From: Terriglobia bacterium
Lineage (GTDB): Bacteria > Acidobacteriota > Terriglobia > 20CM-2-55-15
Assembly: GCA_965198225.1 (NCBI GenBank)
Contig: CBDAOY010000009.1
Location: 384,001 to 448,000, forward strand
Reading direction: 5' to 3'
DNA: 64,000 nucleotides
This document shows positions 1 to 64,000 of this stretch, in pieces (the stretch's first letter is position 1; every line of letters starts with the position of its first letter). The translations under genes and the position numbers were made by a program. The notes under the pieces are model-generated. The model did no database searches. It saw nothing but the letters and a program-made list of their open reading frames with translations, and was not told the DNA's origin.

Positions 1-1
1 G

Positions 2-769
2 AGCGGGTGGGTCGCGGCCAACAACCAGGCCCTGCGCAACCTGCCGCCGTTCCCGGATTTCAGGAACTTCCACGATCCGAAGCCGCGGTTTGAGATCTCG
101 AGCATCGCCCCGATGAACCATCGCGGCATCGTCGTCGGGTCCCTGGCACTGTACCGGGAAGCGAAGGAGAACTTTTCCGACCTGGAATTTCGGCACCTGG
201 AGATTATTGCCGCGCAGGCCGCGGTCGCCTTGAATCGGGCTCGCGAACAAGAGGGCACCGAATCCGCGCTCTTCGACGAGCTCACCGAACTGCCGAACGG
301 CTACCAGATGTACCTGATGTTCGATCAGGTCGCCACAGATGCGCTACGCTATGAATACCCGTTGGCGCTGATGGCCTTCCGGTTGGACGAGTTCGCGGAG
401 ATCAAGCGACGTTATGGACATCTCAGCACAGCCGAAGTCGTGAGGTTCATCTCGCGCTATCTGAAGGACGAAGTCCGGGATACGGACATTCTCGTGCGTT
501 ATGCGGACGACCAGTTCCTGACGCTGAACCCCAAAATGAGCCGGGATCAATCGGAGGTTCTAAAGTCCAGAATCCAGAGCGAGCTGGACCGGCACAAGTT
601 CATGATCCGCCACGGGATCGAACTGGCGCCAAGGGTCTCGATCGGCATCGCCGAGTTCCCAGAGGAAGCCACAAAGCTCGAGGACCTGCTTTCCATCGCC
701 GAATGGCGCCTCACGGAAGACGAGCGACTCCGGTCGATGGCTCGCCGGACACTGTCTTTCCCCTCCTGA
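2..769 (+). CDS. GAF + degenerate GGDEF domain protein (5'-partial)
   Basis: The frame is open from base 2 (SGWVAANNQALRN..., GAF-like). It continues into DELTELPN and RDTDILVRYADDQF (GGDEF replaced by ADDQF, RxxD I-site kept), then VSIGIAEFP. Confidence 0.8.
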   Translation, partial: SGWVAANNQALRNLPPFPDFRNFHDPKPRFEISSIAPMNHRGIVVGSLALYREAKENFSDLEFRHLEIIAAQAAVALNRAREQEGTESALFDELTELPNGYQMYLMFDQVATDALRYEYPLALMAFRLDEFAEIKRRYGHLSTAEVVRFISRYLKDEVRDTDILVRYADDQFLTLNPKMSRDQSEVLKSRIQSELDRHKFMIRHGIELAPRVSIGIAEFPEEATKLEDLLSIAEWRLTEDERLRSMARRTLSFPS

Positions 770-880
770 CTTTCTCTTTGTCCGACAAAAGTCGCGTTTT
801 TTGCGTTCCTTGTTCCGCCAAAGCGCGATAAATTGTCGCGGCTCTCGTTCTAACAATCTCCAGATGCTGAATGACAGCTC

Positions 881-895
881 TGGCACCGGCAGTGC
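881..895 (+). promoter_or_regulatory. Putative sigma54 -24/-12 promoter
   Basis: TGGCAC-CGGCA-GTGC gives GG-N10-GC spacing. It is followed by GGAGGA (909-914) and the TTG start at 928. Confidence 0.45.
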
Positions 896-927
896 TGGTG
901 ATCTGACGGGAGGAAGGCCCTCAATCA

Positions 928-3900
928 TTGCAGCGTTTCCTGACAGATCGCTTCGAAGTTCGCCGAATCCTCCGCCGCTCGAAGCACGTGACGTCGTTTG
1001 TGGGACACGACCGTTGGTGGGGACGGGACGATGTCTTTGTGAAGTGCATCCGAAGTCGAGCGTGCTGGATCGACCCGGCTTTCCCGGAATCACTGGCTCG
1101 CTACCGCGGCCTGGTTCACCCGCTGATCGGGAACATCTACGACGCCGGGTTTTCCCCAAGGAAAGACTTCTACTACGTACGACACCACGCGGCTCAAGCG
1201 GAGAGTCCCGCGAGTCCCGCACAACTCCTGCGAGTAGCTCCCCAGATAGTCGCCGCCTGCGCCTTGCTTCATTCAAGAGGTCTGGTCCACGGTCGGATCA
1301 AGCCAAACAACATCATCGTCCACGATAGCACCTGTCACGTTGTCGACGGTGGACTCCCACCTCTGCACGAATGGAATCTCGATGTGGACGACGTCCACTA
1401 CCGCGCACCGGAGCTTCTGGAAGGGGGTGAACCAACTATCGAGACCGATCTCTACTCACTCGGTGCGGTACTGTACAGGGCTTATTCAGGTCGCACTCTA
1501 TTTGAAGATCCCAGCATCGAACTTCTCAGAAACAAGTACGCCAACGCGAAACCTGAGCCTCTGAACAATGTCTGCGATGCGCCGAAAGCCGTCAGCGATC
1601 TCGTCCTGGGCCTGGTCGGCCGGAACTCGAAGGCAAGAAAAGAGGTGTTCACGGATGTCCTGAAGCTCTTCCCTGCTAGCTCAAGCCGCGTGATGCACGC
1701 GCCGTTTGTGGGTCGAGAAAGAGAGTTGCAGGAAGCGATAGAGCTTCTAGGTTCGAGTGGTCGCGACATACGGCTGCTGGTTGTCGAGGGAGAGGCTGGT
1801 GCCGGAAAGACAAGGCTGGTCGAAGAGCTCGGGTTTCGTCGCGCCCTCGCTTCCAGCGACTTCTCAGTCGGCCGGAGCTTTGAGAGGGAAAACCGTCAGT
1901 TCGAGCCGCTTCTTCAGGTGTTCTCCCAGAAGTTGGACCGGCGCGATGTGCTTTTCAAACGCTGGGAGGCGGCCGAGTTTCCACGCTTTCGTCACTCTCT
2001 GGATCACCTTCTGTCAGAAACGCTGGATGAGGGGCTGCCGCACGGGCTGTCTGCCGGCAAACTCGTGACAGACCTCGTGGGAGTGACGATTTCTCTAACC
2101 AATCAGGCACGGCGCAGCACTGTTGTTCTCGAAGACGCGCACTGGGCCGACGAAGGCACGCTCAAAGTACTCGAACAAATCCTTCTTCGCGGGGAGGAGG
2201 CGAACCTCTGCTTTCTCCTGACCGCCCGGTCGGGTGAGATTCAGGGACCGCTGCGCCGGTTGCTGAGCGGTCCGGCACCTTCCGGAATCACAATCCATCG
2301 AATCTCGCTCGAACCGCTGACTGCGACCGCGGCTCTCAGCCTTGCTGAGAGTCTTTGCGGCAATGCGGGGCACGCCGCACGGATCGTGGAAAAGGCCTGC
2401 GGAAACCCACTGTTCCTGGAAGAGTACTCCCGACACCGAAACATCCGAGGCAAGAGTCAGCCATCCAGCGTAAAGGATGTGCTCGTCGACAAGGCGACGA
2501 GTCTGACCAAAGGGCTCAGAGGTGCTATCGAGGCACTTTCGCTCTTTCCGAAACCCATGTCCTTCGACGAAGCAAAGGGCGCGATCGCGTCTCTGGTACC
2601 TCGGCCCGATGGGCAACTGGAAGAGCTGCTCGAAGCAGGCATTGTCGTGTCGGACGGTTCAAACATCCGGTTTCGTCACGACGGGATTCGGGAAGCGGTG
2701 TACAAGAGACTAGCGCTCAAGCGCCGCCGACAATTTCACCAAACCGTATGCGACCGGCTCCTTCAAGAGCCATCCGACGACGAGGCCATTGGATATCACG
2801 CCGAACGGGCCGGCTTACCCAAGAAGGCCGCCCGGGCCTACATCGCTGCCGCGGACCGCAATCGTGAGCATCACAATTACCAGACTGCAGCCGAGCTCTT
2901 TTCCTTCGCGCGCAGGTGTTTTGTCCGCTCTAGGCAGAAGGTGCCTCATTCGTTGGACCTGTCGTACAGCCGCTGCTTGATGTCGATCGGAAGAAAGTAC
3001 CACGCGCGGAAGCTTCTCCATCGAATCGTAGCGACTAGCACCGATCACGGCGTTCGGGCCCTGGCATACGGCTATCTCGCCGGCTCTTCGCCGGACGATC
3101 CCGAATCGTGTCTGGCATTCTTTCGCTCACAGCTAGCGGAACTCCCGAAGGGATCGGACAAACTCTCCTCGGTACACTTGGGCCTGTCTCAGGCTCACGC
3201 TGTCGCCGGGCACGCCCGGGAAGCCACGAAGTGCCTTTCGAGCGCCGAACGACTATTCGCAGGGAATTCCGATGCGACGAGGCTTCGGTCATTTCTTGCC
3301 ATAAAGGGGGTCGTTCTCATTGCGCTTTGCGAGTACCGGCAAGCGTTATCCGTATTGCCCAGCCAGGCTGTCGGAGACCATCAACCTCGCGTTCTAAACA
3401 ATAGAGCCGTATGCATGGAGCATCTCGGCCAGTTGGATGCAGCCTGTGCGTACCAACGCGAAGCACTCGACCTGTCTCGCCGCCAAGGCATGCTGGAAGG
3501 GGAACTGCTGTCACTTGCTAACATCGGCGCTTTCGAAACCAAGAGGGGCAACTTCGAACTAGCTGCGAGCAGTTTCCGGGAGGCTGAAAGTTTCTGTGCT
3601 TCCATGAACCTTTATCGAGACGGGGATCGGAAAAATCTGCCGCTCCCCGCTGCCGATCAGGCAGCCCTCCGCATGGAAATGGGACAATACGCCGAGGCGC
3701 GGAAGCTGTTCGTGTCGGCTTTCAGATGGCTCAAACGGGACCGCTCGAGCCAGAGCGCGATCTGGGCCGCCCTGAAACGGAGCGAGTTCTACACGCGAAC
3801 TGGTGAGATGCAGCTTGCGGCACCGGTCATCGATTCCGTTAGCGCCAGCGAGCTCTTTGACACCGACTTCCTGAAGGTGGAGCGGGCCCTGATCGAGGCC

Positions 3901-5973
3901 ATTTTACTCAGGCTCCCTGAAATAGACCGGCTTCGGCTTCTCGACGCCGCCCTGCCACTCACCGCGTCTCTCGGTACGCTCTACCAGCGCTGTCGCGTCC
4001 TGATCGAGTCGGCGGCGCTTCTAATCGACGCGGCGCGTGACGAAGAGGCCCGGACGCGCGTCGCGGAGGCTCTGAAGCTGGCTCGGCGACACGGATACAG
4101 ACCGCTCGAAGCAAGTGCTTTGCTAATCAAGGGTTCAGTAACACGGAAGAAGCGCGCCCGGCATGAATACCTGCTACAGGCTTACCGGATCGCGTCCGAT
4201 ACCCCGCTGCCGGAAATCGCAGCCGAAAGCGCGCTTCGGATCGGAGAGCATCAGCTTGAATTGAATAATCTTTTCAACGCGCGTGAATACCTGTCGCGAA
4301 GCGTCTCTTTGACCAAGTCGCTGGCGGGCGGATTGCCGGCTCGGGCTCGAAATCGTTACCTTCTCGTTCCATGGAGGCAGCAAGCGATGAAACTACTGGC
4401 CAGCGTCGAGAATCAGCTACCTGCTCCCGGACGTCCAACCCCGATAAAGGACCCTCAGGATCGCCCGCTCTTCAAAGTGGCTTACGAAACAACGATGTCT
4501 CTCGGCGCTGCCAAGGGGGTCGAAGAGTACGTTCGTGCCTTGAACGGCGGGATCAAACGGGCGCTCAAGTGCAACGTCGCGTTCATGCTAACCGCCCGAG
4601 ACAAGATCGAGTTTCACGCTCTGGAAGCCCCGCCTGACGACGGCCTATCCAGAACGCTTTCCAAACTGTACGACAAGGTTCAGGACGGTCCTTTCTTCGG
4701 TCGAAGGGAAAATGTTCAAGAACGGGGTTCCGACAGAAGCGGCACAATGGCGTGGATTCCGCTGACAGCAGCCGGCTCCCGACTCGGAGGTCTGTATGTC
4801 AACATCGGAAAGAGGAGATTCAGCGAAGCAGAAATGGAGTTTCTTACGATGATCGGAATCATCGCGGCGAATGCGCTTGCCTCAATTCTGGCGTCTGACC
4901 ACCTGCCTCGCCAAAAGCGTCGCAAAAGATTCCATTACAAAGATATTGTTGGGGTTTCACGGGAAATCGAAGAAGTATGCGCCCAGATCGAGATTGCCGC
5001 CGGCAATCCTGCCACCGTGCTCATCGAAGGTGAGAGCGGAACGGGCAAGGAACTGGTAGCCCGGGCTATCCATGACCACAGCGCGCGGCGCGCGGGGCCG
5101 ATGGTGACTGTCGATTGTGGTTCGATCCCGGAAACGCTGATCGAGAGTGAGATGTTTGGAAGTCGACGGGGATCATTCACCGGAGCCACGGCGGACCGTC
5201 GGGGCCTGATTGAATCTGCCCACAGGGGAACGCTGTTCCTCGACGAAATCGCGAATACCAGCCCCGCCCTGCAGGCCAAACTTCTTCGAGTGCTGCAGGA
5301 GAAGGAGGTACGACGGCTCGGAGAAACCAAGGGCCGGGCCGTCGACATCCGTCTTTTGGCCGCGACCAACGCAAACCTCGAAAGGCTGGCTGAACAAGGT
5401 CAATTCCGCCAGGACTTGTATTTTCGGTTGAAAGTCCTGTACATCCAGATCCCTCCCCTCCGCGAGCGAAGGAAAGACATTCCTGAAATCGCACGCGCTT
5501 TTCTCCGGCAGCTAACCCAGGCCAACGCTACGAACAAGCGCTTCGGTCGCGGGATTCTGGACCGCATTGCGGCCGGACACTACCCTGGTAATGTTCGGGA
5601 ACTGCAGAACCTCGTGGAGCGCGCCTACTTCTCGGCAACCGCCGGCGACACGATCAAGAAGGTATCCATCGAAGTTGTTCCGGCTCGGCGCAAGGACTCA
5701 AATGAAGTCCAAGCCTGGTTCAAGGACCTGACGGAAGGACGCAAGGACTTCTGGGTCGACATCCACGCCCGCTACAAGCAACGCGACATTTCTCGCGAAC
5801 AGGTCATTGCGTTGATGGGCCTCGGCTTGAAGGAGACGCGCGGATCTTATAAGTCTGTGGGTGAACTGTTCCATGTCCAGGAGAGTGACTATCGACGCTT
5901 CATGGATTTCCTCCGCCGCAACAAGTGTCAGCCCGATTTCAGACCGTATCGAAGGTTAGAAGGCCCACGCTAG
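928..5973 (+). CDS. Multidomain sigma54-dependent activator: Ser/Thr pseudokinase - STAND/AAA NTPase - TPR - GAF-like - sigma54 AAA+ - C-terminal helical domain
   Basis: Kinase-fold motifs: HGRIKPNN, YRAPELL, DLYSLG. NTPase: GEAGAGKT, VVLEDAHWAD, GNPLFLEE. TPR-like helical repeats follow. bEBP motifs: GESGTGKELVARAIH, ESEMFG, GSFTGA, GTLFLDEI, FRQDLYFRL, PGNVRELQN. Confidence 0.85.
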   Translation: MQRFLTDRFEVRRILRRSKHVTSFVGHDRWWGRDDVFVKCIRSRACWIDPAFPESLARYRGLVHPLIGNIYDAGFSPRKDFYYVRHHAAQAESPASPAQLLRVAPQIVAACALLHSRGLVHGRIKPNNIIVHDSTCHVVDGGLPPLHEWNLDVDDVHYRAPELLEGGEPTIETDLYSLGAVLYRAYSGRTLFEDPSIELLRNKYANAKPEPLNNVCDAPKAVSDLVLGLVGRNSKARKEVFTDVLKLFPASSSRVMHAPFVGRERELQEAIELLGSSGRDIRLLVVEGEAGAGKTRLVEELGFRRALASSDFSVGRSFERENRQFEPLLQVFSQKLDRRDVLFKRWEAAEFPRFRHSLDHLLSETLDEGLPHGLSAGKLVTDLVGVTISLTNQARRSTVVLEDAHWADEGTLKVLEQILLRGEEANLCFLLTARSGEIQGPLRRLLSGPAPSGITIHRISLEPLTATAALSLAESLCGNAGHAARIVEKACGNPLFLEEYSRHRNIRGKSQPSSVKDVLVDKATSLTKGLRGAIEALSLFPKPMSFDEAKGAIASLVPRPDGQLEELLEAGIVVSDGSNIRFRHDGIREAVYKRLALKRRRQFHQTVCDRLLQEPSDDEAIGYHAERAGLPKKAARAYIAAADRNREHHNYQTAAELFSFARRCFVRSRQKVPHSLDLSYSRCLMSIGRKYHARKLLHRIVATSTDHGVRALAYGYLAGSSPDDPESCLAFFRSQLAELPKGSDKLSSVHLGLSQAHAVAGHAREATKCLSSAERLFAGNSDATRLRSFLAIKGVVLIALCEYRQALSVLPSQAVGDHQPRVLNNRAVCMEHLGQLDAACAYQREALDLSRRQGMLEGELLSLANIGAFETKRGNFELAASSFREAESFCASMNLYRDGDRKNLPLPAADQAALRMEMGQYAEARKLFVSAFRWLKRDRSSQSAIWAALKRSEFYTRTGEMQLAAPVIDSVSASELFDTDFLKVERALIEAILLRLPEIDRLRLLDAALPLTASLGTLYQRCRVLIESAALLIDAARDEEARTRVAEALKLARRHGYRPLEASALLIKGSVTRKKRARHEYLLQAYRIASDTPLPEIAAESALRIGEHQLELNNLFNAREYLSRSVSLTKSLAGGLPARARNRYLLVPWRQQAMKLLASVENQLPAPGRPTPIKDPQDRPLFKVAYETTMSLGAAKGVEEYVRALNGGIKRALKCNVAFMLTARDKIEFHALEAPPDDGLSRTLSKLYDKVQDGPFFGRRENVQERGSDRSGTMAWIPLTAAGSRLGGLYVNIGKRRFSEAEMEFLTMIGIIAANALASILASDHLPRQKRRKRFHYKDIVGVSREIEEVCAQIEIAAGNPATVLIEGESGTGKELVARAIHDHSARRAGPMVTVDCGSIPETLIESEMFGSRRGSFTGATADRRGLIESAHRGTLFLDEIANTSPALQAKLLRVLQEKEVRRLGETKGRAVDIRLLAATNANLERLAEQGQFRQDLYFRLKVLYIQIPPLRERRKDIPEIARAFLRQLTQANATNKRFGRGILDRIAAGHYPGNVRELQNLVERAYFSATAGDTIKKVSIEVVPARRKDSNEVQAWFKDLTEGRKDFWVDIHARYKQRDISREQVIALMGLGLKETRGSYKSVGELFHVQESDYRRFMDFLRRNKCQPDFRPYRRLEGPR

Positions 5974-6246
5974 TGTCCTGAGTTAGAAGTTCGTTCACTA
6001 TCTCCGACGGATGTTGCCACTCGCGGGGTGGACGTTGAACCGATCGACAACGGGTGTATGCACGCGGCCGGCTCGGCCCTCACAACCGGCAACTTCCATC
6101 GGCCCTGCGGGTTCGGGCGGAACGGCGCTGTCTTTGGAGTCGCTCCTCCTCGCAATGAATGAGCATTGGCTCGTCGTCGCTCCCCCCAAATCCAGCGTCG
6201 TTGCGCTCCGAAATATAGCAAACGTACTTCTAACTCAGGACACTAG
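5970..6246. mobile_element. MITE-like non-autonomous element (277 bp)
   Basis: Perfect 21-bp terminal inverted repeat CTAGTGTCCTGAGTTAGAAGT (5970-5990 / 6226-6246), CTAG at both ends, no convincing coding content. Confidence 0.85.
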
Positions 6247-6329
6247 GTGCCGAGCAGGCCTGTTTGAGTCGCCGATGATGAATGTAGGGCCGCACGAGAT
6301 AGATCCAACCCCCGTGCTACCATTCGGCC

Positions 6330-6998
6330 ATGGAACCGGTGGTAAAGGTCTCCGGCGTCCGAAAGGTTTACGAGGGGGAAGGCGAACCGGTTGTTGCGTT
6401 GAACGACGTCTCGCTCGAGGTCGACTCCGGCGAATTCGTTGCCCTGATGGGCCCCAGCGGCTGCGGCAAATCGACCCTCCTGCACATCATCGGCGCGATG
6501 GATCGTCCGTCGGCGGGCAAGGCCTGGATCCAAGGCGCGCCCATACACAACCTACCCGAAGAAGAGCTGACCGGAATCCGTCGCACACGAGTGGGCTTCG
6601 TGTTTCAGTTCTTCTACCTTCTGCCCACGCTCACGCTTGAAGAAAACGTCGCCTTGCCCCTGTTGCTCGCGAACGGGCGGCATGTGGATTCGGACCGGGT
6701 TCAGGCCCTGATTGAAACCGTCGGCCTGACCGACCGGCGTTCAGCAACCCCGAACCAGCTCTCGGGTGGGGAAATGCAACGGGCTGCGCTGGCAAGAGCA
6801 GTCGTCCACCGGCCGCCGCTCGTCGTGGCGGACGAACCGACCGGCAATCTGGATTCCGATAACGGTCGCGTGATCCTCGAGCTGCTCCGGAAGTTGTCGA
6901 GAGAGGGCACGACCGTCGTCATGGCCACCCACAGCGATGCGGCTGCCGCGTACGCGGCGCGTGTGTTACGCCTGAGGGATGGGAAACTGGTCGAATGA
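6330..6998 (+). CDS. ABC transporter ATP-binding protein (LolD/MacB type)
   Basis: [30 protein letters not shown]. Confidence 0.92.
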   Translation: MEPVVKVSGVRKVYEGEGEPVVALNDVSLEVDSGEFVALMGPSGCGKSTLLHIIGAMDRPSAGKAWIQGAPIHNLPEEELTGIRRTRVGFVFQFFYLLPTLTLEENVALPLLLANGRHVDSDRVQALIETVGLTDRRSATPNQLSGGEMQRAALARAVVHRPPLVVADEPTGNLDSDNGRVILELLRKLSREGTTVVMATHSDAAAAYAARVLRLRDGKLVE

Positions 6999-9598
6999 CG
7001 CGCTTTGCCCGGCTCTTCCACCGCTACATCCTCCGCGATCTCGCGCGCAATCCCATCCGGACGCTCCTCACCCTGACCGGGGTGGCGCTGGGCATTGCGG
7101 TCGTCGTCGGGGTGCACGTGGCCAACGACCGGGCGATCTCCTCGTTCAACGACTCGCTGCGGATCCTGAGCGGCCAGGCCGACCTTCAGATTTCTGCCAA
7201 CGGGCTGCAACTGGACGAGGAGCTGATCGGCGAGCTCTCCTGGGTCTGGGACGTGGGCGCGATGACGGCGATCGTCGAAGGCCGGGTCGACCTGGACGCC
7301 TCGCCCAACCCGATCGAGCGGCAATCACTCCGGATCTTCGGTATCGATCTGCTATCCGACGCTCCGTTCCGAACCTACACACTCACCGAAGGCGACGACC
7401 TCGGCCTGGACATCACCCGTGAGCAGTTCATCGACTTGCTGGTTGAACCCGACACCATCATCATCCCCTCACTCCTGGCCGAAGAGTTCGCCCTCGGCGT
7501 CGGCGACACGATTCAATTCCTTGTTTCGAACCGCTGGCGGGACTTTCGGGTCGGCGCCATCCTGCAGGACGAAGGCGTGGCCGAAGCCTTCGGCGGGCGG
7601 ATCGTTTTCATGGACATCGCCGGAGCGCAGACGGCTCTGAACAAGATCGGTTGGATCGACCGGATCGAAGTCCTCCTGGACGACCCGGCGCTGGCGGATG
7701 CGGTCGAAGAGCGGATCCGAGTCCAACTCCCTGCATCGGTCATCGTCTACCGGCCCGAAGAGGCCGCCGCCTACAACGAAAAGATGGTCCGCGCCTTCCG
7801 CTACAACCTGACCGCGCTCTCCTACATCGCCCTCGTCGTCGGCATGATCCTCGTCTACAACACGCTGAACATCGCCGTCGTTCGGAGGCGGGCCGAAATC
7901 GGCGCGCTCCGCACGTTAGGAACTTCGCGGACGACCATCAAATGGATGTTCCTGATCGAAGCGACCGCCTTCGGTGTGATCGGCGCCGCGCTCGGGGTCT
8001 GGGGGGGGGAGTTCCTCGCCGCTGCAGCCGGTGCTCTGGTGTCGCAGACCATCTCCGGGCTTTACACCGGCGTCGCCGTCATCCCGTCACTGACACGCTC
8101 CGACCCTATCTTCTACATCGAGATGCTGTTGCTCGGCGGTGTCCTGGCGGCAATCTCGGGAACGGGGCCCGCGCTGCGGGCCACCCAGGTCTCGCCGGTG
8201 GGCGCACTGCGCGAGAACGTCCTCGGCACTATTCGCGCAACGCGGCTGCGGGTTCAGGTCTTCGGCGGAATCGGTGCGCTGATCCTCGGTACCGTTCTCG
8301 CACTCGGTCCGCCGATCGAAGGTTTCCCGTTTCTCGGGTACGCATCGGGCGTGTCGTTCATCGCCGGCTTCGGACTGCTCTCACCCCTGCTCGCACGGAT
8401 GCTTCTAAAACTGATCCGGCGCCCGTTAACGACGGCGCTTCCGGCCGAAGGTCGCCTGGCCGTCCAGACGATCGAAGGTAGTCTCGGCCGGGTCGTCGTC
8501 GCGGTGATGTCGCTTGCGATCGCCGTAGCGATGCTGATCAGCGTGGCGATCATGGTCGCGAGCTTCCGCGACACGGTGATCGTCTGGATCGACCAGACCT
8601 TGAAGGGCGACCTCTACCTGCGTCCGGCCGCGTTCGGCAGCAACGGGGGGCGGAACGTCCTGGAGAGCGAGACCCTGCACGTGCTCGAAACCATGCCGGC
8701 GATCGAAGCCATCGACCGGTTCCGCTCGATGACGATCGACTACGGAGGCTTCCCTGCCTTCCTGGCTGCCGGAGAGTTTGGCACCGTCGCTTCTCACAGC
8801 AACCTCCTCTTCATGAACGGCCGCCAGACGGCGGCGGTCGCCAAACGGTTGATCGGGGCCGACCGCGTGGTCGTTTCCGAGCCCTTCGCCGTACGGCACG
8901 GGGTTCGTGCGGGCGATCGGATCATGCTCCCGACCCCGGCAGGGATGGAGCCGTTCGAGGTCGAAGCCCTCTTTTATGACTACTCATCAGAGGGCGGGCT
9001 CGTAGTAATGGATCGTGGCACGTACCTCACGAAATTCGAGGACCCCGACGTCAGCAACGTTGCGCTCTACCTGAAACCCGAGGCTGACCCGATCACGACC
9101 CGAGCCGAGATCGCGGCCGCGCTCCCCGACACTCAGCTTCGGATCGCAACGAACGGCGAGCTGCGGGGGCAGGTGTTGCGCGTCTTCGACCAGACGTTCC
9201 AGATCACCTACGCCCTGGAGGTCATCGCGATGGCCGTAGCGGTGCTGGGAATCGCCAATACGCTAGCCGCGCTCATCATCGAGCGCCGTCCCGAAATCGC
9301 CATGTTGCGATTCATCGGGGCCGCACGGTCACAAATTCGCCGGGTCGTCGTCCTGGAATCGGGCCTGATCGGCGTGCTCGGCGGCGCGATCGGCCTGGTC
9401 CTGGGCATCCTTCTGTCGCTGCTCCTGATCTATGTCATCAACTTCCAGTCGTTCGGCTGGACCATCCAGTTCACAATGCCGCTGGGCTTTCTGGCGCAAG
9501 CGCTTGGGGTGGTGCTGGTCGCCACCGTCGCGGCCGGGCTCTACCCGGCATCACTGGCACTGAAGATGGATCCGATCAAGGGGATCCGGGCGGAGTAG
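6995..9598 (+). CDS. ABC transporter permease with duplicated MacB-PCD/FtsX modules
   Basis: Two FtsX-type motifs (RRAEIGALRTLG, ERRPEIAMLRFIGA), multiple TM segments, ATGA overlap with the ATPase gene. Confidence 0.88.
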   Translation: MTRFARLFHRYILRDLARNPIRTLLTLTGVALGIAVVVGVHVANDRAISSFNDSLRILSGQADLQISANGLQLDEELIGELSWVWDVGAMTAIVEGRVDLDASPNPIERQSLRIFGIDLLSDAPFRTYTLTEGDDLGLDITREQFIDLLVEPDTIIIPSLLAEEFALGVGDTIQFLVSNRWRDFRVGAILQDEGVAEAFGGRIVFMDIAGAQTALNKIGWIDRIEVLLDDPALADAVEERIRVQLPASVIVYRPEEAAAYNEKMVRAFRYNLTALSYIALVVGMILVYNTLNIAVVRRRAEIGALRTLGTSRTTIKWMFLIEATAFGVIGAALGVWGGEFLAAAAGALVSQTISGLYTGVAVIPSLTRSDPIFYIEMLLLGGVLAAISGTGPALRATQVSPVGALRENVLGTIRATRLRVQVFGGIGALILGTVLALGPPIEGFPFLGYASGVSFIAGFGLLSPLLARMLLKLIRRPLTTALPAEGRLAVQTIEGSLGRVVVAVMSLAIAVAMLISVAIMVASFRDTVIVWIDQTLKGDLYLRPAAFGSNGGRNVLESETLHVLETMPAIEAIDRFRSMTIDYGGFPAFLAAGEFGTVASHSNLLFMNGRQTAAVAKRLIGADRVVVSEPFAVRHGVRAGDRIMLPTPAGMEPFEVEALFYDYSSEGGLVVMDRGTYLTKFEDPDVSNVALYLKPEADPITTRAEIAAALPDTQLRIATNGELRGQVLRVFDQTFQITYALEVIAMAVAVLGIANTLAALIIERRPEIAMLRFIGAARSQIRRVVVLESGLIGVLGGAIGLVLGILLSLLLIYVINFQSFGWTIQFTMPLGFLAQALGVVLVATVAAGLYPASLALKMDPIKGIRAE

Positions 9599-9600
9599 GC

Positions 9601-10710
9601 ATGCATACGCTGGCACACATGGCGGTGCTGTTGGTTTCGGTGGCACTGGTCCAGGCGCCCGAACCGAACCGAATTCGCGAACCTGAGTATCGACTGGCCC
9701 TTCCCGGCTACGAATACGCGTTCCCGCGCGACCACGGATCGCATCCCGACTACAAACTGGAGTGGTGGTACTACACCGGACACCTCGACGGCGACGACGG
9801 CCGACGCTTCGGATACGAGCTGACCTTTTTCCGCATAGGGATGGACCGGCGCGCTGAAAGCGCATCCCGCTGGAACATCGACGACCTGCACGTGGCCCAC
9901 TTTGCATTGAGCGAGATCGACGTCGACCGCTTCCGTTTCTATGAACGATTGAACCGCGCGGGCCCCGGTATTGCCTGGGCCCGGGAAGGAACGCTCGACG
10001 TGGTGAATGCCGGCTGGTCGGTCCGACTCGACGGCGATCGAATGAGACTCCGCGCCTACGCCGACGGCATTCTCCTGGAGCTGGAACTCACGTCTGCCAA
10101 AGATCCGGTCGTCCACGGCATCGAGGGGGTCAGCCAGAAGGCCGACGGCGTCGGGCAGGCGTCGCACTACTACTCGATGACGCGGATGGACACCCGGGGC
10201 CTGCTGTCCTTCGACGGGCAACCGGTCAACGTGGCCGGAGAGAGCTGGATGGACCACGAGTTCGGGACCAACCAGCTCGCGCCCGAACAAATTGGATGGG
10301 ACTGGTTCAGTGTCCAGCTCGACAACGGCGAAGAGCTGATGCTCTACCGGCTACGGCACCGGGATGGTTCGATCAATCGGAACTCGAGCGGAACCGTCGT
10401 TGCGGCCGGCGGCGAGACCCAACATATTGCGCTGGACCAGTTCACCGTGACGGCACTGGGTGAATGGGCGAGTCCGAAGAGCGAAGCGGTTTATGCAATC
10501 GACTGGCGATTGGAGATCCCGGGCTTCGACGCCGACCTTCGCGTCATTCCGTTGATGAGAGATCAGGAGCTGGTCACGACGCGGTCGACCGGCATCGCCT
10601 ACTGGGAGGGCGCCGTCCGTATCGAAGGGACGTGGAAGGGACAGCCGATTACCGGTCGAGGGTACGTCGAGTTGACAGGGTATTCGGAACGGTACCGGCC
10701 CAGCGTCTGA
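9601..10710 (+). CDS. Secreted lipocalin-like (AttH/CrtC-like) protein
   Basis: Signal peptide, FPRDHGSHPDYKLEWWYYTG, WMDHEF, GWDWFS, YWEGAV, GYVELTGY. This family is typically found after this ABC pair. Confidence 0.85.
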   Translation: MHTLAHMAVLLVSVALVQAPEPNRIREPEYRLALPGYEYAFPRDHGSHPDYKLEWWYYTGHLDGDDGRRFGYELTFFRIGMDRRAESASRWNIDDLHVAHFALSEIDVDRFRFYERLNRAGPGIAWAREGTLDVVNAGWSVRLDGDRMRLRAYADGILLELELTSAKDPVVHGIEGVSQKADGVGQASHYYSMTRMDTRGLLSFDGQPVNVAGESWMDHEFGTNQLAPEQIGWDWFSVQLDNGEELMLYRLRHRDGSINRNSSGTVVAAGGETQHIALDQFTVTALGEWASPKSEAVYAIDWRLEIPGFDADLRVIPLMRDQELVTTRSTGIAYWEGAVRIEGTWKGQPITGRGYVELTGYSERYRPSV

Positions 10711-10755
10711 GGGCCGTTCAACTGACCGGTCGGTACGGTCTCGGACCGTCCAGGA

Positions 10756-11169
10756 ATGGAATCGCACTCGACCCACGATCGATCAATCACCGTCGTGGCA
10801 GCTGTCATCCACCACGACGGCAAGGTCCTGCTGACCCGCCGATTCCAAGACGCACACCTGGGCGGCCTGTGGGAGTTTCCAGGGGGGAAAGTCGAAAAAG
10901 GGGAATCGATGGAGGCGGCGTTGAGCCGTGAGATCCACGAGGAATTGGGCGTGCGGATCAGCGTTGGCTCGTTGATTCTCGACGAGCGGTTCGACTACGG
11001 GGACCGCGCCGTTCACCTGCACTTTTTCGATTGCGGGATCGTCACGGGAGACCCGCACTCGCTCGGCGTGTCGGATCTGGCGTGGGTTTTCCCCTCGGCT
11101 CTGGGCCAGTACGACATGCCGAAAGCCAACGCCCGGTTGATCGCCCGGCTTCAGGAGGGTTCTTCCTGA
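10756..11169 (+). CDS. NUDIX hydrolase, MutT-like
   Basis: WEFPGGKVEKGESMEAALSREIHEELG Nudix box. Confidence 0.85.
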   Translation: MESHSTHDRSITVVAAVIHHDGKVLLTRRFQDAHLGGLWEFPGGKVEKGESMEAALSREIHEELGVRISVGSLILDERFDYGDRAVHLHFFDCGIVTGDPHSLGVSDLAWVFPSALGQYDMPKANARLIARLQEGSS

Positions 11170-11207
11170 ATCGGGGCACTGGTTGGCGCTGCGGCTGCGT
11201 CACCGTC

Positions 11208-11651
11208 TCACTCCCCGGCGGGGTTGATTCTCACTTCGGGGTTCCACTCCGAAACTTCACCATCGGCATAGATCTGGCGCACCTTCCAGACCAATGTCGT
11301 TGCTTCCGGCGGATTGCGTGCGAGAAAGCTGAACTTGGCGAACTCGTGCTCCCCGATCGAACCGCCGCTCCACACGGCGCCGGTGATAGATCCGCCCACA
11401 TCCGTCCTGTGTTCGATCGACCAGCCGACTTTGGCCTCGAAATAGGGCACCTCGGTATCTGGAGGGAAGTCGACTTCTATCCGTACCGTCGATCCCGCGC
11501 GCTCATGCGGAACACGCATCGTGTATTTCAGGGTTCCACTTGCCTCGGCCACGTTCGGCCAGATCGTGACATGGCCAAAGGCCGACTGAGCGGTGAACAA
11601 CGCAGCAACCGCCAGAACGGCAAACATCGGGACAAATTTTTCTTCCTTCAT
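11208..11651 (-). CDS. YcnI/DUF1775-family exported protein (putative Cu-binding)
   Basis: Signal peptide ending SAFG|HVT, then RVPHER and QIYADGEVSEW. Confidence 0.75.
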   Translation of the reverse strand: MKEEKFVPMFAVLAVAALFTAQSAFGHVTIWPNVAEASGTLKYTMRVPHERAGSTVRIEVDFPPDTEVPYFEAKVGWSIEHRTDVGGSITGAVWSGGSIGEHEFAKFSFLARNPPEATTLVWKVRQIYADGEVSEWNPEVRINPAGE

Positions 11652-11839
11652 GGCGTTTTCTCCAATAACGTGGCGAGCTCAAACCAACGGGTACGCTCGC
11701 CGGAGTCGCTCATACGTACTCGTTGCGGGCGACTCCTTCAGTTGAAACGTGCTTGATACGCGAAGATGGCCCGACTAGTCTAGCTGCAGACGCCTCCAAT
11801 GCGAAGGCGTGCCGCTCCCCGCCCTAACTTGTGGAGTCG

Positions 11840-13730
11840 ATGCGTCAACTTATCCAGTTTCTTGTCATCGCCGGTCTGGTCGTCGGGTTCGGGCTGCCAA
11901 CCCCGTCATTCGCACAGGCAGACCACGTCGGCGGAGCCGCCCGGACGTCGGAGTCGGTTGTTGTGGACGGCCTCCTCGATCCCGAAGAGTGGGCGGGCGC
12001 GGGGCGGGTCGATTCCTTCATGCAGTTCGAACCTCAACGTGGAGATCCCGCCTTCGAGCCGACCGAAGCCTACGTCCTTTACGACGACGTTTACGTTTAC
12101 TTTGCGTTCCGGTGCTTTGATTCTCAACCCGAGAGCATCACTGCACAGCTCACGCAGAGGGACGCCGATCTGTTGACCGACGATGCGATCATCGTCGTGA
12201 TCGACACGTTTCACGACCGGCGTTCCGCCTACTTCTTCGCAACCAACCTTCTCGGAACTCAGTTCGACGGGCGCATCACCGACAACGGCCGCGTCGTCGA
12301 GAACACCTGGGATGCAGCCTGGACTTCGGCCGCCTCCCGATTCGACGAGGGCTGGACGGCGGAAGTCGCGATCCCGCTCTCCACCCTTCGTTTCCGTGCG
12401 GGCGCGGACACGACCTGGGGACTCAATTTCGGCCGAACGTCCCGTCGGTTGCTGGAGACGAGCTTCTGGGCGGGTCCGCTCGAAGACCGCTACCGTATCT
12501 CGCAGTACGGCACACTCGAAGGGCTGGACCTGGAGGGGGCTCAACGCAAGTTCGAGGTCATTCCCTACGTGCTGGGCAACTTCCAGGAAGGCGGAGAGTC
12601 CGATGTGGCGGCCGGCATGGACCTCCGCTACTCGGTGACGCCCGAAAACGTCGTGACGATGACTTTGAACCCCGACTTCGCAACCATCGAAGCCGACCAG
12701 GAACAAGTCAACCTCACCCGGTTCGAGCTCGATCTGCCGGAGAAACGACAGTTCTTCCTGGAAGGATCGGAGCAGTACCGCCAACGGATCCAGACTTTTT
12801 ACTCGCGCCGGATCGCCGACATCCGGGTCGGCGCCAAGATGCTGGGTCGGGGCGGCAGTTGGCAGTATTCAATGCTCACGGCGCAAACCGACCCTGTCGA
12901 AGTCGAATCCCGTAGTTCGGTGCGCGAGTCCGCCAACTATTCGGTCTTCCGCCTGCAGCCCGACGTGCTCGGGTCGTCGACGCTGGCGCTGATGGCATCC
13001 AACCGGTCGCTCGCCGGGGTCAACGGCGGCTCGGTCGGACTGGACACGACACTCTTCTTCACCGATACCATCGGGTTTACCGGACAGTTGATCCGCTCGC
13101 ACGGGCCGGCTCATGGCGGGAAGTGGGCCTGGTTCGTGCGGCCCGCGCGGGACACTGCGACCAGTCACGTGCACTTTCGCTACACCCACCTGGGCGACGC
13201 CTTCGGCGACGACGTCAACGCAATCGGGTTCATCCGGGACGATGATCGCCGAGAGATGGACAGCGCCTTCACCCGGCGGTTCTTTCCCCGATCCGGACCC
13301 GTCGAGCGCATCGAATACGATTCCAACTACAATATCTACTGGAGTCAGAAGGATCTCCTCCGGAGCTGGCGAATCGATGAATCGCTCGATGTGGACCTGC
13401 GTAGTCGATGGTCCCTCGGCGTATCCCATTAACGAGCTGTCGCTGGAATACGAGCTGGCGCGTCTCTGGCTGGATCCGGATCCCGAAACCTCCTCCACAG
13501 CCATTCATGTTCTCCGGGTGACCCAGAGTTTCAACCGGGACCTTTTCATGAAGCTGTTCTTTCAGACCAATTCCGTCATCGATCGGAAGAACCTGCAGGC
13601 CGTGTTCGTCTGGCGTTACAAGCCTCCGTTCGGCACCATCCAGTTCGCGTACCAGCGCGGGACGGCGGCGTTCGGCGAACGTTCCGAGCAGGGGAACACG
13701 TTGTTCGTAAAGTTCTCTTACGTGCTGTAG
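11840..13730 (+). pseudogene. CBM9-like/DUF5916 exported protein, broken near 13430
   Basis: VDGLLDPEEW, IDTFHDRR, GWTAEVAIP, LNPDFATIEAD, LPEKRQFF. Stop at 13432; a beta-rich C-terminus ending LFVKFSYVL continues in another frame to 13730. ATG at 11840 follows GGAG. Confidence 0.7.
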
Positions 13731-13875
13731 GAACCACCGGTTCATGAAGTGCCGCGGCGCGTTTTTCCCAGCTCGTGCGATGAAAGGGCGACGGAAACGT
13801 CTGTGACCTGTCAAGCCTCCACAGGTCGGAGGTAGCAGCCGAAAAGAACGGATCGGATACAGCTTGATGCGCGAC

Positions 13876-14098
13876 CAGTAGCCTGTAACAGAGATAGTGG
13901 CAGGAGCGAGGCGCGAGGTGATGCTCTTTCATCCTGAGCGGCGAGCGACAAAGAGATCGCCGCCAACCCCCATCGGCCCGAAGGGTTCGGGCGGAACGGC
14001 TCCGAACGTTATGCTCCCTATCTATGGGACCGGGTACTGAAATCCGGTAACGTTGCGCTCGCAACGCCACTATCACTCTCTCTGTTACAGGCCACTAG
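13876..14098. mobile_element. MITE-like element (about 220 bp), imperfect TIRs
   Basis: Left end CAGTAGCCTGTAACAGAGA versus right end TCTCTGTTACAGGCCACTA(G), 2 mismatches. Same TIR type as the element at 60216. Confidence 0.75.
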
Positions 14099-16190
14099 GG
14101 AACCGGGTGAATCTCGACTGTGAGCAGCTTGTCGGCAAAGAAGTGATCACGGATGGCCCGGTTGATGTCTTCCGGCGTGACACGATCGACGATGTTGCCG
14201 AACTCGTAAATGTAGTCGTGGCCGATCCCGAAGAATTCGGCATCGAGAATTCGGCCGGCAAGCGCAAGGGGAATGGACAGGCTCACGATGAACGCGCCGC
14301 GCACAGTCGAGCGGTGGAAGAGTGCCTCGTCGCGGCTGATGCCTTCGTCGACCATCTCGCGAATGGTCTCACGCGTCGTTTCGATCGCCAGTCTGGTGCG
14401 TTCCGGATCCACGTCGAGGGAGATGCCCAAAGCCCCGCTCCCTTCGTCGCCTCGAAGAAGACCGAGCCGACTTCGTAGACCAACCCCATCCGATCCTTCA
14501 ATTCCAAGCCGAGCCTCGACGAGAGAACGCTTCCGCCCACTGCCACGTTGGCGATCAGCCCGGCGTAGTAGTCGTCGTCGGTCCGGCGCAGCAACCCGGG
14601 ATGTGTCATCAGGACGTGCGCGTCCCGTGCTTGCGGCATTTGGATCACAATCGGGTCCGGACCATCAGGAGCGTCAACGTCGGGGACGTGGACGACGGAG
14701 GGCGGCCGGTCCTGTTTCCAGTCGCCGAACAGGTTGCGGACTTCCTGCATGATCTCTGTCCGATCGAAGTTTCCAACCACCACCAGGATGGCATCTGCCG
14801 AACGGTACGTCCTGCGATGAAAGTCCATCACATCGTCGAGGGTATAGCCCTCGACGGCGGCGCTCTGCTCTTCGATCGGCTCCACGTGGAAAACGTGGCC
14901 GGCTTCGTAGAAGTGTCGGCTGGCTTCGTTGAAAGCCCTGAGCTGGACCCATCCGGCTTTCGCCCTGAGGTCCGCTACCAGCCTGCGTTTGACATCGCCG
15001 AGTATCGATTCGGTGACTGGCGGTCTACGAACCAGCGTCTCGATCAGCTCGAGGATCGGCGTGCGTGCTTCGGGCAGGCCGCGCCCTTCGATGTAGGTGT
15101 TGAACGAAACAGCGGAGAAGTCGAGCCTCGCTCCTTCGGCTTCAAGGCCTGCCTGGCGTGCCAGCTCGGCCATTACGTTGGCCGTCAGTACCGCCAACAA
15201 CGGTTCGTCGGCAGTCTCGAAGTAAGCACCGGCGGCGACATAGCCTTCGACTGTGAGGATGCGGAAATCCGGATGCGAGAAGAGGAGGACGCGCATGCCA
15301 CCCGGAAGGACTTCGCGGGTCACCTGGGTGTAATGCTCCTGTTCGGCTGCTGCGGCAGGTGCATCGTCACGAACCATCCACTCCCTGTACCGGAGGAAAG
15401 CTTCGCGCTCTTCGGCGCCGGGAAGGTCGGCCAGGGCCAGCATCGTCTTCAACGGGCTCTCCCGCTGCAGCTCATATTCCATTCGGTTCATGCCGATTCG
15501 CTCGAATGCCGCATCGTCGGCGACGATGGCCGCGCTCGCCGCAAGCGCGGTTCCATCGAAAGTCCGCTCGATCGTTTGGCGAACGACATCGAATTCGAAG
15601 CTGCCAACCAGGATCATCCTGGCGTTCCCCGGCCTGTAATGCTGTCGGTAGAACGCTCGAACCTCTTCGCCGTTGACGTTCAAGACCTCTTCGACCTGTT
15701 CCGGCCCGGCGGTTAGGTTGCCCTCCTCGACGACGACTCGCTTCTCCAGATCGATATTTTCGGAAGACAGGATCGAATTCACCATCCGCTCCGCCTCGAT
15801 CAACAGCGCCTCATCCAGATACTCCGTCGGAAACGTTTCGTAGAAGAGAACCCGGTCATCGAGGGTCATCGCGTTGAACGACGCGCCCATCCGCTCCAGC
15901 TCGCGGGGCACGTCGTGTTCGGGAGTGCCTCGGAACATGAGATGTTCGGTCAGGTGGGCCAGCCCCGCCTTGCCCGCAGGATCGAGCTCCGCCCCGGCTC
16001 CGTAGATGATCGCCAGAGCGGTGACCGGGAAGATGCGGTACTCGACGAGCGTGACTTCCAGGCCGTTGTCGAGGCGGAAGGTCTCCCAGGACGGCTCTGC
16101 GCCGAGGGGCAAAATCGTCGACGCGAAATAGATCGCCAGGAAAAGGGGAAGTCGGGCAGCTCTTGTGAATCGGTGCAACTCGGGGCGCAT
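14095..16190 (-). pseudogene. Exported M16 (pitrilysin-like) zinc peptidase, frameshifted near 14428
   Basis: Signal peptide, LDNGL, GLAHLTEHLMF (HxxEH), SSRLG..LKDRMGLVY. The reading GAGLW continues as GISLDVDPE in another frame, one G short in TGGGC. Confidence 0.75.
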
Positions 16191-16200
16191 GCCCCCCCGA

Positions 16201-16923
16201 TTATACGGCGGGAAGCTCCAGCGGCGTCGGCATTCGCTCGTCCTTGTCGATCTTTCCGTCCAGGATATGAACGATGCGGTGGGCGCAGTCGGCGACGATT
16301 CTCTCGTGTGTTACGAGGATGATCGTGTTGCCCTCGGCGTGGAGCCGGTCGAAGAGCCGCATGATTTCGGCGCCCGTTTGTGAGTCAAGATTGCCGGTCG
16401 GCTCATCGGCCAGGATGATCGAGGGCGCGTTCACCAACGCCCGGGCGATCGCAACCCGCTGGCGTTGACCGCCAGACAGTTCGTTGGGCCGATGGTCTTC
16501 GCGGTCGGTGAGCTCGACCATTTCCAGCGCCGCATGGGCGCGCTTTTTCCGGTCGCGTGCCGGCATGCCGCTGTAGATCAGCGGCAGCTCGACATTGTGC
16601 AACGCTGTCGCTCTGGGCAACAGGTTGAACGTCTGGAAGACAAAACCGATTTCCTTGTTCCGGATATAAGCCAGCTCGTCGTCGTCCATGTCGCTGACGA
16701 GCCGCTTGTTCAGCCAGTACCGACCACGCGTCGGGGAGTCGAGGCATCCGACCAGGTTCATCAGGGTGGATTTACCGGAACCCGACGGGCCCATGATGGC
16801 CATGTACTCGTTCCGCTCGACGTTGAAACTGACGCCCTGGAGCGCGTGGATCCGGTTGTCGGTACCCATTTCATACGTCTTCCACAGATCCTCGGATCGG
16901 ATGATGTATTCGACGTCGCTCAT
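16201..16923 (-). CDS. ABC transporter ATP-binding protein (MacB/LolD type)
   Basis: [30 protein letters not shown]. Confidence 0.92.
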
Positions 16924-18317
16924 GGAGTCGGACCGTTTTCTAACTTGATGCGCGCCTCATCCTCCAACGTTCGAAGAACACGATAGCTTCCGGTGACGAT
17001 CTCTTCGGACCCGTCCAGGCCATCGAGGATTTCGATATCGGTCGTTCCGACGATTCCCGTTCGCACGGCCTGGAACGTCGCCACGCCGTTCTTCACGATA
17101 AACACCCCTTCCTGTTCGAACTTGGGCTCTTCATCCCGGCGGGTATCGACGCGGACAGGATTCTTGACGAAATCGGGCACCTCGGCCTCGCCGATCTCGC
17201 GTACCGTCAACGCCTGGATCGGAACAGTGAGCGTTTCGTTGCGCGCAGCGGTTTCGATTGTCGCGGTGCAGGACAGTCCCGGGCGCAACTCCGCGGGCGG
17301 GTTGTCGAGAGTGATCACGACTTTGAAGTCCCGCGCCTCATCGGTGTTGGTGGTGTTGGACGAGATGCTGCCACCGCTGCTGGTCAGCGCGGTATTCCCG
17401 ATTTCCGACACGTACCCGGGGAGCGTTCTGTCGGCCAGGGCGTCGACGCGAACCGCGGTCCGTTGTCCGAGCTTCAGGTTGATGATGTCGGTTTCATCGA
17501 CCCGAACCTCCGCCGTGATCACCGACATGTCGGCGATCGTCATCAATGTCGTACCCGGCTGGTTTTGGACGCCGACGATCGCATTCTCGCCTTCGTTGAC
17601 CGGAAGGTAGGTGATCACGCCGGACAGGGGGGCCCGTATCGTGGTCTTGTCGAGTTGGTCGCGAGCCCGAATCAATGAAGCTCGCTGCTGGCCCATACGA
17701 AACGACAGCCCTTCCTTCTGCTTCAAGACCTGAGCCAGTTGCGCTTCGGACTGGACGATCCTGGCTTTCGCCGCATCGACCTGGGCTACCGCCACATGGT
17801 AGGTCGCCTCCTGTCGGTCGAACTGCTCGCGGGAAATCAAGCCGTTCTCGAAGAGCTCCTCCCCCCTCTTGAACTCCTGGTTCGACCGCCGGAAGTCTGC
17901 CTCGATTCGGTTCAACTCCGCCTTCGAGCTGTCCAAAGACGCTTCGGCCGAACGGATCGACGCGTCCATTCCCTCCAGCTCCGATCCTGCCGCGTCGAGG
18001 CTGGCCTGCGCGCTCTGGACATCCGCTTCGGTCTGAATCGACTCGATCTGGAGCAACAACTGGTTCTCCACGACCGACTGGCCTTCAGCAACGGGTAGGG
18101 CGACGATTCGCCCGAAGGTGTTCGAGCCGATGTTGACGTACCGCTTCGGCTTGATCTCGCCGTTCGCCGTCACCGACTGGACGAGTTCCTGTCGGAGCAC
18201 TTGCCCGGTCTCCACGGCAACGATCCCGCGATTGCGGACCGTGACGGCATAACCGACGGTCGCGGCGATCGCGCTGACCATCACCAGGGCGAGGATGAGT
18301 TTCTTGCCAGTCGTCAT
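16920..18317 (-). CDS. Efflux periplasmic adaptor subunit (MacA/HlyD family)
   Basis: N-terminal TM anchor, lipoyl-like halves flanking a long coiled coil, [21 protein letters not shown]. Confidence 0.88.
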
Positions 18318-18736
18318 GCTTTATTTACGAACTGAGCCGGCGAAATGTTACCGGCAAAGACAAACACCCAATTTTAACAGGAGGGAGGGTTCCTTAGTAA
18401 GCACGGCCTCGTTTTGGTAGTGTCTACCGCGTTTCCGAAAAGGCACAGATCCCCCGGGCGTGTGAGCCTCCACTATTCAAGACGCGCGAACGCGGCAGGT
18501 CGTTACACTCCCGCGTTAGTTTTCTAAGAAGTTGGAAGGATCGTCCAAACAGGCAACAACATCCCCATTTCGCTTTTTCGAAGCGAACGACGTGCGTTTT
18601 TTTGTGGAGAAAATTTTGCGCCCTGTCTTGAGCGTTGTCGACATCGGCGCCTGAAACGCCCTGTTGGTACGGGTTATAGCCTTCCGCGTTTGAGTGCACG
18701 GATGTCGCGGTTGAAATGAAAAATAACGCGCGATTT

Positions 18737-18765
18737 TTGCTTTGAATTTTTTGATCACTTATCTT
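18737..18765 (+). promoter_or_regulatory. sigma70-type promoter of candidate sRNA
   Basis: TTGCTT (18737-18742) - 17 bp - TATCTT (18760-18765), with AT-rich UP-like sequence upstream. Confidence 0.6.
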
Positions 18766-18771
18766 ACAAAT

Positions 18772-18871
18772 AAGCACAACAAAGCTTCACCCACGTTAGG
18801 TGAGCAAGTGTTGTAAAGAGAACGAGGATTTCAAATCCTCTTTTAGCCCCGCTTCACGGCGGGGCTTTTTT
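18772..18871 (+). ncRNA. Candidate stand-alone small RNA (about 100 nt, three hairpins)
   Basis: Lies between the promoter and an intrinsic terminator with no credible ORF. Stems ACAACA/TGTTGT plus GCTTCACC/GGTGAGC, and GAGGATT/AATCCTC. Confidence 0.55.
18845..18871 (+). terminator. Rho-independent terminator (possibly bidirectional)
   Basis: AGCCCCGC-ttcacg-GCGGGGCT followed by a T run. Confidence 0.85.
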
Positions 18872-18897
18872 GATGTTCGAAAAAAAAGATTCCCGTC

Positions 18898-20145
18898 TCA
18901 GTGGATCGTTTCGATCTTCTTCTTCAAATAATCCATCAGCAGGTACTGGCCAAGAGTGTCGGTCGAGGTGAAGTACGCCTTGCCCCTGGAGATCTCCGTG
19001 ACCTTTTTCACGAAGTCGACCAGGTAGTGATCAGTGGCAAGCATGAAGGTGTTGATCAGTATTCCCGACTTCCGGCAGATCGCGACTTCCTTGAAAGTCT
19101 CTTCCAGGATGACCGGATCGAGGCCAAAAGCGTTCTTGTAGATCCGGCCGTTCGGCAGTGTCATCGCGGAGGGTTTGCCGTCGGTGATCATGATGATCTG
19201 GCGCATGTCCTTTTTTTCGGCCATCAGGAGCCGCCGGGCGAGGCGAAGTCCCTCTCGGGTGTTGGTGTGGTAGGGACCGACGACGACCCTCGCGAGTTGC
19301 TTGAACGGAATCTCTTCAGCCGAGTCGTGGAAGAGGACCATGCGCAGTGAATCGCCCGGGTACTGCGTTCGTATCAGGTGGGCGAGCGCGAGCGCCACGC
19401 GCTTGGCGGGAGTAAAACGATCCTCAGCGTAGAGGATCATGCTGTGCGACGTGTCCAGCATGACGACGGTCGCGCAGGAGCTTTCGTAGTCGGCCTGACG
19501 TACCATCAGGTCGTCGGGTTCGAGATTGATCGGCACGCCCAGGCCTTCGCGCGACACGGCTCGCATCAGGGTCTCGTTGATGTCGAGGTTCAACGTGTCC
19601 CCGAACTCGTAGTGCTTCGACGAATGGAACGCTTCGACTCCGGTCGACAGGTCGGAAGTCTCGTGTCGGCCGAAACTGCTCTTTCCCAATGTACCCATCA
19701 GGTGGCGCAGCGCGCGGAACCCGAGGAAGTCGACGGATTTATCGGTGATCTCAAACTGCGCGCTACCCGTCTGCTCGCCTTCGATGCCGGACGCTTCCCC
19801 CTCGGGTGAGGACATGCCTTCCGGCATCTGTGTGGACTGAAGCCAGCCCTCATCGATCATCCGCCGGATCAGTTGGTCGAGCATCTGATCCATCTCGCGC
19901 GCTTCGCCCTGGGTTGGATCATCGAGCCACTGTTCCAGCAACTCCCGCGGGATCCGCTCCATTTCGGCGAGCCGCTCCATGATTGCGCGGCGAAGCGCGT
20001 CCATGTCGCGCGGATTGGTTACATCATGGAAGCCGTACTGAAACCCGCTCTGCAGCAGGAAGTCCGACAGCGAGTCGAGCAGGTCCTCGATGCTGAGTCC
20101 GTCCAGCGGTGACGGAACGTATTTGGTGTATGTAATCTTCGCCAT
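18898..20145 (-). CDS. VWA domain-containing protein
   Basis: MIDAS DTSHS, HTNT, ITDGKPS. Located downstream of a chelatase-like AAA ATPase. Confidence 0.85.
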
Positions 20146-20150
20146 TGGAA

Positions 20151-20181
20151 TGTGCGGTCACAGACCGCACCTACAGTTCAA
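20151..20181 (-). repeat. GTAG-type REP-like palindrome, copy 1
   Basis: Minus strand TGTAG-GTGCGGTC-tgt-GACCGCAC. 30/31 identical to 31030-31060. Confidence 0.75.
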
Positions 20182-21662
20182 TTGAGCGGTTTCTTGAAGC
20201 GGTTCGGATCGATGGAGTAGTCCCGGTACACGTCCTGCGCCGACTTTCTCTCCGCCGCCGAATAGCCGCGTTCCTCGGTTCGCGTAATCTTGTCGTGAGC
20301 GCAGAGGCCTTCGAGTATGAACTCTGCGGCGGCGACGCGGGCTCCAGGGGAGGAGTCGGCATCGATACCGAGTGGGGATAGCCGGTCCATCAGGCCGTCG
20401 ACTTCGGCAAAACGCTCGAGGGTCTGCGCGATCGGTTCGACATCGGACACCTTCAGCGTGCCACCTGCGTCGAACCACTCTGTAACCGGCTTGAAGTCGG
20501 TGCGTGGAAAGTGGGTTCGGAAGACCATCTGCACCGCCTGGCGGATCAGGTCGCGAGCGACGATGTCCGCACCCTTCAACTCGCCTTCGTATTCCAGTTC
20601 CAGCTTCCCGGTTATCGATGGGATCGCTGCGTAGATATCCACAATGCGGGCAATCGTTTCCTCTTCGGCCAGCATAACGCACCGGCGCTCCGCATTGCTG
20701 GCCGCGTTTTCGACGCACGAAATCGGTAACCGCTGGCTGACGCCGGAACGTTTGTCGATCCGCTGGTCCGCGCGAGCCCTGAATGCGATCCCTTCGATGA
20801 CCTCCCGGATGAACTGGGGAATGGCAATTGCCCCCCGATCCCGGCCGGTCCAAGCCTCTTGCTCGGTGATAGCGACACCGTGTTCCAGATCGACGGGATA
20901 GTGCGTCTTGATCTCCGAGCCGATCCGGTCCTTCAGCGGTGTGACGATCTTTCCTCGCGCGGTGTAGTCCTCCGGGTTGGCTGAAAAAACCAGCGCAACG
21001 TCGAGCGGCAACCGGACCGGATAGCCTTTAATCTGGATGTCGCCCTCCTGCATGATGTTGAACAGTCCGACCTGAATTTTCCCGGCGAGGTCCGGCAGCT
21101 CGTTGATCGCAAAAATGCCGCGGTTTGCCCGCGGTAGTAGTCCGTAGTGAATCGTGAGTTCGCTGGCCAGTGCATGGCCCGCCTTCGCGGCCTTTATCGG
21201 ATCGATATCCCCGATCATGTCGGCAATCGTGACATCGGGTGTTGCAAGCTTCTCGACGTAGCGCTGATCCCGGGACCGGTAGGCGATCGGTGTCTGGTCA
21301 CCCATTTCCTTCACGAGCTCCCGGCATCGGCGGCATATCGGCATGAAGGGATCATCGTTGATCTCGCAGCCTTCGATGCAGGGAATCGCTTCATCCAGAA
21401 GGTCGGCAAGCTGGCGCAGGATGCGGCTCTTGGCCTGACCGCGCAGGCCCAGCAGAATCATGTTGTGTCGGGACAGAACAGCGTTGATCACTTGGGGAAC
21501 GACCGTGTCTTCAAATCCCATGATGCCTGGGAAGATCGTTTCGCGGCGCTCGAGCTTCCTGACGAGATTGACGCGCATCTCATCCTTGACAGTTCGCCCG
21601 CGGCAGCTGTCGTCGCCGAAGGGTGTTCTTCTCAGCTCTCCCAGGGTTGTTGCTTGCATCAT
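20178..21662 (-). CDS. Magnesium-chelatase-like AAA+ ATPase
   Basis: GLRGQAKSR, ATPDVTIADMIGDIDP, RANRGIFAINELPDL, SANPEDYT. Confidence 0.85.
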   Translation of the reverse strand: MMQATTLGELRRTPFGDDSCRGRTVKDEMRVNLVRKLERRETIFPGIMGFEDTVVPQVINAVLSRHNMILLGLRGQAKSRILRQLADLLDEAIPCIEGCEINDDPFMPICRRCRELVKEMGDQTPIAYRSRDQRYVEKLATPDVTIADMIGDIDPIKAAKAGHALASELTIHYGLLPRANRGIFAINELPDLAGKIQVGLFNIMQEGDIQIKGYPVRLPLDVALVFSANPEDYTARGKIVTPLKDRIGSEIKTHYPVDLEHGVAITEQEAWTGRDRGAIAIPQFIREVIEGIAFRARADQRIDKRSGVSQRLPISCVENAASNAERRCVMLAEEETIARIVDIYAAIPSITGKLELEYEGELKGADIVARDLIRQAVQMVFRTHFPRTDFKPVTEWFDAGGTLKVSDVEPIAQTLERFAEVDGLMDRLSPLGIDADSSPGARVAAAEFILEGLCAHDKITRTEERGYSAAERKSAQDVYRDYSIDPNRFKKPLN

Positions 21663-21720
21663 GGATCCCCGCTGTCTGACACTTCCGAAGTTCGTCTGCG
21701 TGGCGCCTTCATCGAACTAC

Positions 21721-22410
21721 TCACGCGAAGATGTAAGCCACACTGAAAAAGAAGAAGTTCGCCACAAAGTGTGCGGCGACGGCACTTTCGATCCCGCCCT
21801 TGAGGAAAATCAACCCCAGCAGCACGCCGCCCACAAACGCCGCGGTAAACGCGTAAATGTTGTGCGCCATGGCAAACAGCAGGGACGTCAGCACCAACGC
21901 CATCGCCGGCGGTAGTATCGCTACCAGCAACGGCTGGATCGGCTTGACCTTCTGGTAGAGGTGCTGGAAGAGGAACAAGAGGCACGACATGATAAAAAGG
22001 CGGTAGACCACTTCCTCGAAGATCCCCGTATCGAGAGAAATGATGAACGAGTCGTAGAGATCGTCCATCTCACGAATTCGGGGAGCCACGAATGGGCTAT
22101 ATCTATAACTAAAAAAGAACAGGTAATTAATGAGGCCGAGCACAACGCCCGGGAGTATGCCGTAGTTGACCAGATCCTGAAAGGTCGCGCGAGAGTCGTC
22201 GGATGTCAGCACGATCGAGCCCCGTAAATTGCTTTCCTGCGCCGCGTACATTCCGAAAGTGCCGAAAGCCATCACCTGAACGAAGCGTGCTATCATGGTC
22301 CAGGTCAGAGAGGCAGACCCACTTTCGTAGTTGAGCTCCGACAGAACTGCTGTGCCACCCGCCAGGATCGCGAGGGCGGCACAGAAACCGAGGACCTTTT
22401 TGGAGCTCAT
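21721..22410 (-). CDS. CPBP (CAAX/Abi) family intramembrane metalloprotease
   Basis: EEVVYR, LLFAMAH, AHFVAN motifs in a multi-TM protein. The exact start is uncertain. Confidence 0.75.
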   Translation of the reverse strand: MSSKKVLGFCAALAILAGGTAVLSELNYESGSASLTWTMIARFVQVMAFGTFGMYAAQESNLRGSIVLTSDDSRATFQDLVNYGILPGVVLGLINYLFFFSYRYSPFVAPRIREMDDLYDSFIISLDTGIFEEVVYRLFIMSCLLFLFQHLYQKVKPIQPLLVAILPPAMALVLTSLLFAMAHNIYAFTAAFVGGVLLGLIFLKGGIESAVAAHFVANFFFFSVAYIFA

Positions 22411-22493
22411 CGCGACCATCATACACCAAGAAACAGACAGCGGTTGAAACCCCAAAACCGGTCGCTGTTGAGGTTTTGGAGACACCTTCGTCG

Positions 22494-23243
22494 ATGCGAC
22501 ATCTCCTGGTGAGCGACATTCATTCCAACATCGAAGCGCTTGGCGCGTGCCTGGAGAAGGCGAGGGACAAGGGTTACGATTCGGTGCTCTGCTGCGGGGA
22601 TGTCGTCGGCTACGGCCCGGACCCGAACGAGGCCGTCGACCAGCTGCGCGGGCTGAAGGGAATCACGATACGGGGCAACCACGATCGCGTATCCTGCGGA
22701 CAGGACGAGCCGACCGACTTCAACCCCTACGCCAAGGCGGCCGCCCTCTGGACGCGAGAATCGCTGACCGAGGAGAACCACCAGTATCTACGCGCTCTGG
22801 CGCTTGGCCCGCTCGACATCGGCGACAGCGCACAGCTTGTCCACGGCGCAATCACCCACGAAGACGACTACATCATGTCGGAATCGCACGCGGTGGACAA
22901 CTTCGTGATCGCAGAGACCTGGTTGACCTTCTTCGGCCACAGTCATTTTCAGGCCGCATTCTCGTGTGATGAAGATCAGAACATCTCGGCGGAGTCAGTC
23001 GAGCCCCAGGATGACTCAAGTGCGTTCCTCTCGCTGCGAAAAGACAAGCAGTACCTGATCAATCCCGGCTCTGTCGGCCAGCCGCGCGACGGCGATTGCC
23101 GCGCCGCGTTTGCGATCTGGGATGTCGACGAACACCGCCTGGAGTTCCACCGCGCCGGGTACCCTATCGACGTCACGCAGGAAAAGATGCGGGGCCACGA
23201 GCTTCCTGCGTACCTGATCGATCGCCTGTCTCACGGCAGGTAG
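22494..23243 (+). CDS. Calcineurin-like metallophosphoesterase
   Basis: SDIHSN, GDVVGYG, RGNHD, FGHSH, INPGSVGQPRDG. Confidence 0.9.
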   Translation: MRHLLVSDIHSNIEALGACLEKARDKGYDSVLCCGDVVGYGPDPNEAVDQLRGLKGITIRGNHDRVSCGQDEPTDFNPYAKAAALWTRESLTEENHQYLRALALGPLDIGDSAQLVHGAITHEDDYIMSESHAVDNFVIAETWLTFFGHSHFQAAFSCDEDQNISAESVEPQDDSSAFLSLRKDKQYLINPGSVGQPRDGDCRAAFAIWDVDEHRLEFHRAGYPIDVTQEKMRGHELPAYLIDRLSHGR

Positions 23244-23245
23244 GT

Positions 23246-23428
23246 CTAGCCCGCATTTCTCACGAGTGGTCTGCTGCAGCGCCGGATCCATCCGCCATTA
23301 CTGCGTTGCGCTTGGTCGGCCTCCTCAGCGTACTGTCAAGTACGCCTGCGTCGCCCGACCGGCGCGCGCCTTGTCCTGACGGCGCCTCCGACGCTTCGCG
23401 ACGACAACCCGCGAGAAATGCGGGCTAG
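23246..23428. mobile_element. MITE-like element (183 bp), second TIR type
   Basis: Perfect 16-bp TIR CTAGCCCGCATTTCTC / GAGAAATGCGGGCTAG. Internal long hairpin centred on GCGTAC-tgtcaa-GTACGC. Confidence 0.8.
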
Positions 23429-23462
23429 GGAAGCAGCTTCGGAGCTATCCGGACACAGTCCC

Positions 23463-23924
23463 TCAGATTCGTTTGTAACTGCCGTCAAACAGCGTGTTCC
23501 AGGCGGCACCATCCTGAGACATTTCCATTCTCGTCCGCAGGTTTCCGGGATCCCCCAGCTCTTGGATCATGCGCGCGTGCATCCCGGGGCCGCCATGAGC
23601 GAGAATCAGGCTGTCGCCATCCAAACGGCCCACGAAGACCTCTGGCGGTGACCCCATGCAGTCAAACCAATGGAGTGTGTAGAGATCTTCCTTCGGGTCG
23701 AAGCTCATCACGCCGTGACCTGTAAAGGTCACCATTCCGTCCCGCTCCTGTTCGTAGTCGCTGATGAGGGCAAACCCGTTCAGTGCCAGTCGGCTCTTCG
23801 TCCTGCCAAGGGCAACGCCTCCCTTGGGATCCCACTGTGAAGGGTGCATGCGTTCCTCTCCTTCCCAGTGTCCCGCCAGCTTTTCCATGTTCAAGTGGCC
23901 GGGCACGGGCTGCGGCATCTCCAT
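23463..23924 (-). CDS. DUF1579-like beta-barrel protein
   Basis: PQPVPGH..MEKLAGHWEGEE, GVMSFDP..YTLHWFDCMG. SD-like GGGGG precedes the ATG. Confidence 0.65.
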   Translation of the reverse strand: MEMPQPVPGHLNMEKLAGHWEGEERMHPSQWDPKGGVALGRTKSRLALNGFALISDYEQERDGMVTFTGHGVMSFDPKEDLYTLHWFDCMGSPPEVFVGRLDGDSLILAHGGPGMHARMIQELGDPGNLRTRMEMSQDGAAWNTLFDGSYKRI

Positions 23925-24055
23925 GACATACCCCCTTTCTTGAAAACAGTTGCTGTCAGTCCGCCGTCTCGGCGTCCTTCGGCCAGTGTGGGGCCGGGTT
24001 CCCTGACCAGACCCACGCGATGAAGTCCACAAGCGGCGGCTCTCCTTCGAGTTAC

Positions 24056-25408
24056 TTATCTGAAGCTCAAGCCGCTGAAGTCCCGCCCCCCTACCATGAT
24101 GAAGATCGGGCCGAACAGGTCGTCGATATCCTCGTCCGGTCTGCCGCGGACGGCGATCAGGTCGGCGAACTTTCCTCGCTCGATCGTCCCCACCTCTTCA
24201 TCGATTCCGACGACCTCGGCGGCAATCCCCGTCGCCGCCGTGATGGCTTCCAGCGGAGTGAATCCCGCATCGACCAGGTTGACGATCTCCAGGGGCAGGA
24301 TACCTTGAATGTTGTCGGTTCCGACCGTGACCAGAACGCCGCGGTCTTTCGCCCGTTTCAGCTCCTGCCAGCGAGCACGCACCGACCTGTCCCTCTCGGG
24401 CAAGGTCAGGCGGGCCTCCCGGACCACCGACCTGCTGCGCTCGAGCCAGTCCACGATGCCGGCCGCCTCATTGTCGACCCAGTCCCACTCGTCGTCGAAG
24501 AAGCCTCCGAAGCCGATGATGTAAGTGTTGACCAGGCCCGCGTCCTGTGCGAGGAACACGTCGATCAATTCGTCATCCAGCCCGCCAGCGTGCTGGATCG
24601 AATCGGCGCCGGCCTCCAGCGCCAGTCGGGCCGCCGCACCGCTGGCATGTGCCGTCACCCGGACACCCAGCCGATGGGCTTCGTCCACCGCCGCTTCGAT
24701 CTCGTCGCGGGTGAAATTCGAAGTCTCTTCCTCGAAACTGTGTCCCGAATTGGGACCGATCCGCAGGCCGTTGGTCACCATGAGCTTGACGTGGTGGGCG
24801 CCTGCTTCAACTTGCTGGCGGACCATCCGCCGGAATTCCCACGGGCCGTTGAAGAGAAGGGACTCGGGCGGACCGAGCCCTGCGGTCGTCGAAATCCACA
24901 GACCGCCGGGATAGATCCGCGGACCCGGAAACAACCCGTGTTCGACGGCCTGCCTGGTGTAGATGTCGATGTTCTGGGTTTCGCCGACGACGTATGCGGA
25001 TGTCACGCCCGATAGCAACTGGATGCGGAGGTTGCGCGGCACGCGGGTCATCTGACGGGTACCGGGCTGCGCCATCCCGGCCAGTTCCCCCTCGATTCCG
25101 GTGGAGTCCACGCGGACCGAGACATGGGCGTGTGCGTCGATCAACCCGGGCAAAAGCGTCCCGCCGCCGAGGTCAATGACCCGTGCCTCAGGGGGAAGCT
25201 GTAGGTCCCCGCTCGCACCGACGGCGTCGATCGTGTCGCCCCGCACAAGGACGACGACGTCCTCCACCACCGGCGCCCCGGTACCGTCAAGCATCCTGCC
25301 GGCACGAATCGCGATGACTTTTTCTTCCTGTGCCCATGCCGTCGGCTCTGCTAGTAGTAGCGCCGCGAACACGCCGAACAAGCGGACAAGCGAACTCAAT
25401 TTCATCAC
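24056..25408 (-). CDS. Exported amidohydrolase family protein
   Basis: Signal peptide, LLPGLIDAHAH, VTAHA, IQHA, VGTD, GKFADLI. Confidence 0.88.
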   Translation of the reverse strand: MMKLSSLVRLFGVFAALLLAEPTAWAQEEKVIAIRAGRMLDGTGAPVVEDVVVLVRGDTIDAVGASGDLQLPPEARVIDLGGGTLLPGLIDAHAHVSVRVDSTGIEGELAGMAQPGTRQMTRVPRNLRIQLLSGVTSAYVVGETQNIDIYTRQAVEHGLFPGPRIYPGGLWISTTAGLGPPESLLFNGPWEFRRMVRQQVEAGAHHVKLMVTNGLRIGPNSGHSFEEETSNFTRDEIEAAVDEAHRLGVRVTAHASGAAARLALEAGADSIQHAGGLDDELIDVFLAQDAGLVNTYIIGFGGFFDDEWDWVDNEAAGIVDWLERSRSVVREARLTLPERDRSVRARWQELKRAKDRGVLVTVGTDNIQGILPLEIVNLVDAGFTPLEAITAATGIAAEVVGIDEEVGTIERGKFADLIAVRGRPDEDIDDLFGPIFIMVGGRDFSGLSFR

Positions 25409-25531
25409 TCTCTAGCCTCCTCCGTCATTGACGATCCTTGTTTGCAGCGGATCGATCTTGTCAGCGAACCTTAGGAAACGCACGAGAATTCGCTCATCTG
25501 TTGGGGAACCATTTTGGGGGCCTTGCAGCTC

Positions 25532-25642
25532 TCACCGCATGAACAGGAGGTACGCGATCACCGCCAGGACTGCCATGTAGAGCAAGAGGCAGACCGGCAG
25601 AATCCAAACGGCCTTCAAGTCGCCTTCGGGATTGTCGTTCAA
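25532..25642 (-). CDS. Putative 36-aa single-pass membrane protein (not in ORF track)
   Basis: TTG start overlaps the upstream TGA (TTGA). Translation MNDNPEGDLKAVWILPVCLLLYMAVLAVIAYLLFMR, with GC-rich third codon positions. Confidence 0.5.
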   Translation of the reverse strand: MNDNPEGDLKAVWILPVCLLLYMAVLAVIAYLLFMR

Positions 25643-26094
25643 TACCCCAGACGAACGATTTCGCCTATAGGAACTCTGAAGTTCCAGTTGTTCGGGAGGT
25701 TTTCGAATCGGTAGCTGAATCGTCGGCTTTCGCCGGGGGCGAGCGGACCGCCGGGGGCGAGGGCTTCCTCTTCGGATTCCTGGATGGAGACGCCGTCGTA
25801 GTCGGTGAAGGTGAGTTTGAGCGCGGCCGAGCGCAGGGTTCGATCGGAACTCAGGTTTGTGAGCGACCCCTCGATAACACGGATCCTGTGACCGACGTAG
25901 TTCTCGCTCGTCAGGATTGCCAAGCGGGACAGGTCGACATGAGCGCGGATTTCGTCCGGATCGTCGATCTGGGTGAGTGGCTGCGCGCCGAACGACTCAG
26001 TCGCTTCAGTCGGCGGAGACGACATCGCCCAAAGACCCAGGAGGCCGAGAGCCACTACGATCGAGGCTCCAATGATGACTTGGGTCCGTCCCAT
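25639..26094 (-). CDS. Membrane-anchored hypothetical protein (Ig-like/FxLYD-like)
   Basis: N-terminal TM, IEGSLTN..., FTDYDG, PLAPGESRRF. GGAG precedes the ATG. Confidence 0.6.
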   Translation of the reverse strand: MGRTQVIIGASIVVALGLLGLWAMSSPPTEATESFGAQPLTQIDDPDEIRAHVDLSRLAILTSENYVGHRIRVIEGSLTNLSSDRTLRSAALKLTFTDYDGVSIQESEEEALAPGGPLAPGESRRFSYRFENLPNNWNFRVPIGEIVRLGY

Positions 26095-26155
26095 TCGCTC
26101 TTCTCCGTATTCGAAGAGGATACGCCAATACACGCTGACGTGTCGATGAATGGGG

Positions 26156-27445
26156 CTACGCCGATCCGTTTTCCGGACCGACGATCACGAGTGAATAGTC
26201 GCTCGTGCTCAAGTATTTCGCCGCAACACGCGTGATGTCTTCAACGGAAACGGCGTCGATGAATGCCGGGTATTTCTGCGGGTAGTCGAAGCCCAACCCG
26301 TAGGCTTCGGCGTTGATCAGGAAACGTCCGACCTGGGCGCTGGTTTCGAAGGCAAACACGAAGCTCCCCGTCAGGTAGGCCTTCGCGTCTTCGAGTTCTT
26401 CGGCCGTGACCGGTTCGGTGGAAATCCGGTCTACCTCCTCGACAAAGCCCTCGATGGCGCGATCGACATTTTCCGGCGCCGTGCCGATGTAGGCGATGAA
26501 CTTTCCCGGATCGATTCCTGCGGTGTTGGTGATGCCGGCGAAAGTCGTATAAGCCAGACCCTGTTCGTCACGGAGTTTGTGCGGGATCCTCGCCGTCAGA
26601 CCAGCTCCGCCGCCTAGGATCGTGTCCAGCACCTGCAACGCGTAATAGTCCGGATTGGCGCGCTCGACACCCAGGTGTCCGAAATAGACGTGTGTCTGCT
26701 GGGTCGGCATCCCGATGGACCTGCGCCGGATCTCGTGTTGCCGTTCCGGCCTGGGAACCTCCGATACTTCCGTTTCACGGGGAACCCACTCGCCAAAGGT
26801 CTCTGCCAGCTTCCCGACGAGCTCCTCGGCCTGGAGGTCACCGACGATCGAGACGGTGGCATTGTTGGGGCGGAACCACTGATCGTGGAACTGCCTGAGG
26901 TCATCCACTGAAATCTTTTCGACCGTATGCGGGTAGCCGTGGACGGGCCGGTGGAGGGGGTGTGTTCCGTAGACCAGCTCGTTGAATTCCCAGCCGGCAA
27001 CAACCTGGGGACGATCCATCGCGCTTCGAATCTCGGCCAGGACCCTCGCTCGATGCATCTCGAGGCTTTCGGGAGCGAAACTGGGACTCGTAACGATGTC
27101 GCCCACCAGGTTCAGGCCAAGGTCCAGGTCCTTGCTGAGTACGCTGAGAAAGACAGCGGCCCTCTCGTACCCGCCCTCGCAATCGATCACCCCGCCGACC
27201 GATTCGATGGCGTCGGCAATCTCCAGGGAGGACCGCGTCGAGGTACCCTCATCCAGAAGCCGACTTACTATGACGGCCAGTCCTGCGCGCTCTTCGGGTT
27301 CATAACGCGCACCGGCGTGGAGGCTCATGTTGAAGGAGATCGCCGGAACGGATGGGTTCTCGATGAGGAGGAACCGGAGACCGTTGTCCAGAGTCAGGCA
27401 TTCGGGCTCGAAGGAGCGGGGGCCGGTGGCGGAATGCCGTTTCAA
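26156..27445 (-). CDS. M16 peptidase, non-catalytic (beta-like) subunit
   Basis: LDNGL, GLAVIVSRLLDEGT (no HxxEH), LRDEQGLAY. Confidence 0.85.
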   Translation of the reverse strand: MKRHSATGPRSFEPECLTLDNGLRFLLIENPSVPAISFNMSLHAGARYEPEERAGLAVIVSRLLDEGTSTRSSLEIADAIESVGGVIDCEGGYERAAVFLSVLSKDLDLGLNLVGDIVTSPSFAPESLEMHRARVLAEIRSAMDRPQVVAGWEFNELVYGTHPLHRPVHGYPHTVEKISVDDLRQFHDQWFRPNNATVSIVGDLQAEELVGKLAETFGEWVPRETEVSEVPRPERQHEIRRRSIGMPTQQTHVYFGHLGVERANPDYYALQVLDTILGGGAGLTARIPHKLRDEQGLAYTTFAGITNTAGIDPGKFIAYIGTAPENVDRAIEGFVEEVDRISTEPVTAEELEDAKAYLTGSFVFAFETSAQVGRFLINAEAYGLGFDYPQKYPAFIDAVSVEDITRVAAKYLSTSDYSLVIVGPENGSA

Positions 27446-28731
27446 TTCCCGATCTCCGGCGCGTCCTCTCCGAGTAGCCAGGCGACGGTGCGATTCTGCT
27501 CTGAGAGATATCGACGGCAGACGTCGGAGATGTTGGCCGGATCAACCGCCGCCATTCGAGACAGGTAGCTGTCGACGTAATCGAGGCTGTCCAGCGTGGC
27601 AATCTGGCCCAACAGGATGGCCTGGTCCAGGTTGCGCTCCTTGGTCAAAACGAAATGCGCCTCGACCTGGTGCTTGGCACGGTCCAGTTCGTGGTCGCTG
27701 ACTCCTTCGGCTGCGACACGACCGAGTTCATCATGAATCGCCGCTTCGATCTCTTTCGGGGCAATGTTTCCACGGCCTTCAGCGCGGATGTGGAACAAAG
27801 TCGGATCCCGGGACTCGCCGTAGTCGGCAACGGCAAACGTGGCCAGTTGTTCGCGCTCCACCATGCGCTGATAGAGGCGGGAAGACTTGCCCTCGGCCAG
27901 AACCACCGAAAGGAGTTGCAGGGCGTAGGAGTCTTCGTGACCGATCTGGGGTGTATGGTAAGCGATCGCGAGTCGCGGGACGTCCGATCGCCAGCGCACC
28001 GTGATGCGCTTTTCCGAAGACTGCGGGGGCTCTTCGATCTCGACGCCGGAGGCGCCGGGTTGCGCTGGAATTGATCCGAAAGCCTCGACGACTTTGTCGA
28101 GCGCGGCTGCGGTCTTGAAGTCCCCGACCAGGACGAGCGTCGCGTTCCCCGGATGATAATGGGTACGGTAGTAGGCTTCCATGTCCTCCCGCGTGGTCCG
28201 CTCCAGGTCTTTCTGCCATCCGACGACCGGGTTTCGGTAGGGATGTCGGTCGAACGCAGTCGCGTTCAGTTCCTGCATCAGGAGTCCCCACGGCTGATCC
28301 AGCCCGGCTTTCAGTTCCTCGATGACGACTTTCCTCTCCGACTCGAATTCCTCGGAATCGAAGATGGTGTTGACCATCCGGTCCGCCTCGATCTCCAGGG
28401 CTCGCTCCCACCGGTCGGAGGCGAAGCTGAAATAGTAGGCGGTGAAGTCATAGGACGTGAAGGCGTTGTTGCTCCCGCCGTTCTTCATCGTCAGGAGATC
28501 GATCTCGCCCTTCTCGAACTTCTCGGTACCTTTGAAGAGCATGTGCTCCAGGAAGTGGGACCGGCCGGTCTCTCCCGGACCCTCGTTTCGGGATCCAACG
28601 CCGTACCAGATCATTGATGTCACGGTCGGCGACGTGTTCGATTCGCGGGCGAGCACCACGAGGCCATTGTCCAGGACCTCACGATGCACGTCGTCCGTGG
28701 AGAGTATGGAAGAGGGTGAAAGCTTCGACAT
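27442..28731 (-). CDS. M16 zinc peptidase, catalytic subunit
   Basis: VGSRNE, SHFLEHMLFKGT, NAFTS, HPYRNPVVGW, SSRLY. Confidence 0.9.
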   Translation of the reverse strand: MSKLSPSSILSTDDVHREVLDNGLVVLARESNTSPTVTSMIWYGVGSRNEGPGETGRSHFLEHMLFKGTEKFEKGEIDLLTMKNGGSNNAFTSYDFTAYYFSFASDRWERALEIEADRMVNTIFDSEEFESERKVVIEELKAGLDQPWGLLMQELNATAFDRHPYRNPVVGWQKDLERTTREDMEAYYRTHYHPGNATLVLVGDFKTAAALDKVVEAFGSIPAQPGASGVEIEEPPQSSEKRITVRWRSDVPRLAIAYHTPQIGHEDSYALQLLSVVLAEGKSSRLYQRMVEREQLATFAVADYGESRDPTLFHIRAEGRGNIAPKEIEAAIHDELGRVAAEGVSDHELDRAKHQVEAHFVLTKERNLDQAILLGQIATLDSLDYVDSYLSRMAAVDPANISDVCRRYLSEQNRTVAWLLGEDAPEIGN

Positions 28732-28798
28732 TTTCGAGTTCTAATCCTCGCCCCGCCCTGGTCATGCGGTTCGCCGACCACCAGTTGAGCCGGAGCGC

Positions 28799-28827
28799 AG
28801 ATTAGCAAACGGCACCCCTGCTGTCAA
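28799..28827 (-). promoter_or_regulatory. sigma70 promoter for the M16 pair
   Basis: Minus strand TTGACA-17 bp-TAATCT with an extended TG. Confidence 0.6.
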
Positions 28828-29168
28828 ATAAGCCCAATTTTAAGTGTGAGTTACGCCATCACTTTCTGCAACCGATCATTACCCGCTACGGCTGGGCCGC
28901 AGAGACACTACGACCATAGTATTACTGGCCCGCGGCGAGCCGGGCTTGATCTCGGCACGATTCAGCGAAAGAGGGTTTTGGACCGGTTGGATGCTGAAAC
29001 GGCGGCACGCAACACGCCATCTCCTCGAAAGAAACGAGATTGCTCTTCGATGTGCTCAGCCCTCTCGAAGTCGCCTAAGAGAGACCGGGCGCGCATCACC
29101 ATCACCTATGTACGTAGTATATGGGTCGGCTTGTTCCGCGTACCGGCTCCGACTGGCCTCCATCCCGT

Positions 29169-29576
29169 TCAACGACGTTTGCCGGCGACCTGAACCCGGA
29201 CGGCCGCGCGATTGAGGGCGGCGATAGCCCTGGGGTAATCGACATCCTCGCCACCTCCCGAGATCAGGGTGTCGGCGCGATCCCGAGCCTGGGTCGCACG
29301 CTCGACGTCTATCTCGCCGGCGGGCTCGGCGACATCTGCAAGGATGCGGACTTCGTCGTCGAGCACTTCCACGAATCCGCCCGCGATCGCGATCGAATGC
29401 GCCTCACCCTCGAGCGTATAGACGAGTTCGCCCACGTGCAGCTCGGAAAACAAGGGGGCATGGCCGGGTAGCAGGCCAAGGTAGCCGCCAAGGCCGGGCA
29501 CCTGGACTTCGTCGACTTTCCGCTGGATCAGGGACCGCTCCGGCGTAACCAGGGTGAGGTCCAGAGTCTCTGCCAT
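29169..29576 (-). CDS. atpC: ATP synthase F1 epsilon subunit
   Basis: LVTPER, GYLGLLPGHAP, GGFVEV; operon position. Confidence 0.93.
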   Translation of the reverse strand: MAETLDLTLVTPERSLIQRKVDEVQVPGLGGYLGLLPGHAPLFSELHVGELVYTLEGEAHSIAIAGGFVEVLDDEVRILADVAEPAGEIDVERATQARDRADTLISGGGEDVDYPRAIAALNRAAVRVQVAGKRR

Positions 29577-29586
29577 TGTCGATTAC

Positions 29587-31056
<1,470 letters not shown>

Positions 31057-31060
<4 letters not shown>

Positions 31061-31908
31061 ACGCTCGCACCGCTGACGACCTCGATGATCTCGCGCGTGA
31101 TGGCCGCCTGCCGGATCCGGTTCATGTTGAGCGTCAATGTATCGATCATTTCAGCAGCGTTGCGCGACGCGGTGTCCATCGCGGTCATCCGGGCGCCGTG
31201 CTCGGAAGCCACCGACTCAAGCAGAGCCCGATGGATCTGAACATCGACGTACTGCGGCAGCATCCGCGCGAATATCGCTGCAGGCGGTTGTTCGTATATG
31301 TAATCGATTTGCGATTCCTCGCCCTCGAATTCGCTCGAGCTCAGCGGCAGTAGGGGCTCGACGACGATTCGCTGCTGCAGGACCGATTTGAATTCGTTGT
31401 AGGCGAGGTAAACCGCGTCCGTTTCACGAGTGCCGTACAACTCGACGATCCGCCGGCCGATGGTTTGGGCGTGCTCGAAATCGAGCTTCGAAAAAATATT
31501 AATGTGCTCTTCTAGAATGCTCGCCTCCCGAAGGCGGAAGTAGTCGCGTCCTTTACGGCCTACGGCCATTATTCGCACATCCTGATCGGGGTGAGCCTTC
31601 AGGAAGTCGTGCGCGGCACGCGCGATGTTCGAGTTGAACGCACCGCACAGACCCCGGTCTGCAGTCACGACAACCAGCACCATCCGATGCTGCTCACGAA
31701 CCTCCAGCAGCGGGTGTGTCAAGCTCTCGGCCCGCGCCGCGAGGTTCCCGAGAACACGCCGCAGTTGATCGGCGTAGGGGCGCGCGGCAAACACCCTCTC
31801 CTGGGCGCGCCGCAGTTTTGCGGCCGACACGGTTTTCATGGCCTTCGTGATTTGCTGGGTGTTCTTGACCGAGCGAATCCGCCGTCGGATGTCGAGAAGG
31901 TTTGCCAT
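31057..31908 (-). CDS. atpG: ATP synthase F1 gamma subunit
   Basis: ITKAMK, DRGLCGAFN, RQAAITREI. Confidence 0.97.
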
Positions 31909-31917
31909 TTTGATCGG

Positions 31918-31977
31918 CTAAGTGTCGTTCTCCGCTTCTAAGCTCCGTTCTCGGCTTCTAAGCGTCGTTCTCCGCTT
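31918..31977. repeat. 3 x 20-bp imperfect tandem repeat of the atpA 3' end
   Basis: CTAAGTGTCGTTCTCCGCTT / CTAAGCTCCGTTCTCGGCTT / CTAAGCGTCGTTCTCCGCTT. Confidence 0.85.
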
Positions 31978-33478
31978 TGAAGCGCTCCTTTGCTTCTGTG
32001 AGTGCGGCATCCAATTCCGCTTTCAACTCGTCGTCGAGGATCTTGCGCTCGGTAATGTTGCCTAGCAGTTCGGGCTTGCTGGTCTCGAGGAACCGCAGCA
32101 TCGATTGCTCGAAAGCACCGAGGTCTTCCACGTCCAAATCATCCAGGAACCCGTTGGTGCCTGCGTAAATGATCGCGACCTGTTTGGCCACCGGAAGCGG
32201 GACGTACTGCCCCTGCTTCAGGATCTCCGTCATCCGTTGTCCGCGGGCCAGCTGTGCTTGTGTTGTCTTGTCCAGGTCCGACCCGAACTGGGCAAATGCC
32301 GCGAGCTCCCGGTACTGGGCCAGATCCAGGCGAAGACTTCCCGCAATCTGCCGCATCGCTTTGATCTGGGCGCTGCCACCGACTCGTGACACCGATAGTC
32401 CGACGTTGACCGCAGGCCGGATGCCCGAGTTGAACAGGTCGGCTTCCAGGTAGATCTGTCCGTCGGTGATCGAAATAACATTCGTGGGGATGTACGCTGC
32501 CACGTCTCCGGCCTGCGTCTCGATCACGGGCAGGGCCGTTAACGACCCGCCACCGTTCTCGGCGTTCAGCTTGGCCGCACGCTCCAGAAGTCGCGAGTGG
32601 AGATAGAAGACATCTCCCGGATACGCCTCGCGGCCCGGTGGGCGACGCAGAAGGAGCGAAATCTCACGGTATGCGGCGGCGTGCTTTGAGAGATCGTCGT
32701 AGACGCACAGCACGTGCTGAGCGTTGTCCCTGAAATATTCGCCGATCGCGCAGCCGGCATATGGAGCGAGGAACTGCATCGGCGCCGGATCGCTGGCCGA
32801 AGCCGACACCACGATGGTGTATTCCATCGCACCGGCATCCTCGAGAGTCTTGATCACCTGAGCGACGGTCGATCGCTTCTGACCGATCGCTACGTAGATG
32901 CAGATGACGTCCAGGCCCTTCTGGTTGATGATCGTGTCGATCGCGACCGCGGTCTTGCCGGTCTGGCGGTCCCCGATGATCAACTCCCGCTGGCCTCGAC
33001 CGATCGGAATCATGGAATCGATCGGCTTCAGCCCGGTCTGCAGCGGTTCTTTCACGGGCTGTCGATCGATGACTCCCGGAGCGATTCGCTCGATCGGACT
33101 GTGTTCGTCGGTCGTAATCGCGCCCTTGCCGTCGATCGGATCGGCCAGGGCATTGACGACACGCCCGATGAGGCTGTTGCCGACCGGAACCTCCATGATT
33201 CGTCCGGTTCTCTTGACTTGATCACCTTCGCGAATCTTGCTCGCCTCGCCCAGCAGAACCACGCCGACCTGGGCTTCTTCCAGGTTCAGCGCCAGACCCA
33301 TCACCCCGTGCGGGAACTCCAGAAGTTCGCCGGCCATCGCCTTCTCGAGGCCGTATACACGGGCGATGCCGTCGCCGACTGAAATAACGCTGCCGACTTC
33401 ACTGATCTCCAGGCCCGGGCGGTATTCTTCGATCTGTTCGCGTATGATCTTGCTGATCTCTTCTGCCTTGATGTCCAT
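31958..33478 (-). CDS. atpA: ATP synthase F1 alpha subunit
   Basis: [32 protein letters not shown]. Confidence 0.98.
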
Positions 33479-33527
33479 GTCACTCCACTCGATTCAGATG
33501 TCGGTTTTCCCTCAGACGACCGATCGG

Positions 33528-34058
33528 TTACCCCGCCAAAAGCCGATCTTTGAACCCACGCAACTGCTGCCTGACGGAACCGTCGTAAACCGTACTCCCG
33601 ATACGGACGATCACCCCGCCAATCAATGAGGAATCCTGCTCCACTTCCATTTCGATGCTCTTCACCGTGGTCCTTTCCAGCCGATCGGAAATCGCGGCAC
33701 GTTCCGACTCTGACAAGGGCGCAGCAGCGGTGACCACGGCCCTTACCGTTCCGGTGCGCTCATCCAGGAGCTTCTGATACGCCTCGATGACGTCATCCAG
33801 AACCGCCAGCCGCCGCCGCTCAACGAGCAGGCCCAGCAGTCTCCGCACCCGGACGTCGAAGCCAAGGGATCGGGCGAGCGCACCGAGGAATGCCTCTCGG
33901 CGTTCAGGTGGTATGACCGGGTTCATCAATAACTTACGAGCATCCTCATCTTCGAGAACGTTCGCAAACCCACGCAGCTGGTCCAAGCCGGCCACCATGT
34001 GGTCCGGGGCCAAGGCGTCAATCAGCGCCCGCGCATATCGGCTTGCTACTACGGCCAT
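33528..34058 (-). CDS. atpH: ATP synthase F1 delta subunit
   Basis: True start MAVVASRYARAL at 34058; D.SLIGGVIVRIGSTVYDGS. Confidence 0.93.
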   Translation of the reverse strand: MAVVASRYARALIDALAPDHMVAGLDQLRGFANVLEDEDARKLLMNPVIPPERREAFLGALARSLGFDVRVRRLLGLLVERRRLAVLDDVIEAYQKLLDERTGTVRAVVTAAAPLSESERAAISDRLERTTVKSIEMEVEQDSSLIGGVIVRIGSTVYDGSVRQQLRGFKDRLLAG

Positions 34059-34060
34059 AG

Positions 34061-34642
34061 TTATATTTCGGCGATGGCCCGGCTGACGATTCGCCTCTGT
34101 GCGTCTTCCGAGATCTGCGTCCGCAGTCGCGCGGTGGCGCCATCGATGACGAGGTCGGCCAGGTGGGCCCGAATTTCCTGCTCGAACCCTCGCGCCAGAC
34201 GTTCGATCTCCGCCCTGGACTGTTCCATAGCGCGATCGACTTCGAGTTTCCCGTCGGCGACGATACGGGCGCGCTCGGTCTCGGCCGACGCTCTCGCATC
34301 CTCTTGAATTTGAGCGGCTTCCGCCGAAAGCTGAGCCAGGCGGGCCTCGATCTCGGCAAGCCTGCGGTCCGATTCCTCCTGGGCCTTCCGGGCCCGGCCC
34401 AGTCCGTCCTGGATCGCGTGCCGCCGGGCTTCGAAGAACTCGGATGCCGGCTGACGCAGCAGGTAGCCCAACCCTCCGAAAAGGACCAGAACATTCAGCC
34501 ACCGGAACACGACATCCAGGACGCTACCGTGCTCCTCCTCGGCACCTTCGGCCTCGGGAGCGCCGGCGTCTTCCTGGGCCCATACCGTACCGATGCCAAG
34601 CAACAGTCCGAGCAGCAGGACCGCCAAGAACGTTTTCTTCAT
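34061..34642 (-). CDS. atpF: ATP synthase F0 subunit b
   Basis: TM segment followed by an E/R/A coiled coil; operon position. Confidence 0.88.
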   Translation of the reverse strand: MKKTFLAVLLLGLLLGIGTVWAQEDAGAPEAEGAEEEHGSVLDVVFRWLNVLVLFGGLGYLLRQPASEFFEARRHAIQDGLGRARKAQEESDRRLAEIEARLAQLSAEAAQIQEDARASAETERARIVADGKLEVDRAMEQSRAEIERLARGFEQEIRAHLADLVIDGATARLRTQISEDAQRRIVSRAIAEI

Positions 34643-35070
34643 CGGCTTTGATCCTGAAGGAGGGTTTCAGACAATCGGGTGGCGAGGGCCTCGATCTCGC
34701 TTTCGAGGCGTTTCTTGGCGTCGGTGGTCTCGGTACCGAGCCTGGTTCGGGCCTCGTCGATCAGCTTTTCGGCTTCCTCACGCGTTTCGGCCAGGAGGCG
34801 AGCTCTCTCGTCGAGCGCGCCCTCACGGAGGGTCTCCTGGTACCGATATGCCTCGGACCGGGCCTCGCGGATCGCGGCCTCGTACTCCGCGGTCTTCTTT
34901 TCCACTTCTGCGATTCTGCTCTGGGCTCGCTCCAGCCGACCTTCGATCGCGGCCCGGCGTTCCTGCAGAATTTTCGTTACGGGGCCGAAGAAAAACTTCG
35001 AAAGGAAAACGTAGAGCACGCCGACGTAGAGGATAGTCACCAGGATCGAGAACGGGTCCAGATCAATCAT
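34639..35070 (-). CDS. ATP synthase F0 subunit b'
   Basis: TM segment, FFGPVTKILQER, coiled coil; first gene of the operon. Confidence 0.85.
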   Translation of the reverse strand: MIDLDPFSILVTILYVGVLYVFLSKFFFGPVTKILQERRAAIEGRLERAQSRIAEVEKKTAEYEAAIREARSEAYRYQETLREGALDERARLLAETREEAEKLIDEARTRLGTETTDAKKRLESEIEALATRLSETLLQDQSR

Positions 35071-35131
35071 CGTTTAGATGGTGGGAACGATTCTACGAAA
35101 GAGAGCGATTCGTCTTGACAGTAAACGAGTT

Positions 35132-35160
35132 AGCTTAACAAAGCCGGTATGGGGTGTCAA
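35132..35160 (-). promoter_or_regulatory. sigma70 promoter of the atp operon
   Basis: Minus strand TTGACA-17 bp-TAAGCT with an extended TG. Confidence 0.6.
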
Positions 35161-35277
35161 GGCCTCCGAGGGCTTCCGGAGGCCCTGAAACCGGGCGTTT
35201 GAGGCATTTCGGGGTTCGGTTTTCTCCGAAAACGGAACGGGTCTTCCTCAGGTCGAGGCGGAGTGTGTGTCGGCGAT

Positions 35278-36306
35278 TTAATGGACTTCGAGAAGCGCGC
35301 CTGAGATCTCGCCCGCCTGGCCGATCTCTGCGGCCAGGACGCCGGCTGCGCCAAGCCGCAGTATAAGTTCTTCAGCGTCGGCTTCGGGAGCGAAGACCAG
35401 CAACCCGCCCGAGGTCTGGGGGTCAAAAAGCAAGTTGCGGTAGTCCTCCGAGACACCCCCTGCCCACTCGACGTCGCCGGAGAAGAACTCGCGATTGTTC
35501 TTAAGGCCACCAGCGCAGAACCCGCGGGCGCTGTACTGGAGCGCACCGTCCAGGATGGGCACGCGAGCGTGGTCGAATTCGATCGTCAGCTTGCTCGCCC
35601 GGGCCACTTCCAGGGCGTGGCCGAGCAACCCGAAACCGGTGACGTCGGTCATCGCGCGCACGGCGGACCCGTGAATCGCCTCGGCCGCGGCACGGTTCGT
35701 TTCCACCATAACGCGGCTGGCTGCTTCAACGTGGGCCTCCTCGGCCTCACCATTCTTCAGGGCAGTGGCGATCAGCCCGGTACCAAGGGGTTTTGTAAGG
35801 AACACGCGATCGCCGACCGATGCGTTCTTGTTCTGTCGAATATCCTGGGGATCGATGGTGCCCGTCACCGCATAGCCGAACTTCACCTCGTCGTCCTTCA
35901 CCGAATGGCCGCCCATCAGGGCGACTCCCGATTCGTTCAGCTTGTCCAGGCCGCCCGCCATGATGTCGCGGAGCGTGGCTGGCTCAGCGCTCTTTGAAGG
36001 GAAGCCGACGATTGCCAGTGCGGTCAGTGGCTTACCGCCCATCGCGTAGATGTCGCTGAGCGCGTTGGCGGCCGCTATCTGTCCAAAAACAAAGGGATCG
36101 TCGACGATAGGAGAGAAGAAGTCCACGGTATGCACAAGCGCCAGGTCTTCGGTGAGTTGATACACTCCGGCGTCGTCGGCTCCCTCGAAGCCTACCAGGA
36201 TTTCCGGTATTGTCTGCCGCGGCATTGTCTTGAGCGCCTGGTCCAAGTCCCTTGGACTCAACTTACCCGCTCAACCTGCAGATTTAGCTAGATCCGTAAG
36301 CCTCAT
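35278..36306 (-). CDS. selD: Selenide, water dikinase, selenocysteine-containing (UGA at codon 12)
   Basis: From ATG 36306 the gene reads MRLTDLAKSAG-TGA-AGKLSP. Downstream motifs: DDAGVY, TVDFF, AANALSDIYAMGG, TDVTGFGLLGH, DPQTSGGLL. Confidence 0.93.
36241..36257 (-). promoter_or_regulatory. Putative bacterial SECIS hairpin
   Basis: GTCCAAG-gga-CTTGGAC begins 13 nt after the in-frame UGA (36271-36273) and has G in the apical loop. Confidence 0.7.
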
Positions 36307-36697
36307 CCACTCCCTCGAGTTCGGTTTTGCCGGCGTTCGCGTTGTCGTCTTTCTCGGCCACGGCCATACGGCACCGGCCGTCGAACGTCCCTCCGGCCTC
36401 AATGACGATGATCGGCGTTCTCACGTCGGCGTTCAGTCGGCCCGTCGAATGAATCTCGACACGGCGTTTCGCGTCGATACTTCCCGATGCGTGGCCCTGC
36501 ACTTCAAGCTCGCCGGCATTGATATCAGCGTGAACGACCGCGTTCAGGCCAACGACCAGAACGCCGCTGGTTTCGATGGATCCGTAGAAATTCCCGTCGA
36601 TTCGCAGGGCTCCGGAGAAGTGCAGCTCACCGGTGGCTGCCGTTCCCCGGTCCAGGAATCCGGCGATCTCTTCCGACGAGACCTTGCGGCGACGCAT
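36284..36697 (-). CDS. Bactofilin (polymer-forming cytoskeletal protein)
   Basis: GELHFSGALRIDGNFYG...IEAGGTFDGRCRM beta-helix repeats. Confidence 0.85.
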   Translation of the reverse strand: MRRRKVSSEEIAGFLDRGTAATGELHFSGALRIDGNFYGSIETSGVLVVGLNAVVHADINAGELEVQGHASGSIDAKRRVEIHSTGRLNADVRTPIIVIEAGGTFDGRCRMAVAEKDDNANAGKTELEGVDEAYGSS

Positions 36698-36718
36698 GGG
36701 GCTCCTCCTGGGCCGATG

Positions 36719-37573
36719 TCAGAACCGCGCCTGAAGAAGTCCATTGTAAAGTCGATCCCGTTCTTCGGGCGAATGAAAGTGAATCTCGATTTTGCCCCGT
36801 CCACCTGCTTGTCGGATGGCCACTTTAGTTCCGAGCGCTCGCTCCAGTGCGGTCTGGGCCGCACGCACATTCGGATCTTCGACGCGCTCGGTTTTCTTCG
36901 AACCGGACTTCTTAACGGGCTGTGCGACGAGCGCTTCGGCCTGGCGGACCGAGTAGTTTTCCCGGATCATTTCACGTGCGGCGTCGACGATGGCATCGGC
37001 CCCGGAAAGGGACAGGAGCGCCTTGGCGTGACCGGCGGTAAGGCGTTCTTCCAGAAGCCATTGTTGCACTTCTCCGGGCAGTTTGAGCAGGCGGAGCAGG
37101 TTGGCGACTCCGGCCCGGCTCTTGCCCACACGGCGGGCTATCTCCTCCTGAGTCATGCCAAACTCCGACAACAGTCGTTGATAGGCGCTCGCCTGGTCGA
37201 TCGGGTTGATGCTTTCCCTCTGGACGTTCTCGACGAGCGCCAGCTCCAGCGCCTGCTGTTCTTCCGCCTCCCGGACGAGCGCGGGAATTCGAATGAGGCC
37301 GGCCCGCTGTGCCGCCCTCCACCGCCGCTCCCCGGCAACGATCTGGAACACGCCGTCCTGAAGCGAGCGAACCACGATCGGCTGGACGATTCCATGCGTC
37401 CGGATAGAAACCGCCAACTCATCTAACTTGCTGTCGTCAAACGATTTGCGTGGCTGATTGCTGTTCGGAATGATTCGGTCGACGTCGATTTCACGTAAGC
37501 GATCGGATTCAAGATCGGGTGTGCCGAGCAGCGCGCTCAACCCCCGGCCTAAAGCCTTTCTCTGCCCGGGCAT
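36719..37573 (-). CDS. parB: Chromosome partitioning protein ParB
   Basis: ALGRGLSALL, NQPRK, GERRWRAA, ENVQRE, HTH. Confidence 0.95.
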   Translation of the reverse strand: MPGQRKALGRGLSALLGTPDLESDRLREIDVDRIIPNSNQPRKSFDDSKLDELAVSIRTHGIVQPIVVRSLQDGVFQIVAGERRWRAAQRAGLIRIPALVREAEEQQALELALVENVQRESINPIDQASAYQRLLSEFGMTQEEIARRVGKSRAGVANLLRLLKLPGEVQQWLLEERLTAGHAKALLSLSGADAIVDAAREMIRENYSVRQAEALVAQPVKKSGSKKTERVEDPNVRAAQTALERALGTKVAIRQAGGRGKIEIHFHSPEERDRLYNGLLQARF

Positions 37574-38324
37574 TGATGACCTCCTTCGCTAGCCGGATGT
37601 AGCTCTCCGCACCTTTGGACTTGATGTCGTAGAGCAGTATCGGCTGGCCGTAGCTTGGGGCTTCGCCAAGCCGAACGTTTCTCGGGATTCTCGTAGAAAA
37701 CAGCTGGGACCCGAAAAAGGACTTCAGGTCGGCGTGAACCTGCTGTGCGAGGTTCGTTCGCTCGTCGAACATCGTGACCAGAACCCCCTCGATATCGAGG
37801 TCCGGGTTCCGCTGTCGACGGATCTGGCGAATCGTCTCTACGAGCTCGGAGATGCCCTCGAGGGCGAAATACTCGCATTGAATCGGAATCAGAATGCTGT
37901 CCGCAGCCACTAAAGCATTGACGGTAAGGATATCGAGCGACGGAGGGCAGTCAATCAGGACGAAGTCGTAGTCGCTTGCAACCGGCCCCAATAGCTCGCG
38001 CAGATGGCGATCACGCCCCTCTTCCTGTGCCAGTTCGACGGTAACACCAACGAGTTCCCTGCTGGCGGGAGCCAGAAACAGCGACTCCAGCTCCGTCGGG
38101 AGCAGAATCGACTCCAGGGGTTCCCCAAATACCATCGAGTGGTAAGTCGAACGCTCGAATGAATCCTTCCGCACGCCGAGCCCGGAAGTCGCGTTTGCCT
38201 GTGGATCCAGATCGACCAGGAGCGTCCGCATGTCCGCGGCCGCCAATGACGCAGCCAGGTTGATGGCCGTCGTGGTCTTTCCAACGCCACCCTTCTGATT
38301 CGATATGGCGATGATTCTTCCCAT
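37509..38324 (-). CDS. parA: Chromosome partitioning ATPase ParA/Soj
   Basis: NQKGGVGKTT, DLDPQAN, DCPP, EAPSYG. Confidence 0.95.
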   Translation of the reverse strand: MGRIIAISNQKGGVGKTTTAINLAASLAAADMRTLLVDLDPQANATSGLGVRKDSFERSTYHSMVFGEPLESILLPTELESLFLAPASRELVGVTVELAQEEGRDRHLRELLGPVASDYDFVLIDCPPSLDILTVNALVAADSILIPIQCEYFALEGISELVETIRQIRRQRNPDLDIEGVLVTMFDERTNLAQQVHADLKSFFGSQLFSTRIPRNVRLGEAPSYGQPILLYDIKSKGAESYIRLAKEVINARAEKGFRPGVERAARHTRS

Positions 38325-38376
38325 ACTGGGCGGAATGTACCACAGGAACCGCTGTTATTGCGCCCCAGAACAGCGA

Positions 38377-38392
38377 TGTTCCACGTGGAACA
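38377..38392. promoter_or_regulatory. parS centromere site
   Basis: Perfect palindrome TGTTCCACGTGGAACA upstream of parA. Confidence 0.92.
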
Positions 38393-38522
38393 ATCTCTCC
38401 TGTCTTAGACCTCCTAGACCCCCTTTTTCGGAGCCCGTCGAGCAAAAATCCCTCCGCGGAGCCCAAAATGGAAGATCTATTCCCTGAATCGTCTCTCCTG
38501 GAGGCGCCAGAACAGGTCCGGT

Positions 38523-39113
38523 CTACGCGAAGCTAAATACCAAGGCTGAGCGATCTGAACCGGGTATTTCGAGGCAGGCCTGCGGCATTGTGGGCCTTTC
38601 GGCGCTGCCCGTAAGCCATACAAGGCGTGTGTTCTCCCCAGCTACGGACCGGATCCGCTCAAATAGCTCCGGCCCCAGCCGTAGACCCTGGAGCGTCACC
38701 CAGTCGGGAGGTTCGAGCGACGGAGCGATCTGCTCGAATCGGCCCTGTTTAACCACGATCTCGGAGTGCCCGAGCGTTCCGACCAGCCGGTGCAGGAAGG
38801 TCGCCCGGCGTCGACGGGCCTCTACGAGCGTGGCGCTCGCGAAGCTGCAGGCGAGATGCCAGGGGATCGATGGCGAGCCGTTTCCGGAACCGATGTCCAG
38901 ATACCGACCGGTCGGTGTGAGTTGGCGGGCCACCCACAGCGGTTCGGCAATGAGGCGGCGGATCCGGATCGAACCGGCCAGGGAGGTCAGGTTCATCGCC
39001 CGATTCCAGCGGTCCAGCTCTCCCAGATAGGTAGCGACGAGGAGTTCGGTTTCTTCTGGAAGGGAGATTCCCAGCCTGCGGAGCTCTTCCCTGATGGCGT
39101 CGGGGGTGGTCAC
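38523..39113 (-). CDS. rsmG: 16S rRNA m7G527 methyltransferase RsmG (divergent)
   Basis: WNRAMNLTS, LDIGSGNGSP, LVEARRRRATFL; located between mnmG and parA. Confidence 0.8.
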   Translation of the reverse strand: MTTPDAIREELRRLGISLPEETELLVATYLGELDRWNRAMNLTSLAGSIRIRRLIAEPLWVARQLTPTGRYLDIGSGNGSPSIPWHLACSFASATLVEARRRRATFLHRLVGTLGHSEIVVKQGRFEQIAPSLEPPDWVTLQGLRLGPELFERIRSVAGENTRLVWLTGSAERPTMPQACLEIPGSDRSALVFSFA

Positions 39114-39119
39114 CCTATC

Positions 39120-41054
39120 TCAGCTTATGGCAGCGGCGTCCGAGGGCGGCCGGCCTTCGGGGGCATCAGCGGCCTCGCCTCGCTTGCGGCGCATCCCCAG
39201 ATGGAGCAGGATGATCGAGAGTGCCGCCGGGGTGATACCGGGAATGCGGCTGGCCTGACCCATGGATCGCGGGCGCACGCGGGTCAGTTTCTCCACGATC
39301 TCTCCAGACAGGCCGGGCATCCGTGTGAAGTCGAGGTTGTCGGGCAGCGCACGGGCGTCGGCGTTCTTCAGTCTCTGGATCTGGCGCTCCTGTTGCTGCA
39401 GGTAGCCTTCGTACTTGATTGCGGTCTCGACCGAAGCCAGGTCCTCCGGCCTCAAGTCGCCGGTGGAGACAAGGCCGGCCTCCGCCAGGTCCTTCAGCCG
39501 AACCTCGGGACGCCTCAAGAGGCTATGCAGGGTGGGACGATCCCGCAAGCGTATCCCCCGCGCCTGAAAGAAGGGGTGCGCCGGCTCGACACGCTTCTCC
39601 CTGACCTGGGCCCCGAGCCGATCGATCCTCTCCCGGCGTCGACAGAACAGATCCCAATGGCTGTCATCGACCAGGCCGACCTGGCGCCCGATCGGTGTCA
39701 GGCGGAGGTCGGCGTTGTCGATCCGCAGGTTCAGGCGGAACTCCGCGCGGGAGGTGAACATGCGGTAGGGTTCTTCGGTGCCTTTCGTGATGAGGTCGTC
39801 GATCATAATGCCAATATAACCCTGCGATCGGTCCAGGATAACCAGGTCTTCCTTACGGACAAGCCTGGCGGCGTTGATGCCCGCCATCAATCCCTGTGCG
39901 CCGGCTTCTTCGTATCCAGTGGTCCCGTTGATCTGGCCGGCAAAGAACAGCGCCTGGTGGCGCTTCGTCTCGAGAGACGCCTGAAGTTCGGTCGGCTGGA
40001 TGAAGTCGTACTCGATGGCGTATCCGGGACGGACCATCGCCGCAGACTCTAATCCCTTGATATTGCTCAAGATTTCTCTCTGGACATCGATTGGCAGGCT
40101 GGTCGACATGCCGTTGACATAGACCTCGTGGGTGTCGAGCCCTTCCGGCTCCAGCACGACCTGGTGGTGCTCGCGGTCCGCAAACTTGACGACCTTGTCT
40201 TCGATCGACGGACAATATCGCGGACCAAGTCCCTTGATCTGGCCGCTGTAGAGCGGAGACCGGTCCATGTTTTTCCGGATCAGCTCGTGGATAGCGGTGT
40301 TCGTTTGGGTGATGTAACAGGAGATCTTGTTCTCCAGAGATCGGTCGGTCCGAAACGAGAACGGGGTCGGCGCCACGTCGCCGGGCTGGGGTTCAAACGC
40401 TTTGAAGTCGATCGTCCGGCCGTCGAGGCGGGGCGGGGTGCCGGTCTTCAAGCGACCGCAGTCGAAGCCCAGATCGCGGATCGAGTTACCCAAAGCAATG
40501 GCGGCGGGCTCTCCGCTACGGCCCGACGTGAATTGTTTCTCGCCGATGTGAATCAGGCCGTTCAGGAAGGTGCCGGTTGTCAATACGGTCGCCGCCGCGC
40601 CGACCCTGCGGCCGTCGAGCAGCTCTATTCCCGAGGCCCGGGCATCCTCGAAAATCAACCCGGTGACTTCTGCCTGCTTAATGTGGAGATTTGCGATCTG
40701 CTCCAGCTCTCGGCGCATCTCGTATCGATACCCCGCCTTATCCTCCTGGGCTCGGGGCGACCACACGGCCGGCCCCCGGCTCGTGTTGAGCAGTCGAAAC
40801 TGGATCCCGGCCCGGTCGGCCACCAGACCCATGACTCCGCCAAGCGCGTCGATCTCGCGCACGAGGTGGCCCTTGGCGATCCCTCCAACGGCCGGGTTGC
40901 ACGACATCTGGGCGATCAAATCGACGTTCATCGTGTAGAGCGCAGTCGCCAGCCCCATCCGCGAGGCGGCCGCGGCCGCCTCGCAGCCGGCGTGACCGGC
41001 GCCTACGACGACGACATCGTACGTCTCGTCGAACTGGTTGTGCCTCACACTCAT
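39120..41054 (-). CDS. mnmG: tRNA uridine-5-carboxymethylaminomethyl synthesis enzyme MnmG/GidA
   Basis: [42 protein letters not shown]. Confidence 0.97.
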
Positions 41055-42415
41055 TTGCCGATACAGAATGTCGAGAATATTCGCCCGAGAACGTCTTCGG
41101 TTGCAACCTCTCCCGCCAACTCACCCAGCGCGGTGAGCCCTGCGTACAGGTCCAGCAACACCATTTCATGCGGCACGTCGGCCCGCAGCGCCGAGGACGC
41201 CTGAGCCAGGCTCGAGCGGGCGCGGGTAATCACGTCCTTCTGCCGCGCGCTGGTCACCACTAACGTCTCGGCCCCTGCATGACCGTCGATACGGCTCCGG
41301 ATGGCAGACCGCAACTGTTCCAGCCCTTTTCCGTTCAGGGCACTCATGCGAACGGCGTTCCAACCATCGGCGGAATCCCAGCTGGCCGGCAGGTCCTGCT
41401 TGTTGATAACAACCAGGTGGGGCAACGCCTTCACTCGCTCCAGGACATGGCTGTCGTCGTCGTCCAGGGGGCGGGAGCCGTCGAGTACAACCAGCGTCAG
41501 GTCGGCCTCGGCTACTGTTTCGATCGTGCGATCCACCCCAATTGCCTCGACTTTGTCTGTGGCCTGGCGAACGCCGGCCGTGTCCGCGAAACGGATCGGA
41601 ACGCCGCCCAACTCCACGGTCTCGGTGAGCACATCGCGAGTCGTACCCGGAACTTCCGTCACTATCGCGCGCTCATTGTGCACTAACCTGTTGAAAATAC
41701 TAGACTTACCGACATTGGGCTTGCCGGCAATCGCGAGGCTGAACCCTTCGGCGAGAAGGCGGCCGTACTGGAAGCTGTCTACGAGTACCGACAGTTCCGC
41801 GGTCATCGGTTCCAGGCGTTCCGCGATCAGGGTCCCGCTGGGAATCGGGACGTCGTCTTCGGCAAAATCTATGCCCGCCTCCAGTTCCGCCACGATACCG
41901 AGAAGCGCTTCCTTGTGGGGCTTGATCCTTTTCGCCAGCCCGCCCTCCATCTGGAGCATCGCCGTCCGGGCCTGGGTTCGGGTCTGGGCATCGACGAAGT
42001 CTCGAACGGCCTCGGCCTGGGCGAGGTCCATCTTCCCCGCGGCGACGGCGCGCAAAGTGAATTCCCCGGCGGTGGCACGACGCGCACCGGCTTCAAGCGC
42101 CAGCTCAACGATTCGCTCCAGGACAACGGGGTTCCCGTGTGCGCTGATCTCGACAACATCTTGCCCGGTGTAGGAATGGGGGCCTCGGTAGGTCGTCGCG
42201 ACAACATGGTCGATATGCTCACCGTCGGGCGACCGGAGCGTTCCGTAGCGGGCACGGCGCAGTTCGGTCCCGTCGGTCGAAGTGAAGAATCTGTCGAGAA
42301 TCTCGATCGCGGCCGGTCCGGAGAGTCGGACCACTCCGATGCCCCCCCGACCGGGAGGCGTGGAGACGGCTACGATCGTTTCGTCCGGAGAGCTGAGTTT
42401 CTCGAAGCCCTGCAT
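41051..42415 (-). CDS. mnmE: tRNA modification GTPase MnmE
   Basis: Start near 42415; [38 protein letters not shown]. Confidence 0.95.
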
Positions 42416-42462
42416 TGGACCTGGTGCCCACCGGTTGGTTCGTCGCCCGGCGGTTGAGGACA

Positions 42463-44196
42463 CTATTTGCGTCTGCCGCGACGTTTCCTGCGCTTTGGTT
42501 CGGAGTTGTCGGACGCGGGGTCCTCTTCGACCACTTCGGCCTCGACCGGTATTGCGGGCGCGGGTGTTGCCGCTGGTTTGGGTTTGCCTCCCGCCGGAGC
42601 CCAGTACTTGTTGATGAACAACTGTTGCCCAACCCCCACCAGGTTGCTGGTCAGCCAGTAGAGCATCAAGCCGCTTTGAATCCAGAGAAACATCACCATG
42701 AGCATGACGGGCATCATCATCATGATGCGGGCCTGTGTGGGATCCATCGTCGTCGGAGTCATCTTCTGCATCGCGATCATGGAGACACCCATCAGCACCG
42801 GCAGAACGTAGTAGGGATCGTACTGCGAGAGGTCCCGAATCCAGAGTATCCACGGGGCTCCCCGTACTTCGATCGCCACGCGCAGCAGGCTGAAGAAAGC
42901 GAACAGAAACGGCATCTGCAGCAGCAGCGGCAGGCAGCCGCCCATCGGGTTGACGCCGTGCTTCTTGTAGAGCCCCATCATCTCGGCCTGGACTTCGGGG
43001 CGGCGCGGGTCGTTGGCTTTCAGCTTCTTGTACTTGTCCTGCAGCGTCTTCATCTGCGGCTGAATCTTCTGCATCTTGAGCATCGACAGCTGCTGTTTCA
43101 GGCGCAGGGGGAAGAGAACAAGATTGATGAACAGCGTCAGGATGATGATCGACCAGCCGAAGTTCCCGACATAGCTGTGGATCCACAGGAGGCCGAAGAG
43201 CAGAGGCCGGGCGAGAATCTCGAAGAAGCCGTAGTCGATCACCGTAACGAGGCCGGCTTCAACGGCCCCGAGCGCGTCCTGTTGCTTTGGGCCGACATAG
43301 ATCGGGAGTGTGCCGATCGGGGCCGGAACACTCATGGCAACGGTCTGAATCACGTCCTCGCCGCGGGTAAACGGCGCGGCCTCGGCCCTTGCCGCGCTAC
43401 CACCTTCGGGCAGGAACATGACGACGAAGTACTGATCTTCGAGGCCGACATGCGTGGTCGGCGCAATGTCCTGGGCGGCCTCGATGCTCGACACATAGAG
43501 TCGCTCGAAGTCGTCCGCTTCGTGGTAAACGAGGCTGCGGAACGTGGCGTCGAAATCCCTGGATTGGTCGCCGAAACCGCCCTGCCAGACGATGGAGAAC
43601 GGCACCGGTTGGCCATCCCGGCTGAGGCTGGCGTCGAACTCGATGCTGTAGGTTTCAGGATCGAACCGGAACTCTTTGAGCGCTCTCAGTCCGCCACTTG
43701 CAAACTCCAGCCGAATACTCTGCCGATCCCCCCCGACCACGAAAAGCGCGGTGCGGAGGGCCTCGTTGGTATCCGGATCATCGGTCGACAATGCGAGCGG
43801 CCAACCCACGCTTGCAGCTGCATCCTGATTGATCAGCTCGATCGGTTCGCCGGCGCTGCTGACGTACTCCTTCAGTCGCAGGCTGCGCAGCACGCCTCCC
43901 TCGTTCGAGACGATGCCGGAATAGCGAGCCGTGTCGACACGCACGTCTTCGGTCACCACCGCGAAAACGTCAGCCGTTGGCTCCACTGAGCCGAGAGTCG
44001 TCTCCCGGGGGTCAGTCACTGGCTCCGGCGCAGCTTCAGACGACGGTGCGGATGCTCTTTCGGCGGGGATCCTGGACTCTGCGGCCGGTGGGGGTTGGGC
44101 GGGCGGAACCGGTTGAGGCGGAGGCGCGAGCAAGCCGTAGTAGAAAAACATAACCAGGCCGGAGAGCACGAAGGCCAGGAGGATCCGTTTTTCCAT
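42463..44196 (-). CDS. yidC: Membrane protein insertase YidC
   Basis: Start MEKRILLAF; NFGWSII, VNPMGGCLP, WIRDLS, LYWLTSN. Confidence 0.95.
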   Translation of the reverse strand: MEKRILLAFVLSGLVMFFYYGLLAPPPQPVPPAQPPPAAESRIPAERASAPSSEAAPEPVTDPRETTLGSVEPTADVFAVVTEDVRVDTARYSGIVSNEGGVLRSLRLKEYVSSAGEPIELINQDAAASVGWPLALSTDDPDTNEALRTALFVVGGDRQSIRLEFASGGLRALKEFRFDPETYSIEFDASLSRDGQPVPFSIVWQGGFGDQSRDFDATFRSLVYHEADDFERLYVSSIEAAQDIAPTTHVGLEDQYFVVMFLPEGGSAARAEAAPFTRGEDVIQTVAMSVPAPIGTLPIYVGPKQQDALGAVEAGLVTVIDYGFFEILARPLLFGLLWIHSYVGNFGWSIIILTLFINLVLFPLRLKQQLSMLKMQKIQPQMKTLQDKYKKLKANDPRRPEVQAEMMGLYKKHGVNPMGGCLPLLLQMPFLFAFFSLLRVAIEVRGAPWILWIRDLSQYDPYYVLPVLMGVSMIAMQKMTPTTMDPTQARIMMMMPVMLMVMFLWIQSGLMLYWLTSNLVGVGQQLFINKYWAPAGGKPKPAATPAPAIPVEAEVVEEDPASDNSEPKRRKRRGRRK

Positions 44197-44216
44197 CGAG
44201 TCTTCCACGGTTCCCT

Positions 44217-44450
44217 CTAATGAACTGGATCGACCCCGCCACGGTGGAGCGGGTGACACCTCATCAAGCGGCCAAGCGCCTTCCACAATCCGCGAATGAG
44301 CCCGTACTTCTCGATGGCGTCGCCGGCGTACTCGGAACAGGTCGGAACAAAGCGGCAAGCAGGGGGCAGCCAGGGCGAAACGATCTTCTTGTAGGCCCCG
44401 AGCGCCGCAAGCGCAGCCTGGCTCAAGATGGGAGTTGCCGTCTGGCTCAT
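44217..44450 (-). CDS. yidD: Membrane protein insertion efficiency factor YidD
   Basis: CRFVPTCSEY, RCHP..GGVDPV. Confidence 0.93.
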   Translation of the reverse strand: MSQTATPILSQAALAALGAYKKIVSPWLPPACRFVPTCSEYAGDAIEKYGLIRGLWKALGRLMRCHPLHRGGVDPVH

Positions 44451-44815
44451 GATTCTTTCAGGAGAGACACGAGCTCGGCGCGGAGCGGCTCAAAGCCGCG
44501 CTCCAGGACCGATCGTCGTGGGTTCAAGACGACATCGACTCCAGCAGGTAGTTCGTTCCGGCGCCTGCGCAGAATCTCGCGAACCCGCCGCCGTATTCGG
44601 TTTCGCTCGTGCGCCCGGCCCAGCTTCCGGGGCGTGGTCAGCCCGTAGCGGCTGACATTGCGGCCATTGGGCAGGACGAAGACGACGAATGAGGGGGATG
44701 CGCTCTTCCGGCCCGCGGTGTAGACGGCCTTGAACTCCGCCGCCTTTCGCAGTCTGTGCTCTTTCGGAAATCGCGCGCCGTCTGCCGGGGTCTGCTTTCG
44801 ATCAGTAGTGCTCAA
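44447..44815 (-). CDS. rnpA: Ribonuclease P protein component
   Basis: [25 protein letters not shown]. Confidence 0.9.
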
Positions 44816-44948
44816 CTGACAGCCGTGTTCGTCCCTTACTGCGCCGCTTGTTCAGGATGAGACGGCCGGCGCGGGTCTTCATACGATGGCGGAATCCGTG
44901 CTTCTTCGCGCGTCGGCGATTGTTCGGTTGAAAGGTCCTTAATGGCAT
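44802..44948 (-). CDS. rpmH: 50S ribosomal protein L34 (48 aa, not in ORF track)
   Basis: Manual translation [48 protein letters not shown]. Confidence 0.95.
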
Positions 44949-44975
44949 CTCTTTTCGGCTCCGTCGAAAACTATG

Positions 44976-45005
44976 AATTTACCATCCGCCCCTCGGGAGG
45001 GTCAA
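44976..45005 (-). promoter_or_regulatory. Putative rpmH promoter
   Basis: Minus strand TTGACC-18 bp-TAAATT with an extended TG. Confidence 0.5.
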
Positions 45006-45144
45006 GCTACCGCTTTGATTTAAAAACTCTTATTTGATCGCCGCGGGCCGTCGGGCACGTAAAATTTTCGCGTAGAAAAGGCGCGTTCAAAAGTGTTACG
45101 CTTCGCGCTCGCGACGAACGGAAAATCGACCGTAAACCCTCTAG

Positions 45145-45176
45145 ATTTCCACAGATGTGGAAAATCCTGTGGAAAT
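45145..45176. promoter_or_regulatory. DnaA-box cluster upstream of dnaA
   Basis: ATTTCCACA (45145), TGTGGAAAA (45156), TGTGGAAAT (45168). Confidence 0.75.
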
Positions 45177-45202
45177 CTGACTCCCTTTCCTCGACCGCAC
45201 TT

Positions 45203-46507
45203 ATGGACGCCTGGCAACAAGTTCTTTCCGTCATCGAAAAGAAGGTCAATCAACAAAGCTACAACACCTGGTTCAAGCCCACACAACTGATCCGTCATGA
45301 AGGTCGGGCTCTCTACGTCCGGGTTCCCAACGCATTCTTTCAGGACTGGCTCAACGATCATATGGATGTCGTGCTCGAAGCCGCTGGAGCCGCCGGGATC
45401 GGGGAAATCGGGGTGGTCTACGTTATCGAACAAAAACCCGCCACGGTGGACGGTGAGTTGCTGCAGGGTCGTCTGGACTTCGAGTCTGTGGAAAACACCC
45501 TGAACTCGAAATACACATTCGACAGCTTTGTGGTCGGCTCATCCAACCAGTTCGCACATGCCGCGGCCCTGGCGGTGGCCGAACGCCCATCGAAGGCATA
45601 CAACCCTCTTTTCATGTACGGCGGCGTGGGGCTCGGCAAGACACACCTGATGCATGCCGTCGGGCAGACGATCAAGTCCCGCAACAAGTCGTTGCGGCTG
45701 GCCTACATCTCGACCGAGAAATTCACAAATGAGCTGATCAACGCCATTCGCTACGACCGCCTGACTGCATTCCGCGAGCGTTACCGCGGCCATGACGTCC
45801 TCTTGATCGACGACATTCAGTTCATCGCCGGCAAGGAACGAACCCAGGAAGAGTTTTTCCATACCTTCAACGCGCTCTACGACATGCACAAGCAGCTCGT
45901 CATCTCGGCGGACTGTCCGCCTCGCGAGATCCCGACCCTGGAAGAGCGCCTCCATTCCCGCTTCGAGTGGGGCCTGATAGCCGACATCCAGCCACCCGAC
46001 CTGGAAACGAAAATCGCCATCCTGCGGAAGAACGCCGAACGTCAGAACATTGCGCTGCCCGACAACGTCGCTCTCTATATCGCGAGCAAGATCAAGTCGA
46101 ACATCCGCGAGCTCGAGGGCGCCCTGATCCGGTTGATCGCGTTCTGCTCTTTGACAGGCTCCGAGATCACGCTGCCGATGGCCAAGGAAACGCTCCGCGA
46201 CCTGTTCAACCCCGGGGAAAAGCCCATATCGATCGAGATGATCCAGAAGACAATCTCCGACTACTATGGGCTACGCGTGCAGGAGCTGAAATCCAAGAAC
46301 AACTCGCGGTCCATCACCCTACCTCGCCAGATCTGTATGTACCTGGCAAAACAGCTGACCGGCGCGTCACTTCCGCAAATCGGTCGGGAGTTCGGAGGGA
46401 AGCACCACACAACCGTTCTCCATTCCGTCACAAAAATCCAGAAGCTACGGCAGAAAGACAAAGAAATCAACAAGTTGGTTCAGTCCTTTATGGACTCGTT
46501 TACTTAA
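45203..46507 (+). CDS. dnaA: Chromosomal replication initiator DnaA
   Basis: Likely start MDAW at 45203; YNPLFMYGGVGLGKTHL, LLIDDIQF, GGKHHTTVLH. Confidence 0.97.
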   Translation: MDAWQQVLSVIEKKVNQQSYNTWFKPTQLIRHEGRALYVRVPNAFFQDWLNDHMDVVLEAAGAAGIGEIGVVYVIEQKPATVDGELLQGRLDFESVENTLNSKYTFDSFVVGSSNQFAHAAALAVAERPSKAYNPLFMYGGVGLGKTHLMHAVGQTIKSRNKSLRLAYISTEKFTNELINAIRYDRLTAFRERYRGHDVLLIDDIQFIAGKERTQEEFFHTFNALYDMHKQLVISADCPPREIPTLEERLHSRFEWGLIADIQPPDLETKIAILRKNAERQNIALPDNVALYIASKIKSNIRELEGALIRLIAFCSLTGSEITLPMAKETLRDLFNPGEKPISIEMIQKTISDYYGLRVQELKSKNNSRSITLPRQICMYLAKQLTGASLPQIGREFGGKHHTTVLHSVTKIQKLRQKDKEINKLVQSFMDSFT

Positions 46508-46717
46508 GGCGGTGGTCCTGTTGTGGGCGTTCTGTGGATAAACTGAGAGTCGGAATTCTCCACAAGCGCTGCACACTTGTCCCGGTGGATTCTCCACAGG
46601 GAAGAGAAGGGGCAAGAACCCGGCCCACTGTGGCTTAGCGGGGATTTCCAGACTATCCACAGGATATAGGAATAGAGATACTGTGGCTTAGCGGGGATAG
46701 ATATATAGATATTAACT
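46508..46717. other. Replication origin oriC (dnaA-dnaN intergenic)
   Basis: TGTGGATAA (46533), TTCTCCACA (46556, 46590), CTATCCACA (46653). An AT-rich GATAGATATATAGATATTAA tract adjoins dnaN. Gene orientation switches around this region. Confidence 0.85.
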
Positions 46718-47830
46718 ATGGAATTCACAGTAAAGAGATTCGACCTTCTACAGGAATTGACCTTGATTCAGGGGGTTGTCGAACGTAAGACGACCATTCC
46801 TATCCTGGCTAACGTTCTTGTCCGCGCAGAAGAAGATCGGCTTGGAATTCTAGCGACAGACCTGGAAATCGGTCTCAAATCGACGTGCCCGTCCGCGGTG
46901 ACTGCCGGTGGAACGATCACATTGCCGGCCAAGCGGATGTACGAAATCGTCCGGGCCCTCCCCGACAAGGAAATCCGTTTCAAAAAAGGCGATGCCAACT
47001 GGGTAACCGTCACATGCGGTTCGAGTCGGTTCCGTATTGCCGGACTTCCTCAGGAAGACTTCCCCCTGCTCCCGGACCCGAAGGATGAGGGCGTCTCGAT
47101 TCCCGCCGACGTGATGTCTCAACTCATCAGCCGGACGATCTATGCGATCAGCACGGAGGATTCGAAATACACGTTCAGCGGGGCACTGCTGGTGATGAAG
47201 CCTGGTTCGTTGACGATGGTGGCGACAGATGGACACCGCCTTTCGTACGTCGAGAAAAGAGACGCCGTCGAGGACGTCTCGGAGGAATCCAAGATCCTGA
47301 TACCCAAGAAGGCGATGAGCGAACTGCTGCGAATGCTCACCGAGAACGAAGAAGGCGGGGTGATCACCTTCTCCAGGGACGATAACCACCTTTTCTTCGA
47401 TTTGGGTCACCGCCTCCTCGTTTCTCGGGTGCTGAGCGGCCAGTTCCCGAACTGGGAAGCCGTTATTCCGCGGAACAATGACAGGACGTTTGTGATCGAT
47501 CGCGATGAGGTTGCCGCTGCGGTACGGAGAGTCGCTATTCTTGCGGACGAGCGCTCCAAGACCGTGCGGTTCGGTGTGGCGAGCGGCGCCCTGGAGATTG
47601 CGGCAAGCCATTCTGAACTGGGCGAGGCGAACGAGACGCTGGAAATCGAGTACGACAAGGAAGAATTTGACATCGGCTTCAACTACCAATACCTGATCGA
47701 TTTTCTATCGACGATACCGGAGACGGAAGTCTCGTTCGAATTCAAGGATGGTGAGAGCGCCACGCAGATTCGGGCCCTTCCCAGCGAAGCTTACAACTGT
47801 CGTTACATAGTGATGCCGATGCGAATCTGA
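46718..47830 (+). CDS. dnaN: DNA polymerase III beta clamp
   Basis: TTIPILANV, ATDLE, VATDGHRL, YIVMPMR. Confidence 0.97.
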   Translation: MEFTVKRFDLLQELTLIQGVVERKTTIPILANVLVRAEEDRLGILATDLEIGLKSTCPSAVTAGGTITLPAKRMYEIVRALPDKEIRFKKGDANWVTVTCGSSRFRIAGLPQEDFPLLPDPKDEGVSIPADVMSQLISRTIYAISTEDSKYTFSGALLVMKPGSLTMVATDGHRLSYVEKRDAVEDVSEESKILIPKKAMSELLRMLTENEEGGVITFSRDDNHLFFDLGHRLLVSRVLSGQFPNWEAVIPRNNDRTFVIDRDEVAAAVRRVAILADERSKTVRFGVASGALEIAASHSELGEANETLEIEYDKEEFDIGFNYQYLIDFLSTIPETEVSFEFKDGESATQIRALPSEAYNCRYIVMPMRI

Positions 47831-47850
47831 GGCGACCCGCAAAAACGAGA

Positions 47851-47863
47851 CAAACTATTGATA
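47851..47863 (-). promoter_or_regulatory. IHF-consensus site upstream of gyrB
   Basis: Minus strand TATCAA-TAGT-TTG matches WATCAA-N4-TTR. Confidence 0.4.
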
Positions 47864-48090
47864 AAATAGTTAGTTAACGGATTTCTTGGTCGATCGACGG
47901 CCCCACCGGCCTTCAACCGCCAATCTTCGCCGCAAAACCAGCCAGAAGAAGGACCTTTCAGAAGGAAAAACCCGTTATTTTCTGGTAAAATAGCTTGTTT
48001 AGTCTGGTCTCGGATGAGCAGCCTTAGGCAAGCAAATCGAATCTCCCGGCCCCCGAGGCCGCAACCACCAGCTAAGCCGTTTATTATTAG

Positions 48091-50583
<2,493 letters not shown>

Positions 50584-50621
50584 GCAACTAGCGGGTAGCT
50601 AACACCACCAGCCAAACAAAC

Positions 50622-53108
50622 ATGGCCGAAGAGCAAGCACCTCCCGGAGCGAACCACATACAGGTAAACATCGAAGACGAGATGCGCCGGTCGTATCTCG
50701 ACTACGCGATGAGCGTCATCATCGGCCGGGCGCTTCCGGACATTCGCGACGGCCTGAAGCCGGTCCATCGCCGGATCCTCTATGGGATGCGCGAGATGGG
50801 CCTGGCATCGAACCGGCCTTACCGGAAGTGCGCCAAGATCGTCGGCGAGGTTATGGGCAATTATCACCCACACGGCGATAGTCCGATTTACGATTCGGTC
50901 GTCCGGATGGCCCAGGATTTCTCATACCGGTACATGCTCGTGGACGGGCAGGGGAACTTCGGGTCGATCGACGGCGATCCGCCTGCAGCGATGCGCTATA
51001 CCGAGGCCCGGATGCAGGCGTTGTCGGAGGCGTTGCTCGAAGACATCGACAAGGACACGGTCGATTTCGTCCCCACCTATGACGAATCCGGGGAAGAGCC
51101 CGCATACCTGCCCGCCAGAGTGCCGAATCTGCTGGTGAACGGTTCCGGCGGCATCGCCGTCGGCATGGCGACCAACATGCCTCCCCACAACCTGCGCGAG
51201 GTGTGCGACGCCGCGGTCCTGCTGATCAACAACAGGGGCGCGAGCTTTGAAGAGATTACCGAACTGATCCCGGGGCCGGACTTCCCAACAGCCGGGTTTA
51301 TCTACGGCCGCGGCGGCATCCAGCAGGCTTATCGCGAGGGCCGAGGGCAGATCACGATGCGTGCCCGCGCGACGATCGAACCGTTCGGCAAGGAACGGCA
51401 TGCCATCCTCATTAGCGAGCTACCCTACCAGGTCAATAAGGCGCGCCTGATAGAGAAAATCGCGGAGCTGGTCAACAACAAGAAGATCGAAGGCATTTCC
51501 GACATCCGCGATGAGAGCGACCGTGACGGGTTGAGGGTGGTCGTCGAGCTCAAGCGGGGCGAGCAGCCCACCATCGTCCTCAACAAGCTCTACAAGCAGA
51601 CGGCGATGCAGTCGACCTTCGGGGTGATTAATCTAGCGATCGTCAACGGCCAGCCCAGGGTCCTGACCCTCCTGGAGTTGCTCCGGAACTTCATCGATCA
51701 CCGGATCGATGTCGTGCGCCGCCGGACGCAGCACCTCCTCCGCCAAGCCGAAGAGCGCGCCCACATCCTGGAAGGACTCGGGAAAGCGCTCGACAACATC
51801 GACGCCGTCATAAAGCTGATCCGCAAGGCCAAGACGCCCGTGGAGGCGCGGGAAGGCCTGATGTCCGATTTCGAATTTTCCGGGCGCCAGGCCAAGGCCA
51901 TTCTGGAGATGCAGCTCCAGCGGCTCACGAACCTCGAACGCCAGAAGATTGAGGACGAACTCAAGGAGTTGAGCGAGAAGATCGCCGACTACAACGAGAT
52001 CCTTGGTAACGAAAAAAGGCTGCGCCAGGTGATCGTCAAGGAGCTCCGGGAGGTTCAGAAGAAATTCGGCGACGACCGGCGTACCGAGATCATCGATGAA
52101 GCCGCGGAGCTGAGTATTGAAGACCTGATCGCAGACGAAGAGGTCGTCATCACGCTGACTCACACCGGCTACGTGAAGCGGACACCGCTGGGGACTTACA
52201 GGAACCAGGGCCGCGGGGGCAAGGGCCGCATCGGCATGCGTACCCGGGAAGAGGATGTCGTCACGAACCTGTACGTAGCGAGCACCCACAGCTACATGTT
52301 GGTTTTCACGGACCGCGGCAAGCTGCACTGGCTGAAGGTCTACGAGATTCCCGATGTCGGTGCCAGCGGCCGCGGCAAGGCGATCATCAACCTTGTCAAC
52401 ATCGCACCGGGCGAAAAAGTGGCTGCCGTGGTGGGGGTCCGCGGATTCGAAGATGCCGCTTCGATCATCATGGCCACCCGCAAAGGGCAGGTAAAGAAGA
52501 CCGCGCTGAAGGCATTCAGCAACCCGACCGCCCGCGGCATCATCGCGATGAACCTGCCCGAAGAGGACGAGTTAATCGCGGTGCAGCTGATCACCGACGA
52601 CGAGACGATCGTCCTGGGCACCCACAAGGGTCTTTCGATTCGTTTCGGTCACGAGGATGTCCGGGAGATGGGGCGCGTTGCTTACGGTGTGCGCGGAATT
52701 CGTCTCACGAAGGGCGACTACGTCGTCGGAATGATCAGCGCGGACGAAGAAGGCCTGATCCTGAGCGTCACGGAGCGCGGTTTCGGAAAACGGACAAAAA
52801 TCGGCAAGTACCGCACCCAGACCCGGGGCGGCAAGGGCATCATCAACGTGAAGACAACCAAGCGGAACGGCAGGGTTGTGGCGATCATGCAGGTCACCGA
52901 AGACTCGGGCCTCATCTTGATCACCGAGCAGGGTAAGCTCATTCGTGTTCGTGCCGACGGAATCCGGAAAGTCGGTCGCAGCTCGCAGGGCGTCAAGCTC
53001 ATCGACCTCGGCACGGAAGACCGGGTCGCCGCGGCGACGCTCGTTGCCAGCGATAGCGGCAAGGTCGAGGAGTTGCCGGACGATGAACCCGGCCCGACCG
53101 TACATTAG
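50622..53108 (+). CDS. gyrA: DNA gyrase subunit A
   Basis: YHPHGD, AAMRYTE, GyrA-box-like QGRGGKG, C-terminal pinwheel repeats. Confidence 0.98.
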
Positions 53109-53646
53109 ACCAGTGCCCCGCAATCCCGGCTGACGGACTACCGACTACCGATTCCCCGCTGACGGATCGCTCCAAACTTCCGCATGAACTTCAGGCCGTC
53201 CAGCTCATCCCATTCCTCGGTATTCCGCCCATTCAGTCATCAGAGTTTTGGGTTTGAAGCGTAGTCGCACGAGGCGCACCAACTTCATAACCTGGCAGAA
53301 GCCGTGCAAGCGAAGCCCCCACCACCCAGCCGGATGTACCTCAAGCTCGCATCTGAGGTCCGATTCGTGCAGGATACAGAAAACTCCCGACTCTGGCTCG
53401 AGCAGGCTCGCGCCGGGCTGATTCGCGGCTTGGAGTTCCTTCGGCGGAGGAGCACATGAAGTACGACAGTTTGAATGTCGGCGTGGCCCTGTTCTTTCTC
53501 GCGGTTGGAATCGGCATCGCCGTTTGGGGCTATGACGACGTGCGGGACGCGCGGCGGCCTGACTAAGATGCGGCCGAGTTGCTCCGGTTGCAAGCCCCAG
53601 TGGCATTCTACGCGCTGCGGTTCGCTCCGCAGAGGAGGTATCGACG

Positions 53647-56034
53647 ATGCGTGGACGTTTTGTACGGACCTGGTTGGGATGCGTCCTGACCCTGTTGCCT
53701 GCCGGCTCCCTGCCGGCATTGGCCCAGGCAGTCGAGGCGCGTACTCACACTGTTTCCGGCCTGTCCGGGCCGGCGGAGATCCTCGTCGACGAATGGGGAG
53801 TTCCGCACATCTATGCGGAGACCCAGTACGACGCCTTTTTCGCACAAGGCTTCAACGCCGCGCGGGATCGGCTGTGGCAGCTCGACATCTGGCGACGACG
53901 GGGCCTGGGTGAGCTGTCGGAGGTCTTCGGTCCGGCGTTCGTCGAACAGGACCGTGCCGCCCGCCTCTTCCTCTACCGCGGAGACATGTACTCGGAGTGG
54001 CTGGCGTATGGTTCCGACGCCAAGAGGGTCGCGACTTCCTTTGCGGCCGGGGTGAATGCCTACATCGCACTCACCCGGCAGGACCCGGAACTCCTGCCTT
54101 GGGAGTTCGAGTTTCTCGGTTACGAGCCGGCCTCGTGGTCGCCCGAAGACACGGTCCGAATCCGTAGCCATGGCCTGGTCCGCAACGTCGGCAACGAGGT
54201 GCGGCGGGCCCTCTTTGTCCGGGATCATGGGCTGGAAGCCGATGCCCTGAGGGCGCCGTTGTCGCCAGAATGGAAGACGACGATCCCCGAGGGCCTCGAC
54301 ATCGATGCGATTCCCGAAGATGTTCTGAGCGTCTACCGGCTTGCTACCCGAGGCGTGAGGTTCACACCGGAGAGTTTGAGCATGGCTGCGAACGGGTCGG
54401 CGCCGTTGCCAGAGCAGGTGGTAGCCGACGAAGACGCGATCGGGAGCAACAACTGGGTTGTCTCGCCACGCCTGACGGCCACGGGCCGTCCGATCCTGGC
54501 CAATGACCCGCACCGTGGCCAGTCGGTCCCGTCGCTCCGCTATCTCGCCCACCTCGTCGCGCCCGGCCTGAACGTCATCGGCGCCGGTGAGCCGGCTCTG
54601 CCCGGCATTTCGATCGGGCACAACGAACGCATCGCGTTCGGCCTGACGATCTTCGCGATCGACCAGGAAGACCTGTATGTCTACTCGACCAGTCCGGCGA
54701 ATCCCGACGAGTACCGGTACAGAGACGGATGGGAGCCGATGGAGACCGTCCGGGAAAGGATTCTTGTTAAGGGCGGGACCCCCGAGGCCGTCGAGCTGAA
54801 GTTCACGCGCCATGGCCCGGTCATCTACGAGGACCGTGGAAACCGGACGGCCTTCGCTGTTCGCGCAGCCTGGCTCGAGCCGGGAATGGCCCCGTACTTC
54901 GGCAGCGTTGAATACATGCGCGCATCGGACTGGGACGAATTCCTGGCCGCAATGAACCGCTGGGGTGCGCCGTCGGAGAACCAGGTCTACGCCGACGTGG
55001 ACGGCAACATCGGCTGGAAGCCGGGAGGCCGGGCGCCGATCCGGCCGAACTGGGACGGACTCCTGCCAGTGCCCGGCGACGGCCGTTTCGAGTGGGATGG
55101 CTTCTGGGACATGGACGAGCTGCCGGTCGAGTACAACCCCGCAAGGGGTTGGTCTGCCACAGCCAATGAGATGAACCTGCCCGAAGAATATCCGTACCGC
55201 GAACGGAAACTCGGTTTCGAGTGGTCGAATCCATCGCGGAAACAACGGATCGGCCAGGTCCTCTCGGCTTCGTCTGCGATAACCACCGACGACATGCTCC
55301 GGCTCCAGATGGACCACGTCTCGGTTGCCGCACAACGTGTCCTTCCGGTGCTTGGCGGGATTTCGGCTCCCGACCCCGACGTCGCCGTTGCGATCGACCT
55401 GCTTGCCGGCTGGGACACCGTTCTCGAGAACGATTCGGCCGCCGCCGCCCTGTTTACCGCCTGGTTCGGGCGGGGCCGCCTGGGTCGGCTGCTGCTGCCC
55501 CACGCGGTGTCGCCGGAGGTCGCTGCCGCAATCGGCAACCCGAATCAGCTCATCGTTCTGGACATGCTCGAAAACCCTCAGGACTGGTTCGACGATGATC
55601 CATCCGGAACCGTGGAGAGAGCTATCCTGGAATCCCTCGCTGAGGCTCTCGGGGAGATAGAAAGCCAGTTCGGCCAAGATAGTTCGTCCTGGCGCTACGG
55701 CGCCTTCAACACCCTGGCGCTACGGCATCCGCTGTCCGACGTGGTCGAAGCCGACACGCGGGCGAGGATCGACATCGCCAGCGAAGAGAAATGCTCTGCG
55801 GGAGGCACGGTCGGCACGACGAACGCATCGTGGAGGCAGGTCCTGGATGTGGGAAACTGGGATGCCGCTCTCGCCATGAGCAACCCGGGCCAGTCCGGAG
55901 ACCCCGACAGTCAGTTCTACCGGAACCTCTGGGATCCGTGGAGAAACTGCGAGGCGTTCCCGCTGCTGTACAGCCGCGAAAAGATCGAGGCGGTGACGAA
56001 GCTGCGAATCGAACTTCAGCCGCGCCGCGACTAA
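53647..56034 (+). CDS. Penicillin acylase family (Ntn hydrolase)
   Basis: Signal peptide, DEWGVPHIYA, DRLWQ, GSNNWVV, LANDPH, PGQSG. Confidence 0.92.
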   Translation: MRGRFVRTWLGCVLTLLPAGSLPALAQAVEARTHTVSGLSGPAEILVDEWGVPHIYAETQYDAFFAQGFNAARDRLWQLDIWRRRGLGELSEVFGPAFVEQDRAARLFLYRGDMYSEWLAYGSDAKRVATSFAAGVNAYIALTRQDPELLPWEFEFLGYEPASWSPEDTVRIRSHGLVRNVGNEVRRALFVRDHGLEADALRAPLSPEWKTTIPEGLDIDAIPEDVLSVYRLATRGVRFTPESLSMAANGSAPLPEQVVADEDAIGSNNWVVSPRLTATGRPILANDPHRGQSVPSLRYLAHLVAPGLNVIGAGEPALPGISIGHNERIAFGLTIFAIDQEDLYVYSTSPANPDEYRYRDGWEPMETVRERILVKGGTPEAVELKFTRHGPVIYEDRGNRTAFAVRAAWLEPGMAPYFGSVEYMRASDWDEFLAAMNRWGAPSENQVYADVDGNIGWKPGGRAPIRPNWDGLLPVPGDGRFEWDGFWDMDELPVEYNPARGWSATANEMNLPEEYPYRERKLGFEWSNPSRKQRIGQVLSASSAITTDDMLRLQMDHVSVAAQRVLPVLGGISAPDPDVAVAIDLLAGWDTVLENDSAAAALFTAWFGRGRLGRLLLPHAVSPEVAAAIGNPNQLIVLDMLENPQDWFDDDPSGTVERAILESLAEALGEIESQFGQDSSSWRYGAFNTLALRHPLSDVVEADTRARIDIASEEKCSAGGTVGTTNASWRQVLDVGNWDAALAMSNPGQSGDPDSQFYRNLWDPWRNCEAFPLLYSREKIEAVTKLRIELQPRRD

Positions 56035-56087
56035 GCCTGGCTTCGTGTTGAAGATTCGGATCGTTCCAAGAATGCGGATCGGCGGAT

Positions 56088-57320
56088 TCAGGCGGAACCT
56101 GTGACGGTATTTCGCAGAACGTCGAAGGCCACTCGCGGCGCGGAAAGAACCAATTTCTTCTTGAGTCCAGCATAGGACTGCTCTCCGGCGATCAAGTCCC
56201 CGAGGATCGTTCGCAAGGTCGGGCTTCTTCCGGCGAACTGAACCATTCGTTTCCTGAAATTCCCGGCCATGAATCGGCCCCGGTAGAATCGCGAGTACAT
56301 CCTCGATGCTCGCGCCAGCTCCCCGACGCAATCAGATTGCAGAATCTCGGCATACTTGCCGGTGTCTGGAAAGGTGTCGGCGAGCAGTTCGGCCGAGCGG
56401 AGCGCGTAGCGAATTCCCTCACCGGTGATCGGGTCCACCAGTCCGGCGGCATCGCCGAGCAACGCCCAACCCGGACCGCCCACCGTGTTAGAGGCCCACG
56501 ATCCCGGACCTAAACAGGGTACGGGCGCACCCGGACCGCCCACCGTGTTAGAGGCCCACGATCCCGGACCTAAACAGGGTACGGGCGCACTGTAGAATTT
56601 GGCTTGTTCGACCACTTCGGCACCCAGATCTGCTTCGATGAAGTTTCCGAGAAGGGATTTCGCGCGCGAGGTCCATCCCGGATCGGGGCGGGTGATCAGT
56701 CCGTAGGAGATGTGGTCGGGTCTCGGAAACGACCAGATGTAGCCGGCCATCGAAGGGAGAAAGAAAATCTTCATGGTGGAGCTGGTCTCTCCGGGAATGA
56801 AATAGCCGAGGGTCACGCTGAGGTCGTTGCTCGAGATTGGAGTCGAAACACTGCGCCGAACGAGACTTGTGGCGCCGTCGGCGCCGACAAGGAAATCGGC
56901 CTGCAAGCTTTTGTTGCTTGTCTCGACGGACCAGCCCTTATCCGTGCGTGCGAGGCGACCGGCGCGCGCCTGGAGAAACTCGGCGCCGGCGCTGCGCGCC
57001 GCGGCCAGAAGGCGGATGCCGAGCTGTTTCCGCGATGCCACCGCGAGAGGAACGGAGGGCGCCAGCACGACCCCCGCGTGATCGCCGAAATGAACCGAGA
57101 TGCGGTCGATTTTCTGGAGTTCAAGGCCGGAAGCAGGACCGTTGGCGAGCTCCAGGGCTCTGGAGGTCAATCCGCCGCCGCAGGGCTTTTCCCATGGCCC
57201 CCGGGAGTCGACCAGCGTCACCCGATGTCCCCGGCGGGCGAGCAATTCTGAGACTCGGCAACCGGCGGGGCCGCCGCCGATAACGACAATGTGCATGAAG
57301 GATCGTGTACTTCTGTTCAA
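56088..57320 (-). CDS. Geranylgeranyl-reductase-family FAD oxidoreductase (with 20-aa internal duplication)
   Basis: IGGGPAG, KPCGGG, GADG, GYIWSFP, GDAAGLVDPITGEGI. Confidence 0.88.
   Translation of the reverse strand: MNRSTRSFMHIVVIGGGPAGCRVSELLARRGHRVTLVDSRGPWEKPCGGGLTSRALELANGPASGLELQKIDRISVHFGDHAGVVLAPSVPLAVASRKQLGIRLLAAARSAGAEFLQARAGRLARTDKGWSVETSNKSLQADFLVGADGATSLVRRSVSTPISSNDLSVTLGYFIPGETSSTMKIFFLPSMAGYIWSFPRPDHISYGLITRPDPGWTSRAKSLLGNFIEADLGAEVVEQAKFYSAPVPCLGPGSWASNTVGGPGAPVPCLGPGSWASNTVGGPGWALLGDAAGLVDPITGEGIRYALRSAELLADTFPDTGKYAEILQSDCVGELARASRMYSRFYRGRFMAGNFRKRMVQFAGRSPTLRTILGDLIAGEQSYAGLKKKLVLSAPRVAFDVLRNTVTGSA
56469..56590. repeat. Perfect 60-bp in-frame tandem duplication
   Basis: 56471-56530 is identical to 56531-56590. 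Confidence 0.95.
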
Positions 57321-57472
57321 TTTGGCCGTCTATTCTATCATGGCGCAATTCCCATAAATGTCTTTAACGACAGGGGTTGAGGGCTATTTCGGCCCCGCGA
57401 TATGATTCAAGAGCTGGGAAAAAGGCTAAATCCCCGCCGCTTGGGAGGCGATACAGCGGATAGGAGATTCCG

Positions 57473-58006
57473 ATGATCCAGCCAAGCCACAGCGATGTCG
57501 GTCCGAACCACCCGATCCGGCCGCTCTTCCGCGCCTTGACAGAACGCGGGATGGCACAGACGAGAGTTAGCGACGAAGGAACCGTTGGCTACATCAGCAA
57601 CCTGCTGACGGAATTCGTCCGCACCGAAGACATGTATCGGGTTCGGGATGACCAGGGGCAGCTGGAATATCTGGCCGATCTGGTTTCCGTCGCCGACGAG
57701 GCCGCCGACGCCGATATCCGTCGTGATCATTACAAACACCTGGGCGACCTGACGCTGTTCATGCTGGGATTGTTTTCCGAGAGGCTGAGCCGGCCGCGCC
57801 GCGCCGACAACGCCAGCTACTACGCTGAGCAAGGACGGCGTTCCTACAGCATCGTGGCCGACCTGGAGTGGAGCCGCTCCGACCCCGCGGTCTACCGCAA
57901 GCTGTCCGACCAGTTCGAGCTGTATGTTCTGGGGCTGAACTGGGTGAAGCTCTACATCAACGATCCCTTCTTCCAGTACATGTTCCGGGAATTCGGAGTT
58001 TCCTGA
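57473..58006 (+). CDS. Hypothetical protein
   Basis: GGAG SD, host-like codon use, YISNLL and HLGDLTLFMLGLF.ERL. No function recognised. Confidence 0.7.
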   Translation: MIQPSHSDVGPNHPIRPLFRALTERGMAQTRVSDEGTVGYISNLLTEFVRTEDMYRVRDDQGQLEYLADLVSVADEAADADIRRDHYKHLGDLTLFMLGLFSERLSRPRRADNASYYAEQGRRSYSIVADLEWSRSDPAVYRKLSDQFELYVLGLNWVKLYINDPFFQYMFREFGVS

Positions 58007-58012
58007 TCGCGT

Positions 58013-58143
58013 TCAGCTTTCTGCTTTCAGCGATCAGCCCAATCGGAGGGGACTAATGGCCTGTAACGGCAGTACAAGGCTGAACGAACCGCGAGGGGTG
58101 ACGGCGCCGAAGGCAGCGTGCTGAGAGCTGAATGCTGAGCGCT
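58013..58143. repeat. Inverted pair of heptamer tandem repeats enclosing a lone MITE-type TIR
   Basis: TCAGCTT/TCTGCTT/TCAGCGA/TCAGC versus GCTGAGA/GCTGAAT/GCTGAGC. CTAATGGCCTGTAACGG lies at 58053-58069. Confidence 0.6.
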
Positions 58144-58174
58144 AGGTCAAAACCCTGCTAGAATATCGGCCGCC

Positions 58175-59020
58175 GTGGGGAAGACTAAAATCTCGGTCGT
58201 CGACTACGTCAACTCGGTGCCCCTCGCCTGGGGCATTCTCGAAGGCCAGCAGAAGGACGCATTCGATCCCGTCTTTTCGACGCCCGCCGAATGTGCCGAC
58301 CAACTGGCGGCCGGCAGTGTCGACATCGGCCTGATTCCGTCCATTGAATACCAGCGAATTCCCGACTGCCGGATCATCCCGGGGCCGGCAATCGGCTCTC
58401 TAAATCGAGTGCGGAGCGTAATGCTCCTGAGCATCGTTCCCCTGTTTCGGATCCGCTCTGTAGCGTATGACAGCGCCTCTCGAGCTTCAGTCGCGCTGAC
58501 AAAGATCATCCTGAATAAGTTCTATCGGGCGAAGCCGGAATTCCGTCCTGCGGAGCCTGATCCGGCCCGCATGCTCGCCGACAGTGACGCGGCGCTGCTG
58601 ATCGGCGACGCGGCACTCCGCTACCGAGCCGCGAACATGCTGCCGCGTGCCGAGAATCAGGCGGAGCTCATACGCGAGGGAGCCGAGCCCGTCCAGGTAT
58701 TTGACCTGATGGAACGATGGAACAACCTGACAGGCCTGCCGTTCGTGTTTGCCTTTTGGGCGGCTCGCAAGAGCTTTGGCGACCGGTCCGTGGTCGAGCA
58801 GCTTGTGGCGTCCCGCGATTTCGGACTCGCGAACCTGGACACCATCGCCGAACGCCACGCCGAGCAATCAGGGCTGGAGCAGGACTACGTCCTGCAGTAC
58901 CTCAAGAAGAACGTGTATTATCATATGGATAAGGATTGCGTCGAAGCGCTCCAGCTATTCTATGAGCTGGCAGCCGAAGTCGGAGCGGCCAAATCCCCCC
59001 GGGGCATCCAGTTCCTATGA
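58175..59020 (+). CDS. mqnA: Chorismate dehydratase (futalosine pathway)
   Basis: YVNSVPL, LIPSIEY, VRSV, LLIGDAAL, TGLPFVFAFW; adjacent to mqnC. Confidence 0.88.
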   Translation: MGKTKISVVDYVNSVPLAWGILEGQQKDAFDPVFSTPAECADQLAAGSVDIGLIPSIEYQRIPDCRIIPGPAIGSLNRVRSVMLLSIVPLFRIRSVAYDSASRASVALTKIILNKFYRAKPEFRPAEPDPARMLADSDAALLIGDAALRYRAANMLPRAENQAELIREGAEPVQVFDLMERWNNLTGLPFVFAFWAARKSFGDRSVVEQLVASRDFGLANLDTIAERHAEQSGLEQDYVLQYLKKNVYYHMDKDCVEALQLFYELAAEVGAAKSPRGIQFL

Positions 59021-60093
59021 GAAGCACTGCAGAAATCCTCGAAGGAGCCTTCGAAGGTGTTCGCGTCAGCGACCTCGATGCCGTTCGGCTCTTTGAGGAA
59101 GCCGACTTGCTGGACCTGGCGTCGGTCGCCGATCGTATTCGCGAACGCCGACACCCTGACGGCGTCATCAGCTACATCATCGACCGGAACATCAACTACA
59201 CGAACGTCTGCAACGAGTTGTGCAGCTTTTGCGCGTTCTACCGGGTCAAGGGTGACCCCGAAGCCTACGTCCTGCCGAACGACCTGATATACCAGAAGAT
59301 TCAAGAAACCGTCGACCGTGGCGGAACCGGGATCCTGATGCAGGGGGGCGTGAACCCGGACCTCGGGATCGAGTACTACGAAGAGTTGCTCAGTGGGATG
59401 CGGGAGCGCTTTCCCGATGTTCGGCGACACTGCTTTTCACCGCCGGAGATCCTCAACATCGCTCGAGTGGGAAGCCTGAGCCTCGCTGAAACCTTCCGCC
59501 GCCTGAAGGCGGCCGGCCTGGACTCGATGCCGGGAGGCGGAGGCGAGATCCTGGACGACGAGATCCGGCAGGACATCAGTCCGCTCAAGTGCACGACCGA
59601 GCAGTGGCTGATGGTCCACCGCGTGGCCCACGCCGAAGGGCTTCGGACGACGGCCACGATGATGATCGGCGTCGGGGAGCGGCTCGAGCACCGCATCCGC
59701 CATCTTCAGCGGCTGCGCGATCTTCAGGATGAAACGGGGGGCTTCACCGCGTTTATCCCGTGGACTTTCCAGAAGGAGAACACTCCCCTGGGCGAGCGGG
59801 ACCTCCCGGAGGTTACGGCGGCGGAGTACCTGCGCCTGCTGGCTCTGTGCCGCATCTTCCTCGACAACATCGACAACCTTCAGGTCTCCTGGCTGACAAT
59901 GGGCCTCAAGCTCGGCGCGGTTGCCCTGCGTTTCGGTGTGAACGATATGGGCAGCATCATGATCGAGGAGAACGTAATCAGCGCTGCCGGCGCCGACCAC
60001 TGGGCCACCGATGACACTCTCCGCCACGTCATTTCCGACGCCGGCTTTACTCCTCGCCAGAGAACAACCCTTTACGAAGAATACGTGAGCTAG
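59017..60093 (+). CDS. mqnC: Cyclic dehypoxanthine futalosine synthase (radical SAM)
   Basis: DRNINYTNVCNELCSFCAF, MQGG, PGGGGEIL, GFTAFIPWTFQ, MIEENV. Confidence 0.88.
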   Translation: MRSTAEILEGAFEGVRVSDLDAVRLFEEADLLDLASVADRIRERRHPDGVISYIIDRNINYTNVCNELCSFCAFYRVKGDPEAYVLPNDLIYQKIQETVDRGGTGILMQGGVNPDLGIEYYEELLSGMRERFPDVRRHCFSPPEILNIARVGSLSLAETFRRLKAAGLDSMPGGGGEILDDEIRQDISPLKCTTEQWLMVHRVAHAEGLRTTATMMIGVGERLEHRIRHLQRLRDLQDETGGFTAFIPWTFQKENTPLGERDLPEVTAAEYLRLLALCRIFLDNIDNLQVSWLTMGLKLGAVALRFGVNDMGSIMIEENVISAAGADHWATDDTLRHVISDAGFTPRQRTTLYEEYVS

Positions 60094-60215
60094 CCAGGAC
60101 CGTGCGGGAAATGGGGCTGTCTTGGCGTGTTTCGGCATTTTTGCCCAACGGCAAGAATCCCAGCGCCAGGACGTTACCAATGGCCTCCGCGCTCGGGGGT
60201 CGCCCGTCGGGAGTC

Positions 60216-60385
60216 TAGTGGCCTGTAACGGAGATATCGGCGCCCGTCGGGTTGCGGCGGAACGGTCGGGTCTTCGTTGCCGCGACCATTTATTGTAAGA
60301 CCCGCCTGTCCCGGGTCGTCGACTCCTAGAATCCGGTGCCGTTCCACGGCAACGCTGGTACCGATATCTCCGTTACAGGCCACTA
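60216..60385. mobile_element. MITE-like element (170 bp)
   Basis: Perfect 25-bp TIR TAGTGGCCTGTAACGGAGATATCGG. Confidence 0.88.
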
Positions 60386-60386
60386 C

Positions 60387-61354
60387 CTAGGCCTTCCTGC
60401 CGAGCGTGTCGAACGGTTGCCATTCGGTTCCGCGCTTCGGCGCGATCAATTCCTCGAGCGGCTCAGAAGCCTTTTCGATGACGACGACGTAGGGGTAAAA
60501 GTGCATCGATTTGATCGACGCCTGAAAGCTTGTGGGCGGTAGGGCCGGTTTCGACCCGGTCGTGTCCATCGCGTTCAGGTTGTCGGCCAGCCCGCGGGCG
60601 TAGGCCGCGAAACCGTTGTGGAGGCCGTGGACATCTTCGCAGAGGTACACGCCGCCGGGGCGAAGATGCGGCACGGTACTGTAGGCCTAATGACCTAAAA
60701 ACGTTCTGCCGCGCAGACATCCTAGTGGCCTGTAACGGAGATATCGGCGCCCGTCGGGTTGCGTCGTAGAACGGTCCGGTGCTTCGTTGCCGCGAGTTCT
60801 TCCATCGTCGCAATCTGCTGGTCGGCGTGGTGGCCGCCGTCGTCGATGATGATGTCCAGGCCGTGGACATCCCGCTTGAAAGAGCGCCAGAAGCTCCGAT
60901 CCGCCTGATCGCCGACAAAGACGCGCGTGTATTCATTCTCGTACGCTTTGCAGGCGCTCTCGATGTCGACCCCGTAGATGCGACAATCCGGGCCGAAATA
61001 GTGGCGCCACATCTCGAGGCTGCCGCCGCTGTAAATGCCGATTTCGACGATCCGCACCTCATGCCCGACGAACTTGCGGAAATGACGGTCGTAGATTTCG
61101 AAATAATGATTCCATTTCCAGATGCCCCGGCCCTCTCGATGGGCATCGAAATAGGCCTGGAGCGGGTTCGGGGACGCTTCTTCGGCGGACGAAGCCAGGA
61201 TTCGCGCTGCGGGGTCCATCGACCAGGTTTGCGAATACCGGAAGCCCTCCATGGTACGGCGCAAATGTCGCAGGAGCCGGAGGGTCAGGCCGAGCGGATG
61301 CGTGAGCACCCGTGACAGGTCAGCGACCGCGCTCAGTTTACTCCGTGCCGACAT
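60387..61354 (-). pseudogene. Class I SAM-dependent methyltransferase interrupted by a 119-bp insert
   Basis: WKWNHYFEIY, VEIGIYSGGS, GVDI, IIIDDGGH...MEEL | VPHLRPGGVYLCEDVH. The two halves join in frame if 60675-60793 is removed. Confidence 0.85.
60675..60793. mobile_element. Insert carrying one end of the 60216-type MITE plus about 47 bp of unrelated DNA
   Basis: 60723-60793 matches the left part of the 60216 element (same 25-bp TIR, a few internal differences). There is no second TIR. Confidence 0.75.
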
Positions 61355-61447
61355 TGTCCTGTTGTGCGACCGATTGGCGCGGCCGCTTGATCCCTCCGAA
61401 TCAGTTCATGCCTACCGTTTCGGTGGTGGGGTCTTCTAACGACCCCA

Positions 61448-61810
61448 CTACCTCCGTTTCGCATACGTGTCGGCGCCCATGAAATGGAGCGAGACGTAAG
61501 GCTCGTCCCCGACCACCCAGCTGTCGTGCGGCTCCGGGGGTATGTAAAAGAGAGTCCCCGGTTCCAGCTCTACGACGTGTCCGTCCTCGAAGACCGCGGT
61601 AGCTGTTCCGGTTAAGACCAGGCCGACATGCTCGACCTCGCAGAAGCGTGCTCCGGCCGAGGGACCGACGTCGACGGACCACTTCCAACCAGGCTCATAG
61701 GTGGCGCGCCCGAGGGTGAGGCCGCCGATCTCGACGACCTCGAACTTACCCTTCTCGAAGACCTCAACCCGGTCGGGCCGTTCGAATTTCTTGAGAATCA
61801 CGTTTATCAT
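61448..61810 (-). CDS. Cupin domain protein
   Basis: GRATYEPGWKWS, CEVEHVG, IPPEPHDSWVVG. Confidence 0.8.
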   Translation of the reverse strand: MINVILKKFERPDRVEVFEKGKFEVVEIGGLTLGRATYEPGWKWSVDVGPSAGARFCEVEHVGLVLTGTATAVFEDGHVVELEPGTLFYIPPEPHDSWVVGDEPYVSLHFMGADTYAKRR

Positions 61811-61954
61811 GAGCCCTCTGCCTGCTCCGGAAAATGAAATGCTGCACACGCAAACCCGCAGTTGCCGGGGTGAGGGTTACGATACTCACAGGGTTCGGCC
61901 GCATCAGGTCCATGCGATTGTGTGCCGTCGGCTTTACGCGGCGGCGGACGGTAG

Positions 61955-62695
61955 CTACGCGGACTCTTGAGCTAGCGTGCTGAGGATGTAACCGAGAAAG
62001 AGCGTTCCGTTGTAGGCCGTGTGGACCACGACGCAGGGGATCATCGACCCGGTCCGCTCACGCATTTCTGAAAGGATGTATCCCACCCCGAACAGGACGA
62101 GCATACCGGGCCAATTACCCCAGAGCTGCGGCACGTGCATCATGGCGAACATCAGCGCGGTGGCGCGGACGGCCACCGAACCGCTGAACAGGTCCTCGAT
62201 CACACGAAACAGGTATCCCCGGAACATCATTTCTTCCAGGAAGGGTGCGACTGCAATCCCGAAGACGCCAAACAGCGCAATCGCGACCGGTGTGTTGAGC
62301 ATCCGTTCGATCGGGGGGCTGCTCGGAGGAAACAGGCTCGAAACGATCATCACCGAGACGGCGAGGCCCGCGCCCAGCGCAAGCAACGTGCCGTTTTTCG
62401 TCTCGTAGTTCCGCGACCAGCGCATCTCCTCGAAAAAGGGCAACCGGTAAGCGAAATGAACGATGAAGGCTGCCATGCCGATCAGGGGAATTTCTACCAG
62501 CAGCGTCCCGGTCAACGCCCGCAACGCGATCGCGCTCTCCCCCCGGAACGGGATGAGGCTGACGATCGGCTGTACAACGATGGCGAGCAGGAAAAATGCC
62601 AGTATGAAATAGGAAAGGTCGCGCCCACGCCAGCGGTGACGCGGATGGGGCGTCTCCCAGTCCGGGGTCGTGGTTCGGGCAGCGTTCCCGCTCAC
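61955..62695 (-). CDS. CPBP (CAAX/Abi) family intramembrane metalloprotease
   Basis: PFLEEMMFRG, FAMMH, HTAYN. Confidence 0.85.
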   Translation of the reverse strand: MSGNAARTTTPDWETPHPRHRWRGRDLSYFILAFFLLAIVVQPIVSLIPFRGESAIALRALTGTLLVEIPLIGMAAFIVHFAYRLPFFEEMRWSRNYETKNGTLLALGAGLAVSVMIVSSLFPPSSPPIERMLNTPVAIALFGVFGIAVAPFLEEMMFRGYLFRVIEDLFSGSVAVRATALMFAMMHVPQLWGNWPGMLVLFGVGYILSEMRERTGSMIPCVVVHTAYNGTLFLGYILSTLAQESA

Positions 62696-63678
62696 GCCCT
62701 GCCTCTATCCTGATCCGACTGCTTCAGGGCGGCGGCGATTAACGGAAGCATGATCTCGTGATGCCCGGTCAGGGCGATCGCCTGCCCGCCTTTGCGGGTG
62801 GGCCGCAGCAGGACGTTCTGAGTCGGGCGATAGTGTTGGATGAAGTCAACGTTGGCGGTCGTAAAATCGGTCAGCGGATCACCGAGATTGCGCACGACCG
62901 ACACCGCCTTGAGGAACACTTCCGGCAGGATCACTGCCGATCCCAAATTGATATAGACGCCGCCCCTGTGGAGTTGTCGGGTCACGCTGCAGAGCAGCTT
63001 GAAATCCCGCATCGTGCCCTCACCCAGCTTCTCGCCCGAGGCGGACGGGTGGATGTGGGTGATGTCGGTTCCGATGGCCAGGTGGATCGTAACCGGGATC
63101 GAAGCGATGTAGGCTTCCCGCAGGAGGCTCAGATGGGCGTGCTGGAACCCGATCGCCTCCGCGTTGGCGTCGACGAAACGCCCGAGGCTTTCGCCCAGGC
63201 CGATCCCGTCGCCAACCCCTGCGTTGATCGCCGCGTTCATGTATTCCCCGGTTTCCTGTGCCATCCCGAACCGGCCCGAGCCGAGTTCGTTCTCCACCTC
63301 CTCGGAGGTCGAGCCGTTCAACGCAACCTCGAAGTCGTGAATCGCAGCGGCCCCGTTCATCGCGATGGCGGTGATGAACCCGTCCCGCATCAAGTCGATC
63401 ACGATTGGACTCAGGCCGCACTTGATGACGTGCCCGCCCATACCCCAGATGATGGCTCGGTCCGAAGCGCGCGCGTCCCGCAGGGCTGCGATCAGTTTTC
63501 GAAGGTCTTCCGCCGCCAGGATTCTCGGGAGTTTGCCGATCAAATCGCCGATGTCGTCGGCAGCGTCGGCGGGCTGTCCGAACAGGCTGACGTCTACTTT
63601 ACTCGTCCGGTCTTTGAGCGGGTAAGTCGAGATGCCCTCGAAGTCGAGCGGGCGGATTGGGTATTTCGATTCAGGCAT
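62692..63678 (-). CDS. Deoxyhypusine-synthase-like conserved protein
   Basis: GGHVIKCGL, AMNGAAAIHD, GSAVILPEVFLKA, GHHEIMLP. Confidence 0.6.
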   Translation of the reverse strand: MPESKYPIRPLDFEGISTYPLKDRTSKVDVSLFGQPADAADDIGDLIGKLPRILAAEDLRKLIAALRDARASDRAIIWGMGGHVIKCGLSPIVIDLMRDGFITAIAMNGAAAIHDFEVALNGSTSEEVENELGSGRFGMAQETGEYMNAAINAGVGDGIGLGESLGRFVDANAEAIGFQHAHLSLLREAYIASIPVTIHLAIGTDITHIHPSASGEKLGEGTMRDFKLLCSVTRQLHRGGVYINLGSAVILPEVFLKAVSVVRNLGDPLTDFTTANVDFIQHYRPTQNVLLRPTRKGGQAIALTGHHEIMLPLIAAALKQSDQDRGRA

Positions 63679-64000
63679 TGGGGTAGGCGTCCGGAAACAT
63701 CTGCCGGTCGATCAGTTCACAGAGGACATGACCAAGCAGGATGTGCGTCTCCTGGATGCGTGGTGTCGTCCGGCACGGAACTCGGAACAGGACCTCGACA
63801 CGACCTTCCATGCCACCACCCGTTTCTCCCGTGAACCCGATAGTGTAAAGACCCCTCTCCCGAGCCACTTCGATTCCGGCGAGGACGTTCGGCGAGTTGC
63901 CGCTGGTCGAGATCGCGACGGCCGTGTCGCCGGGCTTTCCATGAGCCTGGAGCTGCCGGGCGAAAATCTGGTCATAACCATAGTCGTTGCCGAGCGCGGT
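63671..64000 (-). CDS. gmhA: Phosphoheptose isomerase (5'-partial)
   Basis: Frame open to the window end: TALGNDYGYDQIFARQ, ISTSGNSPN, RIQETH. Confidence 0.9.
   Translation of the reverse strand, partial: TALGNDYGYDQIFARQLQAHGKPGDTAVAISTSGNSPNVLAGIEVARERGLYTIGFTGETGGGMEGRVEVLFRVPCRTTPRIQETHILLGHVLCELIDRQMFPDAYPNA

Follow-up and report, generated by a model that had tools for sequence, protein, structure and literature searches.

The gene at 928..5973 (+) of the window, the 64,000-nucleotide stretch of a Terriglobia contig analysed here, encodes a 1681-aa protein (P0001). With a probability of roughly 0.6, we read it as a functional single-chain sigma-54 activator (bEBP) in which a MalT-type STAND switch controls the motor in place of a receiver domain. 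The usual switch of a sigma-54 activator is a receiver, GAF, PAS or V4R domain. A STAND switch usually controls a LuxR-type or SARP-type DNA binder, or a death/immune effector.

The protein begins with a Hanks-type kinase fold, which is followed by an AAA_16 STAND domain, TPR/helical repeats, a probable divergent GAF domain, a sigma-54 AAA+ domain and a non-Fis C-terminus. The original prediction, made from the letters of the sequence, had placed a STAND NTPase, TPRs and a sigma-54 activator in one chain, and the Pfam domains were found in the order it claimed. Going by its sequence, the activator belongs to a large, uncharacterised family. Literature searches returned no paper on a kinase-STAND-sigma-54 fusion and no functional study, in agreement with the expectation that the architecture had not been functionally characterised. 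Perez et al. 2008 may reportedly tabulate kinase-sigma-54 fusions in myxobacteria. The C-terminal module, the HD-GYP adjacency, the -24/-12-like element in the nearer orthologs and the likeness of the motor to FleQ without a c-di-GMP site are new here.

The gene and its relatives

The gene is real and intact. Its frame of 5046 nt is unbroken and opens with a TTG start codon, which is preceded by a Shine-Dalgarno sequence (GGGAGGAAGG) at 908-917 and supported by homologues that begin with MQRFLT at the same place as the 1681-aa protein. Positions 1008-5999 showed zero differences from a short-read-derived contig of an independent run. A search of Rfam with positions 700-6400 gave no match, and the locus 928..5973 was in none of the RNA runs looked up. 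The Terriglobia host is described as a soil-type Acidobacterium.

The codon usage of the gene had been thought less GC3-biased than that of its neighbours. GC3 was indeed 0.652, compared with 0.75-0.83 in five neighbouring genes, but the value is no oddity, since a GC3 of 0.652 or less was found in 18% of the 2453 ORFs of at least 400 aa in the whole genome. Because it falls inside the genome-wide range, recent horizontal transfer was rejected as the cause of the low GC3.

A match to the activator was found in 20/60 relatives and none in 40/60, so the gene is dispensable. It could even be a relic that is drifting to loss in the lineage, its intactness here being incidental, though we think this quite unlikely. 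The 40 relatives without a match and the GC3 below that of the neighbours would fit such a history, as would the broken orthologs of sister genomes, in which the gene is interrupted by two identical IS630-type insertions (G003) or split into separate frames (G002, G015 and G020). The sensor half is also just 44-52% identical to same-genus copies, compared with 74-79% for neighbouring genes. However, assembly errors may explain some of the frame breaks, the GC3 is normal for the genome, and full-length relatives exist at 95%, 80% and 77% identity. The frame in this genome is open and identical in the independent contig, and the catalytic motifs of both NTPases are all intact.

Domains of the activator

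The N-terminal domain, residues ~5-245 (940..1662, +), was matched by Pfam Pkinase over residues 90-237 (E 1.5e-13; 51-56 bits against a cut-off of 31.7). A phmmer search of the PDB matched residues 9-232 to StkP (E 6.7e-17), and PknB was matched too. The Pkinase and StkP matches establish homology to the bilobal kinase fold. In the phmmer alignment the catalytic loop HGRIKPNN (nt 1288-1311, +) pairs with HRDLKPQN of StkP, which puts Arg123 in the position of the catalytic Asp. The GxGxxG of the Gly loop is absent, and both the beta3 Lys (VFVK) and APE are retained, so these losses and retentions stand as originally described. The accompanying claim that DFG was lost held for the Phe alone. 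The segment aligned with DFG of StkP reads DGG (nt 1345-1353, +), and the metal-binding Asp, D140, is still in place.

The same pattern was found throughout the clade. The catalytic Asp and the Gly loop are missing in 14/14 aligned members, down to 32% identity, and N128, D140 and APE are invariant in these 14. K38 (beta3) is Lys in 11/13 and Arg in 2/13 of the members that span the site; P0002, whose N-terminus is cut, was left out of this count. When 83 proteins of at least 1400 aa were sorted by a rough regex, which left 23 unclassed, the Asp was absent in 35/36 carriers of the C-terminal module described below but kept in 24/24 HTH_8-like carriers. A tree of the AAA+ domain only grouped 37/37 Asp-less cluster representatives in a single clade with an SH-aLRT of 98, and 2 changes were needed to explain the Asp label. 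Mean pairwise identity was 0.37 for the pseudokinase versus 0.29-0.31 for the NOD, TPR and GAF regions. Close homologues with HRD, as expected of a copy that is simply decaying, were not found in the clade; on these alignments the domain is an old, conserved pseudokinase and not a decaying copy.

Some proteins once named pseudokinases are enzymes by a non-canonical mechanism, and across the nearer clade the beta3 Lys, Lys125, Asn128, the DFG Asp and APE are all retained, as they might be if this fold were still enzymatic too. We regard that as very improbable. No single residue has taken the place of the catalytic base, where R, H, A, G, Q or S is found instead, the Gly-rich loop is missing in all members, and one sub-branch is degraded further (CGYL..., NLP) with the remainder of the protein kept. 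The kinase fold, which had already lost its catalytic activity when a large clade arose, would most likely be a nucleotide-binding allosteric or docking module. We link this proposal to the kept nucleotide- and metal-binding residues and to a conservation equal to that of the other sensor parts. It may act as the scaffold or sensor that had been suggested earlier. The catalytic base was lost once, long ago, and this clade has kept its pseudokinase ever since, which would make it a convenient model for what kinase folds do without catalysis.

The STAND-type nucleotide-binding oligomerisation domain (NOD), residues ~259-640 (1702..2847, +), was matched by AAA_16 (E 2.1e-19; 71 bits, cut-off 32.6). 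It contains GEAGAGKT as Walker A, VVLEDAHWAD as Walker B and GNPLFLEEY as the GxP-type motif, and all three are invariant or almost so in 14 relatives. With its P-loop match above cut-off and all three motifs, this is an intact STAND-type NTPase, as had been proposed. The long TPR region was also recovered, at residues ~641-1165 (2848..4422, +). The isolated region was matched by TPR_12 (38.5 bits against 30.1) and TPR_2, with TPR_MalT below threshold, and it supplies the C-terminal repeat sensor of a STAND protein. The term NLR-like is appropriate in the wide STAND sense but not beyond it. The NTPase is of the AAA_16/MalT type, NACHT was below threshold (17.6 bits against 26.7, with coverage of the P-loop only), and the Pfam search of the 1681-aa protein found no LRRs, so the protein is not an NLR proper. 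The NOD/TPR region gave no sequence match in the PDB, solved STAND chains included.

Residues ~1178-1325 (4459..4902, +) comprise a probable, divergent GAF domain. The Pfam GAF matches were below threshold (E 0.017-0.07; GAF_3 16 bits against 27, GAF 15 against 22.4). When hhalign was used to compare the region with the true GAF domain that sister proteins carry, the probability was 92.8% (E 3.9e-7, 142 columns), and the AlphaFold2 model of the region has an alpha/beta fold with pLDDT mostly above 85, in line with the GAF-like segment that had been predicted.

The sigma-54 interaction AAA+ domain and its lid occupy residues 1340-1580 (4945..5667, +). Sigma54_activat (PF00158) matched with an E of 2.5e-66 (223 bits against 20.2), and AAA_lid_14 (PF25601) also matched. 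The motor motifs, Walker A (GESGTGKE), Walker B (LFLDE) and GSFTGA, are intact, and the Walker motifs are invariant in relatives. GSFTGA in place of GAFTGA was confirmed by motif alignment at residues 1415-1420 (nt 5170-5187, +), and GS[FY]TGA occurs in 16/17 among P0001-P0019. According to the available text of PMC4641369, GSFTGA is a known variant of GAFTGA that is compatible with activation and occurs in bEBPs with mapped targets, so it is best regarded as an ordinary functional variant. The genome contains rpoN (Sigma54_DBD, 185 bits, at G000:C5:233227-233697), which together with the PF00158 match above cut-off and the GAFTGA-type L1 loop identifies the protein as a bEBP by sequence.

For MalT and PH0952, inducer-driven multimerisation and autoinhibition by the TPR sensor are established as the basis of STAND activation in the available text of PMC4381067 and PMC6468293. 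PMC4381067, as far as its available text goes, says that the MalT subfamily takes in Ser/Thr kinases such as PknK. By analogy with MalT and PH0952, the STAND core of the window protein would be expected to switch between ADP and ATP and to multimerise in response to an inducer. At rest, the NOD would hold ADP, with the TPR/helical sensor keeping it closed as it does in MalT and PH0952, and the GAF domain would restrain the motor, as in NifA/NorR-type activators. A cytoplasmic ligand or a partner would open the STAND switch. ATP-dependent multimerisation of the STAND core would then gather the AAA+ modules into an active ring, whose GSFTGA loops would contact sigma-54 RNA polymerase. A STAND oligomerisation switch wired to a motor that itself needs to oligomerise would be a natural test of one NTPase ring licensing another.

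C-terminal module, HD-GYP neighbour and upstream region

The C-terminus had been described as something other than a standard Fis HTH, and this was borne out. The tail gave no HTH_8 or other Pfam match even at E<=10, and HTH_8, a usual but not obligatory feature of bEBPs, matched 0/40 module sequences at E<=1. In place of the Fis-type HTH there is a conserved, basic, helical module of ~75 residues, at residues 1598-1675 (5719..5952, +), which AF2 models with a pLDDT of 92. The module was found in 797 clusters (E<=1e-3). In all cases checked, among scanned proteins of at least 345 aa, it lies behind Sigma54_activat and the lid, and in bEBPs of 345-884 aa it is the sole region beyond the lid. 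NCBIfam NF038230 matches the C-terminal part of the module in 35/40 members (best E 2e-11).

The module is a probable DNA-binding domain that replaces the Fis-type HTH, and it would most likely tether the activator to DNA. It occupies the exact place of HTH_8 in the sister clade. Its net charge is +4 in the window protein, it is basic in 40/40 members (mean +5), and six of its columns are at least 88% Lys/Arg in these 40. hhalign placed a predicted helix-turn-helix stretch in register with the Fis HTH; the match to HTH_8 tails alone was weak (probability 10.6%, P 0.003). HTH_8 (0.88) and HTH_50 (0.86) were the next-best matches of the module among Atlas features.

As bEBPs without a DNA-binding domain are known, which activate sigma-54 from solution or via recruitment, the module could instead be a regulatory or protein-contact domain, with activation from solution or through recruitment by another protein. 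Searches for an HTH fold were in its favour, as none gave a significant match: Foldseek against the PDB returned nothing at E<=0.001, and the best hits of the VIA wide fold search were generic helical proteins (Z 5.5), with the NtrC4 DNA-binding domain at Z 3.8. The PDB profile search gave just EF-hand-like matches, at E 0.08-0.2, in the last third of the module. Given the position, charge and register described above, we consider this alternative unlikely and retain DNA binding as the probable role. The module is widespread and has neither a Pfam model nor a solved relative, and defining it would better annotate hundreds of sigma-54 regulators.

The 3' part of a second gene lies at 1..769 (+) of the window. 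At full length (P0270; G000:C9:382281-384769, +) it encodes 829 aa with a membrane N-terminus, an HD-GYP domain, a GAF domain and a degenerate GGDEF domain (Pfam HD_5 2e-37, GGDEF 4e-25 and GAF_2). The HD-GYP motif HHERWDGKGYP is intact, and RYADDQF stands in the GGDEF position. This gene adjoins the activator in 10/11 orthologous loci, and each of these 10 has an intact HD-GYP and a degenerate GGDEF. An ortholog-level HD-GYP gene was found in 14/60 genomes, 13/14 of which also carry the activator. Distant versions of both genes lie ~6 kb apart in 4/4 genomes of a second family. The original prediction saw a one-protein sensing-to-transcription system. A STAND-gated route within one polypeptide is still the most economical, but the activator is probably not self-contained because the membrane HD-GYP/degenerate-GGDEF gene is a conserved neighbour. 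Its product would be the likeliest upstream partner of the activator. Complex prediction with pseudokinase residues 1-255 and the cytoplasmic part of the partner (255-829) gave a score of 0.00, which counts neither way.

The neighbour might set or report the local level of c-di-GMP, or a related nucleotide, which the activator would sense through its GAF domain, pseudokinase pocket or motor; together the two would form a membrane-to-sigma-54 signalling unit. Such a relay would refine the main reading and is compatible with it; we hold it to be possible, if doubtful. Besides the synteny and co-occurrence given above, it is favoured by the closest solved motor, that of the c-di-GMP-responsive bEBP FleQ of Pseudomonas aeruginosa (5exp, 5exx, 6jdi; AAA+ identity 47-48%, E 1e-64 to 9e-66, TM(target) 0.89-0.90). 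The activator gene also has a c-di-GMP-enzyme-like neighbour. The c-di-GMP motif of FleQ, as given in the available text of PMC7288161, consists of the R-switch LFRS, R185/N186 after Walker A, and E330xxxR334. The aligned residues of the window protein are HYKD, R/A and A...Q. FleQ R144, R185, N186, E330 and R334 thus correspond to K, R, A, A and Q, and 1/5 contacts, a generally conserved Arg, is kept. A FleQ-type c-di-GMP site in the motor was rejected on this basis. Two genomes (G022, G025) carry the activator without the HD-GYP neighbour and one (G007) the neighbour without the activator, and a shared ligand does not follow from synteny alone. The pairing hints that cyclic-dinucleotide turnover is linked to sigma-54 control in Acidobacteriota, to our knowledge a phylum with next to no regulatory genetics.

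Alignment of five orthologous intergenic regions identified a conserved block, AAAAGTCGCG(T)6GCG, at 787-805 (+) and a near-palindrome, GCGCGATAAATTGTCGCG, at 823-840 (+). Both are candidate enhancer or regulator sites. A genome search gave no informative second copy of these blocks, so no regulon can be proposed. A candidate sigma-54 -24/-12 element, TGGCACCGGCAGTGCT, was identified at 881..896 (+) by consensus scan and ortholog alignment. Its GG-N10-GC occupies identical alignment columns in the window, G003, G002 and G020, and a like element is present in G022. Scoring covered the last 150 nt upstream of the gene. The best scores in the six nearer loci were 10, 8, 7, 7, 9 and 9, with shuffle frequencies of 0.005-0.24, and the element was individually unusual in just 3/6 of them. 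Six distant loci had no match scoring at least 7. At a threshold of at least 10 of 12 matches the window element was found and none in the orthologs. No -24/-12 match preceded the HD-GYP gene in any of 11 loci, and the consensus occurred 34 times across the window versus 50 expected by chance. The conserved columns suggest that a sigma-54 promoter may drive the activator gene itself.

Joined together, these features would give a two-gene unit, which we offer as speculation and rather doubt in its full form. A membrane cue would reach the HD-GYP/GAF/degenerate-GGDEF protein, which would act on the dead kinase or the GAF domain of the activator through a nucleotide second messenger or direct contact by the degenerate GGDEF. 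After that, the STAND cores would multimerise and so bring the motor together. The C-terminal module, as an unclassified DNA-binding fold of about 800 protein clusters, would target enhancers including that of the activator's own sigma-54-dependent gene, giving positive feedback.

Comparison with known systems

The sister groups of the window clade on the AAA+ tree are Pkinase-AAA_16-TPR-GAF-Sigma54_activat-HTH_8 proteins of Acidobacteriota, Myxococcota and others. They share its domain order, are about 1550-2000 aa in size and are annotated merely as 'sigma 54-interacting transcriptional regulator' (e.g. P0020-P0060). These proteins retain HGD/HRD and DFG/DLG, and mostly also the Gly loop; they have GAFTGA, a GAF that Pfam recognises and an HTH_8 of the Fis type, whereas the window clade has lost the catalytic Asp and Gly loop, mostly carries GS[FY]TGA and ends in a different C-terminal module.

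The C-terminal third of the window protein is laid out like bEBPs of the NifA, NorR and FhlA type, with GAF, motor and a short C-terminal domain. NifA and NorR were its best NCBIfam matches (residues 1279-1589), with scores far under the cut-offs of those families (NifA: 305 against 529 bits). It differs from them by 1170 additional N-terminal residues, a very divergent GAF and a C-terminus that is not HTH_8. FleQ, despite its similar motor, has N- and C-terminal domains unlike those of the window protein. Among curated models, NF038230 ('GPMC system transcriptional regulator') alone covers the C-terminal module, which it matches with profile positions ~851-901 of 935. The window protein scored 170 bits against its cut-off of 1200 and is not a member; the motor and the C-terminal module are all that the two have in common. 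A literature search on the 'GPMC system' found no paper.

MalT, the LAL family, PH0952 and the STAND kinase PknK likewise have a TPR/helical sensor behind an AAA_16-type NOD. The kinase of the window protein is dead, in contrast to that of PknK, and the protein has no detectable sequence match to solved STAND chains. Its output differs from that of the MalT-type STANDs in being a second NTPase, the bEBP AAA+ motor, with a GAF domain and not a LuxR/ArsR DNA-binding domain.

Architecture and integrity of the activator

The activator (P0001) is encoded by one uninterrupted frame of 1681 codons at window 928-5973 (+). The frame has a TTG start preceded by a ribosome-binding site, GGGAGGAAGG, at window 908-917, and homologues start with MQRFLT at the matching position. 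A Logan contig from an independent run spans window 1008-5999 with zero differences, therefore the long frame is not an assembly artefact. The gene is intact in its genome, G000 (6.4 Mb, 9 contigs; window at C9:384001-448000). A full-length relative at locus L004 shares 46% identity across residues 1-1677. The original prediction had also pointed to a low GC3. The value is indeed lower than in the neighbours (0.652 vs 0.75-0.83), but it is not unusual for the genome, where 18% of 2453 ORFs of at least 400 aa are at or below it (mean 0.718, sd 0.064). Recent horizontal transfer as the reading of the low GC3 was ruled out, since the value lies within this range.

Domains were called using a Pfam profile search, which identified Pkinase (residues 90-237, E 1.5e-13), AAA_16 (259-429, E 2.1e-19), TPR_12/TPR_2/TPR_MalT (~800-890), Sigma54_activat (1340-1506, E 2.5e-66) and AAA_lid_14 (1512-1580). 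In phmmer searches of the PDB, residues 9-232 aligned to StkP (E 6.7e-17) and residues 5-214 to PknB. These alignments indicate that the kinase fold is complete, comprising more than the C-lobe alone. Residues 1178-1325 matched three GAF models below threshold only (E 0.017-0.07). A clade profile of this region matched the Pfam-positive GAF of sister proteins with a probability of 92.8% (E 3.9e-7, 142 columns), and AlphaFold2 predicted an alpha/beta fold with high confidence (residues 1165-1681, mean pLDDT 88.9).

The sigma-54 motor contains Walker A GESGTGKE, GSFTGA and Walker B LFLDE. Its nearest solved relative is the AAA+ domain of FleQ (47-48% identity). The genome encodes rpoN and has 26 PF00158 matches, of which 17 are full-length (E<=1e-53). 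The activator's is the only match whose frame exceeds 600 aa. GSFTGA does replace GAFTGA, as first noticed, but it is no peculiarity. GS[FY]TGA occurs in 16/17 proteins among P0001-P0019, making it the usual state of the clade. In PMC4641369 GSFTGA is listed among the variants compatible with activation and is found in Desulfovibrio bEBPs with mapped targets, and PMC11999139 contains it as well.

The pseudokinase and its clade

Aligned with StkP, the kinase domain lacks the Gly-rich loop and retains the beta3 Lys, with HGRIKPNN opposite HRDLKPQN and DGG opposite DFG. Kinase motifs were compared in an alignment of 14 full-length relatives, the nearest at 95% and the most distant at 32% identity. 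The predicted loss of the catalytic Asp and the Gly loop was confirmed, as both are missing in P0001 and in 14/14 relatives, where the Asp is replaced by R, H, A, G or Q. The predicted loss of DFG held for the Phe only; the DFG Asp (D140) is invariant across the relatives, together with H121, G122, P126, N128, P161 and E162. The wider family, from Acidobacteriota, Myxococcota and others, retains HGD/HRD, DFG/DLG and mostly GxGxxG. Its source annotation is 'sigma 54-interacting transcriptional regulator' and nothing further.

Using rough regular expressions, 83 collected proteins of at least 1400 aa were classified by C-terminus and catalytic Asp. The Asp was absent in 35/36 proteins with the module-type C-terminus (that of P0001) and present in 24/24 with an HTH_8-like tail. 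Among 23 with an unclassed C-terminus it was present in 12 and absent in 11, and some of these, such as P0008 and P0018, visibly bear the module in the C-terminal alignment. A tree was then built from the AAA+ domain alone, and is thus independent of the kinase columns (76 rows, 240 columns, IQ-TREE quick search; 6 rows without the family layout and 1 without motif anchors were left out). All 37/37 module-type Asp-less proteins fell in a single clade (SH-aLRT 98), and the catalytic-Asp label requires only two changes.

The original prediction held that the copy would simply be decaying if close homologues retained HRD/DFG. With the Asp missing from 14/14 relatives and from the 37-protein clade, close homologues therefore do not retain the intact motifs. 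The pseudokinase equals or exceeds the other sensor parts in conservation within the clade, with a mean pairwise identity of 0.37 vs 0.31 for the STAND nucleotide-binding oligomerisation domain (NOD), 0.30 for TPR and 0.29 for GAF. The P0001 kinase is an old, maintained pseudokinase that has kept its nucleotide- and metal-binding residues.

The C-terminal module

Conservation across the clade is high in residues ~1598-1675, which share the invariant pattern DFW...RDI...G.Y...DF..R..C..DFRPYR. As predicted, they are not a standard Fis HTH, and Pfam gave no match to them even at E<=10. A phmmer search of 1.84 billion representatives found 797 module clusters at E<=1e-3, of which 205 reach E<=1e-10. 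In 24 scanned clusters, all proteins of at least 345 aa have the module directly after Sigma54_activat and lid, and their N-termini carry various domains or none; the short proteins are mostly fragments. The only other carrier in the genome is a short bEBP at C5:286393-287379 (L003:1489-3045, minus strand). No sensor domain could be recognised beside its AAA+, lid and module, and its loop is GAFTTA instead of GAFTGA. Among curated models, only NCBIfam NF038230, 'GPMC system transcriptional regulator', overlaps the module; its C-terminal end matches 35/40 module sequences (best E 2e-11). A literature search found no paper on the 'GPMC system'.

AlphaFold2, using a 40-row alignment, predicted a compact module of six helices (pLDDT 92, pTM 0.82). 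Foldseek found nothing in the PDB at E<=0.001. VIA-align against 48,161 chains gave generic helical proteins a top Z of 5.5, and the NtrC4 DNA-binding domain scored 3.8. With hhalign, helices 3-5 were placed in the Fis HTH register, a match that is weak without the shared lid (P 0.003, probability 10.6%). Atlas features, which are leads only, gave unnamed clusters at 0.92, then HTH_8 at 0.88 and HTH_50 at 0.86. The module core is net basic in 40/40 sequences (mean +5). We read the module as a putative DNA-binding domain of a divergent, extended HTH type that is unclassified.

The last third of the module (residues ~1650-1675, window ~5875-5952) has faint EF-hand-like matches (EFCAB6, E 0.08; S100-A3, E 0.19). 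By eye, the loop in the HMMER alignment is without the usual acidic ligands, and the likeness is probably a mere helix-loop-helix resemblance.

Genomic neighbourhood and proposed mode of action

The gene upstream of the activator, P0270, is truncated by the window start (3' part at window 1..769). Its complete product (829 aa) has a membrane N-terminus followed by HD-GYP, GAF and GGDEF domains. The HHERWDGKGYP motif of the HD-GYP is intact, and the signature of the GGDEF is ADDQF. A full-length ortholog adjoins the activator in 10/11 distinct orthologous loci, counting L004 and L096, which gave identical matches, as one entry. In 9/10 loci it precedes the activator on the same strand and in 1/10 it is convergent; the HD-GYP is intact and the GGDEF degenerate in 10/10. 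Ortholog-level P0270 (at least 51% identity) occurs in 14/60 related genomes, of which 13/14 also have the activator. The HD-GYP gene occurs without the activator in G007, and the activator without the HD-GYP gene in G022 and G025. Distant counterparts of the two genes are separated by ~6 kb in 4/4 genomes of a second family. The pair persists to ~30% activator identity, though kin in these counts are not independent. The c-di-GMP contacts of FleQ given in PMC7288161 (R144, R185, N186, E330, R334) lie opposite K, R, A, A and Q in the activator; a FleQ-type site defined by these contacts is therefore absent and was ruled out.

A sigma-54 -24/-12-like candidate, TGGCACCGGCAGTGCT, lies at window 881-896, 32 nt ahead of the activator start codon. 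A strict scan of the orthologs detected no counterparts. In an intergenic alignment the GG dinucleotides of the window, G003, G002 and G020 line up, as do their GC dinucleotides, while the spacer in between is variable; two conserved blocks lie 40-95 nt upstream of the element. In G022, where the HD-GYP neighbour is missing, TGGCATCTGAAATGCA occupies the equivalent place. The 150 nt immediately ahead of the start codon were scored out of 12 and compared with 2000 shuffles. The best scores in six nearer loci were 10, 8, 7, 7, 9 and 9, reached by shuffle fractions of 0.005, 0.059, 0.237, 0.178, 0.018 and 0.015, respectively; six distant loci had no element scoring at least 7. No such element was found ahead of the HD-GYP gene, and a genome search with the conserved blocks allowed no target operon to be named. 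Sigma-54-dependent, perhaps self-activated, transcription of the activator in the nearer subclade is a fair candidate.

Activator matches at E<=1e-20 were found in only 20/60 relatives. In G003, of the same genus, two identical insertions (L104:8528-9672 and 12307-13462; first 300 nt 100% alike), each coding a 361-aa DDE_3 + HTH transposase of IS630 type, cut the ortholog into three. The frame is split in G002 (L105, 368+1369 aa) and G015 (L106, 753+1005 aa), and in G020 (L096) the module is out of frame; assembly errors may account for part of these breaks. Identity to same-genus copies is 44-52% in the sensor half and 74-79% in flanking genes. The gene is dispensable and its sensor evolves fast, as is common in STAND sensors.

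A 278-bp MITE-like element (window 5970-6247) begins directly at the activator stop codon. It has 21-bp terminal inverted repeats (5970-5990 and 6227-6247), 6 full copies in the genome (91-100% identity), ~35 copies of a 98-nt core and no Rfam match. Contig depth rises over it from ~13x to 324-1107x, and in run X7 a single contig of low depth connects 5972 with 6251, an empty site. Downstream, window 6330-10710 holds an operon-like row of ABC ATPase, MacB/FtsX-type permease (867 aa) and CrtC-like double-lipocalin genes, kept beside the activator only in five nearer loci. Further on, at window 18898-21662 (-), a VWA-domain protein adjoins a protein of 494 aa whose AAA_5/Sigma54_activat-like matches are faint (E ~6e-4 to 9e-4); the two may be a MoxR/VWA-type pair.

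A STAND-gated bEBP, with every gating step one that we infer, is the best-supported reading of the activator (probability about 0.6). Inducer-driven NOD opening and multimerisation are established for MalT/PH0952 (PMC4381067, PMC6468293). By analogy, NOD opening and multimerisation in the activator would concentrate the AAA+ modules locally and permit the ring to assemble. The GAF could supply a second brake, the pseudokinase could bind nucleotide or serve in docking, and the C-terminal module could act as a DNA tether, with the HD-GYP protein as a likely upstream partner. A literature search, limited to texts without supplements, found no description of a kinase-STAND-sigma-54 fusion. The activator is a variant of two established kinds, bEBP and STAND. 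This analysis adds three new points: the pseudokinase subfamily is monophyletic, its C-terminal module is unclassified, and the HD-GYP partner is conserved.
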